DNA of 64,000 nucleotides from positions 14,118-78,117 of the forward strand of contig JBBRWS010000002.1 in the NCBI GenBank assembly GCA_038249055.1, in the 5' to 3' direction. The position numbers and the translations under genes were made by a program. The notes beneath the pieces are model-generated. The model ran no database searches and was not told where the DNA came from. It saw only the letters and a program-made list of their open reading frames with translations. Shown here piece after piece: positions 1 to 64,000 of the stretch. The first letter of the stretch is position 1. Every line of letters begins with the position of its first letter. This stretch comes from Minisyncoccia bacterium. Its GTDB lineage: Bacteria; Patescibacteriota; Minisyncoccia; Phycocordibacterales; UBA9973.

Positions 1-440
1 TAAAAGAGGCAATGTTGTTTGATGTCTTGTTACCATGTCATTTTTTAATTTTTGAGTACTTTCTCCTTGCCAGAAAGCTTCCGCTAAATTATAACCTGGA
101 ACAATTAACATAACATTTTTAATGTTAATTGTATCTGAAACAATCATACAAAATAACCCACCTAAGCTTTGACCATATAAATAAAAAGAACGAGGTTTTT
201 TATCTTTTAATTTATTTAAATCCCTTATAATTGTATTAATTAAATACTTAAAATTCTCTTTTGTTTTGATTGGGTCAGAATTTAAGATTTTATCTGGATA
301 AGCATATTGGAGATACCCGTATTCATTCGGAATTGATTCTCTCATTAAGTAATAGAGAGATTCATATGATGACCAGCCATCTACTAAGATAATAATATTA
401 TCTTTATTTAATCTTTGGCTAATCTTCGTAATTTTAATCA
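1..440 (-). CDS. alpha/beta-hydrolase fold protein, N-terminal part (gene runs off the window start)
   Basis: My own minus-strand translation from the ATG at 440 gives MIKITKISQRLNKDNIIILVDGWSS...GQSLGG, a GxSxG nucleophile elbow. It is missing from the ORF track because there is no stop inside the window. Confidence 0.45.
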
Positions 441-557
441 TGTTTTATAATTATATATTCTCCTGGTTGTTTTAACAAATATAGATTTAATTTAATTGAC
501 TATGTCTACTATGAAAGGATATAATGAACGTATTAATATTAAAATCTAGTTAAAAGT

Positions 558-926
558 ATGAGTCAATTTGAAATGCATAATATGGGTAAAAAGCCTGAAG
601 CGAGTATCACTGCTGAAAATAATTCTGAAATAAATAAACAAAACTTAGAAAATAAAAAAGAAGATATTCTTTTTGAGCTCGGCTCGATTCAAAAAACGTT
701 AGAATCACTCGAAAGCAACGAAGAGGGGTATGAATATGAATATGCAGATACAGGAGATTCAATGATGACTCTCGATAGTATTCTTGGTTCTAATGAAGCA
801 TATAAAGAATCTTTAGTAATGAGAAGAGAAGCTTCTGAAAAAATTATGCAAGGTAATGCTGAAGAAAAAAAAGAAGGAATAAAAGAAGCTATGGCTTGGG
901 TTGAAAAAGTTAAAGGATTACTTTAA
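558..926 (+). CDS. hypothetical acidic protein
   Basis: 122-aa ORF rich in Glu/Lys. I see no recognisable motif. Confidence 0.35.
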   Translation: MSQFEMHNMGKKPEASITAENNSEINKQNLENKKEDILFELGSIQKTLESLESNEEGYEYEYADTGDSMMTLDSILGSNEAYKESLVMRREASEKIMQGNAEEKKEGIKEAMAWVEKVKGLL

Positions 927-1040
927 TTTTTTTAAGAAATAATTTTATTAAAATAAACCTTATAAATTAAGGTTTATTTTAATTTTTATCTATTATTTTA
1001 TATTATATTAAATTTATAACGTTGCAATAGATTATATTAT

Positions 1041-1433
1041 GTGACATCATATATTAAAATTTTAAACTTAATACATAAAAAGATGAAAAAATTAATAATT
1101 GCTATTTTTTTATTTTTTATCATTTCTGTATCAGTTTCTGCTAAAAATTCCAGTAAAATTTTTATGGAATTAACCAGAATCATGATGATTTCATACCCCG
1201 AAGGAACAATAGAATACCAAAAAGCAGTATTTCCTTGTTGGAAAATTAATAATGGTGTTTTTGTTTATATTCCTGAAAAACAGTTATTTATTGGAAAATT
1301 TAAATATTACAATTTTTCTGTAAGTAGCAAGAAGACCGGTTTGTCGTGGATGGGGGTCAACGAAAAGGCCAGTCGAAAAGAAAAAAGGCGTATTGAAAAA
1401 GAACTTTTAAGAGCTATTAAAGCCAGGAGGTAA
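1041..1433 (+). CDS. hypothetical protein with N-terminal signal/TM segment
   Basis: 130-aa ORF with a hydrophobic N-terminus (LIIAIFLFFIISVSVSA). The protein is basic. Confidence 0.35.
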   Translation: MTSYIKILNLIHKKMKKLIIAIFLFFIISVSVSAKNSSKIFMELTRIMMISYPEGTIEYQKAVFPCWKINNGVFVYIPEKQLFIGKFKYYNFSVSSKKTGLSWMGVNEKASRKEKRRIEKELLRAIKARR

Positions 1434-1455
1434 GGGTATCTTAAATACCCAAACA

Positions 1456-1490
1456 AAGGGGCCACATGACATATCATTGTGGCTCTTTTT
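1456..1490 (+). terminator. intrinsic terminator hairpin (GGGCCACA/TGTGGCTC) + T-run
   Basis: GC stem followed by TTTTT, directly after the stop at 1433. Confidence 0.6.
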
Positions 1491-1541
1491 AATTTATGTA
1501 TTTACCTAGAAACTAGTCACTAGCTGCTGTACCTAATTTTA

Positions 1542-1570
1542 TTGACACTATCAATGATAATTTATACAAT
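1542..1570 (+). promoter_or_regulatory. near-consensus sigma70-type promoter TTGACA-17-TACAAT
   Basis: TTGACA at 1542-1547, 17-nt spacer, TACAAT at 1565-1570. Confidence 0.5.
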
Positions 1571-1576
1571 TAAATT

Positions 1577-1757
1577 AAATATGTATATACGCTGTCCTGA
1601 GAGTTTTCTCAAAAAAATGAAAATTGCATGCATGCAGAAATAAATCTAGATGGAGAAACAAAACACTAACATGGATTGTTAAAGGAGCGTATCGCGTGTT
1701 GATAGTCTTCTAATAAGCAACCTCACAAGCCTGCCGCTCAACGATGCAGGTTTTTTT
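1577..1757 (+). ncRNA. candidate small non-coding RNA (about 180 nt, 6S-RNA-sized) between a consensus promoter and a strong terminator
   Basis: No ORF over 12 codons. Consensus promoter upstream. Terminator CCTGC..GCAGG + T7 at 1730-1757. Internal hairpins (GAGAGTTTTCTC). Confidence 0.3.
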
Positions 1758-1874
1758 ATTGTCGTATTTTGATTATCAATTATCTTCCAAAATCTTGTTC
1801 AAGTTAATTATAACCTTATAAATTAAGGTTTTACAAGAAAAAAGGTAAATATATATTGACAAATTGGCTTAAAT

Positions 1875-2342
1875 ATGCTATTATATAAAAACAACAGTTC
1901 TTTGATATATTTGATTTTAATTATATTTGTTAGCTGCTTCAAGGATCTTGAAGGATTTTTGAAACAGTTAACAATTTATACTAATTTAAAATCAGACGAA
2001 ATGAAATTAAAAGAAGAAGCATTTATGTTTAATCTTATAAATGCAAGTTATCGTAGAAAAATGGTTATCTTTGTTATTAATATTGTTGTTGTTGTAATTT
2101 CAGCAATAATTCTTATTAATAATTTTGGATACTTTGAACCCAAGATGCATGGTTTGAATATTATGATCCCAATAGTTATTTTTGGATTTTCTTTAGGTAG
2201 AATTCTTGTTTATGCTTTTGAAAAAGGATTACCTTGGTCTATGAAGAAAGATCAAATCAAAGCATTAAAAGAACAATCAGACGCTAAAGCAGATTTCGAA
2301 GACCTAAGGTTTAATGTTCCTCTTCATGAATATTTCCTATAA
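1875..2342 (+). CDS. hypothetical membrane protein
   Basis: 155 aa with two hydrophobic segments (MVIFVINIVVVVISAIILI; IMIPIVIFGFSLGRILV). Confidence 0.4.
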   Translation: MLLYKNNSSLIYLILIIFVSCFKDLEGFLKQLTIYTNLKSDEMKLKEEAFMFNLINASYRRKMVIFVINIVVVVISAIILINNFGYFEPKMHGLNIMIPIVIFGFSLGRILVYAFEKGLPWSMKKDQIKALKEQSDAKADFEDLRFNVPLHEYFL

Positions 2343-2367
2343 ATAAGGATATTCATCAATTTCTCAA

Positions 2368-2405
2368 ATAGAGCAAACAGTTTTACTGTTTGCTCTATTT
2401 TTTTA
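2368..2405 (+). terminator. intrinsic terminator (AGAGCAAACAG/CTGTTTGCTCT + T-run)
   Basis: 11-bp stem followed by T9. Confidence 0.65.
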
Positions 2406-2445
2406 AATTAGAACCTAGAAACTAGCCCCCTAATCACTAATTAAT

Positions 2446-2474
2446 TTGACATCTTTAAATCCATTTGCTAGTAT
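2446..2474 (+). promoter_or_regulatory. sigma70-type promoter TTGACA-17-TAGTAT for the ribosomal operon, followed by a ~145-nt leader
   Basis: TTGACA at 2446-2451, 17-nt spacer, TAGTAT at 2469-2474. The leader carries CTAG-rich repeats. Confidence 0.45.
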
Positions 2475-2618
2475 AGGGGGACATGAGTTTTAGATCCGTT
2501 TGTCTCCTTCTTTGCCCGTCTCAAAGAGATTAGGGAAGGACTAGGAAGAAAATAAACGAGATATCCTAACTTATGTCTAGTCGCTAGTATCTAGCCCCTA
2601 GAAGCTAATTATTTATAT

Positions 2619-2804
2619 ATGGCAAAAAAATCAGTAACAGCAAGACATTTAAAGAAGTCAAAATTTAGTACACGAGAAACAAATCGTTGTTTTCGTTGTT
2701 CCCGTGGACATGCTTATATGAGAGATTTCGGTCTATGTCGTATTTGTTTCCGCGAACTAGCAAACGAAGGTATGCTTCCAGGAGTACGTAAGTCATCTTG
2801 GTAA
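2619..2804 (+). CDS. rpsN: 30S ribosomal protein S14, Z-type (zinc-binding)
   Basis: 61 aa with CxxC...CxxC ([24 protein letters not shown]). It sits upstream of S8. Confidence 0.9.
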
Positions 2805-2843
2805 TCGAAAGTAATAAGTAGAATAAGATTTAAACAAAAATAT

Positions 2844-3224
2844 ATGGACCAAATAGCAAACATGATGAATATGATAAAGAACGCAGGCCGTGCAAAGCAC
2901 GAGTTTGTTGTTGTTCCTCATTCAATAATTAAATTTTCTATAGCAGAATGCTTGGTAAGAGAAGGTTATCTTAAGAGCGTTACAAAGAAAACAAAGAAAG
3001 GCTTTCCAATAATAGAAGTAGGTTTAGTATACGCTGAAGATGGAACTCCAAAGATTATCGGAGCAGATCGTATTTCAAAATCATCATGCCGAGTATATAA
3101 AGGAGTTAAAGATATCAAAAGAGCTTATGGATTAACAATTCTTTCAACATCAAAAGGTATTTTAACTGAAAAAGAAGCACGAAAAGAAATGGTCGGAGGA
3201 GAAGTATTGTTTAAAATTTGGTAA
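2844..3224 (+). CDS. rpsH: 30S ribosomal protein S8
   Basis: The N-terminus DQIANMMNMIKNAGRAKHEFVVVP is typical of S8, and the operon position fits. Confidence 0.9.
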   Translation: MDQIANMMNMIKNAGRAKHEFVVVPHSIIKFSIAECLVREGYLKSVTKKTKKGFPIIEVGLVYAEDGTPKIIGADRISKSSCRVYKGVKDIKRAYGLTILSTSKGILTEKEARKEMVGGEVLFKIW

Positions 3225-3233
3225 TTAATATAT

Positions 3234-3770
3234 ATGAGTAGAATTGGAAAACAAACAGTTATAATCCCCGCAGGTACAGAAGCTAAACTTTCTGGAACTA
3301 CTTTTTCCGTGAAAGGTCCAAAGGGCTCACTTACACGTGACTTTCCAGGAGAAGTAACTTTACATATAAATGGTAATGAAATAACTTTTACTCCCAATAA
3401 GCAAAATGACCGTACAGTAAATTCACTATGGGGTACATATGCTTCACATGTTAAAAACATGGTTATTGGAGTAAACGAAGGTTACACAAAAAAGCTTATA
3501 CTAGAAGGAGTTGGTTTCAAGTCAGAAGTTGCAGGAAACATGCTCAATCTAGCCTTAGGTTTTTCACACCCAGTTAAAATAACTATTCCAGTAGGCCTAA
3601 CTGTTACTGCAGAAAAGAACAATGTTACAGTTACAGGTATTGATAAAGAACTAGTTGGTTCATTTACCGCATCTGTGAGAGCAAACAAGAAACCAGAACC
3701 TTATAAAGGAAAAGGATTCCGTTATTCAGATGAAGTTATCCGTCGTAAGCAAGGTAAGAAAGCAGCATAG
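3234..3770 (+). CDS. rplF: 50S ribosomal protein L6
   Basis: MSRIGKQTVIIPAGTEAKLSGTTFSVKGPKGSL matches the L6 N-terminus. Confidence 0.9.
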   Translation: MSRIGKQTVIIPAGTEAKLSGTTFSVKGPKGSLTRDFPGEVTLHINGNEITFTPNKQNDRTVNSLWGTYASHVKNMVIGVNEGYTKKLILEGVGFKSEVAGNMLNLALGFSHPVKITIPVGLTVTAEKNNVTVTGIDKELVGSFTASVRANKKPEPYKGKGFRYSDEVIRRKQGKKAA

Positions 3771-3817
3771 TAATTACTAATTAAAAATTACTGATTACTA
3801 ATTTTAAATACAAAAAT

Positions 3818-4162
3818 ATGATTAATAAAAAAATAGAAAAAAGAATAAGACTAAAGAAAAAAATCCGTACAAAGATCAACGGTACAGCAGAATGTCCACG
3901 TCTTTCTGTTTTTCGTTCAAACAATTTTATGTACGCTCAAATTATTGATGATATAAATCAAGTTACTTTAGCTTCAGCTTCAGACATTAAAGTTACAAAA
4001 GGAACTAAAACAGACCGTTCAGTTGCCGTAGGGGAAGAAGTTGCAAAGAAGGCCATTGCAAAAGGTATAAAGTCTTGCGTTTTTGATCGTAATGGTTTTA
4101 AATACACAGGAAGAGTTAAGGCGCTTGCAGATTCTGCACGTTCCGCAGGTCTAAAATTTTAA
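3818..4162 (+). CDS. rplR: 50S ribosomal protein L18
   Basis: The C-terminal [26 protein letters not shown] is an L18 signature. Confidence 0.9.
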
Positions 4163-4171
4163 TATAAAAAT

Positions 4172-4795
4172 ATGGATACAACAAAACCAAAACCAAATAC
4201 AGGTAATAATAGAAGTTTTAGTAAACCAGCTTATGGAGCTAAAAGAGAAGGTAGTGATACACGTCGTTCACGTCCATCTTTCGAACGTCCAAAGCCAGAG
4301 TTTGATCAAAAAATGGTTTCAATTCGTCGCGTTACTCGTGTGGTAGCCGGTGGACGTCGTATGACATTTGCTGTCGCAATTGCTATTGGAGATAAAAAGG
4401 GTTCAGTTGGACTAGGAACTGGAAAGGGAGTTGATACTGCTATTGCAATTACAAAAGCTCTTCGCCAGGCAAAAAAGAACATGTTCAAAATAAAGACAAC
4501 AAAAGAAATGTCTATTGCTCATGAAGTTTCAGCTAAGTTTGCAAGTTCTCAATTGTCTATCATGCCTAACCGAGGAAAAGGTTTAGTGTCAGGAAGTACT
4601 GTTCGTGATATGCTAATATTAGCAGGTATAAAAAATGTAACTGCAAAGCTTCACTCAGGTAGTAAAAATAAATTAAACAACGCACGTGTCGCTTATAAGA
4701 CACTTTACATGCTTAGAGAAAAGTCATCTGCAGTAAAGTCAGTTCCTTTCGTTGCTGAAGCAGTAAAAGAGGAAGCAAAGGAAGAAGTTAAATAA
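4172..4795 (+). CDS. rpsE: 30S ribosomal protein S5 (with basic N-terminal extension)
   Basis: VTRVVAGGRRMTFAVAIAIGDKKGSVGLGTGKG is the S5 core. Confidence 0.9.
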   Translation: MDTTKPKPNTGNNRSFSKPAYGAKREGSDTRRSRPSFERPKPEFDQKMVSIRRVTRVVAGGRRMTFAVAIAIGDKKGSVGLGTGKGVDTAIAITKALRQAKKNMFKIKTTKEMSIAHEVSAKFASSQLSIMPNRGKGLVSGSTVRDMLILAGIKNVTAKLHSGSKNKLNNARVAYKTLYMLREKSSAVKSVPFVAEAVKEEAKEEVK

Positions 4796-4806
4796 ATTTA
4801 AATTAT

Positions 4807-5235
4807 ATGCAATTAGATACACTAAAAAGAAAGAATCCAAATAAAAAAGCCCAACAAGTTGGACGTGGAGGTACTCGTGGTAAGACATCTGGCCGTGGAG
4901 GTAAAGGTCAGACAGCTCGTGCTGGTAACAAACGCCGTCCACAAATCCGTGATATCATAAAGAAACTTCCAAAACTTAGAGGATATCGTTTTAATTCACC
5001 TTCAATCAAATCATCCCCAGTAAACGTAGGAGATTTAAATATTTTTGAATCAGGAGCAATCATTACTCCAGCATCATTATTTGAAAATAATTTAGTTCGT
5101 CGCGTAGGTGGAGTAGTTCCTCATGTAAAGATTCTAGCAAAAGGTGAAATAACTAAAAAACTTTCTATTACTGGCTGTACTGTCTCAGTGAGTGCTCGTA
5201 CAAAGATTGAGAAAGCTGGTGGAAGTGTAAAATAA
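4807..5235 (+). CDS. rplO: 50S ribosomal protein L15
   Basis: GRGGTRGKTSGRGGKGQTARAG glycine-rich L15 N-terminus. It follows S5 directly, so no L30 gene is present. Confidence 0.9.
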   Translation: MQLDTLKRKNPNKKAQQVGRGGTRGKTSGRGGKGQTARAGNKRRPQIRDIIKKLPKLRGYRFNSPSIKSSPVNVGDLNIFESGAIITPASLFENNLVRRVGGVVPHVKILAKGEITKKLSITGCTVSVSARTKIEKAGGSVK

Positions 5236-5343
5236 ATACTTGTCCCGTTATAAATTTAACGAAACATGTTTTATAGCTTAATTAGAAAATGCAGAATGAT
5301 TTAAGATTGTCGTTTAATTATAAAGTAATAAATTTATACTGGG

Positions 5344-6612
5344 ATGGAAATTGTTTGGAACAAAATAAAAGCAATATTTACAGATAAAACCTTAAGAAAT
5401 AGGGTTTTGTTTGTGTTTGCTGCTTTAGCTGTGTTCCGACTTTTGTCAGCTATTCCTGTCCCAGGAGTTGATGCCATAAAGCTTCAAAATTTTCTAAGTA
5501 ATAACCAATTAGCCGGTGTTTTAAATATTTTTTCTGGTGGAGGGTTATCAACTCTTTCTATAATTATGCTCGGAGTTGGTCCATACATTACATCTTCTAT
5601 TATAATGCAGCTTTTGACCATCATGTCACCTAGACTTAAGGCGATGTATCAAGAGGATGGAGAAATAGGACGCAAAAAATTTACACAATTTAGTAGAATG
5701 ATTACCGTTCCCTTGGCTATAGTTCAAGGTTTAGCTTTACTAGTTTTATTGAGACGCCAAGGTATTATTTTAGATGTTTCAGCTTTTGGTATGCTTGTAA
5801 ATCTTTCAGTTGTAGTTGCCGGTTCAATGCTTATAATGTGGATTGGTGAATTGGTTTCAGAATTTGGTATTGGAAACGGTGTTTCATTAATAATCTTTGC
5901 AGGTATTGTTGCTGCTATGCCAAAAGAAATATGGAATTTCTTTTTCACTTTTGATATTTCTAAATTACCCGTATATCTTTTATTCTTAGCAACTGGTTTA
6001 TTAATAGTTGCTGGAGTAGTTGTTGTTACAGAAGCAGAACGTCCTATTCCTGTGACTTATGCAAAACAGGTTCGCGGTGATCATGTTTCTGGAGGTACTC
6101 AAACATATCTTCCACTTCGTATCAACCAAGCAGGAGTAATTCCAATAATTTTTGCACTTTCAATATTAATGTTTCCACAATTGATTGGTAATTTCTTGGC
6201 TACTTATACTGGATTTTTGAAGTCAATTTCAGTTGGACTATTATGGTTTGTTCAAAATACATGGCTATATTCACTATTCTATTTTATCTTTGTATTTTTA
6301 TTTACTTACTTTTATACTGCTGTTACTTTCGACCCAGAACAAGTTTCAACAAACTTACAGAAGAATGGAGCATTCGTTCCAGGTATTCGTCCAGGTGCAG
6401 CTACAAGAGACTATATATCAAAGATACTAAATCGTACGACTATGATGGGGGCAGTCTTTCTTGGCTTAATAGCAGTTCTTCCTCTTATCATAAGAGCCAT
6501 AACTGGAATATCAGCCTTTGCAATTGGAGGTACAGCACTTTTGATTGTTGTGTCTGTAGTCCTGGATTTAATTAAAAAAGTTGAAGCGCAATTATCAATG
6601 AGAGAATATTAA
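5344..6612 (+). CDS. secY: preprotein translocase subunit SecY
   Basis: 422-aa polytopic membrane protein following rplO. The start codon is uncertain. Confidence 0.85.
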   Translation: MEIVWNKIKAIFTDKTLRNRVLFVFAALAVFRLLSAIPVPGVDAIKLQNFLSNNQLAGVLNIFSGGGLSTLSIIMLGVGPYITSSIIMQLLTIMSPRLKAMYQEDGEIGRKKFTQFSRMITVPLAIVQGLALLVLLRRQGIILDVSAFGMLVNLSVVVAGSMLIMWIGELVSEFGIGNGVSLIIFAGIVAAMPKEIWNFFFTFDISKLPVYLLFLATGLLIVAGVVVVTEAERPIPVTYAKQVRGDHVSGGTQTYLPLRINQAGVIPIIFALSILMFPQLIGNFLATYTGFLKSISVGLLWFVQNTWLYSLFYFIFVFLFTYFYTAVTFDPEQVSTNLQKNGAFVPGIRPGAATRDYISKILNRTTMMGAVFLGLIAVLPLIIRAITGISAFAIGGTALLIVVSVVLDLIKKVEAQLSMREY

Positions 6613-6641
6613 AAAAGACCCTGTAATTCGGGTCTTTTTTT
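6611..6641 (+). terminator. intrinsic terminator (GACCC..GGGTC + T-run)
   Basis: AAAAAAGACCCTGTAATTCGGGTCTTTTTTT. Confidence 0.7.
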
Positions 6642-6672
6642 ATGTTTAATTAATTTAGTATATAATATCAAT

Positions 6673-7275
6673 ATGAACAAACCACAAACATTTATATTTT
6701 TTGGAATAGTTGGTTCTGGAAAGGGAACCCAAGTAGATTTATTAGAAAAGTTTTTAAAAGAAAAAAATATTTCAGATGATATTTTATTTACTTCAACAGG
6801 TAATGAGTATAGAAAATTAATTAATAGTGATACTCTTACAAGTAAAATTGTTAAAGTTAATCTAGAAAAAGGATTTCTACAGCCTGACTTTTTAACAATT
6901 AGTTTATTTACTGATATTTTAATTAGAGATTTAAAGGAAACCACTACTTTAATAGCTGATGGTTTTCCTCGCACTGTTTCTCAATCAGAAGCATTTGAAG
7001 ATATGATGAAATTCTATGACCGAGATAATGTTAAAATTGTTTACATAGAACTGAGTAGAGAAGAAGCTGTTAAAAGAATGAAATTAAGAGCACGCTCAGA
7101 TGATACTGATGAAGGTATTAAAAACCGTTTTGATGAATACGTAAATAATGTTGTTCCTTCAATGGATTATTTTAAAGATAAAAATGGTTATACTATATAT
7201 ACTATAAATGGAGACCAAGAAATAATTGATGTTCATAAGGAAATTATTAATAAAATTAATTTTAATCTTCTTTAA
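6673..7275 (+). CDS. adk: adenylate kinase
   Basis: P-loop GIVGSGKGTQ. Position after secY. 200 aa. Confidence 0.7.
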   Translation: MNKPQTFIFFGIVGSGKGTQVDLLEKFLKEKNISDDILFTSTGNEYRKLINSDTLTSKIVKVNLEKGFLQPDFLTISLFTDILIRDLKETTTLIADGFPRTVSQSEAFEDMMKFYDRDNVKIVYIELSREEAVKRMKLRARSDDTDEGIKNRFDEYVNNVVPSMDYFKDKNGYTIYTINGDQEIIDVHKEIINKINFNLL

Positions 7276-7278
7276 TTT

Positions 7279-7965
7279 ATGCAAAAAAATGAGCCAATAA
7301 TTTTATCATTAGGGGGATCATTAATAATTCCTGATCAAATAGATATTAATTTTTTAAAAGATTTCAAAGAATTAATTTTGGCTCAAGTTAAAAATGGAAA
7401 GAAATTTATAATTGTTACTGGAGGAGGTAAAATTTGCAGGAATTATCAAAAAGTAGCAAAAGAAATTTCAAATCCATCAGACGAAGATTTAGACTGGATC
7501 GGAATTGCATCTTTGAAACTTAATGCTGAATTACTAAGAGTAATTTTTGGTGAATATTCACATGATAAAGTAATAGAAAATCTTTCTGATAATTTAAATT
7601 TTGAAAAACCAATTATTATTGGTTCTGCTTATAAACCAGGCCAGAGTACAGATTGGGGTGCTGTAATTGCAGCTGAAAATTTTGGTTCAAAAATGGTAAT
7701 TAATCTTTCCAATATTGATTATGTTTATGATTCAGACCCTAAACAAAATCCAAACGCTAAAAAAATAGAAAAAATTTCATGGGATGATTACAGAAACATA
7801 ATTCCTAAATATTGGAATCCAGGATTAAATTCTCCTTTTGATCCTATTGCTTCTAAAAAGGCAGAAGAGTTAGGGGTGGAAGTTCACTTTATTTTAGGTA
7901 GTGATTTGGAAAGTCTAAATAATTGCATAGAAAATTTACCTTTTACTGGAACAACAATTAATTAG
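7279..7965 (+). CDS. amino-acid-kinase family protein (UMP-kinase/isopentenyl-phosphate-kinase-like)
   Basis: N-terminal ILSLGGSLIIPD and VTGGG motifs of the carbamate/amino acid kinase fold. 228 aa. Confidence 0.5.
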   Translation: MQKNEPIILSLGGSLIIPDQIDINFLKDFKELILAQVKNGKKFIIVTGGGKICRNYQKVAKEISNPSDEDLDWIGIASLKLNAELLRVIFGEYSHDKVIENLSDNLNFEKPIIIGSAYKPGQSTDWGAVIAAENFGSKMVINLSNIDYVYDSDPKQNPNAKKIEKISWDDYRNIIPKYWNPGLNSPFDPIASKKAEELGVEVHFILGSDLESLNNCIENLPFTGTTIN

Positions 7966-8008
7966 GTTCTAGTGGATAGTGATTAGGTTATAGTAAAAAT
8001 ACATAAAT

Positions 8009-8104
8009 ATCTAGGGCCCAAAGCTACGCTTTGGGCCCTAGATTTACAGATAAATAATAAGTTTATCTTTACCATATCAACGCTATAGTGTTGATATGGT
8101 AAAG
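8009..8104. repeat. two consecutive perfect palindromes (ATCTAGGGCCCAAAGC..GCTTTGGGCCCTAGAT and CTTTACCATATCAAC..GTTGATATGGTAAAG)
   Basis: Read directly from the sequence. GC-rich stems in an AT-rich spacer upstream of map. Confidence 0.6.
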
Positions 8105-8146
8105 ATTCATTTGCTTATATCTATTATTTATTCTAATATCTTATAT

Positions 8147-8914
8147 ATGTCAGTAATAATAAAAACTCAAAAAGAAATAGATATTATTCGTGAAGGAGGT
8201 AAAATACTAGCCAAAGTTTTAGCACAAACAGCTAAACACGTTAAACCCGGTATTACCACAGGTGAGCTTGATAAGTATGCTCATGATTTAATTAAAAAAG
8301 AAGGTGGAACTCCAGCCTTTTTGAATTACAAACCAGAGGGGGCCTCACACGCTTTTCCAGCATCTATTTGTATATCCGTTAACAACGAGATAGTTCATGG
8401 TATTCCAACTAAAAACAGGATTTTAAAAGAGGGAGATATAGTTTCACTTGACCTTGGCGTGAAGTACAAGGGCCTTTTTACCGACCATGCTGTTACTGTT
8501 GCTGTAGGTAAGGTTTCAAAAAAAGATCAACAGTTAATGGCAGACACAAAAAAAGCTTTGGAAGTTGGTATCATGGCAGCACGAGGTGGAAATACTGTTG
8601 GTGATATTGGTCATGCAATTGAGTCATTTGTTAATAGGAGATATGGTATTGTGCGAGAGCTTGCAGGTCATGGAGTTGGAATAAAGATTCACGAAGATCC
8701 TTATATTCCCAATTATGGTAAAGCTGGAAAGGGACAGAAATTGATTCCTGGAATGGTTGTAGCTATTGAGCCTATGTTAAATCTCGGAAGAGATCACATT
8801 CTTAGTATGGATGATGGTTATACTATTAAAACTGCAGATGGTTCTCGAAGTGCTCACTTTGAACATACTATTCTCATCACAGAAGGTGATGCAGAAATTT
8901 TAACTATAGTATAA
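8147..8914 (+). CDS. map: methionine aminopeptidase type I
   Basis: MetAP-I fold motifs (HGIP, DxG, HGVG, EPM, EHT). I prefer the internal ATG at 8147 because the track ORF start overlaps the palindromes. Confidence 0.85.
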   Translation: MSVIIKTQKEIDIIREGGKILAKVLAQTAKHVKPGITTGELDKYAHDLIKKEGGTPAFLNYKPEGASHAFPASICISVNNEIVHGIPTKNRILKEGDIVSLDLGVKYKGLFTDHAVTVAVGKVSKKDQQLMADTKKALEVGIMAARGGNTVGDIGHAIESFVNRRYGIVRELAGHGVGIKIHEDPYIPNYGKAGKGQKLIPGMVVAIEPMLNLGRDHILSMDDGYTIKTADGSRSAHFEHTILITEGDAEILTIV

Positions 8915-8915
8915 A

Positions 8916-9012
8916 TTGTAGAGGTTGTACCTCTCAATCAGTAGATTGACCTACTCGGTACGGGAGCCCAGTAGGTGATTGTACTCAATCAAGGTCCAAC
9001 CTCTACAATTTT
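8916..9012. repeat. composite palindromic repeat element (TTGTAGAGGTTGTACCTCTCAATCAGTAGATTGACC...GGTCCAACCTCTACAA)
   Basis: Member of a family seen at 12819, 16700, 20611, 27270, 31826, 36202 and 41616. Confidence 0.7.
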
Positions 9013-9038
9013 AAAATAAGATATTAAATAGACGTTTC

Positions 9039-9110
9039 GCGGAATTGATAAAATTATTTCCTCTTTACCCCAGAGGGGCCCTACGAGATAAATAATTTTA
9101 TCAATTCCGC
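9039..9110. repeat. 21-nt perfect inverted repeat (GCGGAATTGATAAAATTATTT) flanking a CCCCAGAGGGG mini-palindrome
   Basis: Nested cruciform-capable structure 60 nt upstream of the 912-aa ATPase gene. Confidence 0.6.
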
Positions 9111-9172
9111 TTCACTAATAATTTATAGGTTTTTCCTGCTCCATTTTTATTTCTTATGGTATAATTATTCAC

Positions 9173-11911
9173 ATGATAGAAGGACTTAATTTAAATAATG
9201 CACCAAAATTTAAAACTCCTCAAGAAGAGTTAGATTTTTTACGTGCACACATAGCAGAACGTGAAAAGATTTTAGGTGACAAAGGTAAAGAAGTTAAAAA
9301 AGAAGAAATAGCTCATGATGCAATTTCTGAATATAGAAAATATAACCCTAGTGATGTTATGCACAAATCAGCTGTTATTAAAAAAAGTGAAATAGAAAAC
9401 TTGGTTTTAAGATTGCATCCAGAATCCCATGATAATAAAATGGAAGAATTACTCGGCATTTTGCTCGATAAAGGAATATCAAACACATTATCAATTATTG
9501 GTGCAATGAATAATCCGCACTTAGATGATGATTTCCATCGTTTCCTTGTTCAATATTTACATAATACACACAAGATTCCAGGGTTAAAGGAAAATACTCC
9601 GCTTTTTAAATCATTAAATATGGCACTTTTTGAAATTTCACTTCCAGATATGAATGACAATGAAGCAAATAAAAAAGGCTTAAAGGAATTACTTGGTGCT
9701 ATGGAACAGTTTTATGCTGGAATGCATTCAGTAGGAGAGGGACGGGAAAATTTTAATCGCAATCATTTTACTCTTGAAATAGCAGTAGCAGAAGGTAGTG
9801 ATAGTTTTATTTTTTATGCGGCAGTTCCATCTGAAAAATCCGATTTATTTGAAAAACAATTATTTGGAGTTCATCCTGAAGCAAAAATCCTAGAAGTTAC
9901 TGATGATTATAATATCTTTTCAGAAAATGCTTCAGTTTCTGGATCATATGCAACACTCGCCCGTCATAATATTTACCCCATAAAACTTCATGATGTTATT
10001 GATCATGATCCACTAAATATTATTTTAAATGTTTTTACCAAATTAAAGAAAAATGGTGAAGGTGCTGCAATTCAGTTTTCAATATGCCCACAAGATGATG
10101 AAATAATGAGGGAATTTCATGAAATTTTATCAAATGTGAAAAATGGTATGTCTGTTCGAACAGCTTCAAGCACTACTCGCCAAGTTGCAAAAGAATTTAA
10201 AAGCCTAGCCAGCGAATTATTTTTTGGAGCATCAAAAAAGAAAGAAGAAAAAAAAGTAAATGATAAAGCTGTAGAAAATATTACAGAAAAAATGAAAAGT
10301 ACAATAATGGCAACCAATATTCGTATTATTACTTCCGCAGAAAATCACCAAAGAGCAGAGCAAATTATTTCTGATATTGAGTCATCTTTTAATCAATTTA
10401 CAGAAGCAGATCGCAATGGATTTAACTTCAATCATCCTGAAGGTAAAAATTTAGCAAATTTAATTCATGAATTTTCATATAGAACTTTTTCAAATGAATA
10501 TTCTATGCCTCTCAATTTAAAAGAACTTGCCACAGTATTACATTTTCCATATGGTGTTGTTTCGTCTCAGCTTAAACAAGCAAAAGCAGGCTTTGCTCCA
10601 GCACCCCTTGAAATGGGGAATGAAGGAATTCTGCTTGGTATAAATAGTTATAGAGGTAAAGATACAGAGATTCGTATGTCTCGCGAAGACAGAATGCGCC
10701 ATATGTATGTTATTGGTCAAACAGGAACTGGTAAAACAACTATTTTGAAGAATATGATTGCTCAAGATATTAGAAATGGAGATGGGTGTTGTTTTATAGA
10801 TCCACACGGAAGTGATATTCAAGATATTTTGAGTTATGTACCTAAAGAACGAATTGATGATGTTGTATATTTTGATCCTGCATATACAGCGAGACCCATG
10901 GGGCTTAATATGCTTGAATTTGATCCTAGATATCCTGAACAGAAAACTCTTGTTGTAAACGAGCTTATGGGTATTTTTAATAAACTTTTTGACATGAAGG
11001 CGGGAGGAGGTGCAATGTTTGAACAGTATTTTAAAAATTCCGCCTTTCTTGTTATGGAACATCCAGAATCTGGGTGTACTTTGCTTGAAATTGGTAGAGT
11101 TCTTTCCGATAAATCATTTCGTGATATGAAACTTTCTCATTGTAAAAATCCTATCATCAAACAATTTTGGCAAGGAGCAGAAAAGACTACTGGAGATCAG
11201 GGTCTTGAAAACTTTGTTCCGTATATTACATCCAAATTTGATAACTTTATCTCTAACGATATTATGAGACCAGTTGTTCTCCAAGAGAAGTCGGTATTTA
11301 ATTTTAGAGAAATTATGGATAATAAAAAAATTCTACTTGTAAATCTTTCAAAAGGTAGACTTGGAGATATAAATGCAAACTTGATAGGTCTAGTTCTAGT
11401 AGGTAAGATACAAATGGCCGCACTTTCTCGTGTAGATATGTACGGACAAAAAATGAATGACTTCTATCTTTATATAGACGAATTCCAAAACGTGACAACT
11501 GATTCGATTTCATCAATTCTTTCAGAGGCTCGCAAATATCGTCTATCTTTAACAGTTGCCCATCAATATATATCACAACTTGAGGAAAATATTAAAAATG
11601 CAGTATTTGGAAACGTAGGTTCAATGGCTATATATCGTATAAGTACAGAGGATGCAAATTTTGTTGAACAACAATTTAAACCCACTTTTACCGCTTCTGA
11701 TATTGTAAAATTAGATAACTTTAATTCATATGTAAAAATGCTTGTGAATGGTACGCCAACAAAGCCATTTAGTATGAAATCGCACTGGAGTATGACAGAA
11801 AGAGGAGATATGGAAGTAGTAGAAAAAATAAAACAATTATCTTATCTCAAATTTGGCCGCCCACGAGAAGAAGTTGAAGATGAAATAATGGAAAAATATA
11901 AACGAGATTAA
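9173..11911 (+). CDS. P-loop ATPase of the VirD4/TraD/HerA (DUF87, T4CP-like) superfamily with an uncharacterised ~500-aa N-terminal half
   Basis: Walker A GQTGTGKTT followed by FIDPHG, Walker B LYIDEFQN, and RKYRLSLTVAHQYISQL (RK-Y..Q..QL motif of coupling/HerA ATPases). Confidence 0.55.
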   Translation: MIEGLNLNNAPKFKTPQEELDFLRAHIAEREKILGDKGKEVKKEEIAHDAISEYRKYNPSDVMHKSAVIKKSEIENLVLRLHPESHDNKMEELLGILLDKGISNTLSIIGAMNNPHLDDDFHRFLVQYLHNTHKIPGLKENTPLFKSLNMALFEISLPDMNDNEANKKGLKELLGAMEQFYAGMHSVGEGRENFNRNHFTLEIAVAEGSDSFIFYAAVPSEKSDLFEKQLFGVHPEAKILEVTDDYNIFSENASVSGSYATLARHNIYPIKLHDVIDHDPLNIILNVFTKLKKNGEGAAIQFSICPQDDEIMREFHEILSNVKNGMSVRTASSTTRQVAKEFKSLASELFFGASKKKEEKKVNDKAVENITEKMKSTIMATNIRIITSAENHQRAEQIISDIESSFNQFTEADRNGFNFNHPEGKNLANLIHEFSYRTFSNEYSMPLNLKELATVLHFPYGVVSSQLKQAKAGFAPAPLEMGNEGILLGINSYRGKDTEIRMSREDRMRHMYVIGQTGTGKTTILKNMIAQDIRNGDGCCFIDPHGSDIQDILSYVPKERIDDVVYFDPAYTARPMGLNMLEFDPRYPEQKTLVVNELMGIFNKLFDMKAGGGAMFEQYFKNSAFLVMEHPESGCTLLEIGRVLSDKSFRDMKLSHCKNPIIKQFWQGAEKTTGDQGLENFVPYITSKFDNFISNDIMRPVVLQEKSVFNFREIMDNKKILLVNLSKGRLGDINANLIGLVLVGKIQMAALSRVDMYGQKMNDFYLYIDEFQNVTTDSISSILSEARKYRLSLTVAHQYISQLEENIKNAVFGNVGSMAIYRISTEDANFVEQQFKPTFTASDIVKLDNFNSYVKMLVNGTPTKPFSMKSHWSMTERGDMEVVEKIKQLSYLKFGRPREEVEDEIMEKYKRD

Positions 11912-12006
11912 GATAAATAGAACTTAAATTTATTTAGGTCCAATTTGTTTATAGGTACTATTTCTGATATAATACCCTTATTATTCAATAACAAAATTCA
12001 AAAAAT

Positions 12007-12480
12007 ATGGAACCCATACATGAAAAATCACTCATTATTATAAAGCCAGATGCAGTTCAACGTAACCTAATTGGTGAAATAATAAGTCGTATTGAAAGAA
12101 AAGGTCTCAAGATTATCGGTATAAAAATGATAAGTATCAGTGATGCATTATTAGATGAACACTATGCACACATTAAAGATAAGCCATTTTTCCCTGGTAT
12201 TCGTGATTTTATGGAGTCATGTCCAGTTATTGTTATGGCTATTGATGGTATAAATACAGTTTCAGCACTTCGTCTCCTTGTTGGTCCAACAAAAGCTTGG
12301 GAAGCAAACGCAGGTACAATTCGTGGTGATTTTTCGTTATCAACTCAATCAAATATTGTCCATGCTTCAGATTCAATTGAAAATGGAGAAATAGAAGTTA
12401 CTCGTTTCTTTGATTTACCAGAACTATTCTCCTATAAAAAAATAGATACTGATTTTATCTACGCTGAACATAAGAAATAA
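12007..12480 (+). CDS. ndk: nucleoside diphosphate kinase
   Basis: IIKPDAVQRNLIGEIISRIE and the NIVHASDS active-site His region. Confidence 0.9.
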   Translation: MEPIHEKSLIIIKPDAVQRNLIGEIISRIERKGLKIIGIKMISISDALLDEHYAHIKDKPFFPGIRDFMESCPVIVMAIDGINTVSALRLLVGPTKAWEANAGTIRGDFSLSTQSNIVHASDSIENGEIEVTRFFDLPELFSYKKIDTDFIYAEHKK

Positions 12481-12490
12481 TTTACAAATA

Positions 12491-12517
12491 AAAAAACCTC
12501 GTTAAGAGGTTTTTTTA
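12491..12517 (+). terminator. intrinsic terminator (CCTC..GAGG + T-run)
   Basis: AAAAAAACCTCGTTAAGAGGTTTTTTT. Confidence 0.7.
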
Positions 12518-12818
12518 TTTGTATTATACATATAATTTTTTAAAAAAATTCAAAACTCAATTTGAAATACTGTCAAAAGTGTGCTCTTTTAAAAAAGTAC
12601 TTGCGCAGTTTTGTTCTAGGAGTATACTAAAAGTAGGATTATTTGAAATGTGTTACCTAGAACAATTTTTTAGGGGATAAAGAGTTTTGATAAAAAACTG
12701 CGAATAATTATTTTTACAAATTTTTATCATCCTTGGTCCCACCTAGCTTTATGCTATGGTAATACGGCCTTCGATAGTCCTAATAAACAATTCTTCCGAG
12801 AGGAAGGATTTTTTATTT

Positions 12819-12912
12819 TTAGAGGTCCAACCTTGATTGAGTACAATCACCTCACGGGTCGGGGCCAGATTTGCCCGTGAGGTCAATCTGCTGATTGAAG
12901 GTTGGACTCTAA
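12819..12912. repeat. composite palindromic repeat (TAGAGGTCCAACC...CAATCTGCTGATTGAAGGTTGGACTCTA), inverse orientation of the 8916 copy
   Basis: Lies in a 590-bp intergenic region. Preceded by a small hairpin CTTCC-GAGA-GGAAG + T-run at 12793-12816. Confidence 0.7.
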
Positions 12913-13073
12913 AAAATATAATATAAATTTCCGATTAGCAAAAATATAAGGTATAATAAGGCTTATACTTGTCCTGTAATAAATTTTTGATTTAATAATA
13001 TTAAGTTAAAAATTATACAAGAGAAGTAGGTTAGATTATAGATATACATTATTATTAAAATTTTAGTACTGGG

Positions 13074-14444
13074 ATGGTAAATGAAAAAAATTTAAAAGTC
13101 ACATTTTGTTCTGGGGCAGGAACTGTTACCGGAGCTAATTTTTTATTGGAAGGAAATGAAAAGAAATTCTTAATTGATTGTGGCTTAATTCAAGGAGAAA
13201 AACTAGCAGACGATATGAACTGGGTTACTTTTCCGTATGATGCTTCTACTATTGATATACTTTTTATTACACATGCCCATACTGATCATATCGGAAGAAT
13301 TCCTAAACTTATAAGTGAAGGATTTAACGGTAGAATTATATCAACCATCCCAACTAAGGATATAACTGCAGTAATGCTTGCAGACACAGCGCACCTTTTA
13401 TCTCGAGATGTAGAACATGAACTTGATAAAATATATTCAGCTGAAAATATTAAAAGAGCACTTAGTTTATGGGAGACTCTCGAGTATGGTCAAAAACTTA
13501 ATGTTGATCACGGGTTTCAATTTTCATTTAAAGACGCCGGGCATATTTTAGGTTCAGGAATGTTAGAAATAGTTTACAATGATAAAAAAATAATTTTTAC
13601 TGGAGACTTAGGTAATTCTCCATCGCCATTACTTCCTGATACAGAAGTTATTAATGATGCAGATTATATGATAATGGAATCATGTTATGGAGATCGTAAT
13701 CATGAAAAACGCCAAGAGAGAAAGGAGAAATTAGCTGAAGTTATGAATGATAATTATAATAGAAAGGGGACACTTATTATTCCTACATTTTCACTTGAGC
13801 GTACACAAGAATTACTTTATGAAATGGATACAATGTTGGGTGATAAAAAAATCCCTGAAATGCCAGTATTTTTAGATTCACCTTTATCAATAAAACTAAC
13901 TGATGTTTATTTGAAGTATGATAAATATTTTAATGAAGTTGCGAAAAAAATAATATCTACAGGAAATACATTGTTTACTTTTCCTGGTCTTAAGGAGACG
14001 GTGGAAACGGATGAATCAAAAGCAATATTACACGTACCAGGACCCAAAATAATTATTGCAGGTAGTGGAATGTCTAATGGTGGACGTATTCTTCATCATG
14101 AAATAAATTATCTTCCAAATAAAAATGATACCATTTTACTTACTGGATATCAGTCGTATGGTACTTTGGGGCGGTTAATTTTTGATGGAGCAAAGAAAGT
14201 ACATATAATGGGACAAGAAATTACCATACGAGCTAAGGTAGCCCTAATTAGTGGATATTCAGGACACAAAGATTCAGATCGCCTTGTAGAATTTGTTGAA
14301 AATACAGCTCATACCTTAAAGAAAGTTTTTGTTGTAATGGGCGAACCAAAAGCTTCAATGTTTTTAGCTCAGAAATTGAGAGATAATCTTGGCGTGAAAG
14401 CTTTTGTTCCCATAGCAGGGGAGTCAGTAATAATTGAATGTTAA
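13074..14444 (+). CDS. beta-CASP / metallo-beta-lactamase-fold ribonuclease (RNase J/CPSF-like)
   Basis: HAHTDH (HxHxDH) motif and a downstream His/Asp pattern. 456 aa. Confidence 0.6.
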   Translation: MVNEKNLKVTFCSGAGTVTGANFLLEGNEKKFLIDCGLIQGEKLADDMNWVTFPYDASTIDILFITHAHTDHIGRIPKLISEGFNGRIISTIPTKDITAVMLADTAHLLSRDVEHELDKIYSAENIKRALSLWETLEYGQKLNVDHGFQFSFKDAGHILGSGMLEIVYNDKKIIFTGDLGNSPSPLLPDTEVINDADYMIMESCYGDRNHEKRQERKEKLAEVMNDNYNRKGTLIIPTFSLERTQELLYEMDTMLGDKKIPEMPVFLDSPLSIKLTDVYLKYDKYFNEVAKKIISTGNTLFTFPGLKETVETDESKAILHVPGPKIIIAGSGMSNGGRILHHEINYLPNKNDTILLTGYQSYGTLGRLIFDGAKKVHIMGQEITIRAKVALISGYSGHKDSDRLVEFVENTAHTLKKVFVVMGEPKASMFLAQKLRDNLGVKAFVPIAGESVIIEC

Positions 14445-14473
14445 ATTAGGATACTTAGTATTTATTAATAAAT

Positions 14474-14959
14474 ATGAATTTTTTAAAACAAAATTCTTTT
14501 GTTGTTTTTAATCATAAAAAAGGTTTTACTTTTATAGAACTTCTCGTTGTTATTTCTATTATTGGAGTTTTATCAACTGTTGTATTGGCATCTCTAAATA
14601 GTGCTAGGGCAAAAGCTAGGGATGCTAAAAGAGAAAAAGATGCCTATGAATTAAGAACTGCACTAAGCATGTATTTTACAGATCATGGTAATTTTCCATT
14701 ATGTGATTTATATGAAGGAGTTGAGCCAGATGGAGGTTTTGTCGTTAGGTCAAACGAGGCTTTATGGAATAGTTGTTTAGGTTTAAAATTGAATCCTTAT
14801 ATAAAAGAAGTTCCACAAGATCCAAATGGTTCATCTTATTATTACTATAGTTGTAACTCCTCATCCTCGTCATCAGCAACTTGTGGAGAGAGTGGGGTAT
14901 ATTTAAATATTTATTTTAAAAAAAGAATACCAAATTTTTTAGCTTTAACTATAAATTAA
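14474..14959 (+). CDS. type IV pilin-like protein (prepilin N-terminal cleavage/methylation domain)
   Basis: KKGFTFIELLVVISIIGVLSTVVLASLNSAR class-III signal. Confidence 0.75.
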   Translation: MNFLKQNSFVVFNHKKGFTFIELLVVISIIGVLSTVVLASLNSARAKARDAKREKDAYELRTALSMYFTDHGNFPLCDLYEGVEPDGGFVVRSNEALWNSCLGLKLNPYIKEVPQDPNGSSYYYYSCNSSSSSSATCGESGVYLNIYFKKRIPNFLALTIN

Positions 14960-14988
14960 AAAACTCCCCTTAGCAGGGGAGTTTTTTA
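14958..14988. terminator. bidirectional terminator (CTCCCCT..AGGGGAG flanked by A- and T-runs)
   Basis: Sits between the convergent pilin-like gene and rplT. Confidence 0.7.
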
Positions 14989-14995
14989 ATAATAT

Positions 14996-15337
14996 TTAAA
15001 TACTTTTTACTATTCTGGCAAATGTTTCTGGATTTTTCTGAGCTAAGTCAGAAAGGATTTTTCGGTCAATTACGATGCTCTTCTTTTTAAGTCCATCTAT
15101 AAATTTACTATATGAAATTCCAAGTGGGCGAACAGCAGCATTGATACGTGTAGTCCATAGACTTCTTGCATCAGCTTTTTTATCCTTACGGTGAGCGAAT
15201 GAGTAATTACCTGAGTGTTTCAAAGCTTCTTTAGCTTGTGCTACTTTTGTACTGCGTCCAAAACGGAAGCCTTTTGTTTGTGCAAGTATATTCTTACGAC
15301 GCTTATGTTTTATTGTTCCTCTTTTTACTCTTGTCAT
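14996..15337 (-). CDS. rplT: 50S ribosomal protein L20
   Basis: MTRVKRGTIKHKRRKNILAQTKGFRFGR matches the L20 N-terminus. Confidence 0.9.
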   Translation of the reverse strand: MTRVKRGTIKHKRRKNILAQTKGFRFGRSTKVAQAKEALKHSGNYSFAHRKDKKADARSLWTTRINAAVRPLGISYSKFIDGLKKKSIVIDRKILSDLAQKNPETFARIVKSI

Positions 15338-15378
15338 ATTATTCTATTTGTAATTAGTAATTCTTAATTAGTAATTAT

Positions 15379-15570
15379 TTACGCGTTTGGTAAATAAGTT
15401 CTAGTAACTTTATTTGAAAAATTTTGTTGATTCATTTTTCTTCCACCCAATTGCTTTGTTCGTGATTGTTTTGCGTTAAAATGGTTGAATCCCGGAGCAC
15501 GAGATAGGATTTTACCATTTTTTGTAACCTTTAAACGTTTTGTTAATGATTTATTTGTTTTGATACTCAT
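15379..15570 (-). CDS. rpmI: 50S ribosomal protein L35
   Basis: 63-aa basic protein with the KTNKSLTKRLKVTKNGK pattern, between infC and rplT. Confidence 0.85.
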   Translation of the reverse strand: MSIKTNKSLTKRLKVTKNGKILSRAPGFNHFNAKQSRTKQLGGRKMNQQNFSNKVTRTYLPNA

Positions 15571-15574
15571 AAAA

Positions 15575-16177
15575 TTATTCTATGTTTTTTGATATTGGGG
15601 GAGCTATAATCCCTTTATCTTTTTCTATTGTAATGGTTGGACCTTTTGGACCCTTTTTATAATCTTCTGCTATTTTATAATTTTCAGTGATGAGGTGAAG
15701 AACACGATCTAGACGTTCTTTTAAGAATGGATCTGGCATATATTTCGAACGTCCTGATAAGAATAATTCTACTTTAATGCGATGACCCTCTTTAAGCCAT
15801 TCTGAAGCTTTTCTTGCCTTTAGAGCGAGGTCATTATCTCCAGTACCAATCTTTATTTGAATAGATTTGGTTTCTGTCGTTTTAGAGCCTGCTTTGGCTT
15901 TCTTTAACTTCTTATTTTGTTCGTATTTGTACTTACCGTATTCTGCTATTTTTGCTATTGGAGGGTTAGTATTGGGAGAAATTTCAATCAAATCAAGACC
16001 CAGGGCACTTGCCTGTGCCAAAGCTTCCTTAATACTCAAAACACCCAGATTAACTCCTTCGTTTGAGATTACACGAACCTCTGACGCTCTTATTTGATTG
16101 TTTATTCTTTCTCTCAATGTTGTGTCCGATAGAAATAAAAGGTATAAGGCCTTTTGTCCCGACTTCGACTCGGACAT
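15575..16177 (-). CDS. infC: translation initiation factor IF-3
   Basis: INNQIRASEVRVISNEGVNLGVLSIKEAL...DLIEISPNTNPP. The true start may be an internal TTG or other non-AUG codon, as is usual for infC. Confidence 0.85.
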   Translation of the reverse strand: MSESKSGQKALYLLFLSDTTLRERINNQIRASEVRVISNEGVNLGVLSIKEALAQASALGLDLIEISPNTNPPIAKIAEYGKYKYEQNKKLKKAKAGSKTTETKSIQIKIGTGDNDLALKARKASEWLKEGHRIKVELFLSGRSKYMPDPFLKERLDRVLHLITENYKIAEDYKKGPKGPTITIEKDKGIIAPPISKNIE

Positions 16178-16399
16178 TATGTATGAGAATACTCATCCAT
16201 ATGCTCCTCGCTTGTCGTGAAAAATAGATTACCTACCTAAGGCGAATATTATCATATTTATGTTAATATGGCAATACTTGTCCCGTTAGAAGCCGTGGTC
16301 ATAGTTTGTAATGGGAAATTGATATATTATTGTTAATTATTAACTAAAAATCCGCAAATTGGTATTTATTAATTATGAACACGATTTGCTTTTAATGGG

Positions 16400-17434
16400 A
16401 TGCAAGAGAAGATAAAGATAGTTTATAAAAAGAGTGGACAAACACCCCTAGATTGTATAAATGAAGCCAAAAAAGCAAATTCAGATTTACTTCGTTTACC
16501 TTTAACTTATGCTGGCCGTTTAGACCCTCTAGCAGAGGGTGTTCTTGTTCTTTTAATTGGAGATGAATGTCTAAAAAAGGATGAATATTTAAAACTACCA
16601 AAAGAATATGAGGTTACTATTTTATTTGGTTTTTCTACTGATACATATGATTTAATGGGGAAGGTTATAGATATTAGCACTACGTCGGAATTGTTATTTA
16701 AAAGGTCCTCGGACGAGGGGGTAGAGGTCCAACCTTCAATCAGCAGATTGACCTCACGGGCAAATGTGACCCCAGAGGTTGTACCTCTACTAAGAAAAAA
16801 CGATGAAGCTTTAAATAATCATATTAATTTTGTTGCATCAAGTAAACAAGTGGAATCAAAAGATTCATTTAAAATGGTCTGGCCGAGCCTTAGAGGTACA
16901 ACATCCGAAGTCAGCTTGATGTTGGACCTCTTGGCGAGGAAATCCGAGGACCTTTTAAATGAATCTTTTGATGGAACGACTAAACAAATTAATAAATTTC
17001 TTCCACAATTTACAGGACGTATAACACAATCATATCCACCGTATTCTTCTCGTACGGTAAATGGTAAACCTCTTTATAAATGGGCAAGGGAAGGAAAGTT
17101 AAATGAAATTATAATTCCTTCTCATGATGTATTTGTTGAAAGTATTGAAATAATTAATGAAGGTCTTATTTCTGGAGAAGAATTTTTAAATAAAATAAAA
17201 AAAGATATAGCTCTTGTTTCTGGAGATTTTCGTCAAGAAGAAATTATTAATTTATGGAAAGAAACATTAAAAGACAAAAAAGAAGAACAATATAAAACTA
17301 TAACTTTAAAAATATCTTGTGGTAGTGGAGTGTATGTAAGGGGTATAGCTCACGAACTAGGCATAGCTTTAGGTGTTCCAGCTCTTGCTCTACATATAAA
17401 AAGAACAAAAGTAGGAGAATATAAAAATCAATAA
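16400..17434 (+). CDS. truB: tRNA pseudouridine(55) synthase TruB-like, carrying a ~85-aa in-frame insertion encoded by palindromic repeat elements
   Basis: The TruB motif AGRLDPLAEGVLVLLIG and ILFGFSTDTYD come before the insertion. QSYPPYSSRTVNGKPLYKWAREG comes after it. Confidence 0.75.
   Translation: MQEKIKIVYKKSGQTPLDCINEAKKANSDLLRLPLTYAGRLDPLAEGVLVLLIGDECLKKDEYLKLPKEYEVTILFGFSTDTYDLMGKVIDISTTSELLFKRSSDEGVEVQPSISRLTSRANVTPEVVPLLRKNDEALNNHINFVASSKQVESKDSFKMVWPSLRGTTSEVSLMLDLLARKSEDLLNESFDGTTKQINKFLPQFTGRITQSYPPYSSRTVNGKPLYKWAREGKLNEIIIPSHDVFVESIEIINEGLISGEEFLNKIKKDIALVSGDFRQEEIINLWKETLKDKKEEQYKTITLKISCGSGVYVRGIAHELGIALGVPALALHIKRTKVGEYKNQ
16700..16956. mobile_element. composite palindromic repeat element inserted in frame within truB (13-bp perfect terminal inverted repeat AAAAGGTCCTCGG)
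   Basis: AAAAGGTCCTCGGACGAGGGGG...TAGAGGTCCAACC...CAATCAGCAGATTGACCTCACGGG...TTAGAGGTACAAC..GTTGGACCTCT...CCGAGGACCTTTT. Confidence 0.7.
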
Positions 17435-17461
17435 AATAATCTTTGAAAAAATAGATAAGTA

Positions 17462-17580
17462 AAAAGTGGAATCAAAATAAGTATTTAAAATGGTCTGGCA
17501 TTGGTTCCCGTTCCCCTCGTCCGAGGACCTTTTAAATACTTATTTTGATGGAACGATTGATTAACTTATTAATTTCTTAG
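17462..17580. repeat. degenerate duplicate of truB-internal sequence (16848-17005) carrying a short copy of the AAAATGGTCTGG...CCGAGGACCTTTT element
   Basis: GTGGAATCAAAA..ATTTAAAATGGTCTGGC and TTTTGATGGAACGA occur both inside truB and downstream of its stop. Confidence 0.6.
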
Positions 17581-19009
17581 TTTCTTCAAAAAGTTCATCT
17601 ATTCTTTCTTTTGTTTTTGCTTCGCCTATTAGTCTTATAATGGGCTCAGTATTTGATGGACGTAAATGAATCCATGAACTATCAGAAAAATCTAAACGAA
17701 GTCCATCCAGTTCATTTATTTTTATTTCTTTAAAATGATTTTTTAATTTCTCATATATATCTTCAAGTTTTCCTCGTAGCTCGAGTTTATCTTTTCTAAC
17801 TTCATATTTAGGTAAAGAATTTACACATTCACTTATTGTTTGATTCCTTTCCGCTAATAATTCTAATATTAAAGACAAGCTCACAAAACTATCGCGTGCC
17901 ATATTAATAGTAGGGTATATAATTCCACCTCCACCTTCGCCTCCTATAATTGCATTATTTTCTATCATTCCAGCAACAACATTTGCTTCTCCAACTTTTG
18001 TTCTCACACACTCACTTTCATGTTTTGTTGCAATATCTTTGTTCATTTGAGATGTAGACATATTTATTACAACTTTATTTTTGGGATTTTTTGATAATAT
18101 TGCTTCTACTCCTAAAGCAACTGTATATTCTTCAGATATTACTTCACCATTCTCGTTTATTACCACTAGTCTGTCAGCATCAGGGTCATGAGCAAATCCA
18201 ATATCACATTTTTTTTCTTTTACTAGATTTGCGATATCTTGTAAATTTTCTTTAACGGGTTCTGGTTTATGAGCAAATTTACCATTTGGAATATTATTGA
18301 GTGGAATAAGTTCCACTCCTAGGTGTTCAAATAAATACGGGTCTAAAACACAAGCTGAAGCATTTATCATATCAACAGCAACTTTGAATTTGCGAAGACC
18401 AATAGCCTCTATATTTATATTTTGAAGAATTTGGTCCGCGTGTTCTTTTGGGAGATTAGAAATATTTCTTTTGAAGAGATAAGGTAAAATATCTCTTATC
18501 GAGGTCCTGCGCATGCTATTTAGTCGAGACGCAAAAATTTTTGCTAAAAAATAATTTGGTCCTAAATTAGAATTATACTTTTCAAGTTTTTGTTCATTAA
18601 TTTTTTTATAATTCTCTTTAATTATTTCAACTTCAGCCTCGCTCGTAAAAAGTGCTTTGTTAGTTACGAATTTTAACCCATTATATTCTCTAGGATTATG
18701 ACTTGCAGTTATTATTATTGCACTATCATATTTGTGTTTATGAACAGCAAAAAGAACTGTAGGGGTAGGTAATATATCTCCATCAATAAAATCTATACCC
18801 AGATCAACAAGTGTTTTTATTATATTTTTTTTTATTTCTGGCCCACTTTCTCGTCCATCACGACCAATAAGAATGGTTGGATTTTCATTTATATTTTCCT
18901 TAACAAATATTATAAAAGCTTTTGTATAATTTTTAACAATTTCGTGATTTAAACTTTCCCCCCATATACCTCTATATCCTGAAACTGTAAGTTTTGGTTC
19001 ATTTTGCAT
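17561..19009 (-). CDS. phosphohexomutase (phosphoglucomutase/phosphomannomutase/GlmM family)
   Basis: Active-site TASHNPREYNG and the metal-binding DPDADR motif. Confidence 0.8.
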   Translation of the reverse strand: MQNEPKLTVSGYRGIWGESLNHEIVKNYTKAFIIFVKENINENPTILIGRDGRESGPEIKKNIIKTLVDLGIDFIDGDILPTPTVLFAVHKHKYDSAIIITASHNPREYNGLKFVTNKALFTSEAEVEIIKENYKKINEQKLEKYNSNLGPNYFLAKIFASRLNSMRRTSIRDILPYLFKRNISNLPKEHADQILQNINIEAIGLRKFKVAVDMINASACVLDPYLFEHLGVELIPLNNIPNGKFAHKPEPVKENLQDIANLVKEKKCDIGFAHDPDADRLVVINENGEVISEEYTVALGVEAILSKNPKNKVVINMSTSQMNKDIATKHESECVRTKVGEANVVAGMIENNAIIGGEGGGGIIYPTINMARDSFVSLSLILELLAERNQTISECVNSLPKYEVRKDKLELRGKLEDIYEKLKNHFKEIKINELDGLRLDFSDSSWIHLRPSNTEPIIRLIGEAKTKERIDELFEETKKLIS

Positions 19010-19199
19010 AAATATATTTTATCATAAACAACAGTCCAATACCTCTTTTAATAAAATAATCAATTGTTTACGGTTCTATAATTTATTCCATTATTGGGTA
19101 AGTTATGATATTGCTAAATAATCTTTACTTTTGATATAATAAAGTAGCATAAGTTCTATGTGTCGAGTTATTAATTATTAATTTATTAGTTAAAAAATA

Positions 19200-19451
19200 A
19201 TGAAAATATTACACACAATTGCGTTTATATTAGTTATAGTTGGAGGTTTAAATTGGTTATTAGTTGGTTTGGTGGGTTGGGATGTAGGTATGATTTTTGG
19301 AGGACAAGGTGCTCTTATTTCAAAAATTGTATATATTCTAGTTGGTTTATCATCCGTATTTTTAGTTTTTTCTCACAAGAAAGATTGTAAGCAGTGTGAA
19401 GTATCAACACCTATGGCTGCTCCTAGTACTCCAGCAAGTACACCCATGTAA
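19200..19451 (+). CDS. small membrane protein, DUF378-like
   Basis: FILVIVGGLNWLLVGLVGWDVG pattern. 83 aa with two TM segments. Confidence 0.5.
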   Translation: MKILHTIAFILVIVGGLNWLLVGLVGWDVGMIFGGQGALISKIVYILVGLSSVFLVFSHKKDCKQCEVSTPMAAPSTPASTPM

Positions 19452-19463
19452 TTTGTTTTTTAT

Positions 19464-19498
19464 AAAACACCCGAAAGTTTTACTCTCGGGTGTTTTTA
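19464..19498 (+). terminator. intrinsic terminator (CACCCGAAAG..CTCTCGGGTG + T-run)
   Basis: Seen directly in the sequence. Confidence 0.7.
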
Positions 19499-19553
19499 AT
19501 TGTGATTAGTATTTTAAATATATTTTTTTTGTTATTTATAGTATAATTAGAAT

Positions 19554-20315
19554 ATGGAAACATTAATAATACCGTTAGCAATTTTAGTTTTTTTTATTAT
19601 AATTATTGGTTTGAGAGTTGTGAATCAGTATGATCGTGGAGTTGTTCTTACGTTTGGAAAATTTACAGGGACAAAAGGTCCTGGATTAACATGGATTTTT
19701 CCTGGAATTCAAAACATGACAAAGGTTGATTTACGTATAACTACCACAGATATTCCCCAGCAAGAAGTTATTACAAAAGATAACGTTCCTGTAGGAATAA
19801 ATGCGGTTGTATATTTTCAAGTTCAATCAGCAGAGAAAGCAATATTAAATATTAAAGATTATACTTTGGCTGTTTCTCAGTATGCTCAAGCCGCACTCAG
19901 AGATGTTATTGGTGGTATCGAACTTGATAAATTACTTTCAGAGAGAGAGCAGATTTCAGAAGAAATTCAAAAAATAGTTGTACCTGCTACAGAAACTTGG
20001 GGTATTTCAGTAACTGATATAAAAATTCAAGACATAGAACTTCCAGCAGATATGAAGAGAGTTATGGCTAAACAAGCTGAGTCCGAGCGTGAACGCAGAG
20101 CTATCATTATCCGAGCTCAAGGTGAATTTGAGGCTTCACAGAAGCTTGCTGAAGCCGCTGGTGTTCTTGCCGGAACTCCTGGAGGAATGTCTATGCGTAC
20201 ATTGCAAACTATTGAAAAAATAAATCCAGACCCATCAAAGACTGTTATTTTTGCTTTACCAGTTGAGTTTTTTGAAGGTGTAAAAAGTCTTACAAATTAT
20301 CTAGACAAGAAGTAA
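19554..20315 (+). CDS. SPFH/band-7 (stomatin/prohibitin-like) membrane protein
   Basis: N-terminal TM followed by the SPFH core (NAVVYFQV...RAQGEFEASQKLAEAA). Confidence 0.8.
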   Translation: METLIIPLAILVFFIIIIGLRVVNQYDRGVVLTFGKFTGTKGPGLTWIFPGIQNMTKVDLRITTTDIPQQEVITKDNVPVGINAVVYFQVQSAEKAILNIKDYTLAVSQYAQAALRDVIGGIELDKLLSEREQISEEIQKIVVPATETWGISVTDIKIQDIELPADMKRVMAKQAESERERRAIIIRAQGEFEASQKLAEAAGVLAGTPGGMSMRTLQTIEKINPDPSKTVIFALPVEFFEGVKSLTNYLDKK

Positions 20316-20321
20316 TAATAT

Positions 20322-20585
20322 ATGAAAGATGAGGCGACTTTTCTAGTTGAAGATGTATTTTTTATACCAAGTAAAGGTACTATAGTTGTAGGTAAATTAA
20401 CTGATGGTTTTCTTAAAAAAGGAATGAAAACCAATATTAATGGAAAAGAAAGTGAATTATTTTCAATTGAATCACAAAATAAATTACTTGAATCTCTAAA
20501 TTCAATTGGAGTAATTGCAGGATTACTTTTAAGTAATATTGATATAAATGATGTGAAAAAAGGTGATAGTTACTTTTTTGAGTAG
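20322..20585 (+). CDS. small beta-barrel protein resembling EF-Tu domain 2 / NfeD-type OB-fold, partner of the SPFH gene
   Basis: VEDVFFIPSKGTIVVGKLTDGFLKKG resembles the EF-Tu domain-II signature. It is translationally coupled to the stomatin gene. Confidence 0.35.
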   Translation: MKDEATFLVEDVFFIPSKGTIVVGKLTDGFLKKGMKTNINGKESELFSIESQNKLLESLNSIGVIAGLLLSNIDINDVKKGDSYFFE

Positions 20586-20610
20586 AAAAAACGACTCCCT
20601 GTTAGATAAT

Positions 20611-20668
20611 AAAAAAAATAGTAGAGGTTGGACGTCTTCCGTAGATGTACAACCTCTACTATTTTTTT
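20611..20668. terminator. repeat-family hairpin acting as a bidirectional terminator (A-run, TAGAGGTTGGACGTC..GTACAACCTCTA, T-run)
   Basis: Lies between convergent genes. Confidence 0.65.
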
Positions 20669-21482
20669 ATTTCATTTCTTTTAAAAATCCTTCTACTAAG
20701 GCGATTGTGTCAGTACTTTTTTGTAATACTGATTTCCAAACTACAACAATATCAGCATCATTAAAAATTGAACGCTGTACTTCGCGTACAGTATCACCTC
20801 CAGCAATAGATATCATTATGTTGTTGTAGCTTCCTTTTATTCGCCTGATTTCATGAAGGGGGATTTGTTTTTCTTTATTGAATTTTTCCTCGTCTACTCC
20901 TCTGTGGATTATAACAACTGAAGGGGCTTTTTTTAGTGAACGTAGTACAGAGAGAGGATATTCAACATTCATCATATCTATCATTGCATCCATTCCGTAC
21001 TCATCACATTTTTGAATAAAAGAATTTAATGTTTCTATCGGAGCAGTTCCTAGGGCGATGGCAGCACTTGCTCCACCACGATATGCAATCCCTACTTCGG
21101 TTTCACCTCTATCCATTGTTTTCAAATCAGCTACGATATAAGGAAATATCCCCGAATTATTTGGAATAATTATATTTTGATTTTCAGTTGTTTCTACCTG
21201 CAGATTAGATAGTCCTTTAAAAAGTAATGATAATATTCCAGTTGGATTGGGGGTTGCGATATTGGTTCCTAGTCCAAATAAATGCATTTCATAATATTGT
21301 CTTATCTGTCTTATTCCTTCTTCACCATATCTTTTTATAAATGGGGTACCTGCTTCTATTATAATACGGTCACTTTTTGGAAGACTAAAAATTATTTCAC
21401 GAGCATCAGAAAGTGTTCCGTTTAAGGCTACTTGTAAATAATGTTTTTTCGGATTTAATTTATGATTATTTATCTTTTTCAT
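20667..21482 (-). CDS. OMP-decarboxylase/3-hexulose-6-phosphate-synthase family TIM-barrel protein
   Basis: LQVALNG...EAGTPFIKRYG resembles the HPS/KGPDC N-terminal motif. 271 aa, longer than a canonical HPS. Confidence 0.4.
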   Translation of the reverse strand: MKKINNHKLNPKKHYLQVALNGTLSDAREIIFSLPKSDRIIIEAGTPFIKRYGEEGIRQIRQYYEMHLFGLGTNIATPNPTGILSLLFKGLSNLQVETTENQNIIIPNNSGIFPYIVADLKTMDRGETEVGIAYRGGASAAIALGTAPIETLNSFIQKCDEYGMDAMIDMMNVEYPLSVLRSLKKAPSVVIIHRGVDEEKFNKEKQIPLHEIRRIKGSYNNIMISIAGGDTVREVQRSIFNDADIVVVWKSVLQKSTDTIALVEGFLKEMK

Positions 21483-21537
21483 ATACTTAAACAGTATACT
21501 AAATTTTTATGTTTTAGATAAGATAAAATTCCTCATG

Positions 21538-21566
21538 ATTGACAATTCGTGCATCTATGGTAATAT
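21538..21566 (+). promoter_or_regulatory. sigma70-type promoter TTGACA-17-TAATAT
   Basis: TTGACAATTCGTGCATCTATGGTAATAT. The -10 box abuts the first ATG of the track ORF. Confidence 0.5.
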
Positions 21567-21602
21567 ATGAAGAAGTGCTCTAAATCAATAAAATCTATTA
21601 AG

Positions 21603-22121
21603 ATGAAAAAAGGTAATGCATTGCAGTTCTCTGCAGATGGAACTGAGTTTGTTTTTTTGTTTTCAAGTGGCATCGAGAGTGCTGCTTTCACATCAAAAAA
21701 AACGGGATTCGCTGCTGTAACGGATTTAGCCCAAAAAGGCAAAATCAGTGTTGAAGAATTTTCTAAATTCAGAGACGAAATTCTGGATGCAGAAAATTTG
21801 GTTTGGGAAGATTCTGAGCCAGAAAGAATTAGTTTTCTCGGTCTTCTCATTGGGATGGCGATGTCTTCCTCGGGCTCTTCCATTTTGGATCAAATGCACG
21901 CACCAGAAGAACCTGTAACGATTGCATATTTAAAGATGTGTGATTGTGGTGGTTCTCACGGGAGAATTTATTGCAAGACGGCGTATACCGGCCGACTTGA
22001 TTCAAAAGGAGAGGCCTCTGTCTATCTTAATGAATTGAAAAAAAAAGGGCTTGTTGATGACGTTGAATTCGAAAAAGTAAAATCCGAAATTGAAAATTCC
22101 GGATTGGACTTGGATGAATAA
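21603..22121 (+). CDS. hypothetical protein (start moved to second ATG downstream of the promoter)
   Basis: ORF 21567..22121 in the track. The first ATG overlaps the -10 box. Confidence 0.4.
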   Translation: MKKGNALQFSADGTEFVFLFSSGIESAAFTSKKTGFAAVTDLAQKGKISVEEFSKFRDEILDAENLVWEDSEPERISFLGLLIGMAMSSSGSSILDQMHAPEEPVTIAYLKMCDCGGSHGRIYCKTAYTGRLDSKGEASVYLNELKKKGLVDDVEFEKVKSEIENSGLDLDE

Positions 22122-22260
22122 TCTAATTTACGAAATCCCTTTCTAACTAAAATGAGCAGCTCCATAATTTGGGGCTGCTTTTTTTATGCGGGGAGACAAA
22201 ATAAAATCCACAATCTCTTTCGAAATTATGGATTCTAGTTATAACGCCCTATTAATTAAT

Positions 22261-22647
22261 TTAAGCGTGTTTAGGGTTTTTGTAGATAAGTATGTTCATT
22301 CCCTGTACATATATTGGAATTACTAAAGCAAATAAAATATAACTGTTAGCTCCGAATATATTGAAGCACATGTTTACTTTATCAGGATTAAATAATTCAT
22401 CAATTCCGTAAATTCTTGCCCATACTAATTCAGTGATAGGGGTAAGAAATGCGAGGAATGACAATGGATAGCTCAAGTTGAACTTATCTTTGTCTTTTAG
22501 GACAATTAATACTCCACTAAATAGTGGTAAAAGGTACATGAACCAACCAAAATGGTAGTCCAAATAGGGGAATATTAAAGCTAGTGAAATCCACACAGCT
22601 ATAATTGTTAAGTAATACCCCTTAAAGGCTAATAATTTTTTCGTCAT
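22261..22647 (-). CDS. hypothetical membrane protein
   Basis: 128 aa, multi-TM. Confidence 0.4.
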   Translation of the reverse strand: MTKKLLAFKGYYLTIIAVWISLALIFPYLDYHFGWFMYLLPLFSGVLIVLKDKDKFNLSYPLSFLAFLTPITELVWARIYGIDELFNPDKVNMCFNIFGANSYILFALVIPIYVQGMNILIYKNPKHA

Positions 22648-22859
22648 CTATTAATGATTTATCCCGAATAGGCGGGGACCTGTTTTTAGAAACTTTAAAT
22701 TAAATTGATAAATAAGTCAATATCATTTTTAATATATGAAAATTTATATTTAACTCAACAAAAAAGTTCCCGTCAAAATTTTGACGGGAACCTCTGCAAT
22801 AATTTAATTTGCTATTTTTTACTGGTAGTACAAGAGGTTTTTTAAATTTAAGACGAAAA

Positions 22860-23126
22860 TTATTTTAAAACAATTGAGGTTAAAAAATAAAAAATCGAAT
22901 ATACTACAAGCATTGAAATCATAACACTCAGTTTTTGAATAAAGTTTAAAAATTTTACTTTATCCGAAAAAAGGATGATCATGACTCCAAAGCAAAATGC
23001 TGTGAAATCAAAAAATGAAAACAATGAGCCGTTGGCTCCTATTATTTCTGGTGAATGTTTCAAAAATGAAAGAATACCAGAAATTGAAATAAGCAGAAAA
23101 CCAAAATAGAAATAAAAATTTTTCAT
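22860..23126 (-). CDS. hypothetical membrane protein
   Basis: 88 aa with two or three TM segments. A minus-strand terminator GTTCCCGTCAAAATTTTGACGGGAAC + T-run lies at 22765-22795. Confidence 0.35.
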   Translation of the reverse strand: MKNFYFYFGFLLISISGILSFLKHSPEIIGANGSLFSFFDFTAFCFGVMIILFSDKVKFLNFIQKLSVMISMLVVYSIFYFLTSIVLK

Positions 23127-23158
23127 ATCAGAAAATTTAATAAATGTTTAAAAAAATT

Positions 23159-23761
23159 TTACTTTTTACTTTTTACATTAGCTTCAAGTTCATCAAGAAT
23201 TTTCTTTTTAGCAAGCACTTCTCCTTTAGCTTTAATAAGAGTTTCTTCAATTTCTAAAACTCTTTTAATACCTTGTAAAAAAAAGGGATCAAATATCAAG
23301 ACTACTGAAACAGAATCTATGCAATACTTACCTAATGCGAATTCTTTTCTTTCATAAAATGTTTTTTCCAAATCATATTTTATATACCCCTCTAGAGATT
23401 CCTCTAATGATTTTGATCTTTTGTAAACATCGAAAGAATTTAATTCAATGAGCGTCATTGAAGGGGGAAGTAAAGATCGACTTAAAATAATTCGTTTTAC
23501 TTTTTCACTTTCAGGTAAATAGTATAATCCAAGCCAAAATTTTTCAGGTGGATTAATTCCAAAAAATTCATCAACAGAGATTCCTTTTTTTGAGTAGAAT
23601 ACATTTATTGATGCCGTAATTATATGGGCATCATTTGTTTTATAGCAATCCATCCTTCCAATCTCTTGTGTTCTGCCTAAATATTTTACTCTAATTACAA
23701 TCAGAGTAATAATTGAAATTGCTAAAACAATCAATAAAAAGTAACTGATAATTTTTTTCAT
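23159..23761 (-). CDS. hypothetical protein with N-terminal TM anchor
   Basis: 200 aa. I see no motif. Confidence 0.4.
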   Translation of the reverse strand: MKKIISYFLLIVLAISIITLIVIRVKYLGRTQEIGRMDCYKTNDAHIITASINVFYSKKGISVDEFFGINPPEKFWLGLYYLPESEKVKRIILSRSLLPPSMTLIELNSFDVYKRSKSLEESLEGYIKYDLEKTFYERKEFALGKYCIDSVSVVLIFDPFFLQGIKRVLEIEETLIKAKGEVLAKKKILDELEANVKSKK

Positions 23762-23993
23762 AATGATTTTGTTTTTAAGTGTATATAAGATTTTCTAAAC
23801 ATCCATTTTAATAGAGGCTTAGAAAATCTTATATATTTAAATTCAAAATTCTGTATTTCAAAGAACTATCTTTATATTATAGCATATTATAGTTAAAAGT
23901 CAATGAATCTAAATTAGATAAAAGATTTTAAAAATAACAAAACCCATCTTTTTCAAGACAGGTTTTATTTTATTAGTGCGTATATTGTTTATC

Positions 23994-25406
23994 CTAGAAT
24001 TTATATTCCGGAATATCTTTTAGTTCCCCACGCAAAAAGGGAAATAAGAGACCATTGTCGTATGCCAACAAGAGTTTGTCGGCAAATTTTTCTAAGCCAT
24101 TGTTTCCTTCATTACTGGAAAGCATTGTGTTGCTATTTTTTCCTTTATACCAATAGGTATTATAGGAAAAATTTTTCAACAAGTGCTTATTGAGTTTCAG
24201 GTGATTGGCTGTATCGGCGATACAGTCCAATAACATAGGGAATACCCCAGTTCCAGACCACCTGCCGAGCACAAACATATGGGGCAGTCCTTTCAAGAAT
24301 CCGACCATAATTGGGTCGATGTTACGGAGCCAATTTTGGTCGCTCCATTCCTTTGAAGCTGCGTCATGATATGGGGTCATAATGACCACATAATCAAACA
24401 GCTCTTTTGCCTGTCTCATTATCCTCACCAAGTTGGGAGGCATAATGTCCTTACCACGAAACTGTGATAAAGGTCGGGTTCTCCTGTTGTATGTCTGGTA
24501 AAACCAGGCGTACTCAGTTGATCCGATAGAATCAGCAAAAAAATTCACTGCACTGTCCGGGGAAGGATCCTCGGCTCTGGTATTGTCCGCTATTTCTTCT
24601 TTGGCACTTACGTACCAAACTGGAAAAGCAAAACTCAACTCAGGTAAATGCCTGATGTCAATCACTGAACTGTGATTAAGCAGACCATTTTTGTGCATTA
24701 AGGTAAAAGCTTCTCTTACGCTTAAGAACTGCGAGTATTCCTTTTTCAATGAATCGCTCTGGCCAGAAAGGCCATTTTCATTGTACAAAGCAATTGTCTC
24801 ATCAATCATAGCCTGTTCTGCAACCTTATCAACATCGTCCATAATGGAGCATTTAACTCCTAACGGGCTTAACATTGAGAACGTTTTCTCCACGAAAGTT
24901 TCAGCCATCCGGTTTATATCTTCCGGATTGTAGCCACCACCCTGACTCAATACCCAACCAATCTGCTGAATAAATTCAGCAAGGGGTTTGTTTTCGAGAG
25001 CTTTAGAGATATCACCTTCAGCGATAATCTTTTTCAACTGGTGGTAAGGGCTAATTGCCCTGGAGAGTCCAGCTATTGCTGTGGTACGCCCTTCTGGTGT
25101 ATTCACATCAAGACCGGTTTCAATCATTACAATTTTTTCTGTTCTGAACTTCCCAACTCTCTGAGGGTCGTGGTTTAATTCTGAAAATTGGACCAACTGT
25201 CCAACTTTGAATTCGGAACTTTCGGAAACTGGGCAAAAAATGTCCCCATTGGTTCCGATGCTTTCATAAGCACGTTTAACCATTCCGATAAATACATATC
25301 CAGTATGTACTGAGACAATCTCACCAGTGTACACGGTTCCAACTATTACTTCTGGATTTTCAATAACTAGAATTTCTTCTTGGTCATTCTTTAAATCATT
25401 TGTCAT
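23994..25406 (-). CDS. hypothetical 470-aa protein, GC content visibly higher than neighbours
   Basis: Long ORF with distinct composition. No recognisable catalytic motif. Confidence 0.5.
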   Translation of the reverse strand: MTNDLKNDQEEILVIENPEVIVGTVYTGEIVSVHTGYVFIGMVKRAYESIGTNGDIFCPVSESSEFKVGQLVQFSELNHDPQRVGKFRTEKIVMIETGLDVNTPEGRTTAIAGLSRAISPYHQLKKIIAEGDISKALENKPLAEFIQQIGWVLSQGGGYNPEDINRMAETFVEKTFSMLSPLGVKCSIMDDVDKVAEQAMIDETIALYNENGLSGQSDSLKKEYSQFLSVREAFTLMHKNGLLNHSSVIDIRHLPELSFAFPVWYVSAKEEIADNTRAEDPSPDSAVNFFADSIGSTEYAWFYQTYNRRTRPLSQFRGKDIMPPNLVRIMRQAKELFDYVVIMTPYHDAASKEWSDQNWLRNIDPIMVGFLKGLPHMFVLGRWSGTGVFPMLLDCIADTANHLKLNKHLLKNFSYNTYWYKGKNSNTMLSSNEGNNGLEKFADKLLLAYDNGLLFPFLRGELKDIPEYKF

Positions 25407-25674
25407 TTTCAGCAGTTTTAAATTTTTACAGTTAATTAAAATACAGTTTATTTATGAATCGGTTTTTACTAGGGGAATAACAGCAACTCTTTTAGAAGTT
25501 ATTCTTTTACCTTGTAATTTGTCAAACAACGATTTCATGTATATTATACATCATTAATATAATAAAGTCAATAGTCTATATTAAAATTTAATTTAACATA
25601 GTAAAAAATATTTAAGCTTATAATTTAAAAGACTGAATAATGATTGTCATTATTCAGTCTTTTTTGCTTATTTT

Positions 25675-26064
25675 TTAGCCTCTATCTTTTTCTTCTGCCA
25701 TTTTTTCAAGTTTAACTTGAAAGCTACTTTTTTTAACGTCCTCTTTTTTAGCTGAATTTTCTTCTGCCATTTTTTGTAATCTGGATTGAAAATTACTTTG
25801 CGTTTTATCTATATCTAGTTCGTTTCTCTCTTTGAGTTGTTTTGGAAGATTAACACAAACAAAATATAGAATATAAGGCCAGAGGAAGAAAAATAAATAT
25901 CTCAAATTTGCTGGGACTCCAGCAGGAAAATTGGCATTCACTTTGTCTCTAGTGATGTAGTTCCTTTTCAATATTGATATTACAAGTTCGAATATCAAAA
26001 GAAGAAAAAAACCAATTACCATATACCAACCGATACAGGATAATACAATTTTGATTGTTTCCAT
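25675..26064 (-). CDS. hypothetical membrane protein with C-terminal tandem repeat (FQSRLQKMAEEN / FQVKLEKMAEEK)
   Basis: 129 aa. Confidence 0.4.
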   Translation of the reverse strand: METIKIVLSCIGWYMVIGFFLLLIFELVISILKRNYITRDKVNANFPAGVPANLRYLFFFLWPYILYFVCVNLPKQLKERNELDIDKTQSNFQSRLQKMAEENSAKKEDVKKSSFQVKLEKMAEEKDRG

Positions 26065-26213
26065 TATTGTGATATTAACCCTGAAAGGCGGGTCACCTAT
26101 GTTTAATTTAAGGTTACCATGAACGGGGAGGAAGTCAATGAGAGATATTTATCGATAAACATAAAGAGGGGTCTTTGATATAAAGACCCCTCTTTTACAA
26201 ATTTGGAAAATTT

Positions 26214-26681
26214 TTAATTAAGACCAGACAATGTCTCGCCAGGGATAAAAGTGTCTTCTGAATTTTGCAACGCAATTATTTTGAATAGAGGGCGAATTGC
26301 CAAGACTGACCTTTGTTGAGGGAAACGTAGATGTATTAAAATCCACATTAATTCTTTGCATGCGTCGGCTTCTTTTTCAAGACGATTGAATTTTTCAAAA
26401 TAATGAAAGTTTTGTTCAGTTGAAATAATTTTAGATAGTGGTTTAATCCAATCCACATTATGTTCATCTTCAAGATTTTTTCCAATGATATTTTCAAACA
26501 TCATTCTTATTTCTTGGTTTTTTAGGATAGATAAAGTATGCAGTCTTTTTTCAAGCTCTGACATTTCACCTATTTCTATTCCGGATAGAATTTCATCTGT
26601 GTCTGGTACAACCTCAAGTTCATCACAGTAAGCCAAGGCTTCCTCAATGATTGTTCCGCTTATTAATTCAATATTTTCCAT
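26214..26681 (-). CDS. hypothetical protein
   Basis: 155 aa. A terminator hairpin AAAGAGGGGTCTTTGATATAAAGACCCCTCTTTT lies at 26162-26196. Confidence 0.4.
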   Translation of the reverse strand: MENIELISGTIIEEALAYCDELEVVPDTDEILSGIEIGEMSELEKRLHTLSILKNQEIRMMFENIIGKNLEDEHNVDWIKPLSKIISTEQNFHYFEKFNRLEKEADACKELMWILIHLRFPQQRSVLAIRPLFKIIALQNSEDTFIPGETLSGLN

Positions 26682-26798
26682 GTATTCTGTTTTTAGTACG
26701 TATTTAATTTGAGATTAACATAAGAGGGGGAGAAGTCAAATAGAGAGGTTTTGAGACAGTAAAAAGAAAACCCGCAAGCGAGTTTCTTCGCGTGCGGG

Positions 26799-27062
26799 TT
26801 ATGCCTTTAAGCTTTTGTAATATTTATAGAAACCTTTTAATCTTATAAAGTAAAAAATTTCTACAAAACACAGTATTATTATCATTACAACAAAGGGAAT
26901 ATTGAAACCCACTTTGTTGTTTGAACTAAAGACGACGATTAATGGTACTGTAATTATCCCAATACTGTATAAAATCATTAAACCCAGATTCCATCTTTTT
27001 TGGGTTTCTTTTGATACATTGTCGTCTGTTAAACAATCCGAAATACTTTTTTTATTTTTCAT
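26799..27062 (-). CDS. hypothetical small membrane protein
   Basis: 87 aa with two TM segments. Confidence 0.35.
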   Translation of the reverse strand: MKNKKSISDCLTDDNVSKETQKRWNLGLMILYSIGIITVPLIVVFSSNNKVGFNIPFVVMIIILCFVEIFYFIRLKGFYKYYKSLKA

Positions 27063-27504
27063 GATCTAATTTTAGTTTATTGAATTTTCTTTACCACTCT
27101 AAATAGGGGAACAAAGAAAATTCAATAAATTAAATTTAACCAAAATTTTAAAGAGCGCACTCCTTATATGATAGCATGTTTTGTGGTAAAAGTCAAGGGA
27201 GAGGTGGCGGGATATCTTCCTCTACGAATGCGGGAACCACGAGTACGTGTTCGGTCACTCATAATTTTCTGGTGAAAATTTGTGCGACCCTCAATCAGTA
27301 GATTGACCTCACGGGCGACTCGCACCGTCTTTCGATTCCCGCGGGACCGCGAGTACGCTTATCGAACACTACGTTTTCAGGTACTTTTCGATTTGGTTAA
27401 CACCAAATAGCGAAAAGTCTTTCGATTTCCGCACTCGAGCAAAGCAGTTTGCTCGCTCATCTCCACATATGAAAAAACATCCTGTAAAGGATGTTTTTTC
27501 ATAT

Positions 27505-27896
27505 GTGGAGATGGCGGGAATCGAACCCGCGTGCAAAGAGAACTCTTATAGAAATCTACATGTTTAGTATATCCAATTGGGTTTAAATGTTTATTCTAGA
27601 GGACATACAAGAAAAATAAACACCGAGCTTTTAATTGTCGGACTTTACATCAAGCGGTTGTAAAATCGTAACCAGATAAATTATGCCCACTCTTTATATC
27701 TGATGTCAAAAGAGTAGACACCCGCGAGGCCTAATTAGGCGAATGCGGGAGCAAAATTACCGAACCCAAAAGAGTAAGGTGATTTTACTGAAGCGACTTT
27801 GTTTGCACTTAGTCTTTTCCAAGAAGTTTTAAAAGATTCCTGAGTACTTTACATGCATATATAAGAGGATTCACCTTGTCGAAGCCGATCATCCCC
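27505..27896 (-). ncRNA. ssrA: tmRNA (SsrA)
   Basis: Minus-strand 5' end GGGGAUGAUCGGCUUCGACAAGG with a G3-U pair in the acceptor stem. 3' tRNA-like domain GCGGGUUCGAUUCCCGCCAUCUCCA. Candidate tag reading frame GCA AAC AAA GUC GCU UCA ... GCA UUC GCC UAA (ANKVASVKSPYSFGFGNFAPAFA). Adjacent to smpB. Confidence 0.8.
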
Positions 27897-27989
27897 CTAT
27901 GAAATTTTTAAGAAAAATTTCAATTAATAATTACTGATTACCAATGACTAATTAAGAATTCAAAATTAGTAATCAGTAATTGTTAATTA

Positions 27990-28436
27990 TTAATTAATTT
28001 TATACTCTCTTCTTATTTCTCTATCAACATCTCGTTTTTTGATAGTTTCTCTTTTATCAAAAACTTTTTTTCCTCTTGCGACTGCGACAGATACTTTAAT
28101 ATAACGACCCTTACTATACAATGAAATAGGGATAAGAGTCAAACCTTTGATATCGTCCTTCTCTGCTAGCTTCTTGATTTCTTTTTTAGACAAAAGAAGT
28201 CTTCTATTTCTATCTGGGTCATACCCAGGGTTGGTGTTATTTTGTTGGTATGGAGGTATATGCATTCCTATAATAAATGCTTCTCCTCCACGAATAACGC
28301 AAAAGGCTGCGGTGATACTTCCTTGCCCTTTCTTTATTGATTTCACTTCAAATCCAGAAAGTTCGATACCTGCTTCAAAGGTTTCTTCTATACTGTAATT
28401 GAAATGTGCTTTTCTATTATCTATATATGTTGTCAC
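27990..28436 (-). CDS. smpB: SsrA-binding protein SmpB
   Basis: FNYSIEETFEAGIELSGFEVKS...RRLLLSKKEI. Sits immediately 5' of ssrA on the same strand. Confidence 0.9.
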   Translation of the reverse strand: MTTYIDNRKAHFNYSIEETFEAGIELSGFEVKSIKKGQGSITAAFCVIRGGEAFIIGMHIPPYQQNNTNPGYDPDRNRRLLLSKKEIKKLAEKDDIKGLTLIPISLYSKGRYIKVSVAVARGKKVFDKRETIKKRDVDREIRREYKIN

Positions 28437-28465
28437 GTGTATATTCTAACATACTATTATAAAAT

Positions 28466-29041
28466 ATGGTTTTAGAAATAAAACAAATTGACTATTTATT
28501 CCAAAGTAGTAATCTAAAAGAAAAACTTAACACTTGTACTATGAATTTAGAAACAGTTATCACAACAAGTGGCAAAACCATTGAAGTTGATATTTCAGAT
28601 GATGTTTGTCTCAAGTATGGATTTATCCATGATGATATCGGAATCTCTTTTACGGGATTGGATATCAGAATAAAAGGTGTTGGCCCTGATAATAACGGAG
28701 AAAAAGTTTTGTACTATGAAGTTCTTGCTCCTAAACTCGAAGGAAAAGTTTGCTGTTTTGAAAAGAAAGGGAACTTGCTCGACCTAGGTTTCAAGTTCAG
28801 CCGGCATCTTTTTCCGATTGAAAAAAGGTTCAAAAAAATTCCTGAAATTTTAATAAGGGATTGGAGAATCGAAATGGCCAAAAGAAATGCGATAAAAATA
28901 ATTGTATTTTATTGCAGTGATGAATTTAATTTTTTTCCTCATTATCTTCTTCCAGATGAAGATGAAGAAAAAATTAAAAAAATAATATCCCACACGGCAC
29001 CATGTTCTAGCCAGGGAGAAATAATTGAGCTAATTAATTAG
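28466..29041 (+). CDS. hypothetical protein
   Basis: 191 aa, Cys-containing. A terminator GCCCGCAAA..CGTTTGCGGG + T-run follows at 29042-29085. Confidence 0.4.
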   Translation: MVLEIKQIDYLFQSSNLKEKLNTCTMNLETVITTSGKTIEVDISDDVCLKYGFIHDDIGISFTGLDIRIKGVGPDNNGEKVLYYEVLAPKLEGKVCCFEKKGNLLDLGFKFSRHLFPIEKRFKKIPEILIRDWRIEMAKRNAIKIIVFYCSDEFNFFPHYLLPDEDEEKIKKIISHTAPCSSQGEIIELIN

Positions 29042-29376
29042 CCCGCAAATGAAAGAGACCCTCTCGTTTGCGGGTTTTCTTTTATCTAATTTTATCCTTT
29101 ATTTTTATATATTCGTGTGCGTGCCCTGTAGTGAAATTTTATAGAAAAATAATATTAATAATAAAAATAAATTTAAAATTAATCTAAAAAGTCATAAATT
29201 ATCATGTTTGAAAAATTTCTACTACGGGGTATAATGCAAAGTACTATGGATCCCGTAGTAGAAAATGGCATAGTTATTAAAACGGGATATACATATATAG
29301 AAACATTTTTTTACTAAAAGATTATTAAAATTAAAATAATAAATGGCTAACAAATAATGCCATTTTTCACTACTGG

Positions 29377-31266
29377 ATGGATAATAATAAACAAGAAAAA
29401 AAGCCAATACAACCAAAAACACCAAACCTCATGAATCAAATCATGATAGCGATATTTATATTTATGTGTATTACAGTTGCTTATACATATTTATCAAAAT
29501 CACCAGAAGATATTAAAAATTTAACTATTTCAGATGTTGCAAAAGGTATTACCTCAGGAACAATTGAAAAGATAGAAGTCGCTGGAAGTGAAGTAAATGT
29601 TACTTTTAAAGATAAGACGATAGGTAAAGCAAAAAAAGAAGTGGAGAGCTCTTTGTCGGAAACTCTTTTTAATTACGGAGTAACACCAACAGAACTTTCA
29701 TCTGCTCCAATTGAGATTAAAAATGAATCTGGTATTTCATACTGGCTTTTAAACTTGTTGCCATTTCTTTTGCCTCTCATAATTATTGGATTTTTTGTGT
29801 GGATGCTGACTCGACAAGTTAAAGGTGCAGGAATGCAAGCATTTACTTTTGGACAATCAAAAGCACGAATCACAGACCCAAATGATAAAAATTCAAAAGT
29901 TACTTTTAAAGATGTTGCTGGTTCAAAAGAAGCAAAAGAAGAATTAAAAGAAATTGTAGACTTTCTAAAAAATCCTAAAAAGTTTTTGGATATTGGTGCT
30001 CGTATTCCGAAAGGAGTTATCTTGACTGGCGCTCCAGGAACAGGAAAAACTTTGCTTGCTCGTGCTGTAGCAGGGGAAGCATCAGTTCCATTTTTTCATT
30101 TATCAGGAAGTGAATTCGTGGAAATGTTTGTGGGAGTAGGAGCATCACGAGTTCGTGATTTATTTAAAATGGCTAAAAAAGCCGCACCATCAATAGTTTT
30201 TATTGATGAAATAGATGCAGTGGGGCGTGTTCGTGGCACTGGAGTTGGCGGAGGAAATGATGAACGTGAACAAACTCTAAACCAAATTCTAGTTGAAATG
30301 GATGGATTTGAACCAAATGAAAAAGTAATAGTTATGGCTGCAACAAATAGAGCAGATGTACTTGATCCAGCACTTCTTCGCCCTGGTCGTTTTGATCGAA
30401 AGATTATTTTGGATTTACCTGACAGATCAGACCGTGAAGAAATTCTTGTAATTCATTCAAAGAAAAAACCTTTTGCTGAAGATGTAGATTTGAAAGTTAT
30501 TGCAGAGAGAACACCAGGATTTTCTGGCGCAGATTTATATTCTCTTATGAATGAAGGGGCAATACTTGCAGCCCGTGAAGACAGAAAAAAGGTTGCACAG
30601 TTTGATTTGATACGCTCTATTGAAAAAGTAATGATGGGCCCAGAGAGAAAGAGTCATTTACTTTCAAAGAAAGAAAAAGAAATTACTGCATATCATGAAG
30701 CGGGGCATGCACTCATTGCATCAATACTTCCATACGCAGACCCAGTTCATAAAGTTTCAATTGTTTCTCGTGGGCGTGCAGGTGGTTACACGTTAAAACT
30801 TCCACTTGAAGAGAGAAGACTGCAAAGTAAAAAAGAATTTTTAGATGACATTACAATGTCTCTTGGAGGTTATGTTGCAGAAGAAATGGTTTTTGGAGAT
30901 ATTACTACAGGTCCATCAAATGACTTACAAGTTGCGACCAACTTAGCTCGCGCTATGGTTACGAGATGGGGAATGAGCACTGAGATAGGACCTATTGCAC
31001 TTGAGAGTGATGGCGGACATGTAATGTTTGGACAAGGTGTGAATGAAAAAGAATATTCTGAAAAAGTAAGTTCTCTTATTGATTCTGAAGTTTCAAAGAT
31101 TATGAATGGCTCATTTGCTGAAGCAAAGAAAATTCTTTTAGAGAAAAGAAATGTTCTTGATATAATTGCAAAGAAATTAATAGAAGTAGAAACCCTTGAG
31201 CAAGCTGAATACAATGCATTAATAATTGCCAATGGTATTTTACCGAAGAAGAAAGAAGTAGAATAA
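29377..31266 (+). CDS. ftsH: ATP-dependent zinc metalloprotease FtsH
   Basis: AAA+ Walker [18 protein letters not shown], Walker [10 protein letters not shown], and the zinc motif HEAGHAL. The true start may be an internal Met. Confidence 0.95.
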
Positions 31267-31310
31267 AAATAATTACTGATTATCAGTTACTAGTTAATAA
31301 TTTTAAATCA

Positions 31311-31343
31311 AACAACCCCGAAGCTTCGCTTCGGGGTTGTTTG
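31311..31343 (+). terminator. intrinsic terminator (AACCCCGAAGC..GCTTCGGGGTT)
   Basis: Long GC-rich stem + TTT. Confidence 0.7.
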
Positions 31344-31464
31344 CAAATATAGTGTTTTTTCTGTAATATATGAATACCAACATATCCGCCCTTAGCTGTC
31401 TTGGTTCCTAAACAGTGGGTTTGATTGGTAAAAGAAAATTTTATTGTATTGTGAGTTTAACCAT

Positions 31465-31538
31465 CCGCCCTTAGCTCAGTTGGTTAGAGCACAGAGCTTA
31501 TACCTCTGGGGTCCTAGGTTCGAATCCTAGAGGGCGGA
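31465..31538 (+). tRNA. tRNA-Ile (anticodon UAU)
   Basis: Folded manually. Acceptor CCGCCCU/AGGGCGG, D-arm GCUC..GAGC, anticodon stem CAGAG/CUCUG with loop CUUAUAC, T-arm CUAGG-UUCGAAU-CCUAG, discriminator A. Terminator CAGGGGTTACCCTG + T7 at 31544-31572. Confidence 0.8.
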
Positions 31539-31574
31539 CAATTAAAAAAATCAGGGGTTACCCTGGTTTTTTTA

Positions 31575-32000
31575 ATTGTCCGCCCTAGCAAGCAAACTAC
31601 TTTGCTTGCGTCTAGGATTCGAAGACCTTGAGCATGTATCATGAAATTTTAATTTCAGGATACGCGAAAGGTGTACAGAATCTGTAAGATTCGAAAAGCG
31701 TAATCGCGGTCCTAGAGGGCCAGAGCGTCTAGGATTCGAAAGACTTTTCATTATCAGCTTTGCTGATTGAAAAGTACCTGGCTACGTGGTAGCCGAAAAA
31801 TGTACTCATGGTCCTAGAGTATTATAAAAATAGAGGTTGGACGTCTCCCGTAGACGTACAACCTCTATTTTTATATGGTCCGCCCTAGCAAGCAAACTAC
31901 TTTGCTTGCGTCTAGGATTCGAAAACCTTTTCCTTGTGAGTGTACTCGCGAACGGAAAAGGTGTACTGGTCCAGTAAGGACCGAAAAGTGTACTCACGGT
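31575..32000. repeat. tRNA-Ile-adjacent repeat array: two copies of GTCCGCCCTAGCAAGCAAACTACTTTGCTTGCGTCTAGGATTCGAA plus GATTCGAAAGACTTTTC..GAAAAGT(G)TACTCAYGGTCCTAG modules
   Basis: Copies at 31575-31625 and 31868-31925. GGTCCTAGAG and GTCCGCCCT are inverted or partial copies of the tRNA 3' end (TCCTAGAGGGCGGAC). Confidence 0.7.
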
Positions 32001-32150
32001 CCTAGTGCATTTTATAAATTAGACTGCGAGGCGATTTAACCATTGACAATATGCATATAATTATGGTATAATAAAAATACAGTTTTATTACTTTGTATAT
32101 AAAGTATATAATCAAGGTAATTAAAAATTAATAATTAACTCATCTTATTT

Positions 32151-32468
32151 ATGAATGAAGAAACAAAAAATGGTTTAGATTTACAAATGTTTGTTGACCG
32201 TTTAGTTGAAGAGAAAAAATATCCAGCAAATTTAGAAAAGGAAGTTGTTGATCAGATAAAAAAAGATTTATTAAGCCAAGTAGAGGATGTAGTAAATATG
32301 GTTATCATTAGTAATCTCTCAGAAGAGAAGCTTGGAGAATTTAATGAATTACTAGATAAAGATATTTCAGATGCTGACATGCAAAAGTTTTGCTCAGATA
32401 GTATCCCTGGATTAGCTCAACTAATAGCAACAGAACTTATTGTTTTTAAACAAACATATCTTTCATAA
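32151..32468 (+). CDS. hypothetical small acidic protein
   Basis: 105 aa. Confidence 0.4.
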   Translation: MNEETKNGLDLQMFVDRLVEEKKYPANLEKEVVDQIKKDLLSQVEDVVNMVIISNLSEEKLGEFNELLDKDISDADMQKFCSDSIPGLAQLIATELIVFKQTYLS

Positions 32469-32501
32469 TTTTATTATTATTTATTAATTAAAATTTCAAA
32501 T

Positions 32502-35500
32502 ATGGATAATCCTCCTAAAAAAACTATAGATAACGAAAAGGACGAAAAGACCGATATGGTTGATACTGCTGATAAAACCGAGACATCAGTTAATACTGAA
32601 AAGACTGAAGACCAAATAAGAGAAGATATAAAAAAGAGTGCTTTAGAAAAAGCAAAAAAAACAGTTACAGTTGTAAATGTTGAAGAATTAGCCGAAAATG
32701 AAGCTCGTAAGGCTGCAGATGCAAACATGGCCGAGTCACATGGAAGCAAAAAAATTGGTTTTTTTAAAAAAATGTGGAAGCATACATTTTTTGATGAATA
32801 TTACAGACAAAAAGAAGTAAATAAAGTTCGTGAGGATATAAAAAATACAGGTAACATTTATACAGGAAGATTAGAAAATAAAGATAAAGTAGCTCACGAG
32901 ACTACAATGAAGGCGATTTCTGATCGCTTTACTTCCGAATATGAAGGGACACTTGCTGACGGAGAAGCTAAAAAAATGCTAGATGAAAAGGACCCAGAGA
33001 CTATACAAGCAAAAACTGACATAAAAAATTTACTTGATAGCTATGCTATGGGTAAAATAGATGATGAAGCTTTTAATACTGAAAAAAATAAAATTATAGG
33101 AGGTTTAAAGAAAGAAGATTTACTAGAAGGAGCAAATAATTATGCAGACAATCTTTTTGAGATTGCTCAAAATGCACGTCTAGCGGTAGAACACGGAGCA
33201 AAGATTGAAGAGTTAGAATACGACTTAGCGATTGTTGTAGGTAAAGCAAAAAGCAGTCTAAAAACAGAGGCTCATTTCAACTGGGTAGATCAAGGTATTG
33301 ATAAAATGAAAAAATCATACGTTGGTAGATTTATAAGCCCAGCCGTTCTATCTCTTGGTGTTGGTCTTGCTTATTCTATATCAGTTGGAGCAAGTAAAAA
33401 ATTAATGGCAAGTAAAGCAGCTGCATGGATATCACTAGGAGGTTCAGTTGCGATTTCTGCAGCATTTGCTGGAATGAACGAGAGTCAGCGTGTTGCACTT
33501 GAGAGAAAACAACATGGTATTGAAATGGCTGAAGGAGGTATTATTGAAGAAGGAGATAAACGTAGAGAGCAATTGGAAAAATATCAATATACAATGGAAA
33601 GTTCAAATGTTCTTGCTCAAAATTTGCGTGATTTAATGTTTGAAAAAGATAAAGATGGTAATGAAATAGTTAAAGATATTAAACCAGAAGATTTACAGAA
33701 AATCATGGCAAGTCTAAGTGAAATAGATGCACGTAAATCTCTTAACACAAGAAAGAAGATAGATCTTATTTCATATACAAATATTAGTAGTGTAGAAAAA
33801 GAAAGTACAGATCTTACTATTTTGACAGCCAGAGCTAAAGTGGAATTAAAGAAAAGACTTGATGGTGGTCTAAAAAGTGGATTACCAGAGGGTAAAGATT
33901 TTGATTCTTATTTGAAAGAACAAACTCAAACCATAGAAGATACTCTTCTTGGTGGTGAAAAAGGAATAAATTCTCATGATAAAGCTTTCAGAAGATACAA
34001 GGCAGGTCGTATTGCTAAAAAAATGGCACAAACTGCAGTCGCAGGTTTGATCATTGGAGGAACGATTCAAGAAGTATTTGCTTTCTTTAAAGATGATGTA
34101 CAGGGTCTTGCAGAAAGTATGTTCCATCAAGATGCTCATGCAACTATGCAGACACCCTTTGAAAGTATTAGAGGTTGGATTTTAGGCAATCCTTCTCATA
34201 TGGAAATGGGGAATGCGGTCCACGCTGTTTTCAATGGACATGATATAAATATTCCAGAAGGTACAAGTCTGGTTAATAATGCTGACGGAACTTTTGATTT
34301 ATTAAGAGGTGGTCATGTTGTAACAAGTCATTTTCTTCCAACATTTAATGCTGATGGTGGCTTAGATGCGGCTTCTGTTGCAAAATTAGGGCAAGATGGA
34401 ATTATTGCAACGGCTACTCATCAAATAATTGATTCTACAAAAGAAGTAACTGGTAATTCTCAAGAATGGTTATTGAATCATCCAGGAGAAACTATTAAAG
34501 TTGATCACAATGCATTTATGGATCAAAATACATCTATGACTCCCGACCAATTTCATCCTGGTCATTTAGTAGGAGCTGATGGTAATGAACCTCTTACTCA
34601 GTGGGGAGGTATAAATGGAACAGGTGTAAATGAAAATGGAGACACTGTAATGAATATTTCTCAAATGATAAAAGAGGGTTCATATCACGGAAATATTTCC
34701 GTGGATGTTCCAAAAGAATTAAATGATGGTAATTTGATGGCATTAATATTTCTTAATTCCACTCATGGTGCTGGTATACCAGTACCAATAGATGCAAGTG
34801 GAAATATTATTTTTGATCATAACAATCCGATAATGCAGCAAATATTTAGTCCTGGTCCTGATGGCCATATGGTGTCACATGCTAGAGTTATTGAAATTGT
34901 TCAAAAAATGGGGACAGATGCAAATGGAGTTGAGCATGTCCGTGCTCTTAGTGCTGTGGTTGGTGAAGGTCTAGATAAAATAAAAGATATTGTCCCTTCG
35001 CATCTTGATATTGCAATAAATAATTTAACTCCAACTCGAGGTACAGAAATGCCATTATTTGTCCCATTGGTTGCTCGCAGACCACTTGGAAAAATAATTT
35101 ATGGTCCAGATGGTAAACCAATTAAGCCAAGTCCTGAAGGTGACAAAGAGAAAAAATCTACTATTCAAACTGAAGGAGATAAAGATTTAAATACAATTCC
35201 AGGAGCTCCGATTGGAGGTGAAGAAAATAAAGATTTAAATACTGTAGCGGCTATTCCAGTAGGAGTAGGAGAGACAATTGAAAAACAAAAAACAATGAAT
35301 GAAATGAGCAAGGAGGAATACGACGCAATGTATGATGATTTAAAGATGATTAATTTGAGAATTCAATCAGCACAAGGAATTATTACCTTAGAAGAATCAG
35401 ATTTAAAATCCGCATACGGTAAAAAGAGATATATGGATTTAAAATCTATTGCTCCGGGTGTTCCTGTTCGTTTCAATAAAGATGAGCTAGAAATTATGGG

Positions 35501-36182
35501 TAAAGAAATTGAAGGTCTTTTAAGTAGTGCAAAAATAGTTGAAAAAGAAAAAGAGCTGACCGTAGAAGAAAAAGGAGGTATTAAATCAGACATAGAAATG
35601 TTAAATAAAGCGATTCAAAATTCACAAGGAATTATTGCTTTAAATGAGTCTTCATTTCAATCTGAATATGGAAAGAAAAGATATAGAGAACTTAAATCTA
35701 TTGCAGAAGGTAAGGGTATAACATTTAATAAAAATGAATTACCCCAAATAGCTACTGAAATGGAAGCCGTACTTCGAGGTCCCAGAAAAATAGAACAAAC
35801 AGAAGTTGTAAAAGCTCCAGAAGAAACTATTGTTGAAAAAGTAGTAGAACAAGCACCTTCAGAAAAAGTTGAAGAAAAAGTAGTAGAACAAACCGAAGTT
35901 AAAAAAGCTCCAGAGCAAGCACCTGCAGAAGAAGTTGCAAAAAATCTAGAAACAGAAAAATTATATAAGATTGAAGATTTATCAAAAATAGGAACAGTTT
36001 TTGAAGATAAAAACAATAGTTTTAAAGTTCTAGGGGTTACTAGTTTTTTAGGGATGAATAAAAAAATAAAAATTGAATACACTAATAAAATAACAGGAGA
36101 AAAGAAAACAGACTTCTATCCTAAGAAAGATTTAATAAAAGACTTTAATAATGGAGTTGTTAAGATAAAATCAGTAGAATAA
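32502..36182 (+). CDS. giant (1226 aa) hypothetical protein with central transmembrane segments, Glu/Lys-rich N-terminus, C-terminal ~60-aa tandem repeats and an EKVVEQ low-complexity tract
   Basis: Hydrophobic stretches (ISPAVLSLGVGLAYSISVGA, AAWISLGGSVAISAAFAG, AVAGLIIGGTIQEVFAFF). Repeats MINLRIQSAQGIITLEESDLKSAYGKKRYMDLKSIA / MLNKAIQNSQGIIALNESSFQSEYGKKRYRELKSIA. Confidence 0.6.
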   Translation: MDNPPKKTIDNEKDEKTDMVDTADKTETSVNTEKTEDQIREDIKKSALEKAKKTVTVVNVEELAENEARKAADANMAESHGSKKIGFFKKMWKHTFFDEYYRQKEVNKVREDIKNTGNIYTGRLENKDKVAHETTMKAISDRFTSEYEGTLADGEAKKMLDEKDPETIQAKTDIKNLLDSYAMGKIDDEAFNTEKNKIIGGLKKEDLLEGANNYADNLFEIAQNARLAVEHGAKIEELEYDLAIVVGKAKSSLKTEAHFNWVDQGIDKMKKSYVGRFISPAVLSLGVGLAYSISVGASKKLMASKAAAWISLGGSVAISAAFAGMNESQRVALERKQHGIEMAEGGIIEEGDKRREQLEKYQYTMESSNVLAQNLRDLMFEKDKDGNEIVKDIKPEDLQKIMASLSEIDARKSLNTRKKIDLISYTNISSVEKESTDLTILTARAKVELKKRLDGGLKSGLPEGKDFDSYLKEQTQTIEDTLLGGEKGINSHDKAFRRYKAGRIAKKMAQTAVAGLIIGGTIQEVFAFFKDDVQGLAESMFHQDAHATMQTPFESIRGWILGNPSHMEMGNAVHAVFNGHDINIPEGTSLVNNADGTFDLLRGGHVVTSHFLPTFNADGGLDAASVAKLGQDGIIATATHQIIDSTKEVTGNSQEWLLNHPGETIKVDHNAFMDQNTSMTPDQFHPGHLVGADGNEPLTQWGGINGTGVNENGDTVMNISQMIKEGSYHGNISVDVPKELNDGNLMALIFLNSTHGAGIPVPIDASGNIIFDHNNPIMQQIFSPGPDGHMVSHARVIEIVQKMGTDANGVEHVRALSAVVGEGLDKIKDIVPSHLDIAINNLTPTRGTEMPLFVPLVARRPLGKIIYGPDGKPIKPSPEGDKEKKSTIQTEGDKDLNTIPGAPIGGEENKDLNTVAAIPVGVGETIEKQKTMNEMSKEEYDAMYDDLKMINLRIQSAQGIITLEESDLKSAYGKKRYMDLKSIAPGVPVRFNKDELEIMGKEIEGLLSSAKIVEKEKELTVEEKGGIKSDIEMLNKAIQNSQGIIALNESSFQSEYGKKRYRELKSIAEGKGITFNKNELPQIATEMEAVLRGPRKIEQTEVVKAPEETIVEKVVEQAPSEKVEEKVVEQTEVKKAPEQAPAEEVAKNLETEKLYKIEDLSKIGTVFEDKNNSFKVLGVTSFLGMNKKIKIEYTNKITGEKKTDFYPKKDLIKDFNNGVVKIKSVE

Positions 36183-36201
36183 GAATAAATTAATAAAAAA
36201 T

Positions 36202-36274
36202 AAAAATAGAGGTTGGACGTCTCAATCAGTAAGTTGACTTACTGGGTAAGGGGGACGTACAACCTCTATTTTTG
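36202..36274. terminator. repeat-family hairpin/terminator (TAGAGGTTGGACGTC-TCAATCAGTAAGTTGACTTACTGGG-..GACGTACAACCTCTA) with flanking A/T runs
   Basis: Directly after the stop of the 1226-aa gene. Confidence 0.65.
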
Positions 36275-36336
36275 TTATCCAAATTATATTAATTGACAGT
36301 AAATATTGATTAAAGGTATCATGGGTATATAAATTA

Positions 36337-36498
36337 TGACACCACAAGAAAAAGCAAAAAAAATTGAAGAGATATATAACGAAGCTATTAAAAAGCTTGA
36401 AGAACTTAATAAGGAACGTAAAGGGATTGTAGTGAATTATATAAAAGAGCTTGAAGTTCAAAAAATAAATGCGATTCGGGCATCTATGGGATTATAAA
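36337..36498 (+). CDS. possible small protein (53 aa, MTPQEKAKKIEEIYNEAIKKLEEL...)
   Basis: Short ORF I found myself. It is below the track threshold and fills the gap before the 510-aa gene. Coordinates are within about 1 nt. Confidence 0.25.
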
Positions 36499-36512
36499 TT
36501 AATTAACTTATT

Positions 36513-38045
36513 ATGAAGGAACAGTTCAACGAAAAAGATTCTCTGCAAAAAGATATAGAAAGTCAGACAACAGCAGAAGGTATAAAAAGTTTTATAGATG
36601 ATACCGAGGCATGGGGTGGTCATGAAGATATAGTTCTGTTTGCTAAAAAAAAGCTCGAAGATATTTCATTGAAGGCTAATGCAGCAGAACAAACAAGTGA
36701 ATCTCATATTGTTCAAATAAATGAGATGGAGGGAAGTGTGGTAGCAGTAGCAGAAAGAACAAAAAATATTGATAAACAAATAGAAGAGGTTAAAGCAAAT
36801 GCAGCAGCAGAAATTGGAAAAGTTGAGGCTATTGGAGCTGAGATAGGAGAGAAAAGCCCAGAAATAATAATAGATAAAAGATTACAAGAATATACCGAAG
36901 GTAATATTATAAAATTTGCAGAAGAAGGAAGACCTTACAAAGTAACAAAAACAGCAGAAGATAAAGGTTCTTATTATTTAGCGGAAATAGAAGCTATTTT
37001 AGAACCAGGAGAAGATTCTAAACACAAAGATCATAATTTTGTTGAATTAGAGAAAACAGAAAATGGATCAATTGGGAAAATACTTGCAAGACCTGATTAC
37101 TTATATAAACCTAGAGAAACACAAAAAGTAGAAGGAGAAAAAAATGCAGGAGAAGTAATAGAAAATAATATAAATAATAATGTTGCAGAACCAGAGAAGG
37201 TAGCAGAAGTTCAAAATGAAACAACTGCTGAGTCTGTTGTAGCTCCAGAGACTAAAGTTGAAAGCCCTGTTGTTTCAAAACCAGAAGCTGGACCAGAAAA
37301 AGTAATTAGTAAAGGGGAAGAAAGGTATAATAAAATTTCAGATACAATAACTACTCAAAAGAATAAATTTACAGGTTGGATAAGTAGAGGAACTGAAGGT
37401 CTTGGAAAATTTATTAAAAAGGGATTAATAGGAGCTTTGGAAGCACCAGAAGATATAACTCATGGTGTAAAAGTTGTTGGAAATAAAATAGTAGAAGAAT
37501 CAGGCTATATAAAAGATAGCATTGTAGCAGGAGCTACCATTGTTGGTAAAACAACAGTTGAAGGATTTAAATCTATGGGAAATGATTATAATAAATTTGA
37601 TAAATATAGAGGTGAAAAAGTTGAACAAATAGGAGAATGGGTAGGATTCAGTGCAGCTCAGGCTTATGAGTCAAGTTCAAATTGGATAAAAGAAAAGAAA
37701 ACAAAAACAGAAAATATTATTAATGGAGTTTCTCTTGCTACAGAAACAGTTTATGAATTAGCAAAAGATAAATCGATTGAAAAATTGGAGAATACAAGAG
37801 ATAGCATTAAAAAATCTTTAAAAGAACTTAAAAAACATGGTGAAAGCGCATTGGATACAGCTCGATTATGGGCTTGGTATAAAAAAGATGACTACAATAA
37901 AAAGAAGAATGCTATAAAAGAAGCATATCTTAAAAAGAAAGGAGAAATAGAATATAGTAAAATGCAGAAAATATTAGAAAAAAATGCTCAATTAAATCAA
38001 ATTGGGAAGAAAGGAGAAAAACTAGAATATAAAATAGCCGCATAA
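36513..38045 (+). CDS. hypothetical 510-aa Lys/Glu-rich, predicted coiled-coil protein
   Basis: Long ORF, no motif. Confidence 0.5.
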   Translation: MKEQFNEKDSLQKDIESQTTAEGIKSFIDDTEAWGGHEDIVLFAKKKLEDISLKANAAEQTSESHIVQINEMEGSVVAVAERTKNIDKQIEEVKANAAAEIGKVEAIGAEIGEKSPEIIIDKRLQEYTEGNIIKFAEEGRPYKVTKTAEDKGSYYLAEIEAILEPGEDSKHKDHNFVELEKTENGSIGKILARPDYLYKPRETQKVEGEKNAGEVIENNINNNVAEPEKVAEVQNETTAESVVAPETKVESPVVSKPEAGPEKVISKGEERYNKISDTITTQKNKFTGWISRGTEGLGKFIKKGLIGALEAPEDITHGVKVVGNKIVEESGYIKDSIVAGATIVGKTTVEGFKSMGNDYNKFDKYRGEKVEQIGEWVGFSAAQAYESSSNWIKEKKTKTENIINGVSLATETVYELAKDKSIEKLENTRDSIKKSLKELKKHGESALDTARLWAWYKKDDYNKKKNAIKEAYLKKKGEIEYSKMQKILEKNAQLNQIGKKGEKLEYKIAA

Positions 38046-38049
38046 TATT

Positions 38050-38409
38050 ATGAATATACAAGAACTAAAAGATTTTTTTATAGCTAGTGAATATTCTGAT
38101 GAGACAAAGAAAATAATAGCTGCTATTTTATCTGACAAAGTAGAAGCAACCCCCGAGATGATTTTTCAAATCAAGGAAATATTACAAAATGAACTCGATG
38201 CTGATTTTAAAGAAGCAGGAGTTGATATAACAGGTGATCCTGAAGCAGAAATAATTGAAAAAGAGTATGCAGAGGAATTGGATTTGATAGAAAAAGATTT
38301 AAATAGTGATATGGAATTTGTAGAGAAGGAATTAAATGAGTTAGATGAACTAAATACAAAAGTACAAGAAATTTCAGATGAAATGGAGGCAGGAGAAATA
38401 AAAAAATAA
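38050..38409 (+). CDS. hypothetical small highly acidic protein
   Basis: 119 aa, about 30% Asp/Glu. Confidence 0.4.
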   Translation: MNIQELKDFFIASEYSDETKKIIAAILSDKVEATPEMIFQIKEILQNELDADFKEAGVDITGDPEAEIIEKEYAEELDLIEKDLNSDMEFVEKELNELDELNTKVQEISDEMEAGEIKK

Positions 38410-38420
38410 ATATAAAATTT

Positions 38421-38453
38421 AAAAGCGCCCCGATGAAAGTCGGGGCGCTTTTA
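38421..38453. terminator. bidirectional terminator (AAAAGCGCCCCGA..TCGGGGCGCTTTT)
   Basis: Sits between the convergent 38050 gene and recG. Confidence 0.75.
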
Positions 38454-38458
38454 AATTA

Positions 38459-40693
38459 TTATTCAAAATGAAGTTTAATATTTTTACTTATAAGTGTTTT
38501 AGCTAAAAGAGGGGATAGTTTTAAATCAATATCATTTTGTATTATTGCTATTGCCTCTGTTCGTGCAGCTTCTACCATTTTTATATTTTTCATTGCTTCC
38601 ATCCCAAGATCAGTGATACCCCATTGTTTATCACCACCGAGAAGTCCAGCTCCACGAAGAGATAAATCTAGTTCAGCAAGTTCAAAACCATTAGCTGCTT
38701 TAGTTAGAGCTTTCAATCTGTCTATTGTTTTATCAGTTTTAGCATCAGCAAAGAGGTAACAATAAGATTGATAAGTAGAGCGTATAACTCTACCACGAAG
38801 TTGATGGAGTTGAGCAAGGCCAAATCTTTCTGCTCCCTCTATTATAATAACAGTTGAATTTGGAATATTTACTCCTACCTCTATTACGGAGGTAGAAACT
38901 AATATATCAACTTTATGCTCAGCAAATTCTCTCATTACCTGCTCTTTTTTTTGCTTAGTCATTTTGCTATGCATTATATCAATACGATAATCTTGGAACA
39001 CTTCTTTCTTTAATCTTTTTGCTTCACTGGTTACCGATTTTACATCGAGTTTTATTTTGTCTTCTTCATCTGTTGTCTCATCTATTTTAGGACAGATTAT
39101 ATATAATTGTCTTCCTGCCCCTAGTTCTTTTTTAATCTTTTCATAAGCATCCAATCTTTTATTTTCACCAACTATTTCAGTAATAACTTCTTTTCTCCCT
39201 TCGGGCATTTGGTCAATTATAGATAAATCTAAATCCCCATAAATAGTAAGCGCGAGAGTTCGTGGGATAGGTGTAGCAGTCATAGATAAATAGTGAGGGG
39301 AGTGACCTTCTTTCTTAGCCAGTTTCATTCTCTGGTTGGTTCCAAATCGGTGTTGTTCATCTATCACCACAAGTCCTAAATCTTCAAATTCTACAGACTT
39401 TGATATTAAAGAATGAGTACCAATAACTATTGGTATTTCGCCGTTTTTAATCCATTTGAGAAGTTGGTTTTTTGCTATAGGGGTCCAAGTTTTAATTTGT
39501 TCTCCATCTTTCCATCCTCCTGATTTACTTGGAAATTTACGGCAACCAGAAGAAGTAATAAGGGCAATTGAAATACCTGTGTGTTCAAAATATTTAGTAA
39601 AGTTTTCAAAAAGCTGAGTAGCTAAAACTTCTGTTGGTGCCATATAGGCAACTTGTAAATTGCCAAAAGATTGACCAATTGGTCTATTTTTAATAACAGC
39701 ATATGCAATAGTTGCTGCAACAAATGTTTTACCACTTCCTACATCTCCTTCAACTAAACGCGACATTGGTTTATCCTTTTTTAAATCTTCAAGAATAGTA
39801 TGTATTGTAGATGTTTGAGCAGGAGTTGGTTTGAAAGGAAATCTAGAAACGAAATCTTTAATATCACTATCTTTAACAATAAGTTTATATGAAAAAAGTT
39901 CCTCATATTTTTTACGTTCTTGTTGGCGAGCAAGTTGTATAAAAAATACTTCTTCGAAGGCAAATCTTTTTCGAGCAATCTCTGCGTGTTCTTTCTTTTG
40001 GGGGGAGTGTATCCAAACAAGAGCAGTATGTAGAGAGGGTAATTTGTATTTATTTAAAATTTCTTTGTCTAAATAATCTGGAATATTTTTAATACAATCT
40101 GACTTTAGAATTTTTTTGATTGCATGGTACATCCATTTTGAAGTAATACCTTTTGATTCTGGATAAATTGGATAACCATATTGGCTACCCCCTTCCGCTT
40201 TTTGAAAAAGTGAATCATGTAAATCAATTGGAAGAATATCCTCTTTATTTATTTCAGGGTTTGTAAGTGTTAGTCCATATGTTTTACTTTCTGAAACTTT
40301 ACCAGTAACACGAACCGTGGAACCTTCTTTTAGCATTTTTGCTAAGTATGGTTGATGAAACCAAACAATATTTATCTTTCCAGTAAGATCAGTGATAGTA
40401 GCTTGACCCATAGGAATTTTACTTTTAAAACCTTTTTTTGTTTGTAATTTAGATATGATTCCTATAATTGTAACTTGTTCACCGTCTTGTAAAGTATTTA
40501 TATAGCGGAACTCACTTATGTCTGTATATCGAGAGGGAAAATAATATAAAAGATCTCGAACCTCCATTATTCCAAGTCGAGTTAATGCCTTTTTTTGATT
40601 TATATCTATTCTAAATTGAGATTCTATTTTATCAGTTAATAACATAATCAAGAGGAGAAAAATTATTTTTTGTTTTATCTCCGTAAAGAACAA
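38459..40693 (-). CDS. recG: ATP-dependent DNA helicase RecG
   Basis: Wedge-domain N-terminus, Walker A GDVGSGKT, DEQHRFG, TATPIPRTLAL and QLRGRVIR motifs. The true start is probably an internal Met. Confidence 0.9.
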   Translation of the reverse strand: MFFTEIKQKIIFLLLIMLLTDKIESQFRIDINQKKALTRLGIMEVRDLLYYFPSRYTDISEFRYINTLQDGEQVTIIGIISKLQTKKGFKSKIPMGQATITDLTGKINIVWFHQPYLAKMLKEGSTVRVTGKVSESKTYGLTLTNPEINKEDILPIDLHDSLFQKAEGGSQYGYPIYPESKGITSKWMYHAIKKILKSDCIKNIPDYLDKEILNKYKLPSLHTALVWIHSPQKKEHAEIARKRFAFEEVFFIQLARQQERKKYEELFSYKLIVKDSDIKDFVSRFPFKPTPAQTSTIHTILEDLKKDKPMSRLVEGDVGSGKTFVAATIAYAVIKNRPIGQSFGNLQVAYMAPTEVLATQLFENFTKYFEHTGISIALITSSGCRKFPSKSGGWKDGEQIKTWTPIAKNQLLKWIKNGEIPIVIGTHSLISKSVEFEDLGLVVIDEQHRFGTNQRMKLAKKEGHSPHYLSMTATPIPRTLALTIYGDLDLSIIDQMPEGRKEVITEIVGENKRLDAYEKIKKELGAGRQLYIICPKIDETTDEEDKIKLDVKSVTSEAKRLKKEVFQDYRIDIMHSKMTKQKKEQVMREFAEHKVDILVSTSVIEVGVNIPNSTVIIIEGAERFGLAQLHQLRGRVIRSTYQSYCYLFADAKTDKTIDRLKALTKAANGFELAELDLSLRGAGLLGGDKQWGITDLGMEAMKNIKMVEAARTEAIAIIQNDIDLKLSPLLAKTLISKNIKLHFE

Positions 40694-40790
40694 TACCGCC
40701 TATAGCTATAAATATAATTAGTAAAATTATAGTTCTTGTTTTACTTAATTCTTTTTTCATGTAAATATTATATCAGAATATTTTATATTG

Positions 40791-40879
40791 CGGAGACGGC
40801 GAGATTCGAACTCGCGAGGGGGTTTGAAGCCCCTGCCTCTTTAGCAAAGAGGTACGTTAGACCACTCTGACACGTCTCC
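40791..40879 (-). tRNA. tRNA-Ser (anticodon GCU), type II
   Basis: Minus strand GGAGACG..anticodon stem CCUCU/AGAGG with loop UUGCUAA, a long variable arm, T-arm GCGAG-UUCGAAU-CUCGC, discriminator G. Confidence 0.8.
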
Positions 40880-41110
40880 TTAATATACAAAGTAACACAA
40901 TTATGCTTATTTCTCAATAATATTTTATTATTAAAAATAAATGTGTTAGTATATTGAGGTTAGTAAAAATGAAATACGGAGGCGTGGATATGAAATATAA
41001 ACTGCTTTATATTTCATCCGTTCAGTTCAAAACTGACAATCTTATGTGCGAAGCACAAGATTGAGGGAAGGGTCCGGTAGGACACGAAGACACGCCGACG
41101 AGCTACGCGA

Positions 41111-41196
41111 GGAGGCGTGGATGAGTGGCTTAAATCAACGGTTTACTAAACCGTCGTCCCCTTAAAGGACCGTGAGTTCGAATCTCACCGCCTCCG
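41111..41196 (+). tRNA. type-II tRNA, Ser-like (G73, long variable arm) with atypical anticodon loop UUACUAA (formal anticodon ACU)
   Basis: Acceptor GGAGGCG/CGCCUCC, 3-bp D-stem, anticodon stem ACGGU/ACCGU, variable hairpin GUCC-CCUUAAA-GGAC, T-arm GUGAG-UUCGAAU-CUCAC. Confidence 0.65.
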
Positions 41197-41229
41197 CATG
41201 TTGAAAAAATTGCCCTTTTATGGGGCATT

Positions 41230-41612
41230 TTTTCTTATGCGGAGGTGAACAAATGAACTGCTTCATTTGTGTGTGAGATTCGAAAGACTTTTCCTTGTTG
41301 TAGACGGAAAAGTACCCGCCGCAGTATCGGCGAATCTCACCGCCTCCGCAAAAAACAGAAAACCCGAAAGGGTTTTTCTTTTTGCGGGCGAAAGAGCAAA
41401 CTGCTTTGCTCTTGTGTGAGATTCGAAAGACTTTTCGTTCTCTGGTGTTAACCAGAGCGAAAAGTACCTGGCTATGTAGTAGCCGAAAAATGTACTCATG
41501 GTCTCACTGCTACATTCGAAAGACTTTTTTTTATTGAAGATAGAAATACCTCAATTAACAAATTGACCTACTGGGCGCCGCAGTATCGGCGAATCTCACC
41601 GCCTCCGCAAAT
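41230..41612. repeat. tRNA-adjacent repeat array: TGTGTGAGATTCGAAAGACTTTTC..GAAAAGTACC modules plus two direct copies of the tRNA 3' end (CGCAGTATCGGCGAATCTCACCGCCTCCGCA)
   Basis: The tRNA 3' end GAATCTCACCGCCTCCGCA recurs at 41335-41358 and 41590-41612. GTGAGATTCGAA is the inverted T-arm. Confidence 0.7.
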
Positions 41613-41615
41613 AAT

Positions 41616-41664
41616 AAAAATAGAGGTTGTACGTCTACGGGAGACGTCCAACCTCTATTTTTAT
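41616..41664. terminator. repeat-family hairpin/terminator, inverse orientation (TAGAGGTTGTACGTC..GACGTCCAACCTCTA)
   Basis: Downstream of the minus-strand gene 41673..42179. Its orientation is flipped relative to the copies after plus-strand genes. Confidence 0.65.
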
Positions 41665-41672
41665 TATTTTTT

Positions 41673-42179
41673 TTATTTTAAACTTTCTGCAAGTTTTTCG
41701 AGAGAGCTTTCCCAGCCTTCCTTCATACCACTTTTAATCATAGCTTCAAGTGCCGTGTCAGATTCTGGTGCATAGAGGATTGTAAGTTTTGTTTTACCCG
41801 CTTCTTTTTCTTCAAAAGTTACCGTTGCTATATTTTCTGATGGAAAATTTGGAGACATGCCGTAGTCGGCTGGTGTTATCATTTCACCGTCTTCATTTGA
41901 AAAATAATCAGTAACTACAAGTTTTTCCATTGGTATAATTTCTTTATAAATACCCGCGCTATACATAACTTTGTCCCATTGCGAACCCGCCGGTCCTTGC
42001 ATGGCAAAAATATATTTTCCGCCAACCCTTAAATCGATTTTTATTGATGGTGCAGTAAATCCCTTTGGCCCCCACCATTTCATAGCCATCTCAGGTATTG
42101 TCCATGCTTTCCAAACCAACTCCCTGGGAACATTAAAAGTTTTTTCTATTCTTATTTCTCTTTTATTTGTATTTTCCAT
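41673..42179 (-). CDS. SRPBCC-superfamily protein, Aha1/AHSA1-domain-like
   Basis: VWKAWTIPEMAMKWWGPKGFT...DLRVGGKY pattern of the AHSA1 family. GC content higher than the surroundings. Confidence 0.6.
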   Translation of the reverse strand: MENTNKREIRIEKTFNVPRELVWKAWTIPEMAMKWWGPKGFTAPSIKIDLRVGGKYIFAMQGPAGSQWDKVMYSAGIYKEIIPMEKLVVTDYFSNEDGEMITPADYGMSPNFPSENIATVTFEEKEAGKTKLTILYAPESDTALEAMIKSGMKEGWESSLEKLAESLK

Positions 42180-42307
42180 ATTATTTATTTTTTCAATTAA
42201 TTAATAATATAAACCTGTAATAATATTTTATCATATATAAATCAATTTAAAACTGAAGTTAAGTTACAATAAACATGCAATTTTGTTGATAACTATTTTA
42301 ATCTCAA

Positions 42308-42856
42308 ATGAACAGTAGTATAATTAATGTATTATTAATTGTTAATATAATTTATATGGAAAAATCAAATACATTTTGGATTGTTGCAGTTGTAATAGTT
42401 TTTATTTTGGGAGGATGGTATTTTATGTCGATGAAGTCTACACAAACAAACTTATATCCATCTAAAAATGTGGATTCAAATAGTTCAATAGAACAAAATA
42501 ATGTTGAGCAAAAAAGTGCTACGCGTACCATTAATGTTTCTTCGGATCCAAATTTAGGTAATTATTTAGTAGCATCAAATGGGATGACACTTTATATGTT
42601 TACTAAAGATGCACCTAGTGTAAGTAATTGCTATGACGCATGTGCTGTTAATTGGCCTGTTTATTCTGTTCCTATTAACGAGCCTCTAACACTTGGAGAT
42701 GGTATTACTGGTCAGTTAGCCACAATTACTCGTACTGATGGTTCTTCTCAGCTTACGTATAATGGCACACCTCTTTATTTTTGGAAAAATGATTTAAAAA
42801 TTGGTGATGTAACAGGACAAAATGTTGGGGGTGTTTGGTTCGTTGTTAAGCCATAA
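42308..42856 (+). CDS. secreted/lipoprotein-like repeat protein (COG4315-type, Yx[FWY]xxD motifs)
   Basis: N-terminal TM, then TLYMFTKD and PLYFWKND repeats and GDVTGQNVGGVWFVV. Confidence 0.5.
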   Translation: MNSSIINVLLIVNIIYMEKSNTFWIVAVVIVFILGGWYFMSMKSTQTNLYPSKNVDSNSSIEQNNVEQKSATRTINVSSDPNLGNYLVASNGMTLYMFTKDAPSVSNCYDACAVNWPVYSVPINEPLTLGDGITGQLATITRTDGSSQLTYNGTPLYFWKNDLKIGDVTGQNVGGVWFVVKP

Positions 42857-43054
42857 TTTTTTAATATATAATTGTATAAGCAAAAGAACCTGAAGTTTTT
42901 TAAAATTTCAGGTTCTTTTCTATATTTATGTCTCATTTTTTTACCCAGCCAAAATATGCTAGAATGCTTTTATCAGAGTTGTAATCGTGGATATTTATTT
43001 CATATTGTCCGCACATAAAAATATAAAAAGGACTCACATTACAAAAATATATTA

Positions 43055-45410
<2,356 letters not shown>

Positions 45411-45433
45411 TATTTTAAATTTATAGATTAAAC

Positions 45434-45459
45434 AAAAAAGACCCTAAGGGTCTTTTTTG
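45434..45459 (+). terminator. intrinsic terminator (AAAGACCCTAAGGGTCTTTTTT)
   Basis: Seen directly in the sequence. Confidence 0.7.
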
Positions 45460-45534
45460 TTTGGCATGTAATTATTTGACAATTTCATAAATAAATGTAT
45501 AATTAATCTAAACTTATTTTATAAATAAAAAGTT

Positions 45535-45972
45535 ATGACGAAGAGAAAAGTAGAAAAAGGTACGGTTGCTGTTAATAGGTATTCACCCGAAAAACTCGCA
45601 ATGTTTAAGAAAAATATTTTACTTAAACTCGAGGAAACGATTAAAAGTCGGGATTACCACTTAGGGATGATGAGGGGTAACGAAAACGGGACTGATGATA
45701 CCTCATCTAGTTTTAATGATTTGGAAGACGGGAAATTAACCCTAACAAAAAAAGAGGCAGAAATCTTTTGGAAAAGGGATGTAGCCCTGATTCCATTTTT
45801 AAAAAATGCCTTAGTTCGCATCGAAAACAAAAATTACGGAATTTGCTATGAGACCGGTAAATTTATTCCGGAAGAACGCTTAATCGCCGTTCCTCATGCT
45901 ACTCGTAGTATTGAAGGAAAAGGTATTGAAGAAAAACGTAATTTTTCTAAACACGTAGTTATTAATCGCTAA
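45535..45972 (+). CDS. DksA/TraR-family C4-type zinc-finger protein
   Basis: C-terminal YGICYETGKFIPEERLIAVPHATRSIE. GC-elevated codon usage. A terminator GGTCACTTCAAACAAATGAAGTGACC + T-run follows. Confidence 0.6.
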   Translation: MTKRKVEKGTVAVNRYSPEKLAMFKKNILLKLEETIKSRDYHLGMMRGNENGTDDTSSSFNDLEDGKLTLTKKEAEIFWKRDVALIPFLKNALVRIENKNYGICYETGKFIPEERLIAVPHATRSIEGKGIEEKRNFSKHVVINR

Positions 45973-46226
45973 CTTTATCTTCTTAACTTTAACTAAAAAT
46001 GTAAAACTGGTCACTTCAAACAAATGAAGTGACCTTTTTTAATAATTATTGAATTAATGTTATAATTCAATAATGAAATTCGATTTTAATAAATATTGGA
46101 TTATAGTTTCATTTTTAATTATTATAAATATTATTTTATTTATAAATATGTCTAAAATGATGGAAACTTTCGTTATAAACCATATTGTAGATACACAAGT
46201 AATAAATTAATTAATTTAAAATAAAA

Positions 46227-46769
46227 ATGATAGATAAGACACAATTAACATTCGGACAGAAGATAAAAAAAAATATTTGGAAACACTTATATTTTGTATT
46301 TCCTTGGGTTCAAGCTCACTTTTTAAAATGGCATTTAGCTTGGCATGAAAAAGGACGTCAGCCATATCACATAGGATGGCTTGCCCCGGGTAAAACTCTA
46401 CAAGAATTAGAGCATCATCTTCATAGTGAATGGGGATTTGGAAACCATTTCGTAGCTTGGAAAGACAATGGTCAAGTTCTTTCTTGGCGTAAGCTTGAAA
46501 ATTTTGATGATCAATATCATATTCGTGTATTTAAAGATGGTGAAATAAGAGGTCACCACGAATATACTCCAGAAAGTAAACCATTTGAACATTTTGGAGA
46601 AATAAACGAACAGCCTCGAATTGAAGAATTCAGAAAATTTCTTGGAAATTATATCGTTCAAAGAAAATATATCTCACATCTTAGACCTGATGTGAATATA
46701 GCTCCCGATTCAGAAATAACTGTTGATGATAAAAACTATACAAAAAATGGAAGAAAACACAAGAATTAG
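46227..46769 (+). CDS. hypothetical His/Trp-rich protein
   Basis: 180 aa. Confidence 0.4.
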   Translation: MIDKTQLTFGQKIKKNIWKHLYFVFPWVQAHFLKWHLAWHEKGRQPYHIGWLAPGKTLQELEHHLHSEWGFGNHFVAWKDNGQVLSWRKLENFDDQYHIRVFKDGEIRGHHEYTPESKPFEHFGEINEQPRIEEFRKFLGNYIVQRKYISHLRPDVNIAPDSEITVDDKNYTKNGRKHKN

Positions 46770-46838
46770 TGGCTAGGTTCTAGAAAATAATTAGTTTCTA
46801 GTAGATAGTGACTAGGTTCTAGAAAAAATGCAAATATA

Positions 46839-46868
46839 AAATGCCCCGATGTTACATCGGGGCATTTT
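46839..46868. terminator. bidirectional terminator (ATGCCCCGATG..CATCGGGGCAT)
   Basis: Sits between convergent genes and is preceded by CTAG-rich repeats at 46770-46830. Confidence 0.7.
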
Positions 46869-46891
46869 AACTAATCACTAATCACTAAAAA

Positions 46892-48088
46892 CTATTCACT
46901 AATTTTCGTCTCCGGATAAACTATATCCCATAAAGCACTCGCTACATTATGTGGTTTACCTACGAGGGGGAAGTGATGAAGATCTATAAATGGAGCACTG
47001 TTACATTCGATAACCCCACATCTTGGTTGGTCCTTCCATGAAATAGATACATCATCCATTATAAAATCTACTCCTATAAGAGGGTCATCAAGTACTTCTG
47101 CTACTTTTTCAAGCATTTCTTTATTGTCAGGATGTACAATATCAGTCATATCAGTAATTCCACCTCCTACAGCTCTACTTGTTTTTTGTCCGAGAGTTAT
47201 TAGCTCATCTTTTTTTGGAATGGTATTTTCATTATGATTCCAGTTTTTTAATTCTTTTATTGCTTCATCATCTAGTTTTAGTTGGTGAAATATTGGTCCT
47301 TGTCTGAGAGGATTTTTATTTTCAATTTCTATGAGTTCTTTTATGTTATGAATTCCATCTCCTATTACATATGCTGGTTCACGGCGAAGGCAAGCGATAA
47401 GTTTTCCTCCAATTAGAGTTCCTCTAAAAACGTAACCAGAAAGTTCTTCTTCTATCATTACCCAAGGGGAAAGTTGACGAGCTATTTTAAAGGCAGTTAA
47501 AAATTCATCCGCACTATTTAAATGAGTTCTAGTATGGCGACTTCGTGAACCAAGATTTGGTTTTGTAATTACAGGTTTATCTAAAGAATTAAAAATCTTT
47601 AAAGCGTTCTTTGTAGAATGAGTCACTCCACCACGCGCTACTTTTATTCCAGCTTTTTCAAAGTGTTTTTTCATCTCACCTTTATTATCCATCCATTCCA
47701 ATCCTTTTGGATTATATATTTTTGGACGAGGTAAAACATCAAAAAATCTTTTATCTTTATTAAATTCTGATACGAAAATATCATGACCAATATTAAAAAG
47801 TCTAAATTCGTACATATTTATTCCTCTTTTTATAGCTTCTTCCCAAAGGACCTGTGCTCTACCACTATCATCTTTTTGAGGTTCGTATGTTATTTTGCCG
47901 AGTTTTAAAAAAGTTAAAGTTTTTGTTAATCCAGTACCCATCCAATCAAATGATGATTCGGGAATTAATTTACCCATCCAATTTGTCCAAGGTTCAATCA
48001 AAACACCCATTAAAATTGAGGTATAAACAATACCATGATTTACCTGACTCCCTCCACAATCAACACAATATTTTTTTGTTTTTTTCAT
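46892..48088 (-). CDS. ATP-grasp domain protein (RimK/cyanophycin-synthetase-like ligase) with N-terminal Cys cluster
   Basis: ATP-grasp pattern (KPNLGSRSRH...MIEEELSGYVFRGTLIGGKLIA...GVDFIMD) and an N-terminal YCVDCGGS. Confidence 0.55.
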   Translation of the reverse strand: MKKTKKYCVDCGGSQVNHGIVYTSILMGVLIEPWTNWMGKLIPESSFDWMGTGLTKTLTFLKLGKITYEPQKDDSGRAQVLWEEAIKRGINMYEFRLFNIGHDIFVSEFNKDKRFFDVLPRPKIYNPKGLEWMDNKGEMKKHFEKAGIKVARGGVTHSTKNALKIFNSLDKPVITKPNLGSRSRHTRTHLNSADEFLTAFKIARQLSPWVMIEEELSGYVFRGTLIGGKLIACLRREPAYVIGDGIHNIKELIEIENKNPLRQGPIFHQLKLDDEAIKELKNWNHNENTIPKKDELITLGQKTSRAVGGGITDMTDIVHPDNKEMLEKVAEVLDDPLIGVDFIMDDVSISWKDQPRCGVIECNSAPFIDLHHFPLVGKPHNVASALWDIVYPETKISE

Positions 48089-48218
48089 TATCCGATACTA
48101 AAATTTATTAATATATTATTATTCTGACTATTAGTATAATAGCATGAAAATTTTTTATTATAAATTTTCAGAGGTCCAACCCCTACTGACAACTAGAAAC
48201 TATCTACTAGAACCTAAT

Positions 48219-48890
48219 CTAGTGTGCAATTGTAAATCCAAAAACTCTCTTAGCTCCAGCTTTTTTAAGAATTCTCATCATTTCTTTTATGGTTCCACCT
48301 GTCGTTACCACATCATCTATCACAATAATGGTTCTACCTTTTAATATTTCTTTATTTTTTATTTCAAAAACATTTTTTACGTTTTCAAGCCTCATTTTTT
48401 TATTTGTTATTTTTGCCTGAGGAATAGTATCTACTTTTTTTACAATAATTTCATTTTTTAATTCAAAGACTGCTTTTCCTCCGGAATTACAAAACCCTTT
48501 TGCAATCATTAGAGCTTGATTATATCCGCGCAGTTTAGTTTTATTCCTTGAAATTGGAATAGGAATGATATATAAGGTTCTACCAGAAATATCCATTTTT
48601 ATATCCGAAATATCCTCCAATAGATATTCATACAATAATTTACCGAGTTTTTCTCCCAAATAGCGTTTATTGTGATATTTTAATTCCCATATAACTTTTT
48701 TTATTATTGGGTCTTTGTAAGAAAAAATAGTTTTTATATTTTCATCTAATTCTTTATCATTTAGACTTATTTTTGCAATACAATTATCACATAAAATTTC
48801 GTTTTTTATCTGACATCCGGTACACTTAATAGGGAACATTATATCTAATAAAAAATTCTTGATTTTATTGGTATAAAAATAGATTTTCAT
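48219..48890 (-). CDS. comF: ComF-family phosphoribosyltransferase-domain protein
   Basis: N-terminal CxxC..CxxC zinc finger (FPIKCTGCQI..CDNC) and the C-terminal PRTase motif IIVIDDVVTTGGT. Confidence 0.75.
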   Translation of the reverse strand: MKIYFYTNKIKNFLLDIMFPIKCTGCQIKNEILCDNCIAKISLNDKELDENIKTIFSYKDPIIKKVIWELKYHNKRYLGEKLGKLLYEYLLEDISDIKMDISGRTLYIIPIPISRNKTKLRGYNQALMIAKGFCNSGGKAVFELKNEIIVKKVDTIPQAKITNKKMRLENVKNVFEIKNKEILKGRTIIVIDDVVTTGGTIKEMMRILKKAGAKRVFGFTIAH

Positions 48891-48935
48891 TTTCTTATTT
48901 TACAGTAGATATGTTATAATAGATACTGATTAATC

Positions 48936-50072
48936 ATGGATAATTCACTTAAAAAAATTTTTTCTGAAGGGCTAACTAATCTTTCGAATGTTTTCAATTC
49001 GGATAAGAATAAAGATGAGGCACTCGGGATTGATATTGGTTCTTCTGCAATAAAAGTTGTACAACTAAAAAAGAAAGGAGGAAAGGCCATACTTGAAACG
49101 TATGGAATTCTTTCGCTAGGACCTTATGGTAAAGCAGATATAGGAGCAGTTACAAATTTACCAACGGAAGATATTTCTCGTGCTTTATTAGATGTAATCA
49201 AAGAGTCAAACGTCACTACAAATTCAGCTGTAATTGCTATTCCTTCTCTCTCAAGTTTGATTTTCACTCTTTCTTTACCAGGTAATATATCTGAAAACCA
49301 AATTGCAAAAATTGTTCCAATTGAGGCTCGTAAATATATCCCAGTTCCTATTTCAGAAGTTGCGCTCGATTGGTTTGTAATTCCACAAGAAGCAGAGTCC
49401 TTTGAAACAGATGGAACAGAACAAAGCACCACACAATCAAAAATAGAAGTTTTAGTTGTGGCAATTCACAATGATACATTGTCAAAGTATCAAGACATTC
49501 TAAAAAAAACTGATTTACACTCTCAATCTTTTGAAATGGAAATTTTTAGTAATATTCGGTCTTCATTTAATCATGACTTAGCCCCAGTATTGCTTGTTGA
49601 TTTTGGAGCTTCAAAAACAAAAGTTTCAATTGTTGAAGCTGGAATAGTTCGCGTGTTCCACGTGGTTAATCGTGGTTCTCAAGATATAAGTAAAAACATA
49701 TCACAATCCATGGGTATTACATTTGAGGAAGCAGAGAAATTAAAAAGAACAATAGGTCTTGATGCTAGAATGGACCCAAAAGTAGAGAATATAGTTCGTT
49801 TATCCGTTGACTATATCTTTTCAGATATCAACAGTGTTGTGCTTGCGTACGAGAAGAAGTATAATAAAAACATTAGTAAAGTTATTTTAGTTGGAGGGGG
49901 TTCTTTATTAAGAGGGCTACTCGATCGTGCTAAAGAAAATTTTAAAACCGAAGTTACTTACAGTAATCCTTTTTTGAAAACAGAAGCTCCTGCGTTCCTC
50001 GGACCGATATTAGAAATTAGTGGACCTGAGTTTGCTGTAGCCGTTGGTCTAGCGCTACGACAATTATCATAA
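48936..50072 (+). CDS. pilM: type IV pilus assembly protein PilM (actin-like ATPase fold)
   Basis: ALGIDIGSSAIKVVQLKK...DFGASKTKVSIV...ILVGGGSLLRGL. Confidence 0.8.
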   Translation: MDNSLKKIFSEGLTNLSNVFNSDKNKDEALGIDIGSSAIKVVQLKKKGGKAILETYGILSLGPYGKADIGAVTNLPTEDISRALLDVIKESNVTTNSAVIAIPSLSSLIFTLSLPGNISENQIAKIVPIEARKYIPVPISEVALDWFVIPQEAESFETDGTEQSTTQSKIEVLVVAIHNDTLSKYQDILKKTDLHSQSFEMEIFSNIRSSFNHDLAPVLLVDFGASKTKVSIVEAGIVRVFHVVNRGSQDISKNISQSMGITFEEAEKLKRTIGLDARMDPKVENIVRLSVDYIFSDINSVVLAYEKKYNKNISKVILVGGGSLLRGLLDRAKENFKTEVTYSNPFLKTEAPAFLGPILEISGPEFAVAVGLALRQLS

Positions 50073-50082
50073 ATATATAATT

Positions 50083-50739
50083 ATGGAGAATAATTCATTT
50101 CAAACATCTTTTATACCTAAGAAGCCAATAACTTCTGGAATATCAGATAAAGAGCCAAAAAGTCTTTTTACAATAATATCTACTTTTTTGTTAGTAGTTT
50201 CAATAATAATACCTACAGGATTATTTTTTTATAGATCTTATTTAGAAAAACAAAAAGTTTCCCTTGCTGCTTCTCTTCTGGTAGGCCGTGATAGTTTTGA
50301 AAAGGGAACAATAGACGAATTAAGTTTATTTGATAAACGCATAGAGGTATCAAAACAAGTTCTAAGTAAACATATTATTTTATCCCCGCTATTTACTTTA
50401 TTGGGAGAAATCACAATACCCGCAATTCAATATACAAATTTTGTACAACAAACAAATGATAAAGGTTTTTCTGTTAGCATAGAAGGTTTAGCCCGTGATT
50501 ATAAATCTATTGCAATTCAATCAAATGTATTCAGTAGTGCCAAGGGTAACTTTTTAAAAAATGTTTTATTTTATAATCTGACAAAAGATAAAAATAATAA
50601 TATTAGTTTTAATCTTAAATTTGAAATAGATCCAAGTCTTCTTTCTTATCAAAATAGTATTACACCAAATAGTCTCCAAGTTTTAAATAATTCCGCAACA
50701 AATCCATTATCACTAGGGTTAAATAATAAAACACAATAA
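50083..50739 (+). CDS. pilN: PilN-like type IV pilus assembly protein (single N-terminal TM)
   Basis: Position after pilM and bitopic topology. Confidence 0.5.
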   Translation: MENNSFQTSFIPKKPITSGISDKEPKSLFTIISTFLLVVSIIIPTGLFFYRSYLEKQKVSLAASLLVGRDSFEKGTIDELSLFDKRIEVSKQVLSKHIILSPLFTLLGEITIPAIQYTNFVQQTNDKGFSVSIEGLARDYKSIAIQSNVFSSAKGNFLKNVLFYNLTKDKNNNISFNLKFEIDPSLLSYQNSITPNSLQVLNNSATNPLSLGLNNKTQ

Positions 50740-50742
50740 TTT

Positions 50743-51339
50743 ATGAGATTAATCTTTTCAATTTCATTCATAATAATATCAGTAGCTTTATTTTTTGTCT
50801 TTACAGACCCTATTTATGGTGATGTAAGAAAGTTAAATACAGAAGTATCCACTTATAATACAGCTCTAAGTAATTCAACTGAATTACAAAAAACCAGAGA
50901 TACTCTAGTAAATGTATATAAAAACGTAACAAAAGAAGACAAGGATAACTTAGCTCATTTTTTGCCTACTACTATTGGGAATATTGAATTAATCCTTGAA
51001 ATAGAAAAAATTGCCAATTTATATGGTATGCCTATCAAAGATATCAAATTTGAAACTAAAAGCTTAGAGCAAGGTATAGTAAACAAAGACAATATTGTTG
51101 TTGCGGAAAAAGATCCATCTGATTATTTACCATATGGTGTTTTTCCTTTAGAATTTGTGATAGAAGGAAGATATGATACTTTTGTAACTTTTTTGAAAGA
51201 TTTAGAGCATAACCTACGTTTGGTTGATGTAAAATCTATTTCTTTTTCAGTTCCTCCTCCAACAGCGGGTGGTGCAAATACAACAAACCCAAATATATAC
51301 ACCTTCACATTAAAAATTGAGATTTATTGGCTAAAATAA
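50743..51339 (+). CDS. pilO: PilO-like type IV pilus assembly protein
   Basis: N-terminal TM plus a coiled segment, in the pilMNO gene order. Confidence 0.5.
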   Translation: MRLIFSISFIIISVALFFVFTDPIYGDVRKLNTEVSTYNTALSNSTELQKTRDTLVNVYKNVTKEDKDNLAHFLPTTIGNIELILEIEKIANLYGMPIKDIKFETKSLEQGIVNKDNIVVAEKDPSDYLPYGVFPLEFVIEGRYDTFVTFLKDLEHNLRLVDVKSISFSVPPPTAGGANTTNPNIYTFTLKIEIYWLK

Positions 51340-51340
51340 T

Positions 51341-52006
51341 ATGAAAAAAAAATATAACAAATTCTTAATAGTGTCCACAGTATTTCTTTTTATAGGAGGT
51401 GTATATTTATATTCATCAAACGATTTAATTTCTGGAGATATTGTTCCTGTAGCTTTTGGTAGCTCTTTAGAATCATCTGTTTTAGCTGAATCAGCTTTAG
51501 TTTCATCACCTGTAATGGCGGAAGAGGTTAATTCTGACATATCTTTTCTTGCAACTTTAGTTTCTCTTAAAAATATTAAAATGGATACATCTATTTTTAA
51601 TTTAGACACATTTAAGGCACTTAAAAATAATGCTGTTCAAATAGAATTAGTTCCAAGTAAACCAGGAAGAGTCAATCCGTTTGCCCCAATAACTGTAACC
51701 GAATCAGTTGGGGTTAGTGCAGCTCCCGTTGTTGCTACAAACCAACCAACTGAAGTTACAGACAAAACAGCTATATTTAATGGAACAGTTAATACGGATA
51801 GTGTAGTTACTGATACCTATTTTGAATATGGAATAAGTGCACAAGGAGTAAATAATAAAATAGAAATAGCAAAACTTTCACTTGTTGGGAATTTTGTTAA
51901 GAATATTGTAGGGTTAACTCCCCAAACAACTTATTTTTATAAAGCATGCGCAAGGATTAATAATATAGCAAGTTGTGGAGATGTAGTTTCGTTTACTACA
52001 AAATAA
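51341..52006 (+). CDS. pilus-assembly-associated protein with N-terminal TM and C-terminal beta-sandwich-like domain (PilP-like position)
   Basis: Gene order only. No conserved motif. Confidence 0.3.
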   Translation: MKKKYNKFLIVSTVFLFIGGVYLYSSNDLISGDIVPVAFGSSLESSVLAESALVSSPVMAEEVNSDISFLATLVSLKNIKMDTSIFNLDTFKALKNNAVQIELVPSKPGRVNPFAPITVTESVGVSAAPVVATNQPTEVTDKTAIFNGTVNTDSVVTDTYFEYGISAQGVNNKIEIAKLSLVGNFVKNIVGLTPQTTYFYKACARINNIASCGDVVSFTTK

Positions 52007-52010
52007 ACCT

Positions 52011-53750
52011 ATGGTACTTTTAGAAGAGCTTATAAAACGTGGACTTCTTAAAGAAGAGCAGGTATCTAATGTTACAAAGGTTGCTGAGGAAAAATATAAT
52101 GGCAACATAGATGAGGCCTTACTCGACTTTAATCTAGATGAAGAAAAAATACTTGAGATAAAGGGTGAAATTTTTGGTATTCCAATCAAAATTGTTGACC
52201 CTAAAACTGTGCCAGTTTCAGTTCTTCAGTTAATACCTATTGATGCTGCTAAAATATATCACTTTGTTCCTTTAGATTTAACAGACAGTTTTCTTGAAGT
52301 TGGAATAGTTGATCCGGACAATATTCAGGCAGTAGATGCTCTTACTTTTATTACAGCCAAATTAAATAAACCATTTAAGTTATTTTTAATCACTACTACC
52401 ACCTATAATAAACTAGTAGAAAGATATATAGGGGATACTAGTCAAGAAGTTGATCAAGCTTTAAATGAGCTCGATACTGAAATTGCTGGAGCAACGGATG
52501 GAGGTGTAACTATTGAATCAAGTACTAAAACATCAGATAGTCTCAAGCCAGGAGAAGAAGAAAAAATTGTGGAAGATGCCCCTATTATTAAAATAGTGGC
52601 TGTTATTCTTCGTAGTGCTACAGAAGGATTCGCTTCCGATATACACATTGAAAATACTGGAGATAAAGTCAAAGTCCGTTTTCGTGTTGATGGAATTCTG
52701 CATACATCACTTTTCTTGCCTATCAGTGTTTATAATGGAGTAGTGGCTCGTATTAAAATTCTTTCCAAGCTTAGATTAGATGAAAAACGTAAACCACAAG
52801 ATGGAGGTTTTTCTGCAAAGATTGATAATCGTAAAATAGACTTTCGTGTTTCTACAATGCCTGCTTATTTTGGAGAGAAAGTCGTTATGCGTATTTTGGA
52901 TTCCCAAAAAGGTATTCATAAAATAGATGACATCGGTTTGTCAGATGAGAATTTAGCTCTTATCAGAGAAGCCCTAGCTCGCCCTTATGGTTTGATATTA
53001 ATGACGGGTCCTACAGGTTCCGGTAAAACGACTTCCTTGTATTCTATGTTGGGTGAACTCAACAAAGAAGATAAAAATATTGTTTCACTTGAAGATCCTG
53101 TTGAATACAAGATTGATGGAGTAAATCAATCTCAGGTAATGCCAGAAATCGGATACACTTTTGCTTCAGGATTACGCTCCATACTTCGTCAGGACCCAAA
53201 TATTATTTTGGTGGGAGAAATCCGTGATAAAGAAACAGCGGAACTAGCAATTCAAGCCGCCCTTACTGGTCACTTGGTTTTATCTACTCTCCACACAAAC
53301 AATGCCATCGGCGCTATTCCACGTTTAATAGATATGGGAATAGACCCTTATCTTATAGCGCCTACTCTTATTCTTTGTATGGCCCAACGTTTGGCTCGTA
53401 GAATTCATCCAAATTCTAAACACGAAATTCCTATTGATGAGTCAACTATGCAAATGTTTAATAAACAATTTGCCGATTTACCAGAACCATATAAATCCAG
53501 ATTAAATTTAGGAAAAACCCTCTATGAAGCAGTTCCTTCTGCGGAAAGTGCCAATGGTCTAAGTGGACGTATTGCTTTGTTTGAAATGTTTAAGATAGAT
53601 AAAGAAATGCAGGGAATAATTTTGAAAGATCCTGAAGAGATAACTATTTACAATCATGCACGTTCAAAAGGTATGCTCACACTTAAAGAAGACGCAATTA
53701 TAAAAAGCATAAGAGGAGATATCCCTATACAAGAAGTTTATAATACTTAA
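52011..53750 (+). CDS. pilB: type IV pilus assembly ATPase PilB (GspE family)
   Basis: N-terminal T2SSE_N-like domain, Walker A GPTGSGKTTSLYSML, Asp box, Walker B ILVGEIRD. Confidence 0.9.
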   Translation: MVLLEELIKRGLLKEEQVSNVTKVAEEKYNGNIDEALLDFNLDEEKILEIKGEIFGIPIKIVDPKTVPVSVLQLIPIDAAKIYHFVPLDLTDSFLEVGIVDPDNIQAVDALTFITAKLNKPFKLFLITTTTYNKLVERYIGDTSQEVDQALNELDTEIAGATDGGVTIESSTKTSDSLKPGEEEKIVEDAPIIKIVAVILRSATEGFASDIHIENTGDKVKVRFRVDGILHTSLFLPISVYNGVVARIKILSKLRLDEKRKPQDGGFSAKIDNRKIDFRVSTMPAYFGEKVVMRILDSQKGIHKIDDIGLSDENLALIREALARPYGLILMTGPTGSGKTTSLYSMLGELNKEDKNIVSLEDPVEYKIDGVNQSQVMPEIGYTFASGLRSILRQDPNIILVGEIRDKETAELAIQAALTGHLVLSTLHTNNAIGAIPRLIDMGIDPYLIAPTLILCMAQRLARRIHPNSKHEIPIDESTMQMFNKQFADLPEPYKSRLNLGKTLYEAVPSAESANGLSGRIALFEMFKIDKEMQGIILKDPEEITIYNHARSKGMLTLKEDAIIKSIRGDIPIQEVYNT

Positions 53751-53800
53751 TTATAAATTAGCTGTAGTAAAACATTTACAATTGTATTATATCGATTACG

Positions 53801-53960
53801 ATAGAACAACGGCTCTCGGACGTCATGCAAACAAATTTATATTTATTTGCATACGCTCCTCGTTTGTTGTTATGTAGGGTACTATAGAACAACGGCATTC
53901 GGACATGATGCAAATAAATTGATATTTATTTGCAAATGCTCCTCACTTGTTGTTATAATA
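53801..53960. repeat. tandem ~83-bp direct repeat (2 units) containing internal palindromes, ending in an extended -10 box TGTTATAAT
   Basis: ATAGAACAACGGC..TCGGAC..ATGCAAA..AAAT..ATATTTATTTGCA..GCTCCTC..TTGTTGTTAT repeated twice. A related box lies at 58500-58612 upstream of pilD. Confidence 0.7.
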
Positions 53961-53966
53961 AAAGAT

Positions 53967-54362
53967 ATGGAAACAGATCTAAAAAATATTTTAATAATAG
54001 ATGATGACAGTTTTTTGCTTGATATGTATGCATTGAAATTTATTAAATCAAATTTTAATGTTTCTACTGCTCTTGGTTCAGAAATAGCGCTAGAAAAATT
54101 ACGAGGTGGACTTAAGCCTGAAATTATTCTTCTAGATATTATGATGCCAGTAATGGATGGATTTGAATTATTAGAAAAAATTAAAGAAGAAGACTTAGCT
54201 CCAAATGCAGTAGTTATTTTTCTTTCCAATCGAGGCCAACCATCAGATGTAACTCGAGCAGAAGAACTCGGTGCTTCCGGTTATATTGTAAAAGCATCAT
54301 GTATTCCTTCCGAAGTCATTGAAAAAGTAATTAAAATAGTTAATAGCAAAAAGAAACAATAA
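53967..54362 (+). CDS. single-domain response regulator (CheY/PilH-like receiver)
   Basis: ILIIDDDSFLLDM...ILLDIMMPVMDGFELLEKIK...VIFLSNRG. I chose the start at METDLK. Confidence 0.8.
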   Translation: METDLKNILIIDDDSFLLDMYALKFIKSNFNVSTALGSEIALEKLRGGLKPEIILLDIMMPVMDGFELLEKIKEEDLAPNAVVIFLSNRGQPSDVTRAEELGASGYIVKASCIPSEVIEKVIKIVNSKKKQ

Positions 54363-54446
54363 TACCTGTCCCGTTAGAAGCCGCGATTGTAATTTATATA
54401 ATAAAAATAACATGAAATCAAACATTGAAAATATTAACAGTTTAAC

Positions 54447-55550
54447 ATGTCAGATACGCGAGTTAATCGCGATCTGCTTCTAATCGGGATGGATTATAAA
54501 AATTTTATTCATGGATTAATTGAAAATCTAATAGACCAAGATGGGTCTGATTTACATTTGGGAGTAGGTAGAAAGCCCGCCATAAGAATAAACGGACAGC
54601 TTATATTTCTTGTAAATAATAATGTTTTAACAGATGTTGATATGACAGGAATTTTGACTGCGCTTATTGGCCCTGATAGATATAAAAAGTTTTTAGAATC
54701 TAAGAACTCAGATTTTTCTAGTAACCTAAATGATGGCAAAGTTCAGTTGCGTGGAAATGCTTTTTTTCAACGTGGAATGATTTGTATTGCTATACGTTTA
54801 GTTCCAAAACCAAAATCATTTGAGACCTTAAATTTACCACCAATTCTTAAAGATTTTTCTAGAAAAAAACAAGGATTTTTCCTTGTAGTAGGACCAGTGG
54901 GTCAAGGTAAATCCACAACTCTATCTACAATGATAAATATGATAAATTCTGAGACAGCTGCTCATATTATGACGATAGAAGACCCAATAGAATTTATATA
55001 TCAACCAGATAGGTCTATTATAGACCAGAGAGAAATAGGCGTTGACACTGACGATTTTGTCAAAGCTCTAAAATCAGCTTTTCGTGAAGATGCCAATGTT
55101 TTGCTTATTGGAGAAATGCGTGATGCTGATACTATTTCTGCTGCAGTTACAGCTGCCGAGACCGGTCATTTGGTATTATCTACTCTACATACAAACAATG
55201 CCTCTCAAACTATCGACCGTATTATTGATTCATTTGAAGCAAATCAACAAGGACAAATTCGCTTGCAACTAGCATCAAGTTTGCTCGGTATTTTTTCACA
55301 GCGTTTAATTCCTCGTATTTCTGGTGGACGTATCCCAGCATATGAACTTCTTATTAATAATAAAGCTATAGCAAACCTTATTAGAGAGAAGAGAACTCAC
55401 GAGATTGATACAGTAATAGAAACTTCTTCCCATGAAGGAATGGTAGATATGAATAGATGTCTTATCGATTTAGTTCAGAGAGGGGAAATAAGCCTAGAAA
55501 CAGCTTATGAATATTCTATTAATCCTAAGGCCTTAGAGCAAATGTTTTAA
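54447..55550 (+). CDS. pilT: type IV pilus retraction ATPase PilT
   Basis: Walker A GPVGQGKSTTLSTMIN, HIMTIEDPIEF, LIGEMRD, GHLVLSTLHTNNA. Confidence 0.85.
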   Translation: MSDTRVNRDLLLIGMDYKNFIHGLIENLIDQDGSDLHLGVGRKPAIRINGQLIFLVNNNVLTDVDMTGILTALIGPDRYKKFLESKNSDFSSNLNDGKVQLRGNAFFQRGMICIAIRLVPKPKSFETLNLPPILKDFSRKKQGFFLVVGPVGQGKSTTLSTMINMINSETAAHIMTIEDPIEFIYQPDRSIIDQREIGVDTDDFVKALKSAFREDANVLLIGEMRDADTISAAVTAAETGHLVLSTLHTNNASQTIDRIIDSFEANQQGQIRLQLASSLLGIFSQRLIPRISGGRIPAYELLINNKAIANLIREKRTHEIDTVIETSSHEGMVDMNRCLIDLVQRGEISLETAYEYSINPKALEQMF

Positions 55551-55553
55551 TAT

Positions 55554-56765
55554 ATGATATTTAATTATGAAGCAATAACAAGTACTGGAGAGAAGAAAGT
55601 TGGAACTATTGAAACAACTTCCAAGGATTTAGCCATTGCCGCAATTCAGCGTCGAGGTTTAATCTTGTCTTCTATTGGCGAAACTGTTCCCAAAAAGAGT
55701 ATTTTTAGTATGTCATTCTTTAATACTGGTAGTGTCCCCATGAAGGATGTTGTGATTATGTCACGACAAATGTCCACACTCTTTGAATCACAAGTAGCAG
55801 CTTTGAAAGCATTCAATTTGCTTGCCGAAAATACAGAGAATAAAGAATTGGCTAGAATTCTAAACGAAGTTTCTGAAGATATTAAATCCGGAGTATATAT
55901 TTCTGTAGCTTTATCAAAACATCCAAAAGTATTTTCTGACTTTTATGTAAATATGGTCAAGTCAGGGGAAGAGTCAGGTAAACTCACTCAAACATTTTCT
56001 TATCTAGCCGATTATCTTGATCGTCAGTATCAGCTTTCTTCCAAAACCAAAAATGCCCTCATTTATCCAGGGTTCGTTATTGGAGTTTTTCTTATTGTTA
56101 TGACTCTGATGTTTGTTTTTATTATTCCTAAACTTACAATGATTATTAAAGAGTCTGGAATGGAAGTACCATTTTTCACAAAAATAATAATGACAGTAAG
56201 TGACATTCTTATTAACTACGGGGTTTTCTTGCTAATAGCAATAGTATTATTTATTATTTATTTAGCTCGATACTCTAGATCTGTTTCAGGAAAATTATAT
56301 TTTGATAGACTAAAAATTTCACTTCCTATTTTTAAAAACATTTATTCAAAACTGTACCTTGCTCGTATAGCTGATAACATGGACACAATGCTTTCATCAA
56401 GTATTCCTATTGTTCGTGCAATTGAGCTTACGAGTGCTGTTACTGGTAATCTTGTTTATGAACATATATTAAAAGATGTTGCAGAATCAGTAAAATCAGG
56501 AAGTTCTTTGTCTGAATCATTTTCCAAACACAAAGAAATCCCAACAATAATGTCAGGTATGATTCGTGTCGGAGAGGAGACAGGTTCTATCGGGAATATT
56601 TTAAAAACCCTCGGACACTTCTATACTCGCGAAGTGAATGAAGCAGTTGATACTATGGTGAGTTTGATTGAGCCTATCATGATTATTATGTTAGGTTTAG
56701 GTGTTGGAATTTTGTTGGCATCAATCTTAATGCCAATCTACAACATCGCAGGTGGTATCGGTTAA
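55554..56765 (+). CDS. pilC: type IV pilus inner-membrane platform protein PilC (GspF family)
   Basis: Duplicated GspF domain architecture with three TM segments and the GEESG / GEETG motifs. Confidence 0.85.
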   Translation: MIFNYEAITSTGEKKVGTIETTSKDLAIAAIQRRGLILSSIGETVPKKSIFSMSFFNTGSVPMKDVVIMSRQMSTLFESQVAALKAFNLLAENTENKELARILNEVSEDIKSGVYISVALSKHPKVFSDFYVNMVKSGEESGKLTQTFSYLADYLDRQYQLSSKTKNALIYPGFVIGVFLIVMTLMFVFIIPKLTMIIKESGMEVPFFTKIIMTVSDILINYGVFLLIAIVLFIIYLARYSRSVSGKLYFDRLKISLPIFKNIYSKLYLARIADNMDTMLSSSIPIVRAIELTSAVTGNLVYEHILKDVAESVKSGSSLSESFSKHKEIPTIMSGMIRVGEETGSIGNILKTLGHFYTREVNEAVDTMVSLIEPIMIIMLGLGVGILLASILMPIYNIAGGIG

Positions 56766-56894
56766 AATAAAAATAGATATCCACAGCATATACTTATTAT
56801 ATTGTTTAATTGATTCTATGATATAATAACTATAGTTTTATTATTAAAAGTCGCGTCTTTCGCAAAAGACAAATTATTAACGTTAAATTTTATT

Positions 56895-57335
56895 ATGAAT
56901 AAAAATAAAGGTTTTACACTCATCGAATTGTTGGTCGTTATCGCAATCATTGGTATTTTGTCTTCAGTTGTTTTGGCTTCACTTAATACTGCTAGAAGCA
57001 AAGGAGCAGATGCCGCTATAAAGTCAAACATTAACAATGCTCGTTCACAAGCAGAAATATTTTACAGTTATAATGATACAAATAGCTATGCGGGTGTTTG
57101 CGCAGCAGAAGCATCAGCTACAAGAGGAGGTATTCTTACTATGAAGACCGGTGCAACATCTGCTGGTTCAACTGCTGTTAAATGTGGAGATATTGCTGGA
57201 GGCTGGGCTATGGAAGCATTACTAAAAGGAGATAGTACACACTATTACTGTGTTGATTCAACGGGTGCTGCTAAATCAACTGGTACCGCTTCTGCTATTG
57301 TAGATGGTGCTTCATCGACTGATGTAACTTGTTAA
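56895..57335 (+). CDS. type IV pilin (paralog 1 of 3)
   Basis: MNKNKGFTLIELLVVIAIIGILSSVVLASLNTAR leader/N-terminal helix. C-terminal Cys pair. Confidence 0.85.
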   Translation: MNKNKGFTLIELLVVIAIIGILSSVVLASLNTARSKGADAAIKSNINNARSQAEIFYSYNDTNSYAGVCAAEASATRGGILTMKTGATSAGSTAVKCGDIAGGWAMEALLKGDSTHYYCVDSTGAAKSTGTASAIVDGASSTDVTC

Positions 57336-57389
57336 TATAAATTATCTCATGTCTCTCGAAAAGACAAATTATAAGAATTAAATATTATT

Positions 57390-57839
57390 ATGAATAAAAA
57401 TAAAGGTTTTACACTCATCGAATTGTTGGTCGTTATCGCAATCATTGGTATTTTGTCTTCAGTTGTTTTAGCTTCATTAAACTCAGCTCGTAACAAAGGA
57501 TCAGATGCTGCTATAAAATCAAACTTATCTAATCTTAGGCCACAAGCAGAAATTTATTATGACGATGCAGCAAAAGGTAATGGTACTTATGGAACAGCTG
57601 CAAATTGTAATGTAACATCTGCAGGGGTTGCTTCTGCTGGTTGTACAGGTATTCATCTTGACCTTTTAAATGGTCTTAAGGCTGCTGCTTCAGCTTCTGG
57701 AGCTACTGTTTACGCAAATAATACTACTACAGCATGGGCCGCATTTGCTACACTAAAGGCAACTGGAAATTGGTGTGTTGATTCAACTGGTGCCTCAAAA
57801 GTTTCTGCAGCAGCTGTTGCAACTGCAACTGCTTGTTAA
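57390..57839 (+). CDS. type IV pilin (paralog 2 of 3)
   Basis: The first 38 codons are nearly identical to paralog 1. The C-terminal domain is divergent. Confidence 0.85.
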   Translation: MNKNKGFTLIELLVVIAIIGILSSVVLASLNSARNKGSDAAIKSNLSNLRPQAEIYYDDAAKGNGTYGTAANCNVTSAGVASAGCTGIHLDLLNGLKAAASASGATVYANNTTTAWAAFATLKATGNWCVDSTGASKVSAAAVATATAC

Positions 57840-57904
57840 TAAATATTTTTTTATTAACGAAAATATATTTTTGAAAAGACAAATTATAAGAATTAAATAT
57901 TATT

Positions 57905-58357
57905 ATGAATAAAAATAAAGGTTTTACACTTATCGAATTGTTGGTCGTTATCGCAATCATTGGTATTTTGTCTTCAGTTGTTTTAGCTTCACTTAATACT
58001 GCTCGTAATAAAGGTAATGATGCTGCGGTTAAGGCAACTCTAAATAATTTACGAGGACAAGCTGCTATTTATTTTGATGACAGCAGTGGTGCATATAGTA
58101 CTGTTACTTTTACTTTTCCTCTCACAGCTAGTTGTCTCACAGCAAATAGTTTCTTTGCTAATGGAACAGTTGTAAATGCTTTAGCAGCTGTAACTACAGC
58201 TGGAGGTACTCCGGTTTGTGTGCTTGGAGGAACTACTGGTCAAAAAGCTGATAAATGGGCAATATCTGTACCATTAAAAGGTGGAGGTAACTGGTGTGTT
58301 GATTCAGCGGGTTCTTCAAAATCTGGACTAACTGCTGCAACGGGTGTTTGTGCATAA
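57905..58357 (+). CDS. type IV pilin (paralog 3 of 3)
   Basis: As above. A terminator at 58379-58412 (CTACCCCATGGGTAG + T-run) follows. Confidence 0.85.
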   Translation: MNKNKGFTLIELLVVIAIIGILSSVVLASLNTARNKGNDAAVKATLNNLRGQAAIYFDDSSGAYSTVTFTFPLTASCLTANSFFANGTVVNALAAVTTAGGTPVCVLGGTTGQKADKWAISVPLKGGGNWCVDSAGSSKSGLTAATGVCA

Positions 58358-58613
58358 TTAAATTTTTATAGTTTAAACAAAAAACTACCCCATGGGTAGT
58401 TTTTTGTTTTTTTTATTAAATTTTATGGGTTTTTTATTATAGATTAATATAATTGTAATAGTGCTAAAAGACTAAGTAAATAAAATTAATTCATTTATTA
58501 CTGCTCTTCACTTATTGTTATGTCGGGTACGATATAACAACAATCCTAGGGCACTAAAAAAATAAAAAATATTCAATTTGCTTGTACTCCTTGTTTGTTG
58601 TTATAATACACTT

Positions 58614-59426
58614 ATGTACATACTAATATTTATTTTTATTTTTTTGATGGGGACGATTATCGGAAGTTTTTTGAACGTAGTTATTTACAGATTTAATACT
58701 GGTATGACAATAGTGAAAGGGAGGTCTATTTGTATGACCTGCAACCGTAATTTGAGATGGTATGAACTTATTCCAGTATTTAGTTTTCTTATTCAGTCAG
58801 GTAAGTGTCGTCGTTGCGCAAGTTCTATATCTCATCAGTATCCTCTTGTTGAACTTGTAACAGGAATTATCTTTGCGCTTATTGCTTATAAGTTTTTACC
58901 AATTCTTTATTTTTCTAACGCGATGTTTCTTTTCTTTATAGTTTTGTACATGTTTATTTTTTCACTATTGATAGTAATATCGGTATATGATTTACGTCAC
59001 AAAATTATTCCAGATAGATTGGTTGCTGTTTTTATTATTGTTTCTTTCCTATCTATCTTTATAAATTCTTCCCCATTTGGATCTTTGTTTGCAGTGCCAA
59101 ACTACACTGCTTTGATTGCAGGTCCTGTACTTGCTCTACCATTTGCTCTTCTTTGGTTATTTTCAAAAGGACGACTTATGGGATTAGGGGATGGCAAGTT
59201 AGTTCTTGGTATCGGATGGTTACTTGGACTCTCCTCTGGTATTGCTATGGTAATACTTTCATTTTGGATAGGTACCGTTATAAGTCTAATAGTAATGTTT
59301 TTATCTAAAAATAAAATGAGTATGAAATCAGAAATACCTTTTGCGCCATTTCTTATTGCAAGTGCACTCGTTGTTTTCTTGTTTGAGTTAGATATTTTTT
59401 CTTTAATAAATTTATTTAGTATATAA
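58614..59426 (+). CDS. pilD: prepilin peptidase PilD (A24 family)
   Basis: Cytoplasmic CxxC...CxxC (CMTC..CRRC), polytopic membrane, and a DGK-like motif. I chose the start downstream of the TTGTTATAAT promoter box. Confidence 0.8.
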   Translation: MYILIFIFIFLMGTIIGSFLNVVIYRFNTGMTIVKGRSICMTCNRNLRWYELIPVFSFLIQSGKCRRCASSISHQYPLVELVTGIIFALIAYKFLPILYFSNAMFLFFIVLYMFIFSLLIVISVYDLRHKIIPDRLVAVFIIVSFLSIFINSSPFGSLFAVPNYTALIAGPVLALPFALLWLFSKGRLMGLGDGKLVLGIGWLLGLSSGIAMVILSFWIGTVISLIVMFLSKNKMSMKSEIPFAPFLIASALVVFLFELDIFSLINLFSI

Positions 59427-59442
59427 TTATTAAATATTTATA

Positions 59443-60135
59443 ATGTTTAAGAATTTTCATAAAAATAAATATAATGGAGGTGTAACCATGATAGAACTTC
59501 TTGTTGTTATTTTTATTTTTATGGTTATTTCAGGAATAACAATTTTTGATTATGGTAAATTTAAATCATCTCAATCAGTACAAAATGTAGCTGATGACAT
59601 TGCTTTATCTGTTCGAAAAGCTCAAGGTTATGCCATTGGTGTTCATAGTGCGACAACTGGTTCTTTTGACGTTGGTTACGGAGCCCACTTTACTTTAAAG
59701 ACTACAGCTGTTGGTAATCAGTATTCTGGGACAAATAAATCTTTTGTTTTATTCGCCGATATGGGAGATGCTTCAACTACCACACAAGATAAAATGTATA
59801 ATTATAACAATGCAACTTGTGGGACTTCTTCAATTGGAAATGAGTGTATTGAATCATTAACTATTTCGGGGACAGATAAAATAAAAGGAATGAGGTATTA
59901 TGTAAGTGGGGCTTGGGTTGATGTAACAAGTACAGTAGATGGGACTTTGGATATTGTTTTTAAACGTCCAAATCCCGAGCCTATTTTTTGCTATAAAACA
60001 ACTGTGTCAAAGACTTCTTGTGATGCGAAAGCAGGTATTTCTGCAGTAGAAATTATAATATCAAGTGGTACTGTTCCTGAAACAAACAAAACGATAACTA
60101 TTTCTAATAGTGGACAAATAAGTGTTACTAATTAA
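59443..60135 (+). CDS. minor pilin / pseudopilin (prepilin N-terminal domain)
   Basis: GGVTMIELLVVIFIFMVISGITIF. Confidence 0.6.
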   Translation: MFKNFHKNKYNGGVTMIELLVVIFIFMVISGITIFDYGKFKSSQSVQNVADDIALSVRKAQGYAIGVHSATTGSFDVGYGAHFTLKTTAVGNQYSGTNKSFVLFADMGDASTTTQDKMYNYNNATCGTSSIGNECIESLTISGTDKIKGMRYYVSGAWVDVTSTVDGTLDIVFKRPNPEPIFCYKTTVSKTSCDAKAGISAVEIIISSGTVPETNKTITISNSGQISVTN

Positions 60136-60179
60136 AATACCTGTCCCGTTAGAAGCCGCAATCGCAAAGTAAATAAATT

Positions 60180-60773
60180 ATGAAAACAAGTTACACAAAA
60201 ATAAATAAAGGATTTACACTCGTAGAGTTAATGGTAGCGACTTCTATTTTTGTTATTATTATGCTTGCTTCTATGGGTTCTTTGTTTACTCTTTTAGATG
60301 CATCAAAAAGTTCAAGAGCTTTACGTTTTGCCATGGATAATGTCAACTTTGCGATGGAAAGTATGACTCGCTCTATTCGAATGGGCACTAATTATATATG
60401 TATCATAGGAGAAACAGGCATTCCTATGACTAATAATCCAGATAGTACAGCGAATTGCCCAAGTGGTGGGAATTTTATTGCTTTTATTCCTCAGCCATAT
60501 ACAGGGTATGTTGCTGGTACTCGAATTGGTTATAAATTAAGTTTAAGAGCTGATGGTGTTACAAATACAATAAATCGATGTGAAGGTTCAACTTGTGTTC
60601 CTATCGTTTCTCCTGATGTTGATATAAAAAATCTAAAATTTATTGTAAAAGGTTCAGACCCTGTTGATGGATTACAAGCAAATGTTTTTATGATTATTAA
60701 AGGTTCAGTTATGGTTAAAGGAGTTGAAACTTCATTTTCTATACAAACTTTAGCATCTCAGCGTAATTTCTAA
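60180..60773 (+). CDS. minor pilin / pseudopilin
   Basis: KGFTLVELMVATSIFVIIMLASMGSLF. Confidence 0.6.
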   Translation: MKTSYTKINKGFTLVELMVATSIFVIIMLASMGSLFTLLDASKSSRALRFAMDNVNFAMESMTRSIRMGTNYICIIGETGIPMTNNPDSTANCPSGGNFIAFIPQPYTGYVAGTRIGYKLSLRADGVTNTINRCEGSTCVPIVSPDVDIKNLKFIVKGSDPVDGLQANVFMIIKGSVMVKGVETSFSIQTLASQRNF

Positions 60774-60828
60774 ATAAATATACCTGTCCCGTTAGAAGTC
60801 GCAATCATAAAGTAAATAAAAATAAATT

Positions 60829-61488
60829 ATGAAAACAATTTACACAAAAATAAATAATATAATAAATCTGACAAGTGGATTGCGAGCGGTTACTTCTAAT
60901 GGGATGATAAATAATATTTATAAAAAAAATAATAAAATGTCTGGTTTTACTCTCGTTGAAACAATGGTTGCAGTTTTAATACTGACTCTCACTATTGTTA
61001 GTTTAATGACAGTTGTTGCCAACAGTTTATTTGCGGCTAGGTATGCAAGAGATGAGATTACTTCAGGCTATCTTTTACAAGAAGTAATCGACTTTATTAG
61101 AAATGACCGGGACACAAGTGTTTTCCTTCAAAATGCAGCAACTACAGATGCCGCTTGGGCTACTTTTACATCTCGTTATAATGTTTGTAAAGCATCTACT
61201 GGTGGTTGTTATTTTGACGTATTTGGTGGTGGTATATCAACTCCAACTTCATGCTCCGGTGTTACCAATTGTCGAGATTTATATTATGATGCAGCTGCAG
61301 ATATTACACCATATTATGTGAATGATAATACGACTACAGGAGGGAAGGTAAGATCTGGCTATCAGAGAAAAATAGTAGTTGAAACGACAGGAGATGAAAT
61401 GGTTATTACTGTTACAGTTTTTTGGAAAAATGGAGGTTTATCTAAATCAAGAACTCTCGTTAATACTTTAATGAAATGGCAGTCATAA
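60829..61488 (+). CDS. minor pilin / pseudopilin with unusually long leader (27-aa insertion relative to the 60180 paralog)
   Basis: Its leader MKTIYTKINN and upstream promoter motif match the 60180 gene. SGFTLVETMVAVLILT follows the insertion. The alternative start is ATG 60937. Confidence 0.55.
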   Translation: MKTIYTKINNIINLTSGLRAVTSNGMINNIYKKNNKMSGFTLVETMVAVLILTLTIVSLMTVVANSLFAARYARDEITSGYLLQEVIDFIRNDRDTSVFLQNAATTDAAWATFTSRYNVCKASTGGCYFDVFGGGISTPTSCSGVTNCRDLYYDAAADITPYYVNDNTTTGGKVRSGYQRKIVVETTGDEMVITVTVFWKNGGLSKSRTLVNTLMKWQS

Positions 61489-61492
61489 AAAA

Positions 61493-61981
61493 ATGATAAA
61501 AACTTTTTTAAAAAATAAAAAGAAGGGAGGTTATGCTATTTTATTTACAGTGGTAATAGTTAGTGCTATTTCTGTTATTACTGCTGGTTTATCAAATACA
61601 GCCTATAAACAGCTCATACTTTCTTCTTTAGCAAAAGATTCACAGGCTGCATTTTATGAGGCAGATACTGCTTCAGATTGTGCTTTATATGTAGATAGAA
61701 TAGTGGGTTCAACTCCACCAAACATTACTACCACTGGCGGGGATTGGAGTTGTGGAGGTATCGATTTAGTTATAATTAATGCTTCAGCAAATGGTTATAC
61801 AATAAATCCAAAATCACCCGCTGATACTTCTACAGATCCTTGTTTTAGAATAAAGGTTACAAAGACTGTTATAGCTGGACCGCTTACACAAACTACTATA
61901 TCAGCAAAAGGATACAATATTTGTAATTTAACTAATTTAAGAACGGTTGAGCGTGAGGTTCTAATTAATTTTTCAGAATAA
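61493..61981 (+). CDS. minor pilin-like protein (hydrophobic N-terminus, PilX/GspK-like position)
   Basis: GGYAILFTVVIVSAISVITAGL. Confidence 0.4.
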   Translation: MIKTFLKNKKKGGYAILFTVVIVSAISVITAGLSNTAYKQLILSSLAKDSQAAFYEADTASDCALYVDRIVGSTPPNITTTGGDWSCGGIDLVIINASANGYTINPKSPADTSTDPCFRIKVTKTVIAGPLTQTTISAKGYNICNLTNLRTVEREVLINFSE

Positions 61982-61994
61982 TTTATTTTATGAA

Positions 61995-64000
<2,006 letters not shown>

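Follow-up and report, generated by a model that had tools for sequence, protein, structure and literature searches.

The repeats behind the tRNA-Ile, tRNA-Ser, and tmRNA genes of this Minisyncoccia bacterium raise the question of what kind of DNA sets copies of the 3′ end of an RNA gene directly behind that gene. The window, by which we mean the whole 64-kb stretch analyzed, had been given a sequence-only reading in which these repeats were taken for a series of att-site remnants or for a mobile element that targets tRNA genes. The repeats described there all exist, far beyond chance, with small corrections to be made, and the tRNA 3′ end is truly duplicated in direct orientation. What had been missed is that the tRNA 3′ end is also present in inverted form in every unit, and that one conserved fold is common to the units. 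Arrays of two to three units, each of ~95–145 nt, lie downstream of three RNA genes on the same strand as the gene, and a covariance model built from relatives (R1) finds six clear units in the window, all of them at tmRNA, tRNA-Ile(TAT), and tRNA-Ser(ACT).

Read from the tRNA 3′ end, the order is a spacer hairpin (usually terminator-like), a left arm, a core, and a right arm. In the left arm, tRNA positions 54–74, T-loop included, are present as their exact reverse complement, interrupted by a conserved hairpin (hairpin A, hpA) at the boundary between acceptor stem and T-stem, that is, at the 65/66 junction. The right arm is a direct copy of positions 60–74, or in some units of the T-stem strand alone, and its pairing with the left arm closes the core with a helix that copies the T-stem and acceptor stem of the tRNA; the arm boundaries are the edges of the T-loop (53/54 and 59/60). 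The core is a conserved, covarying module of ~85 nt in which three hairpins (P3, P4, and P5) meet at a junction with P2 as its closing stem. Of the two arms the left is the better preserved, the right one often lacking its acceptor part, and truncated copies are numerous.

The array behind tRNA-Ile(TAT) (31465–31539; ARAGORN; Rfam, 70.5 bits) lies on the plus strand and begins with a palindromic, terminator-like spacer hairpin (31540–31577) that is continuous with the tRNA 3′ end and with the left arm of unit I1 (31578–31721; R1, 101 bits, E = 1e-21; fold z = −5.5). I1 consists of a 46-nt left arm (inverted acceptor strand, hairpin A, inverted T-stem/T-loop), a type-2 core, and the right arm TCCTAGAGGGC. 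It is followed by I2 (31727–31819; R1, 58 bits), a minimal unit of P2 and a type-1 core with neither acceptor-like stem nor hairpin A, then by a palindromic terminator repeat (31826–31872) of a separate repeat family with four copies in the window, and finally by I3 (31878–32005; R1, 87.4 bits), where a 46-nt left arm identical to that of I1 precedes a type-3 core and the right arm TCCTAG. The repeated segment previously given as 50 bp, at 31575 and 31868, does occur twice; it is an exact 46-mer at 31578–31623 and 31878–31923, with zero copies expected by chance. The three modules ending in GGTCCTAG are likewise present, the pattern GAAAAGTGTACTCAYGGTC matching five times in the window against 0.02 expected. 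On the 5′ side, the first 14 nt of tRNA-Ile recur as a direct repeat ~80 nt upstream of the gene (31384–31397, plus strand; seen in the sequence and in a 12-mer direct-repeat scan), a duplication present as two tandem copies at the orthologous locus L071.

The type-II tRNA near 41.2 kb is tRNA-Ser(ACT) (41111–41198; ARAGORN, Rfam), also on the plus strand, and GAATCTCACCGCCTCCGCA is present as a direct repeat three times, as had been noticed (41180–98, 41332–50, and 41591–609). Behind a terminator-like spacer hairpin (41199–41237), unit S1 (41238–41350; R1, 57 bits; fold −50.5 kcal/mol, z = −6.5) is a complete closed unit, with P1, hairpin A, P2, and a short core that lacks P5, ending in the 19-nt direct repeat. 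A second terminator-like spacer hairpin (41351–41382) leads to S2 (41383–41508; R1, 72 bits), which comprises a left arm with a 2-nt deletion, hairpin A, a type-1 core, and GGTCTCAC; its GCGGGCG left arm and the spacer before it are also found in a unit at locus L004. The near-exact sequence reported to be common to the Ile and Ser loci is a 45-mer shared by I2 and S2 (31769–31813 and 41459–41503). S3 (41514–41609), recognized from its sequence, has a divergent core of a type conserved in the relative bin13 and closes the S2–S3 pair with the 19-nt direct repeat at its end; it is followed by a copy of the palindromic terminator repeat (41616–41662) flipped with respect to that at 31826–31872. 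Upstream, between the promoter-like TGTGTTAGTAT and tRNA-Ser(ACT), a 5′ element (40975–41110, plus strand; sequence and 12-mer direct-repeat scan) carries a direct repeat of nt 1–12 of the tRNA, a hairpin with a AAACTGCTTT loop, more hairpins, and lastly an imperfect inverted copy; it is present in L029 and not in L002. The neighboring tRNA-Ser(GCT) (40790–40879, minus strand; ARAGORN) has no unit, its best inverted 12-mer in the window showing four mismatches; this is the empty state of a site that in bin13 is occupied by two to three units.

The first array of the window is hosted by tmRNA, on the minus strand. The gene lies at 27503–27896 (ARAGORN; Rfam RF00023, 126.8 bits) and not at 27222–27440 as formerly placed; the units do lie downstream of it on that strand, at ~27198–27467. 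A terminator-like spacer hairpin (27468–27502; from sequence and fold) belongs to a perfect 26-bp palindrome that also takes in the final 10 nt of tmRNA and the initial 10 nt of unit tm1, and when acceptor strand, spacer, and left arm are folded together, a 4-nt loop is the only unpaired part. In tm1 (27341–27467; R1 at 27341–27434, 54.5 bits, E = 7e-11; limits from sequence) the inverted acceptor strand TGTGGAGATG is followed by hairpin A, the inverted T-stem/T-loop GCGGAAATCGAA, a type-1 core, and GGTCCCGC. Unit tm2 (27230–27342; weak R1 match), GCGGGAATCGAA ... CGTACTCGTGGTTCCCGC, contains an inverted 12-mer exact to the tmRNA T-loop/T-stem and a type-4 core with a homologue behind tRNA-Ile in the syntenic relative bin13 (L006). 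A degenerate direct copy of the tmRNA 3′ end, TATCCCGCCACCTCTCCC, can be read from the sequence at 27198–27214. The echo of the tmRNA 3′ end reported earlier is short, being made up of the T-stem strand TCCCGC, the inverted T-loop AATCGAA, and the inverted acceptor strand of tm1.

Across the family, the arms follow the local gene. An inverted 12-mer (positions 54–65) was found downstream of the cognate gene for 56 of 81 tRNAs, as against 6 of 81 in the upstream control and 47 of 4490 non-cognate pairs. Where the T-loop is variant (TTCGATT, TTCGACT, TTCAAAT), units at all seven such loci follow their own tRNA, with the variant appearing as its reverse complement, and this 7-nt stretch of the left arm has no pairing partner inside the unit. 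Wherever a G.U pair occurs in the tRNA acceptor stem, the unit shows the 3′-strand complement (22 of 22 positions, both tmRNAs included), G3.U70 of tmRNA becoming A-U. The terminal inverted repeats (P1/P2) vary by locus and equal the local tRNA; at L017, P2 of the unit differs from the tRNA by one compensated base pair, so that here internal pairing has been kept rather than identity to the tRNA. Spacer and trailer are mirrored too, giving perfect palindromes of 26–30 bp at seven loci. By these comparisons the arms represent inverted copying of the tRNA end rather than a tRNA paralogue. The variant T-loops and the result at the 22 G.U positions rule out a direct-copy model, in which the unit is a tRNA paralogue with a T-loop insertion; mimicry of an aminoacyl-tRNA synthetase substrate is ruled out by the change of G3.U70 to A-U in both tmRNA-linked units.

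The helices covary strongly across the family: 91% of cells are paired compared with 68% in shuffles, both sides have changed in 29 of 39 pairs, and the covariation score is 0.578 vs. 0.08–0.19 for slid controls. Even between distant genomes, the single-stranded core motifs (RAC, GUAC, GAAAA, the UACU hairpin, and GG) do not vary. Three core types each occur behind 5–8 tRNA species, and distinct types are conserved across assemblies, with conservation between genomes equal to that within genomes; we infer that the core is independent of the arms, the latter not being inherited with it. G.U pairs number 194 and A.C 85, an excess due mostly to one conserved U.G at the base of P4 (79 cases vs. 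2), and the two counts are nearly equal in most helices, so assignment of the strand from them has moderate support at most.

A pattern scan recovered 72 loci, and the covariance model confirmed 70 of these, from 57 Patescibacteria assemblies; the element is confined to this one phylum. Because the pattern required ATTCGAA plus core motifs, the diversity and frequencies of this collection are biased. The units lie behind at least 11 tRNA species; a tRNA or tmRNA gene on the same strand precedes 52 of 90 units by no more than 120 nt, another unit precedes a further 10, and several of the remainder follow group-I-intron tRNAs missed by ARAGORN. Synteny was compared among the genome loci gathered by the scan, since a metagenome scan seeded with a neighboring 1226-aa protein returned distant, non-syntenic loci only. 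The orthologous tRNA-Ser(ACT) of L002 has no units, three syntenic tRNA-Ile loci have differing unit sets, and in general only some tRNAs have units, orthologous tRNAs sometimes being empty; the modules are related to tRNA 3′ ends, and the arrays are not shared unchanged by all relatives. Between identical pairs of flanking genes, blocks of tRNA plus unit are found in either orientation, and orphan units persist after their tRNA has decayed. A unit at tRNA-Tyr has been kept in five genomes whose flanking genes are 73–82% identical, with differences in hairpin A, P3b, and P4, helices that across the family vary by compensatory changes; here retention has been long-term and vertical. In all this the units act like variable DNA that has been inserted, and it is fair to call them an element that targets tRNA genes.

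No partner gene emerged. When the 1516 ORFs of the 72 loci (8-kb) were clustered all against all, no recurrent neighbor protein appeared, the largest family being present in ≤11 loci; neither these loci nor the 64-kb window revealed an autonomous element or a cognate transposase such as RAYT; and a Pfam scan of 30 window ORFs, mostly among the largest, found no integrase, transposase, or reverse-transcriptase domain, in agreement with the earlier remark that the window has no integrase gene. Matches to the unit numbered zero in 2.9 million viral contigs, and a phage origin was rejected on this result. With Rfam 15 at gathering thresholds, the window and 12 loci returned only genuine tRNA/tmRNA genes and group I introns. 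At E ≤ 10 in the window, overlaps with units were weak and far below gathering scores, mostly from microRNA models and also from a CRISPR-repeat and a Clostridiales-1 model. The tRNA models (ARAGORN and Rfam RF00005) found four genuine genes in the window and covered no unit, even at E ≤ 10. Full-text searching of the literature found no description of the units.

Several known classes invite comparison. Like REP/REPIN, Correia, and MITE-like sequences, the units are short, multi-copy, hairpin-forming, and non-coding, lie after genes near terminators in arrays that include truncated copies, and are mobilized, if at all, in trans; unlike them, they are tied strictly to tRNA/tmRNA 3′ ends on one strand, their terminal inverted repeats are copies of the local host gene rather than element sequence, and their core is a multi-helix junction that covaries across a phylum. 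With tRNA-mimic RNAs (the tRNA-like domain of tmRNA, YrlA, mascRNA) they share a helix copying acceptor stem and T-stem joined to a non-tRNA domain, and like the element of dicistronic tRNA-snoRNA genes they stand directly behind a tRNA, so that tRNA-processing enzymes could release them. They differ from these mimics in copying their particular neighboring tRNA and in having no Rfam match; moreover, the discriminator and C74 take part in base pairs, the G.U identity pairs have disappeared, and the T-loop is present as its complement. Retroviral/LTR primer-binding sites are similarly complementary over ~18–21 nt to a specific tRNA 3′ end, but here the complementarity is interrupted by hairpin A and is to the gene-encoded end (N73-C-A plus trailer) rather than to CCA, for which reason, together with the lack of a nearby reverse transcriptase, a primer-binding site or retroelement was rejected. 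This rejection drew as well on the reported absence of group II introns, and with them of their reverse transcriptases, from Patescibacteria (PMC13011429). The TIGR family, in which box C (RUGAUGA) and box D (CUGA) flank two short spacers and a Tas (Nop-domain) gene lies nearby (PMC12045711), and box C/D guides were set aside, the unit consensus having no box C and the loci no recurrent neighbor gene, as were hammerhead and hairpin ribozyme cores, whose CUGAUGA and related conserved motifs were absent on comparison by eye. The units are apparently an undescribed element and appear to form a new class; they suggest a tRNA-linked RNA or a mobile element of a novel kind.

Whether the units are transcribed bears on which of these they may be. 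A good intrinsic terminator precedes the unit at 34 of 46 loci, so most tRNA transcripts there should stop before it. Some features nevertheless hint at expression. In 12 of 46 pairs no T-run separates tRNA and unit. Three orphan units whose tRNA has decayed keep a conserved ATGCTAGAATA promoter-like box. Among 33 right-arm direct copies across loci, nine have CCA after the discriminator, compared with 2 of 31 tRNA genes (p = 0.045). In predicted folds of tRNA plus unit co-transcripts, the 3′ part of the tRNA is held in a long duplex with the left arm. Long perfect palindromes and truncation of units, on the other hand, are more typical of selfish DNA than of an RNA gene.

We put at about one half the probability that the units are a small non-autonomous element anchored to tRNA/tmRNA 3′ ends, with arms made by fold-back and a core kept as a folded single strand. 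Fold-back (palindrome-templated) synthesis of DNA across the spacer hairpin and across the core would generate the arms and hold them identical to the host tRNA, and cores would be exchanged or copied among tRNA loci. Selection would maintain the core as a folded single strand, most probably RNA from the tRNA promoter; co-transcription would be obligatory where there is no terminator and would depend on read-through where there is one, and the tRNA-like closing helix would confer tRNA-type ends and stability. Fold-back templating accounts for the inverted arm and the mirrored spacer, and by itself leaves unexplained why hairpin A is always at the 65/66 junction and how a core first arrives at a new tRNA. 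It is also conceivable, though in our estimate unlikely, that the units are programmable, target-templated RNAs, each a tRNA-specific partner with a 21-nt arm written from the 3′ end of that tRNA by fold-back and a junction that is catalytic or recruits protein; such RNAs would act on the 3′ third of the cognate tRNA (maturation, repair, surveillance) or guide homing to the tRNA gene.

Other explanations start from integration. CTX-phi-type integration leaves the order site, loop, inverted site, payload, site, and the architecture of direct copy, loop, inverted copy, payload, and direct copy fits this. Possible, if doubtful, is a miniature integrative element moving as a folded DNA single strand in the manner of CTX-phi attP(+) or integron attC, where folding of an inverted target-like pair can give the target in duplex form and the enzymes are encoded elsewhere. 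In the free strand, pairing of the left arm with the tRNA-end copy would rebuild the tRNA-gene target as a duplex; a tyrosine recombinase or HUH enzyme encoded by the host would recombine this duplex with the region from T-loop to 3′ end, and the core hairpins would be protein-recognition structures. Arm boundaries at the T-loop edges, perfect palindromes, the presence/absence polymorphism of sites, the two orientations of tRNA plus unit blocks, and the failure to find an element-encoded protein are all in keeping with it. Yet one recombinase of the host would need to act on no fewer than 11 different tRNA sequences; the targets are many tRNA ends, not dif or attI, and the payload is a conserved ~85-nt junction, not genes. 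The folded stem, moreover, rebuilds one half only of the T-arm dyad, a ~130-nt element with no replication function needs a single-strand source, the equal conservation of core types between and within genomes indicates that there have been no within-genome bursts, and the tRNA-Tyr locus shows long vertical retention. The 3′ ends of tRNA and tmRNA genes are classic integration sites, and direct repeats from T-loop to 3′ end bracket the inserts at sites that may be occupied or empty, as with attL/attR of tyrosine-integrase elements; here too the insert brings its own tRNA-end copy and usually a terminator, so that the tRNA stays intact. Successive attL/attR scars, left as integrase-encoding islands or prophages were gained and lost, are nonetheless extremely improbable. 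Between the repeats the same covarying module stands at 70 loci, the insert is only ~100–150 nt with no integrase in or near it and no match among viral contigs, and attL/attR formation yields neither inverted copies nor mirrored spacers. From these facts and the variability of the arrays we judge that the units are not att leftovers of integrase-borne islands; the series of att-site remnants proposed in the sequence-only reading is not supported.

A benefit to the host was considered in the form of a tRNA-specific antisense or guide RNA, whose left arm would base-pair with the cognate tRNA or pre-tRNA over the 3′ third (T-loop, T-stem, acceptor strand, trailer), the right arm serving as an internal decoy, and whose core would recruit an enzyme for processing, modification, or quality control of that tRNA. 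The exact complementarity of the left arm, extending to T-loop positions unpaired within the unit, its better preservation than the acceptor part of the right arm, the predicted co-transcript folds, and the strong structural conservation would all suit such a role. It is nevertheless distinctly unlikely: a perfectly mirrored trailer and spacer are unneeded for guiding and point to DNA templating, units stand behind only some tRNAs and orthologues can be empty, the compensated pair at L017 preserves internal pairing rather than tRNA identity, and orphan units outlast their tRNA; we know of no bacterial guide-RNA machinery that acts on tRNA. At the other extreme, the units could be functionless by-products, terminator palindromes grown by template switching during replication, with covariation arising from quasi-palindrome correction. 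The perfect palindromes, the many truncated copies, and the near equality of G.U and A.C in most helices count in favor of this; against it stand the invariance of unpaired core motifs between distant genomes, the conserved U.G at the base of P4, the conservation of distinct core types across assemblies, and the restriction of the element to one phylum, and we regard it as very improbable.

If the preferred reading of a tRNA-anchored, fold-back-made element is confirmed, the units would constitute a class of element, spread through the phylum, whose addressing sequences come from the adjoining host gene; to our knowledge, no described mobile element or RNA family does so. They would be a concrete natural case of palindrome-templated sequence copying that operates repeatedly, and, the genomes being very small, would account for much of the non-coding DNA that borders their tRNA genes. 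Annotation of tRNA flanks and searches for integration sites in Patescibacteria would need to allow for such units. Should the units prove to be programmable RNAs, they would represent a new class of sequence-addressed RNA system in bacteria. Patescibacteria are a phylum without many standard pathways, and confirmation would mean for them either a new tRNA-linked regulatory or quality-control RNA or a new mode of occupation of tRNA genes by tiny elements that carry no enzyme of their own.

The window comes from the chromosome of a cellular bacterium, its genes including those for SecY, Map, TruB, an RNase J-like protein, FtsH, SmpB, RecG, enolase, and a type IV pilus cluster, and from DUF5663, the tmRNA tag, and relatives found later it is assigned to the Patescibacteria (Parcubacteria/Paceibacteria). 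ARAGORN and Rfam both find four tRNA-type genes, namely tmRNA (27503–27896, minus strand), tRNA-Ile(TAT) (31465–31539, plus), tRNA-Ser(GCT) (40790–40879, minus), and tRNA-Ser(ACT) (41111–41197, plus). The TAT anticodon would read AUA directly, as opposed to a lysidine-modified CAT, and the gene is also present in three 8-kb loci from other genomes (numbered L001 to L072), L006, L041, and L071. The tRNA-Ser with the unusual anticodon ACT is divergent to the adjoining tRNA-Ser(GCT), a pairing that recurs in Patescibacteria (L002, L029, L032, L037, L051, L066, L071, and L072); A34 is rare in bacteria except in tRNA-Arg.

All of the repeats listed in the sequence-only reading were found in the window, their module motifs occurring 5–9 times against 0.02–2 expected by chance. 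The repeated tRNA-Ile left-arm segment is indeed present twice; it is 46 nt long and starts at 31578 and 31878, rather than being 50 bp starting at 31575 and 31868. The 19-nt end of tRNA-Ser likewise has three copies at its locus, and the Ile and Ser loci have one 45-mer in common. Read side by side, the tmRNA, Ile, and Ser sequences follow one plan, a folded unit that in the window lies invariably 3′ of an RNA gene and on the same strand. After the tRNA 3′ end and a spacer hairpin come P1′ (complementary to the acceptor 3′ strand), hairpin A (loop often CUGC or UGGGA), P2′ with AUUCGAA (complementary to the T-stem 3′ strand and T-loop), a core (RAC, P3, GUAC, P4, GAAAA, P5 as RYG-UAMU-CRY, GG), P2″ (U60 plus the T-stem 3′ strand), and, optionally, P1″ (the acceptor 3′ strand). 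Single units folded into this plan gave z-scores of −3.6 to −6.5 in fold prediction. P1 and hairpin A can be missing from internal array units, where a short hairpin of the two T-stem strands joins adjacent cores.

The unit is a conserved and structured element, confined to one phylum and associated with tRNA 3′ ends. A degenerate core pattern, demanding ATTCGAA plus the core signature, returned 72 loci from species-representative genomes, and relatives were examined as one 8-kb piece per locus. A covariance model (R1) built from an alignment of 25 complete units (A1), whose E-values are rough as the model is self-built, confirmed 70 of the 72 with 84 matches; the other two (Planctomycetota and Acidobacteria) we take to be chance matches. 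The confirmed loci come from 57 assemblies labeled Paceibacterota, Nomura-, Kaiser-, Zambryski-, and Woesebacteria, “Saccharibacteria,” unclassified, and in one case Bacteroides. This last locus (L019, CAZYEM010000298.1, “uncultured Bacteroides sp.”) holds a typical unit with tRNA-Tyr-type arms, and its contig is probably mis-binned Patescibacteria. The unit pattern had no match in the viral contig collection, Rfam had no family matching the units of the window or of 12 relatives’ loci, and a full-text literature search found no description of them. A tRNA or tmRNA called by ARAGORN stands no more than 120 nt upstream of 52/90 units, and 10/90 follow another unit; the host genes are five Ser isoacceptors, Tyr, Gln, Arg, Ile, Pro, His, Val, Gly, Glu, and tmRNA. 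Several others stand behind decayed tRNA remnants or behind tRNAs that ARAGORN missed because group I introns interrupt them (L001 6967–7192, L020 4491–4730, and L048 2021–2291; compare PMC13011429). Orphan units, whose tRNA has decayed to a short T-arm-shaped stub, occur at L002 4721–4960, L004 4868–5105, L059 1225–1437, and L044/L061, and three orthologous orphans have kept a conserved promoter-like ATGCTAGAATA box upstream of the tRNA-like stub.

Pairing holds in 91% of the cells of A1, compared with 68% in shuffles and 38–51% with partners slid, and 29 of its 39 pairs show two-sided changes. Covariation in P1 and P2 is a trivial consequence of tRNA identity; independent covariation is found in hairpin A, P3, P4, and P5, and the unpaired motifs are invariant in the consensus. 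G·U exceeds A·C on the tRNA strand (194 vs 85), and because a single U·G at the base of P4 makes up most of this excess, the strand assignment has only moderate support. Core type does not follow the arms. Each of three main core types is found behind 5–8 tRNA species, and a fourth comes after tmRNA in the window and after tRNA-Ile in a syntenic relative, the arms fitting the local gene both times. The first and third units behind tRNA-Ile have the same 46-nt left arm and different cores.

One arm copies the host gene’s end in inverted orientation and the other copies it directly. The reverse complement of tRNA positions 54–65 was found 23–100 nt downstream in 56/81 tRNAs, as against 6/81 upstream and 47/4490 for non-cognate 12-mers. 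At all seven loci with an unusual T-loop, the unit has the matching complement (AAUCGAA, AGUCGAA, or AUUUGAA), and internal pairing cannot account for the match because nothing within the unit pairs with this stretch. At acceptor G·U positions the unit 5′ strand is the Watson–Crick complement of the tRNA 3′ strand (22/22), and the G3·U70 alanine identity pair is erased in both tmRNA-linked units. Trailer and spacer are mirrored too, the spacer hairpin (median 37 nt) being continuous with the arms in 46 tRNA–unit pairs, and perfect palindromes of 26–30 bp occur at seven loci including the window tmRNA and Ile. As read from sequence, the inverted arms together with the T-loop, G·U, and mirrored-spacer data bear the hallmark of fold-back (palindrome-templated) copying.

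Occupancy of the sites is variable. JAENWX010000003 (“bin13,” carrying L006 and L051) and L071 are syntenic with the window at 29–41 kb (72–82% identity), and the tRNA-Ile array reads type 2, type 1, palindromic terminator, type 3 in the window; type 1, a fragment, type 4 in bin13; and type 2 only in L071. Units follow tRNA-Ser(GCT) in bin13 and are absent there in the window, tRNA-Ser(ACT) is empty in L002, and with respect to RecG the divergent Ser pair of the window has the opposite orientation to that in the syntenic relatives. In five genomes a block of tRNA-Tyr and its unit lies between the same two flanking genes, both orientations being represented; it is 96.7% identical between L011 and L022, where the flanking genes are 75–82% identical, and in the other three the unit is ~80–85% identical and differs in hairpin A, P3b, and P4. 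Judging from this block, the unit can be both retained over long periods and reshuffled. Blocks of tRNA plus unit in either orientation between the same flanks (L010, L011, L022, L031, and L060; window 40790–41662 compared with L051 and L071) suggest that cassettes containing tRNA genes have repeatedly been inverted or re-inserted.

A second tRNA-linked duplication is seen on the 5′ side (window 40975–41110 and 31384–31397; L029 6915–7020; L071 6330–6480), and an exact direct repeat of tRNA nucleotides 1–12 stands upstream of 13/85 tRNAs. At tRNA-Ser(ACT) this repeat heads a ~135-nt folded element that contains a hairpin A-like hairpin and, adjoining the tRNA, an imperfect inverted copy, an arrangement that mirrors the 3′ units; at the tRNA-Ile of L071 the duplication comprises a promoter-like region and a tRNA 5′ fragment, present as two tandem 72-nt copies. 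A palindromic terminator-like repeat, AAAAATAGAGGTTG.ACGTC...GACGT.CAACCTCTATTTTT, has four copies in the window (20617–20663, 31826–31872, 36202–36273, and 41616–41662), that at 41616 being the reverse complement of that at 31826 (flip/flop orientations).

A terminator-like hairpin separates tRNA and unit in 34/46 pairs; the other 12 must presumably be co-transcribed, because no T-run lies between the two. In predicted co-transcript folds the left arm forms a long duplex with the 3′ portion of the tRNA itself, and the right arm pairs with the tRNA 5′ strands. CCA follows the discriminator in 9/33 right arms and 2/31 tRNA genes (p = 0.045), and at L008, L013, L015, L022, L058, L060, L063, and L065 it follows the right arm though the tRNA gene is followed by CAA, CAG, or CTT; either mature tRNA as template or selection for a tRNA-like 3′ terminus could lie behind this. 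Near-consensus sigma-70 promoter-like sites, both with TG, stand directly after the Ile array (32043–32072, plus, TTGACA-18-TATAAT) and the tmRNA array (27196–27168, minus, TTGACT-17-TATCAT), and the array therefore takes up the entire gap from the RNA-gene terminator to the next gene’s promoter.

A duplicated tRNA as the origin of the units is contradicted by the T-loop complements, the 22/22 G·U result, and the mirrored spacers. The att-site scars first proposed for these repeats are scarcely credible, since attL/attR formation does not fit inverted arms and a mirrored trailer and spacer, and growth of palindromes with no function at all is very improbable. A tRNA-specific antisense or guide RNA is improbable. 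The element itself encodes no protein, and its integration as single-stranded DNA, as a mini-element in the style of CTX-phi or attC, deserves some weight while being unlikely. To a composite reading we give a probability of about 0.5: fold-back DNA synthesis would make and homogenize the arms, cores would be exchanged between loci, possibly via the common boundaries ..UCGAA-RAC and GUAMUCRYGGU, and the core would work as a folded RNA.

Follow-up and report, generated by a model that had tools for sequence, protein, structure and literature searches.

The stretch of DNA that was analysed (the window, 64,000 nucleotides) contains, downstream of a tRNA-Ile gene (anticodon TAT, 31465-31539) and the repeats after it, five co-oriented and adjacent open reading frames whose coordinates and lengths of 105, 1226, 53, 510 and 119 amino acids (p105, p1226, p53, p510 and p119) were confirmed. 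The initial annotation had read these as five genes with no recognisable homology, possibly forming a surface or host-attachment apparatus or a secreted effector system, and the locus raises the question of which of the genes belong together and what they may do. The features of the locus were as follows, p105 and p1226 being listed with their best family assignments.

31822..31878, no strand: terminator-like palindromic hairpin with A-run and T-run flanks, closing the tRNA-Ile/repeat region upstream
32043..32072, plus strand: predicted sigma-70-type promoter of the p105-p1226 operon (TTGACA, 18-nt spacer, TATAAT, extended -10 TG)
32151..32468, plus strand: p105, 105 aa, Pfam DUF5663 (PF18908; 26.0 bits against a gathering score of 23.7)
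32502..36182, plus strand: p1226, large protein of an unnamed Patescibacteria-wide family (104 matches, E down to 0)
36196..36282, no strand: likely p105-p1226 terminator, a strong palindromic hairpin with A-run and T-run (-40.6 kcal/mol, z = -9.2)
36293..36322, plus strand: predicted second sigma-70-type promoter, 5' of p53 (TTGACA, 18-nt spacer, TATCAT)
36336..38409, plus strand: operon of p53 (36336-36497), p510 (36513-38045) and p119 (38050-38409), separated by 15 and 4 nt
38410..38465, no strand: bidirectional terminator hairpin in the gap between p119 and the convergent RecG gene (-31 kcal/mol, z = -8.5)

The five reading frames are two transcription units and not a single system. Unit 1 (32043-36282) opened with a perfect sigma-70-type promoter, continued through p105 and p1226, and closed with a strong hairpin terminator. 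Its promoter agreed with the consensus at 12 of 12 positions and was the sole perfect site in the scanned region, and the promoter 5' of p53 agreed at 11 of 12, both being consensus matches only. The hairpins at 31822-31878 (fold energy -29.5 kcal/mol, z = -8.0) and 36196-36282 belonged to one element family, and the motif ATAGAGGTTG[GT]ACG formed five inverted pairs in the window, where chance alone would give 0.9 matches.

The genes p53, p510 and p119 are a separate, lineage-restricted operon with its own promoter and terminator and lie outside the conserved module. Among all loci read they were found only in the window and in the sister loci L005/L006; none of the three had a match in the family libraries searched, and p510 had two matches among 5.8 billion proteins, one of them non-self. 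The trio was not matched to the large protein, because p53, p510 and p119 were 92%, 63% and 85% identical between the window and L005 despite a large protein that was 27% identical. The trio showed no similarity to any tail of the p1226 family. These genes are an unrelated insertion common only to the window and its sister genome. A single apparatus or effector system built from all five genes is very improbable: their co-orientation and adjacency, and the identical order in L005/L006, speak for it, but the trio is separately promoted and terminated, with the strong hairpin lying between it and p1226, and was missing from all other loci read. The proposed role of p510 as a putative coiled-coil partner of p1226 was likewise without support. 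The high Asp/Glu content noted for p119 was borne out at 30.3%.

The remaining two genes have relatives. A lack of recognisable homology was a fair description of the near-orphans p53, p510 and p119 and was wrong for p105, because it is a DUF5663 protein, and for p1226, which had hundreds of homologues. A DUF5663 HMM built from 71 neighbour genes matched p105 at E = 8.6e-37. In the representative library the p1226 family fell into about 1360 clusters at 50% identity, and it included members from Paceibacteria, Moranbacteria, Kaiserbacteria and Saccharibacteria, while the loci read for the large gene spanned Paceibacterota, Nomura-, Kaiser-, Moran- and Komeilibacteria and true Saccharibacteria. 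No match to p1226 was found in Pfam, NCBIfam, PHROGs, PADLOC or PDB sequences, and no homology to a known housekeeping complex emerged.

The search for homologues and their neighbourhoods, which the initial annotation had proposed, covered 71 informative genome loci and 9 informative metagenome loci, and in every one of these 80 a DUF5663 gene adjoined the large gene. It usually lay 1-40 nt 5' of the large gene, the gap being at most 42 nt in most loci, and the order was inverted, with the large gene first, in three (L009, L019 and L052). Throughout Patescibacteria, the ultrasmall CPR bacteria, the DUF5663 gene and the large gene form an obligate pair, as a rule with translational coupling. 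No other conserved neighbour of the pair was observed across the loci read, the large gene was seen as a single copy per locus, and the pair sat among housekeeping genes, namely FtsH and RecG, S1 (the upstream neighbour in Saccharibacteria loci), or between the EF-G and EF-Tu genes. No mention of this strict pairing was found in the literature searched for DUF5663 or PF18908.

The p105 protein had no signal peptide and was acidic as noted initially (21% D+E, net charge -11). Southlakia epibionticum encodes a DUF5663 protein whose structure matches those of the trigger-factor C-terminal domain and of Spy-like LTXXQ proteins (Wang et al. 2023, PMC10633639, Table S2). SEML1_0162 and SEML1_0163 of that organism are DUF5663 proteins within the core Patescibacteria-enriched families, and SEML1_0162 is essential by Tn-seq (Wang et al. 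2023, PMC10633639). The idea of a small acidic, chaperone-like partner is plausible for p105, as a chaperone or adaptor.

The p1226 protein was divided into a conserved core and a tail, with the following segments.

32607..33329, plus strand: mostly helical, charged N-terminal domain, first part (residues 36-276; pLDDT ~90, column identity 0.60)
33330..33476, plus strand: hydrophobic helices 1 and 2 (residues 277-325; Kyte-Doolittle 1.71 and 1.47, family mean 1.4-1.6)
33477..34016, plus strand: helical domain, second part (residues 326-505; invariant R355, D421, L422 and F496)
34017..34088, plus strand: hydrophobic helix 3 (residues 506-529; G515xxxG519 and a near-invariant Gln523-Glu524)
34134..35096, plus strand: beta-rich domain (residues 545-865; pLDDT 80-94; invariant T551, E696, M722 and E798)
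35052..35087, plus strand: junction motif P..F(I/V)P...R.PL(E/G) (residues 851-862; P851, P855, R859 and L862 at least 90% conserved)
35277..35774, plus strand: two tandem alpha/beta repeats, the 'YGKKRY' module (residues 926-1091; pLDDT ~90)
35784..35951, plus strand: Glu/Lys/Val/Pro-rich linker, predicted to be disordered (residues 1095-1150; pLDDT <50)
35970..36179, plus strand: small C-terminal beta-barrel, SH3/KOW-type-like (residues 1157-1226; pLDDT ~95)

The core (residues ~50-865) was modelled by AlphaFold2 with a pLDDT of 86 and a pTM of 0.65, and the fold had no Foldseek match in PDB or BFVD at E <= 0.001. Residues 36-276 are cytoplasmic and without a signal peptide, a signal-like N-terminus being present in 0 of 334 family members. 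The expectation of three or four hydrophobic helices resolved into three family-conserved ones at 277-295, 307-325 and 511-529. Helices 1 and 2, modelled at 280-297 and 305-343, were rich in Gly, Ala and Ser and were separated by a short Lys-rich loop. The domain that follows (326-505) was strongly positive at both ends, with K+R of 5.1 and 5.5 in the 15-residue flanks of the helices, which places it in the cytoplasm by the positive-inside rule. Helix 3 was marked by its glycines and its Gln-Glu pair (G515 in 88/90, G519 in 90/90, Q523 in 89/90 and E524 in 89/90 sequences), and the Saccharibacteria alignment kept an equivalent SQE motif. The beta-rich domain was rich in Gly, Asn, Ser, Thr and His, with 9% K+R+E against 29% in the N-terminal domain. 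This composition is typical of exported domains and also fits beta-rich folds in general.

Past the junction motif the C-terminal tails diverged and were shuffled between members and lineages. Of 505 pairs whose cores were at least 60% identical, 176 had unrelated tails when measured from the junction column. The two tandem repeats reported initially in p1226 were real (alignment score 184 against 39 +/- 6 for shuffled sequence), with a length of about 80 residues each (926-1007 and 1013-1091) rather than about 60, and the EKVVEQ stretch (~1095-1150) taken to be the end of the protein was followed by the modelled barrel of about 70 residues. The best Foldseek matches of this barrel were EF-P domain I and the eIF5A N-terminal domain, which were not significant (E = 0.04, probability 0.93). 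No enzymatic domain was recognisable in the p1226 tail by Pfam or Foldseek. The 'YGKKRY' module occurred in 44 of 336 family proteins and was N-terminal in five, all without a signal peptide. Elsewhere in the family, 74 of 336 proteins carried a GT2-like motif (Pfam GT2, E = 1.7e-10), eight a C-terminal Pkinase domain (P0231, P0093, P0228, P0306, P0295, P0224, P0269 and one by motif scan only) and two a DnaJ domain, which exceeded the gathering score in P0276. GT9, DUF362 and a calpain-like domain occurred in one member each, and all six of these module types were C-terminal without an additional hydrophobic segment. One family member carried a YkuD L,D-transpeptidase tail.

Shuffled tails behind a conserved junction, enzymatic in some members, and a small helical partner gene directly upstream are features that recall a classical polymorphic toxin (CdiA, Rhs or LXG-like), in which a delivery region would carry a variable C-terminal toxin with an immunity gene and DUF5663 would be the secretion chaperone. 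We regard this as highly unlikely, as no conserved downstream small gene varied with tail type across the loci read, no LXG, PAAR, Rhs or TPS domain was found and PADLOC gave no match. The pair is moreover syntenic with housekeeping genes (FtsH/RecG, S1, EF-G/EF-Tu), many lineages have stably inherited the GT2 tail, and the window's own tail has no recognisable enzymatic domain.

The core diverged faster than the flanking genes in every comparison. Between L005 and the window, FtsH and RecG were 95% and 93% identical while DUF5663 was 39% and the large protein 27% identical. The DUF5663 gene and the large gene are co-inherited and replaceable as a unit, the pair having been swapped in L005 relative to the window. 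In L014, identity to the window was 74% in the N-terminal part, 71% in the beta-rich domain and 35% in the tail, with RecG at 92%. Fast evolution and the unit swap of the pair fit something at a variable interface. Fast divergence and allelic replacement are commoner in exposed or conflict proteins than in internal scaffolds.

The orientation of p1226 in the membrane was read in opposite directions by two lines of evidence, the charge bias giving the C-terminus out and the tail content giving it in. Three segments and the positive-inside rule (K+R of 5.5 before helix 3 against 2.1 after) place the N-terminus inside and the C-terminus outside, and therefore the beta-rich domain and tail outside. 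The long extracytoplasmic region proposed initially agrees with this bias and is rendered doubtful by the GT2, kinase, J-domain, GT9 and DUF362 tails and by the repeat module at signal-less N-termini. A YkuD tail is normally extracytoplasmic and counts against the cytoplasmic reading.

If the charge bias is followed, the same two-gene module would display its beta-rich domain and swappable tail on the surface, facing the host or envelope, a possibility that we take seriously and consider doubtful. The p1226 protein could then be an attachment protein, or a carrier handing its C-terminal module (GT2, kinase, J-domain, protease or L,D-transpeptidase) to the host in a manner resembling contact-dependent delivery proteins, with DUF5663 keeping the hydrophobic helices soluble before insertion. 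The three helices, the N-to-C rise in divergence relative to L014, the replacement of the pair as a cassette in a sister genome, the mosaic tails past the junction motif, a tail repertoire (YkuD included) like effector cargo, and the Pro/Glu/Lys-rich linkers all favour this arrangement. The S. epibionticum genes SEML1_0161-0162, a possible orthologue region, are also essential in co-culture (PMC10633639). However, the cofactors that GT2, kinase and J-domain modules require are cytoplasmic. Within clades these modules show vertical conservation and not a patchy distribution, and the 'YGKKRY' module lies at a signal-less N-terminus in five members. No signal peptide, sortase/LPXTG-type anchor or conserved nearby secretion-system or immunity-like gene was found, and only one copy was seen per locus.

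Our best guess, a tentative one that falls somewhat short of probable, is that the functional unit is p105 with p1226 and that it forms a membrane-tethered, modular platform that faces the cytoplasm and has a dedicated chaperone or adaptor. DUF5663 would be a cytosolic chaperone or adaptor synthesised just ahead of the large protein and putatively binding it. The three helices would tether p1226 to the cytoplasmic membrane with most of the protein, tail included, on the cytoplasmic side. The core may then act as a platform that places lineage-specific tail modules at the membrane, these being putatively of a binding type here (two alpha/beta repeats and an SH3-like barrel) and a GT2 glycosyltransferase, Ser/Thr kinase or J-domain elsewhere. 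The exceptional divergence and cassette replacement suggest that the platform engages a quickly changing partner, for example host-derived or phage-derived factors.

The locus can be compared with several known systems. SEML1_0161 is a hypothetical protein of 767 aa that is essential and matched nothing in Pfam or by Foldseek, encoded downstream of S1 and followed after 13 nt by two DUF5663 genes (Wang et al. 2023, PMC10633639). SEML1_0161-0163 share the upstream S1 with the Saccharibacteria loci and the large gene-then-DUF5663 order with L009, L019 and L052, although SEML1_0161, a putative relative of p1226, is the shorter protein and is not flagged as a core family member in the table of PMC10633639. 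The p105 protein, above the gathering threshold, belongs with Pfam DUF5663, a Patescibacteria-enriched family of small proteins without an assigned function.

Eag (DUF1795) chaperones accompany prePAAR effectors of type VI secretion, and Lap chaperones accompany LXG toxins of type VII secretion. In these systems a small dedicated partner gene lies directly 5' of the gene for a large protein, whose hydrophobic helices are of the Gly-zipper type and whose C-terminal domain varies past a conserved junction. The p105-p1226 pair is alike in its upstream partner gene, Gly-zipper-type helices and variable tail past a junction. It differs in having no sequence or domain relation to these systems and no T6SS, T7SS or immunity genes found with it, in the position of the p1226 helices within the middle of a core of ~860 aa, and in its housekeeping synteny and wide spread in the phylum.

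DjlA-type J-proteins and GtrB or DPM1-like GT2 enzymes are anchored or tethered to the membrane. They have no counterpart of the conserved core, and p1226 has neither a J-domain nor a GT2 domain. Some members of the family end in a J-domain or GT2 domain and are putatively tethered by hydrophobic helices, which is consistent with a cytoplasm-facing, membrane-anchored arrangement.

The five open reading frames reported in the initial annotation were confirmed at their coordinates, all on the + strand, and the finding is real, with its boundaries and part of its description corrected here. They are bounded by FtsH and a tRNA-Ile gene on one side and by a RecG-like gene on the far flank, as follows.

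29377-31266, FtsH gene
31465-31539, tRNA-Ile(TAT), between FtsH and p105
32043-32072, predicted promoter 5' of p105, a perfect consensus match (TTGACA-18-TATAAT)
32151-32468, + strand, p105 (ORF call)
32502-36182, + strand, p1226 (ORF call)
36196-36282, predicted terminator hairpin with A-run and T-run, 3' of p1226 (-40.6 kcal/mol, z = -9.2)
36293-36322, predicted promoter 5' of p53, consensus match (TTGACA-18-TATCAT)
36336-36497, + strand, p53 (ORF call)
36513-38045, + strand, p510 (ORF call)
38050-38409, + strand, p119 (ORF call)
38416-38457, predicted bidirectional terminator between p119 and RecG, from fold energy
38459-40693, RecG-like gene, convergent with p53, p510 and p119

The promoters are consensus predictions and the hairpins are energy predictions. 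Genes p105 and p1226 lie in the same reading frame with a gap of 33 nt, while the gaps within the downstream trio (p53, p510 and p119) are 15 and 4 nt, and the five ORFs are predicted to be two operons rather than one system. The acidic composition previously noted was borne out, p105 having 21% D+E and a net charge of -11 and p119 having 30.3% D+E.

Several other features of the window were recorded. Five intergenic palindromes (8918-9006, 20621-20659, 31830-31868, 36206-36269 and 41620-41658) share the arm ATAGAGGTTG[G/T]ACG with an A-run and a T-run at the flanks (10 matches to the arm where 0.9 would be expected), have fold energies of -29 to -41 kcal/mol, and look like a common REP-like element or bidirectional terminator; L005, a locus of a sister genome, has the element too. 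The tRNA-Ile, in the region 31465-32030, has the unusual anticodon TAT. Downstream of it are two perfect direct repeats of 36 nt (31588-31623 and 31888-31923); ahead of each stands GGTCCGCCCTA, similar to degenerate tRNA 3' halves. In the homologous loci L001 and L005, FtsH and DUF5663 are separated by an ORF of 262-263 aa, and L005 also retains the tRNA-Ile with similar repeats; the repeats and this ORF may be remnants of integration events at the tRNA. Divergent tRNA-Ser genes (40790-40879 on the - strand and 41111-41197 on the + strand) are separated by about 230 nt and have modest Rfam scores of 45 and 55 bits; one has the anticodon ACT (ARAGORN), and bacterial tRNAs seldom carry A at position 34. 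A tmRNA (27503-27896, 127 bits) adjoins a 148-aa GTG-start ORF on the same strand (27990-28436), for which its position makes SmpB the probable identity, SmpB being the neighbour in the loci L001 and L002; this is ordinary housekeeping context.

All five genes had been described as lacking recognizable homology. Searches of Pfam, NCBIfam, PHROGs and PADLOC with the five proteins matched only p105, which belongs to Pfam DUF5663 (PF18908; 26.0 bits against a gathering threshold of 23.7, profile positions 3-82 of 84). Among the PADLOC-DB defence models there was no match for p105, p1226, p53 or p510, and only a chance-level match of p119 to DpdC (E = 0.015). No paralogy was found among the five proteins. 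The p1226 product has 104 strong homologues in a collection of 5.8 billion proteins, many at E = 0 and all labelled hypothetical, so the earlier description does not hold for this gene either. The best match, P0003, is 70% identical over 72% of the query with no match near 100%, and P0001 is 60% identical over the full length; the exact p510 sequence is present in the collection (P0105), and it may be that the public record of this genome lacks a call for the large gene or splits it. Among 1.84 billion representatives, a profile search returned 1360 clusters at E ≤ 1e-3, 953 of them at E ≤ 1e-30, and p1226 itself scores 1499 bits against the family HMM. Core columns (residues ~50-865) include 22 that are invariant among 36 sequences and 14 among 90. 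Titles of loci from species-representative genomes include Paceibacterota, Nomura-, Kaiser-, Moran- and Komeilibacteria and true Saccharibacteria, the last with Nanosyncoccus and ruminant-gut lineages, whose members align with p1226 mainly over residues ~60-540 at 21-27% identity. A sequence-profile search of the PDB with the family alignment returned nothing at E ≤ 1. The literature searched on DUF5663, PF18908 and CPR novel folds contained nothing about the pair and did not mention DUF5663 or PF18908.

The two upstream genes form an obligate, co-inherited and co-replaceable pair. When the ORFs of 73 loci were scanned with HMMs for the two families, the large gene had an adjoining DUF5663 gene in 71, the two others being large genes cut by a contig end. 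DUF5663 was upstream in 68 loci, with a gap of no more than 42 nt or an overlap in 62 of these, and immediately downstream in three (L009, L019 and L052). Twelve further metagenome loci gave 9/9 informative cases with adjacent genes and a 1-nt gap, bringing the informative total to 80/80. There was no fusion of DUF5663 to the large protein among 336 family proteins, and clustering of all neighbouring genes revealed no other conserved neighbour: RecG and FtsH flank the pair in relatives of the window, in Saccharibacteria its neighbours are S1 and an AMP-binding enzyme, and in one lineage it has the EF-G gene on one side and the EF-Tu gene on the other, ahead of the S10 ribosomal-protein operon.

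Comparison with the sister genome indicates that the pair is exchanged as a unit. In L005 the FtsH and RecG genes are 95% and 93% identical to those of the window, while identity falls to 39% for DUF5663, 28% for the N part of the core and 29% for the beta-rich domain, with no alignment of the tail; the whole large protein (pair at L005 4045-7713, against 32151-36182 in the window) is 27% identical. This divergence equals that of pairs from genomes whose RecG is only ~60% identical, and the L005 large protein is closest to another subfamily (P0266, 76%), which together point to replacement of the pair as a unit at a fixed site. L005 thus shows allelic replacement of the whole operon at a fixed chromosomal position. 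A graded picture is given by the locus L014, which does not include FtsH and has identities of 92% for RecG, 82% for DUF5663, 74% for the N part of the core, 71% for the beta-rich domain and 35% for the tail. The core outpaced the flanks in divergence in all of 265 locus pairs, for example 44-75% identical cores alongside flanks at 85-93%. The large protein is the fastest-diverging gene in an otherwise housekeeping neighbourhood.

The trio was found only in the window and in L005/L006 of the sister genome. Its L005 products are 92% (p53), 63% (p510) and 85% (p119) identical to those of the window and lie beside the replaced pair, and the trio is therefore not matched to the large-protein allele. 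This, the restricted distribution, and the predicted terminator and second promoter that split p1226 from the trio argue against the five genes, adjacent and on one strand, acting as a single apparatus, which we regard as highly improbable. The possibility that the trio represents displaced tail cassettes of the large family was ruled out by comparison with the family tails. The p510 gene is fast-evolving, at 63% identity to its only homologue where flanking genes are ~94% identical; its ends (1-60 and 260-510) are conserved and its middle (~100-260) is variable, including a Pro-, Glu-, Val- and Thr-rich segment of low complexity.

The p1226 protein contains hydrophobic segments at 277-295, 307-325 and 511-529, in agreement with the hydrophobic helices initially described, and the three are conserved across the family. 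In an AlphaFold2 model that was built on an alignment of 90 sequences and covers residues 1-870 (pLDDT 86.2, pTM 0.65), the protein is mostly helical from 36 to 530, with hydrophobic helices placed at 280-297, 305-343 and 489-529, and beta-rich from 545 to 867. Helix 3 carries G515xxxG519 and a near-invariant Q523-E524, each in 89/90 sequences, and its SQE motif is also kept in Saccharibacteria. The core is closed by a junction motif, P..F(I/V)P...R.PL(E/G), at residues 851-862. The modelled core matched nothing in the two structure libraries searched with Foldseek (PDB and BFVD, E ≤ 0.001). The tail model (866-1226; pLDDT 72.8 overall, ~90-95 in the folded parts) consists of two alpha/beta repeats and a beta-barrel, the repeat pair and the barrel each preceded by a disordered linker, and gave nothing significant against the PDB; the best Foldseek matches of the barrel, to EF-P domain I and the eIF5A N-terminal domain (SH3/KOW-type), were likewise not significant (E = 0.04, probability 0.93). 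The two tandem repeats exist as proposed (926-1007 and 1013-1091; alignment score 184 against 39 +/- 6 in shuffles), but are ~80 rather than ~60 aa long, and the protein does not end in EKVVEQ-type low complexity, since the Glu/Lys/Val/Pro-rich stretch at ~1095-1150 is followed by a folded domain of ~70 aa.

Extra domains in longer family members are all C-terminal. A divergent GT2/GT-A domain with the motif [SN][NC]DAD was found in 74/336 sequences (Pfam GT2 E = 1.7e-10; Glyco_tranf_2_3 E = 3.1e-9); this GT2 domain with its DXD motif is absent from p1226 by Pfam and occurs only in the tails of other members. Eight members have a Ser/Thr kinase domain at the C-terminal end, mostly after the GT2 motif, two have DnaJ (P0276 at 33.3 bits against a gathering score of 27.8), and GT9, DUF362, a calpain-like domain and YkuD are each present in one. 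Measured from the junction column, tails were unrelated in 176 of the 505 pairs whose cores share 60% identity or more, including p1226 and P0003 (cores 71% identical), and conversely were at least 40% identical in 1540 pairs with cores below 40%. The p1226 repeat module was found in 44/336 members. In five of these (P0022, P0027, P0029, P0045 and P0056) it is at the extreme N-terminus (residues ~10-165), so that both ends of the core can accept the module.

The side of the membrane on which the tail lies was considered from these data. An odd count of three hydrophobic helices, the K+R values (5.1 following helix 2, dropping from 5.5 to 2.1 across helix 3) and the YkuD tail of one member are consistent with the N-terminus in and the C-terminus out, so that the beta-rich domain and tail would face the host. 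However, GT2, GT9, kinase, J-domain and DUF362 tails require cytoplasmic cofactors, there is no further hydrophobic segment between the beta-rich domain and those tails, and the tail module is also N-terminal in some members while a signal-like N-terminus was seen in 0/334. The three helices are also equally hydrophobic whether or not a member carries GT2, which speaks for the cytoplasmic arrangement. The K+R+E content is 9% in the beta-rich domain and 29% in the N-terminal domain, but composition was discarded as a topology indicator, since helical and beta-rich folds show this difference in any case. On balance a cytoplasmic C-terminus is slightly favoured, the external orientation being almost as probable.

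A lead on essentiality comes from Southlakia epibionticum, for which Tn-seq results are tabulated by Wang et al. 2023 (PMC10633639). In these tables SEML1_0161 is a 767-aa hypothetical protein without Pfam or Foldseek match (GD/ES/ES), SEML1_0162, 13 nt after it, is an essential DUF5663 protein of a core Patescibacteria-enriched family, and the next gene, SEML1_0163, is also DUF5663 (NE/GD/GD) with structural matches to the trigger-factor C-terminal domain, DUF2059 and LTXXQ/Spy-like chaperones (PMC10633639). The supplementary tables place SEML1_0161-0163 downstream of S1 and IF-2; the tables list no AMP-binding gene in this genome, and the third DUF5663 entry of Table S2 was not located (PMC10633639). 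Synteny and gene order suggest that SEML1_0161-0163 are the same module as the window pair. Neither a profile search with Saccharibacteria members nor a metagenome scan returned a protein identifiable as SEML1_0161, and the essentiality link of the large family is a putative lead only.

We tentatively prefer, at somewhat below an even chance, a membrane platform facing the cytoplasm, in which the large protein would be tethered via its three helices, DUF5663 would serve as a cytosolic chaperone or adaptor, and the core would place lineage-specific modules at the membrane. Only a little less likely is the main rival, in which the module is unchanged but exposes its beta-rich domain and tail to the host outside the cell. 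Alternatively, the pair could be a new host-directed device in which a dedicated chaperone loads a membrane-inserting carrier, whose conserved three-helix and beta-rich core presents swappable C-terminal cargo to the host cell or moves it into or onto that cell: binding modules here and a glycosyltransferase, kinase, J-domain, protease or L,D-transpeptidase elsewhere. Cassette replacement would reflect adaptation to different hosts. Taken jointly with its being Patescibacteria-wide and essential for the episymbiotic lifestyle, such a device is unlikely.

Patescibacteria account for much of bacterial diversity, and the majority of the genes particular to their lineages lack an assigned function. 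The pair spans distant classes of the group, with kinase, glycosyltransferase and J-domain modules in other lineages, and is exchangeable as a cassette between near-identical genomes. In the one genome-wide screen carried out on a cultivated Saccharibacterium, a DUF5663 member is essential according to the tabulated Tn-seq data. The pair is a concrete two-gene target for Southlakia or TM7x that bears on membrane organisation or the host interface.

The large protein differs from Gram-positive adhesins and S-layer proteins in that p1226 has no Sec signal, its first hydrophobic segment being at 277, and a simple hydropathy test, rather than SignalP, gave no signal-like N-terminus in any of 334 family members. 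It also carries no LPXTG/sortase signal, SLH, LysM or other wall anchor in Pfam and NCBIfam, and its C-terminus is modelled as a soluble beta-barrel in place of the adhesins' TM segment and positive tail. A variable C-terminal domain after a conserved junction (851-862) is shared with CdiA, Rhs and LXG toxins. However, TPS/FHA, PAAR/Rhs and LXG domains are absent from p1226 and from 36 + 28 members by Pfam, a convergent RecG or an AMP-binding enzyme lies downstream instead of a conserved immunity gene, and the trio in the window is not allele-matched; a classical toxin-immunity locus is accordingly very improbable.
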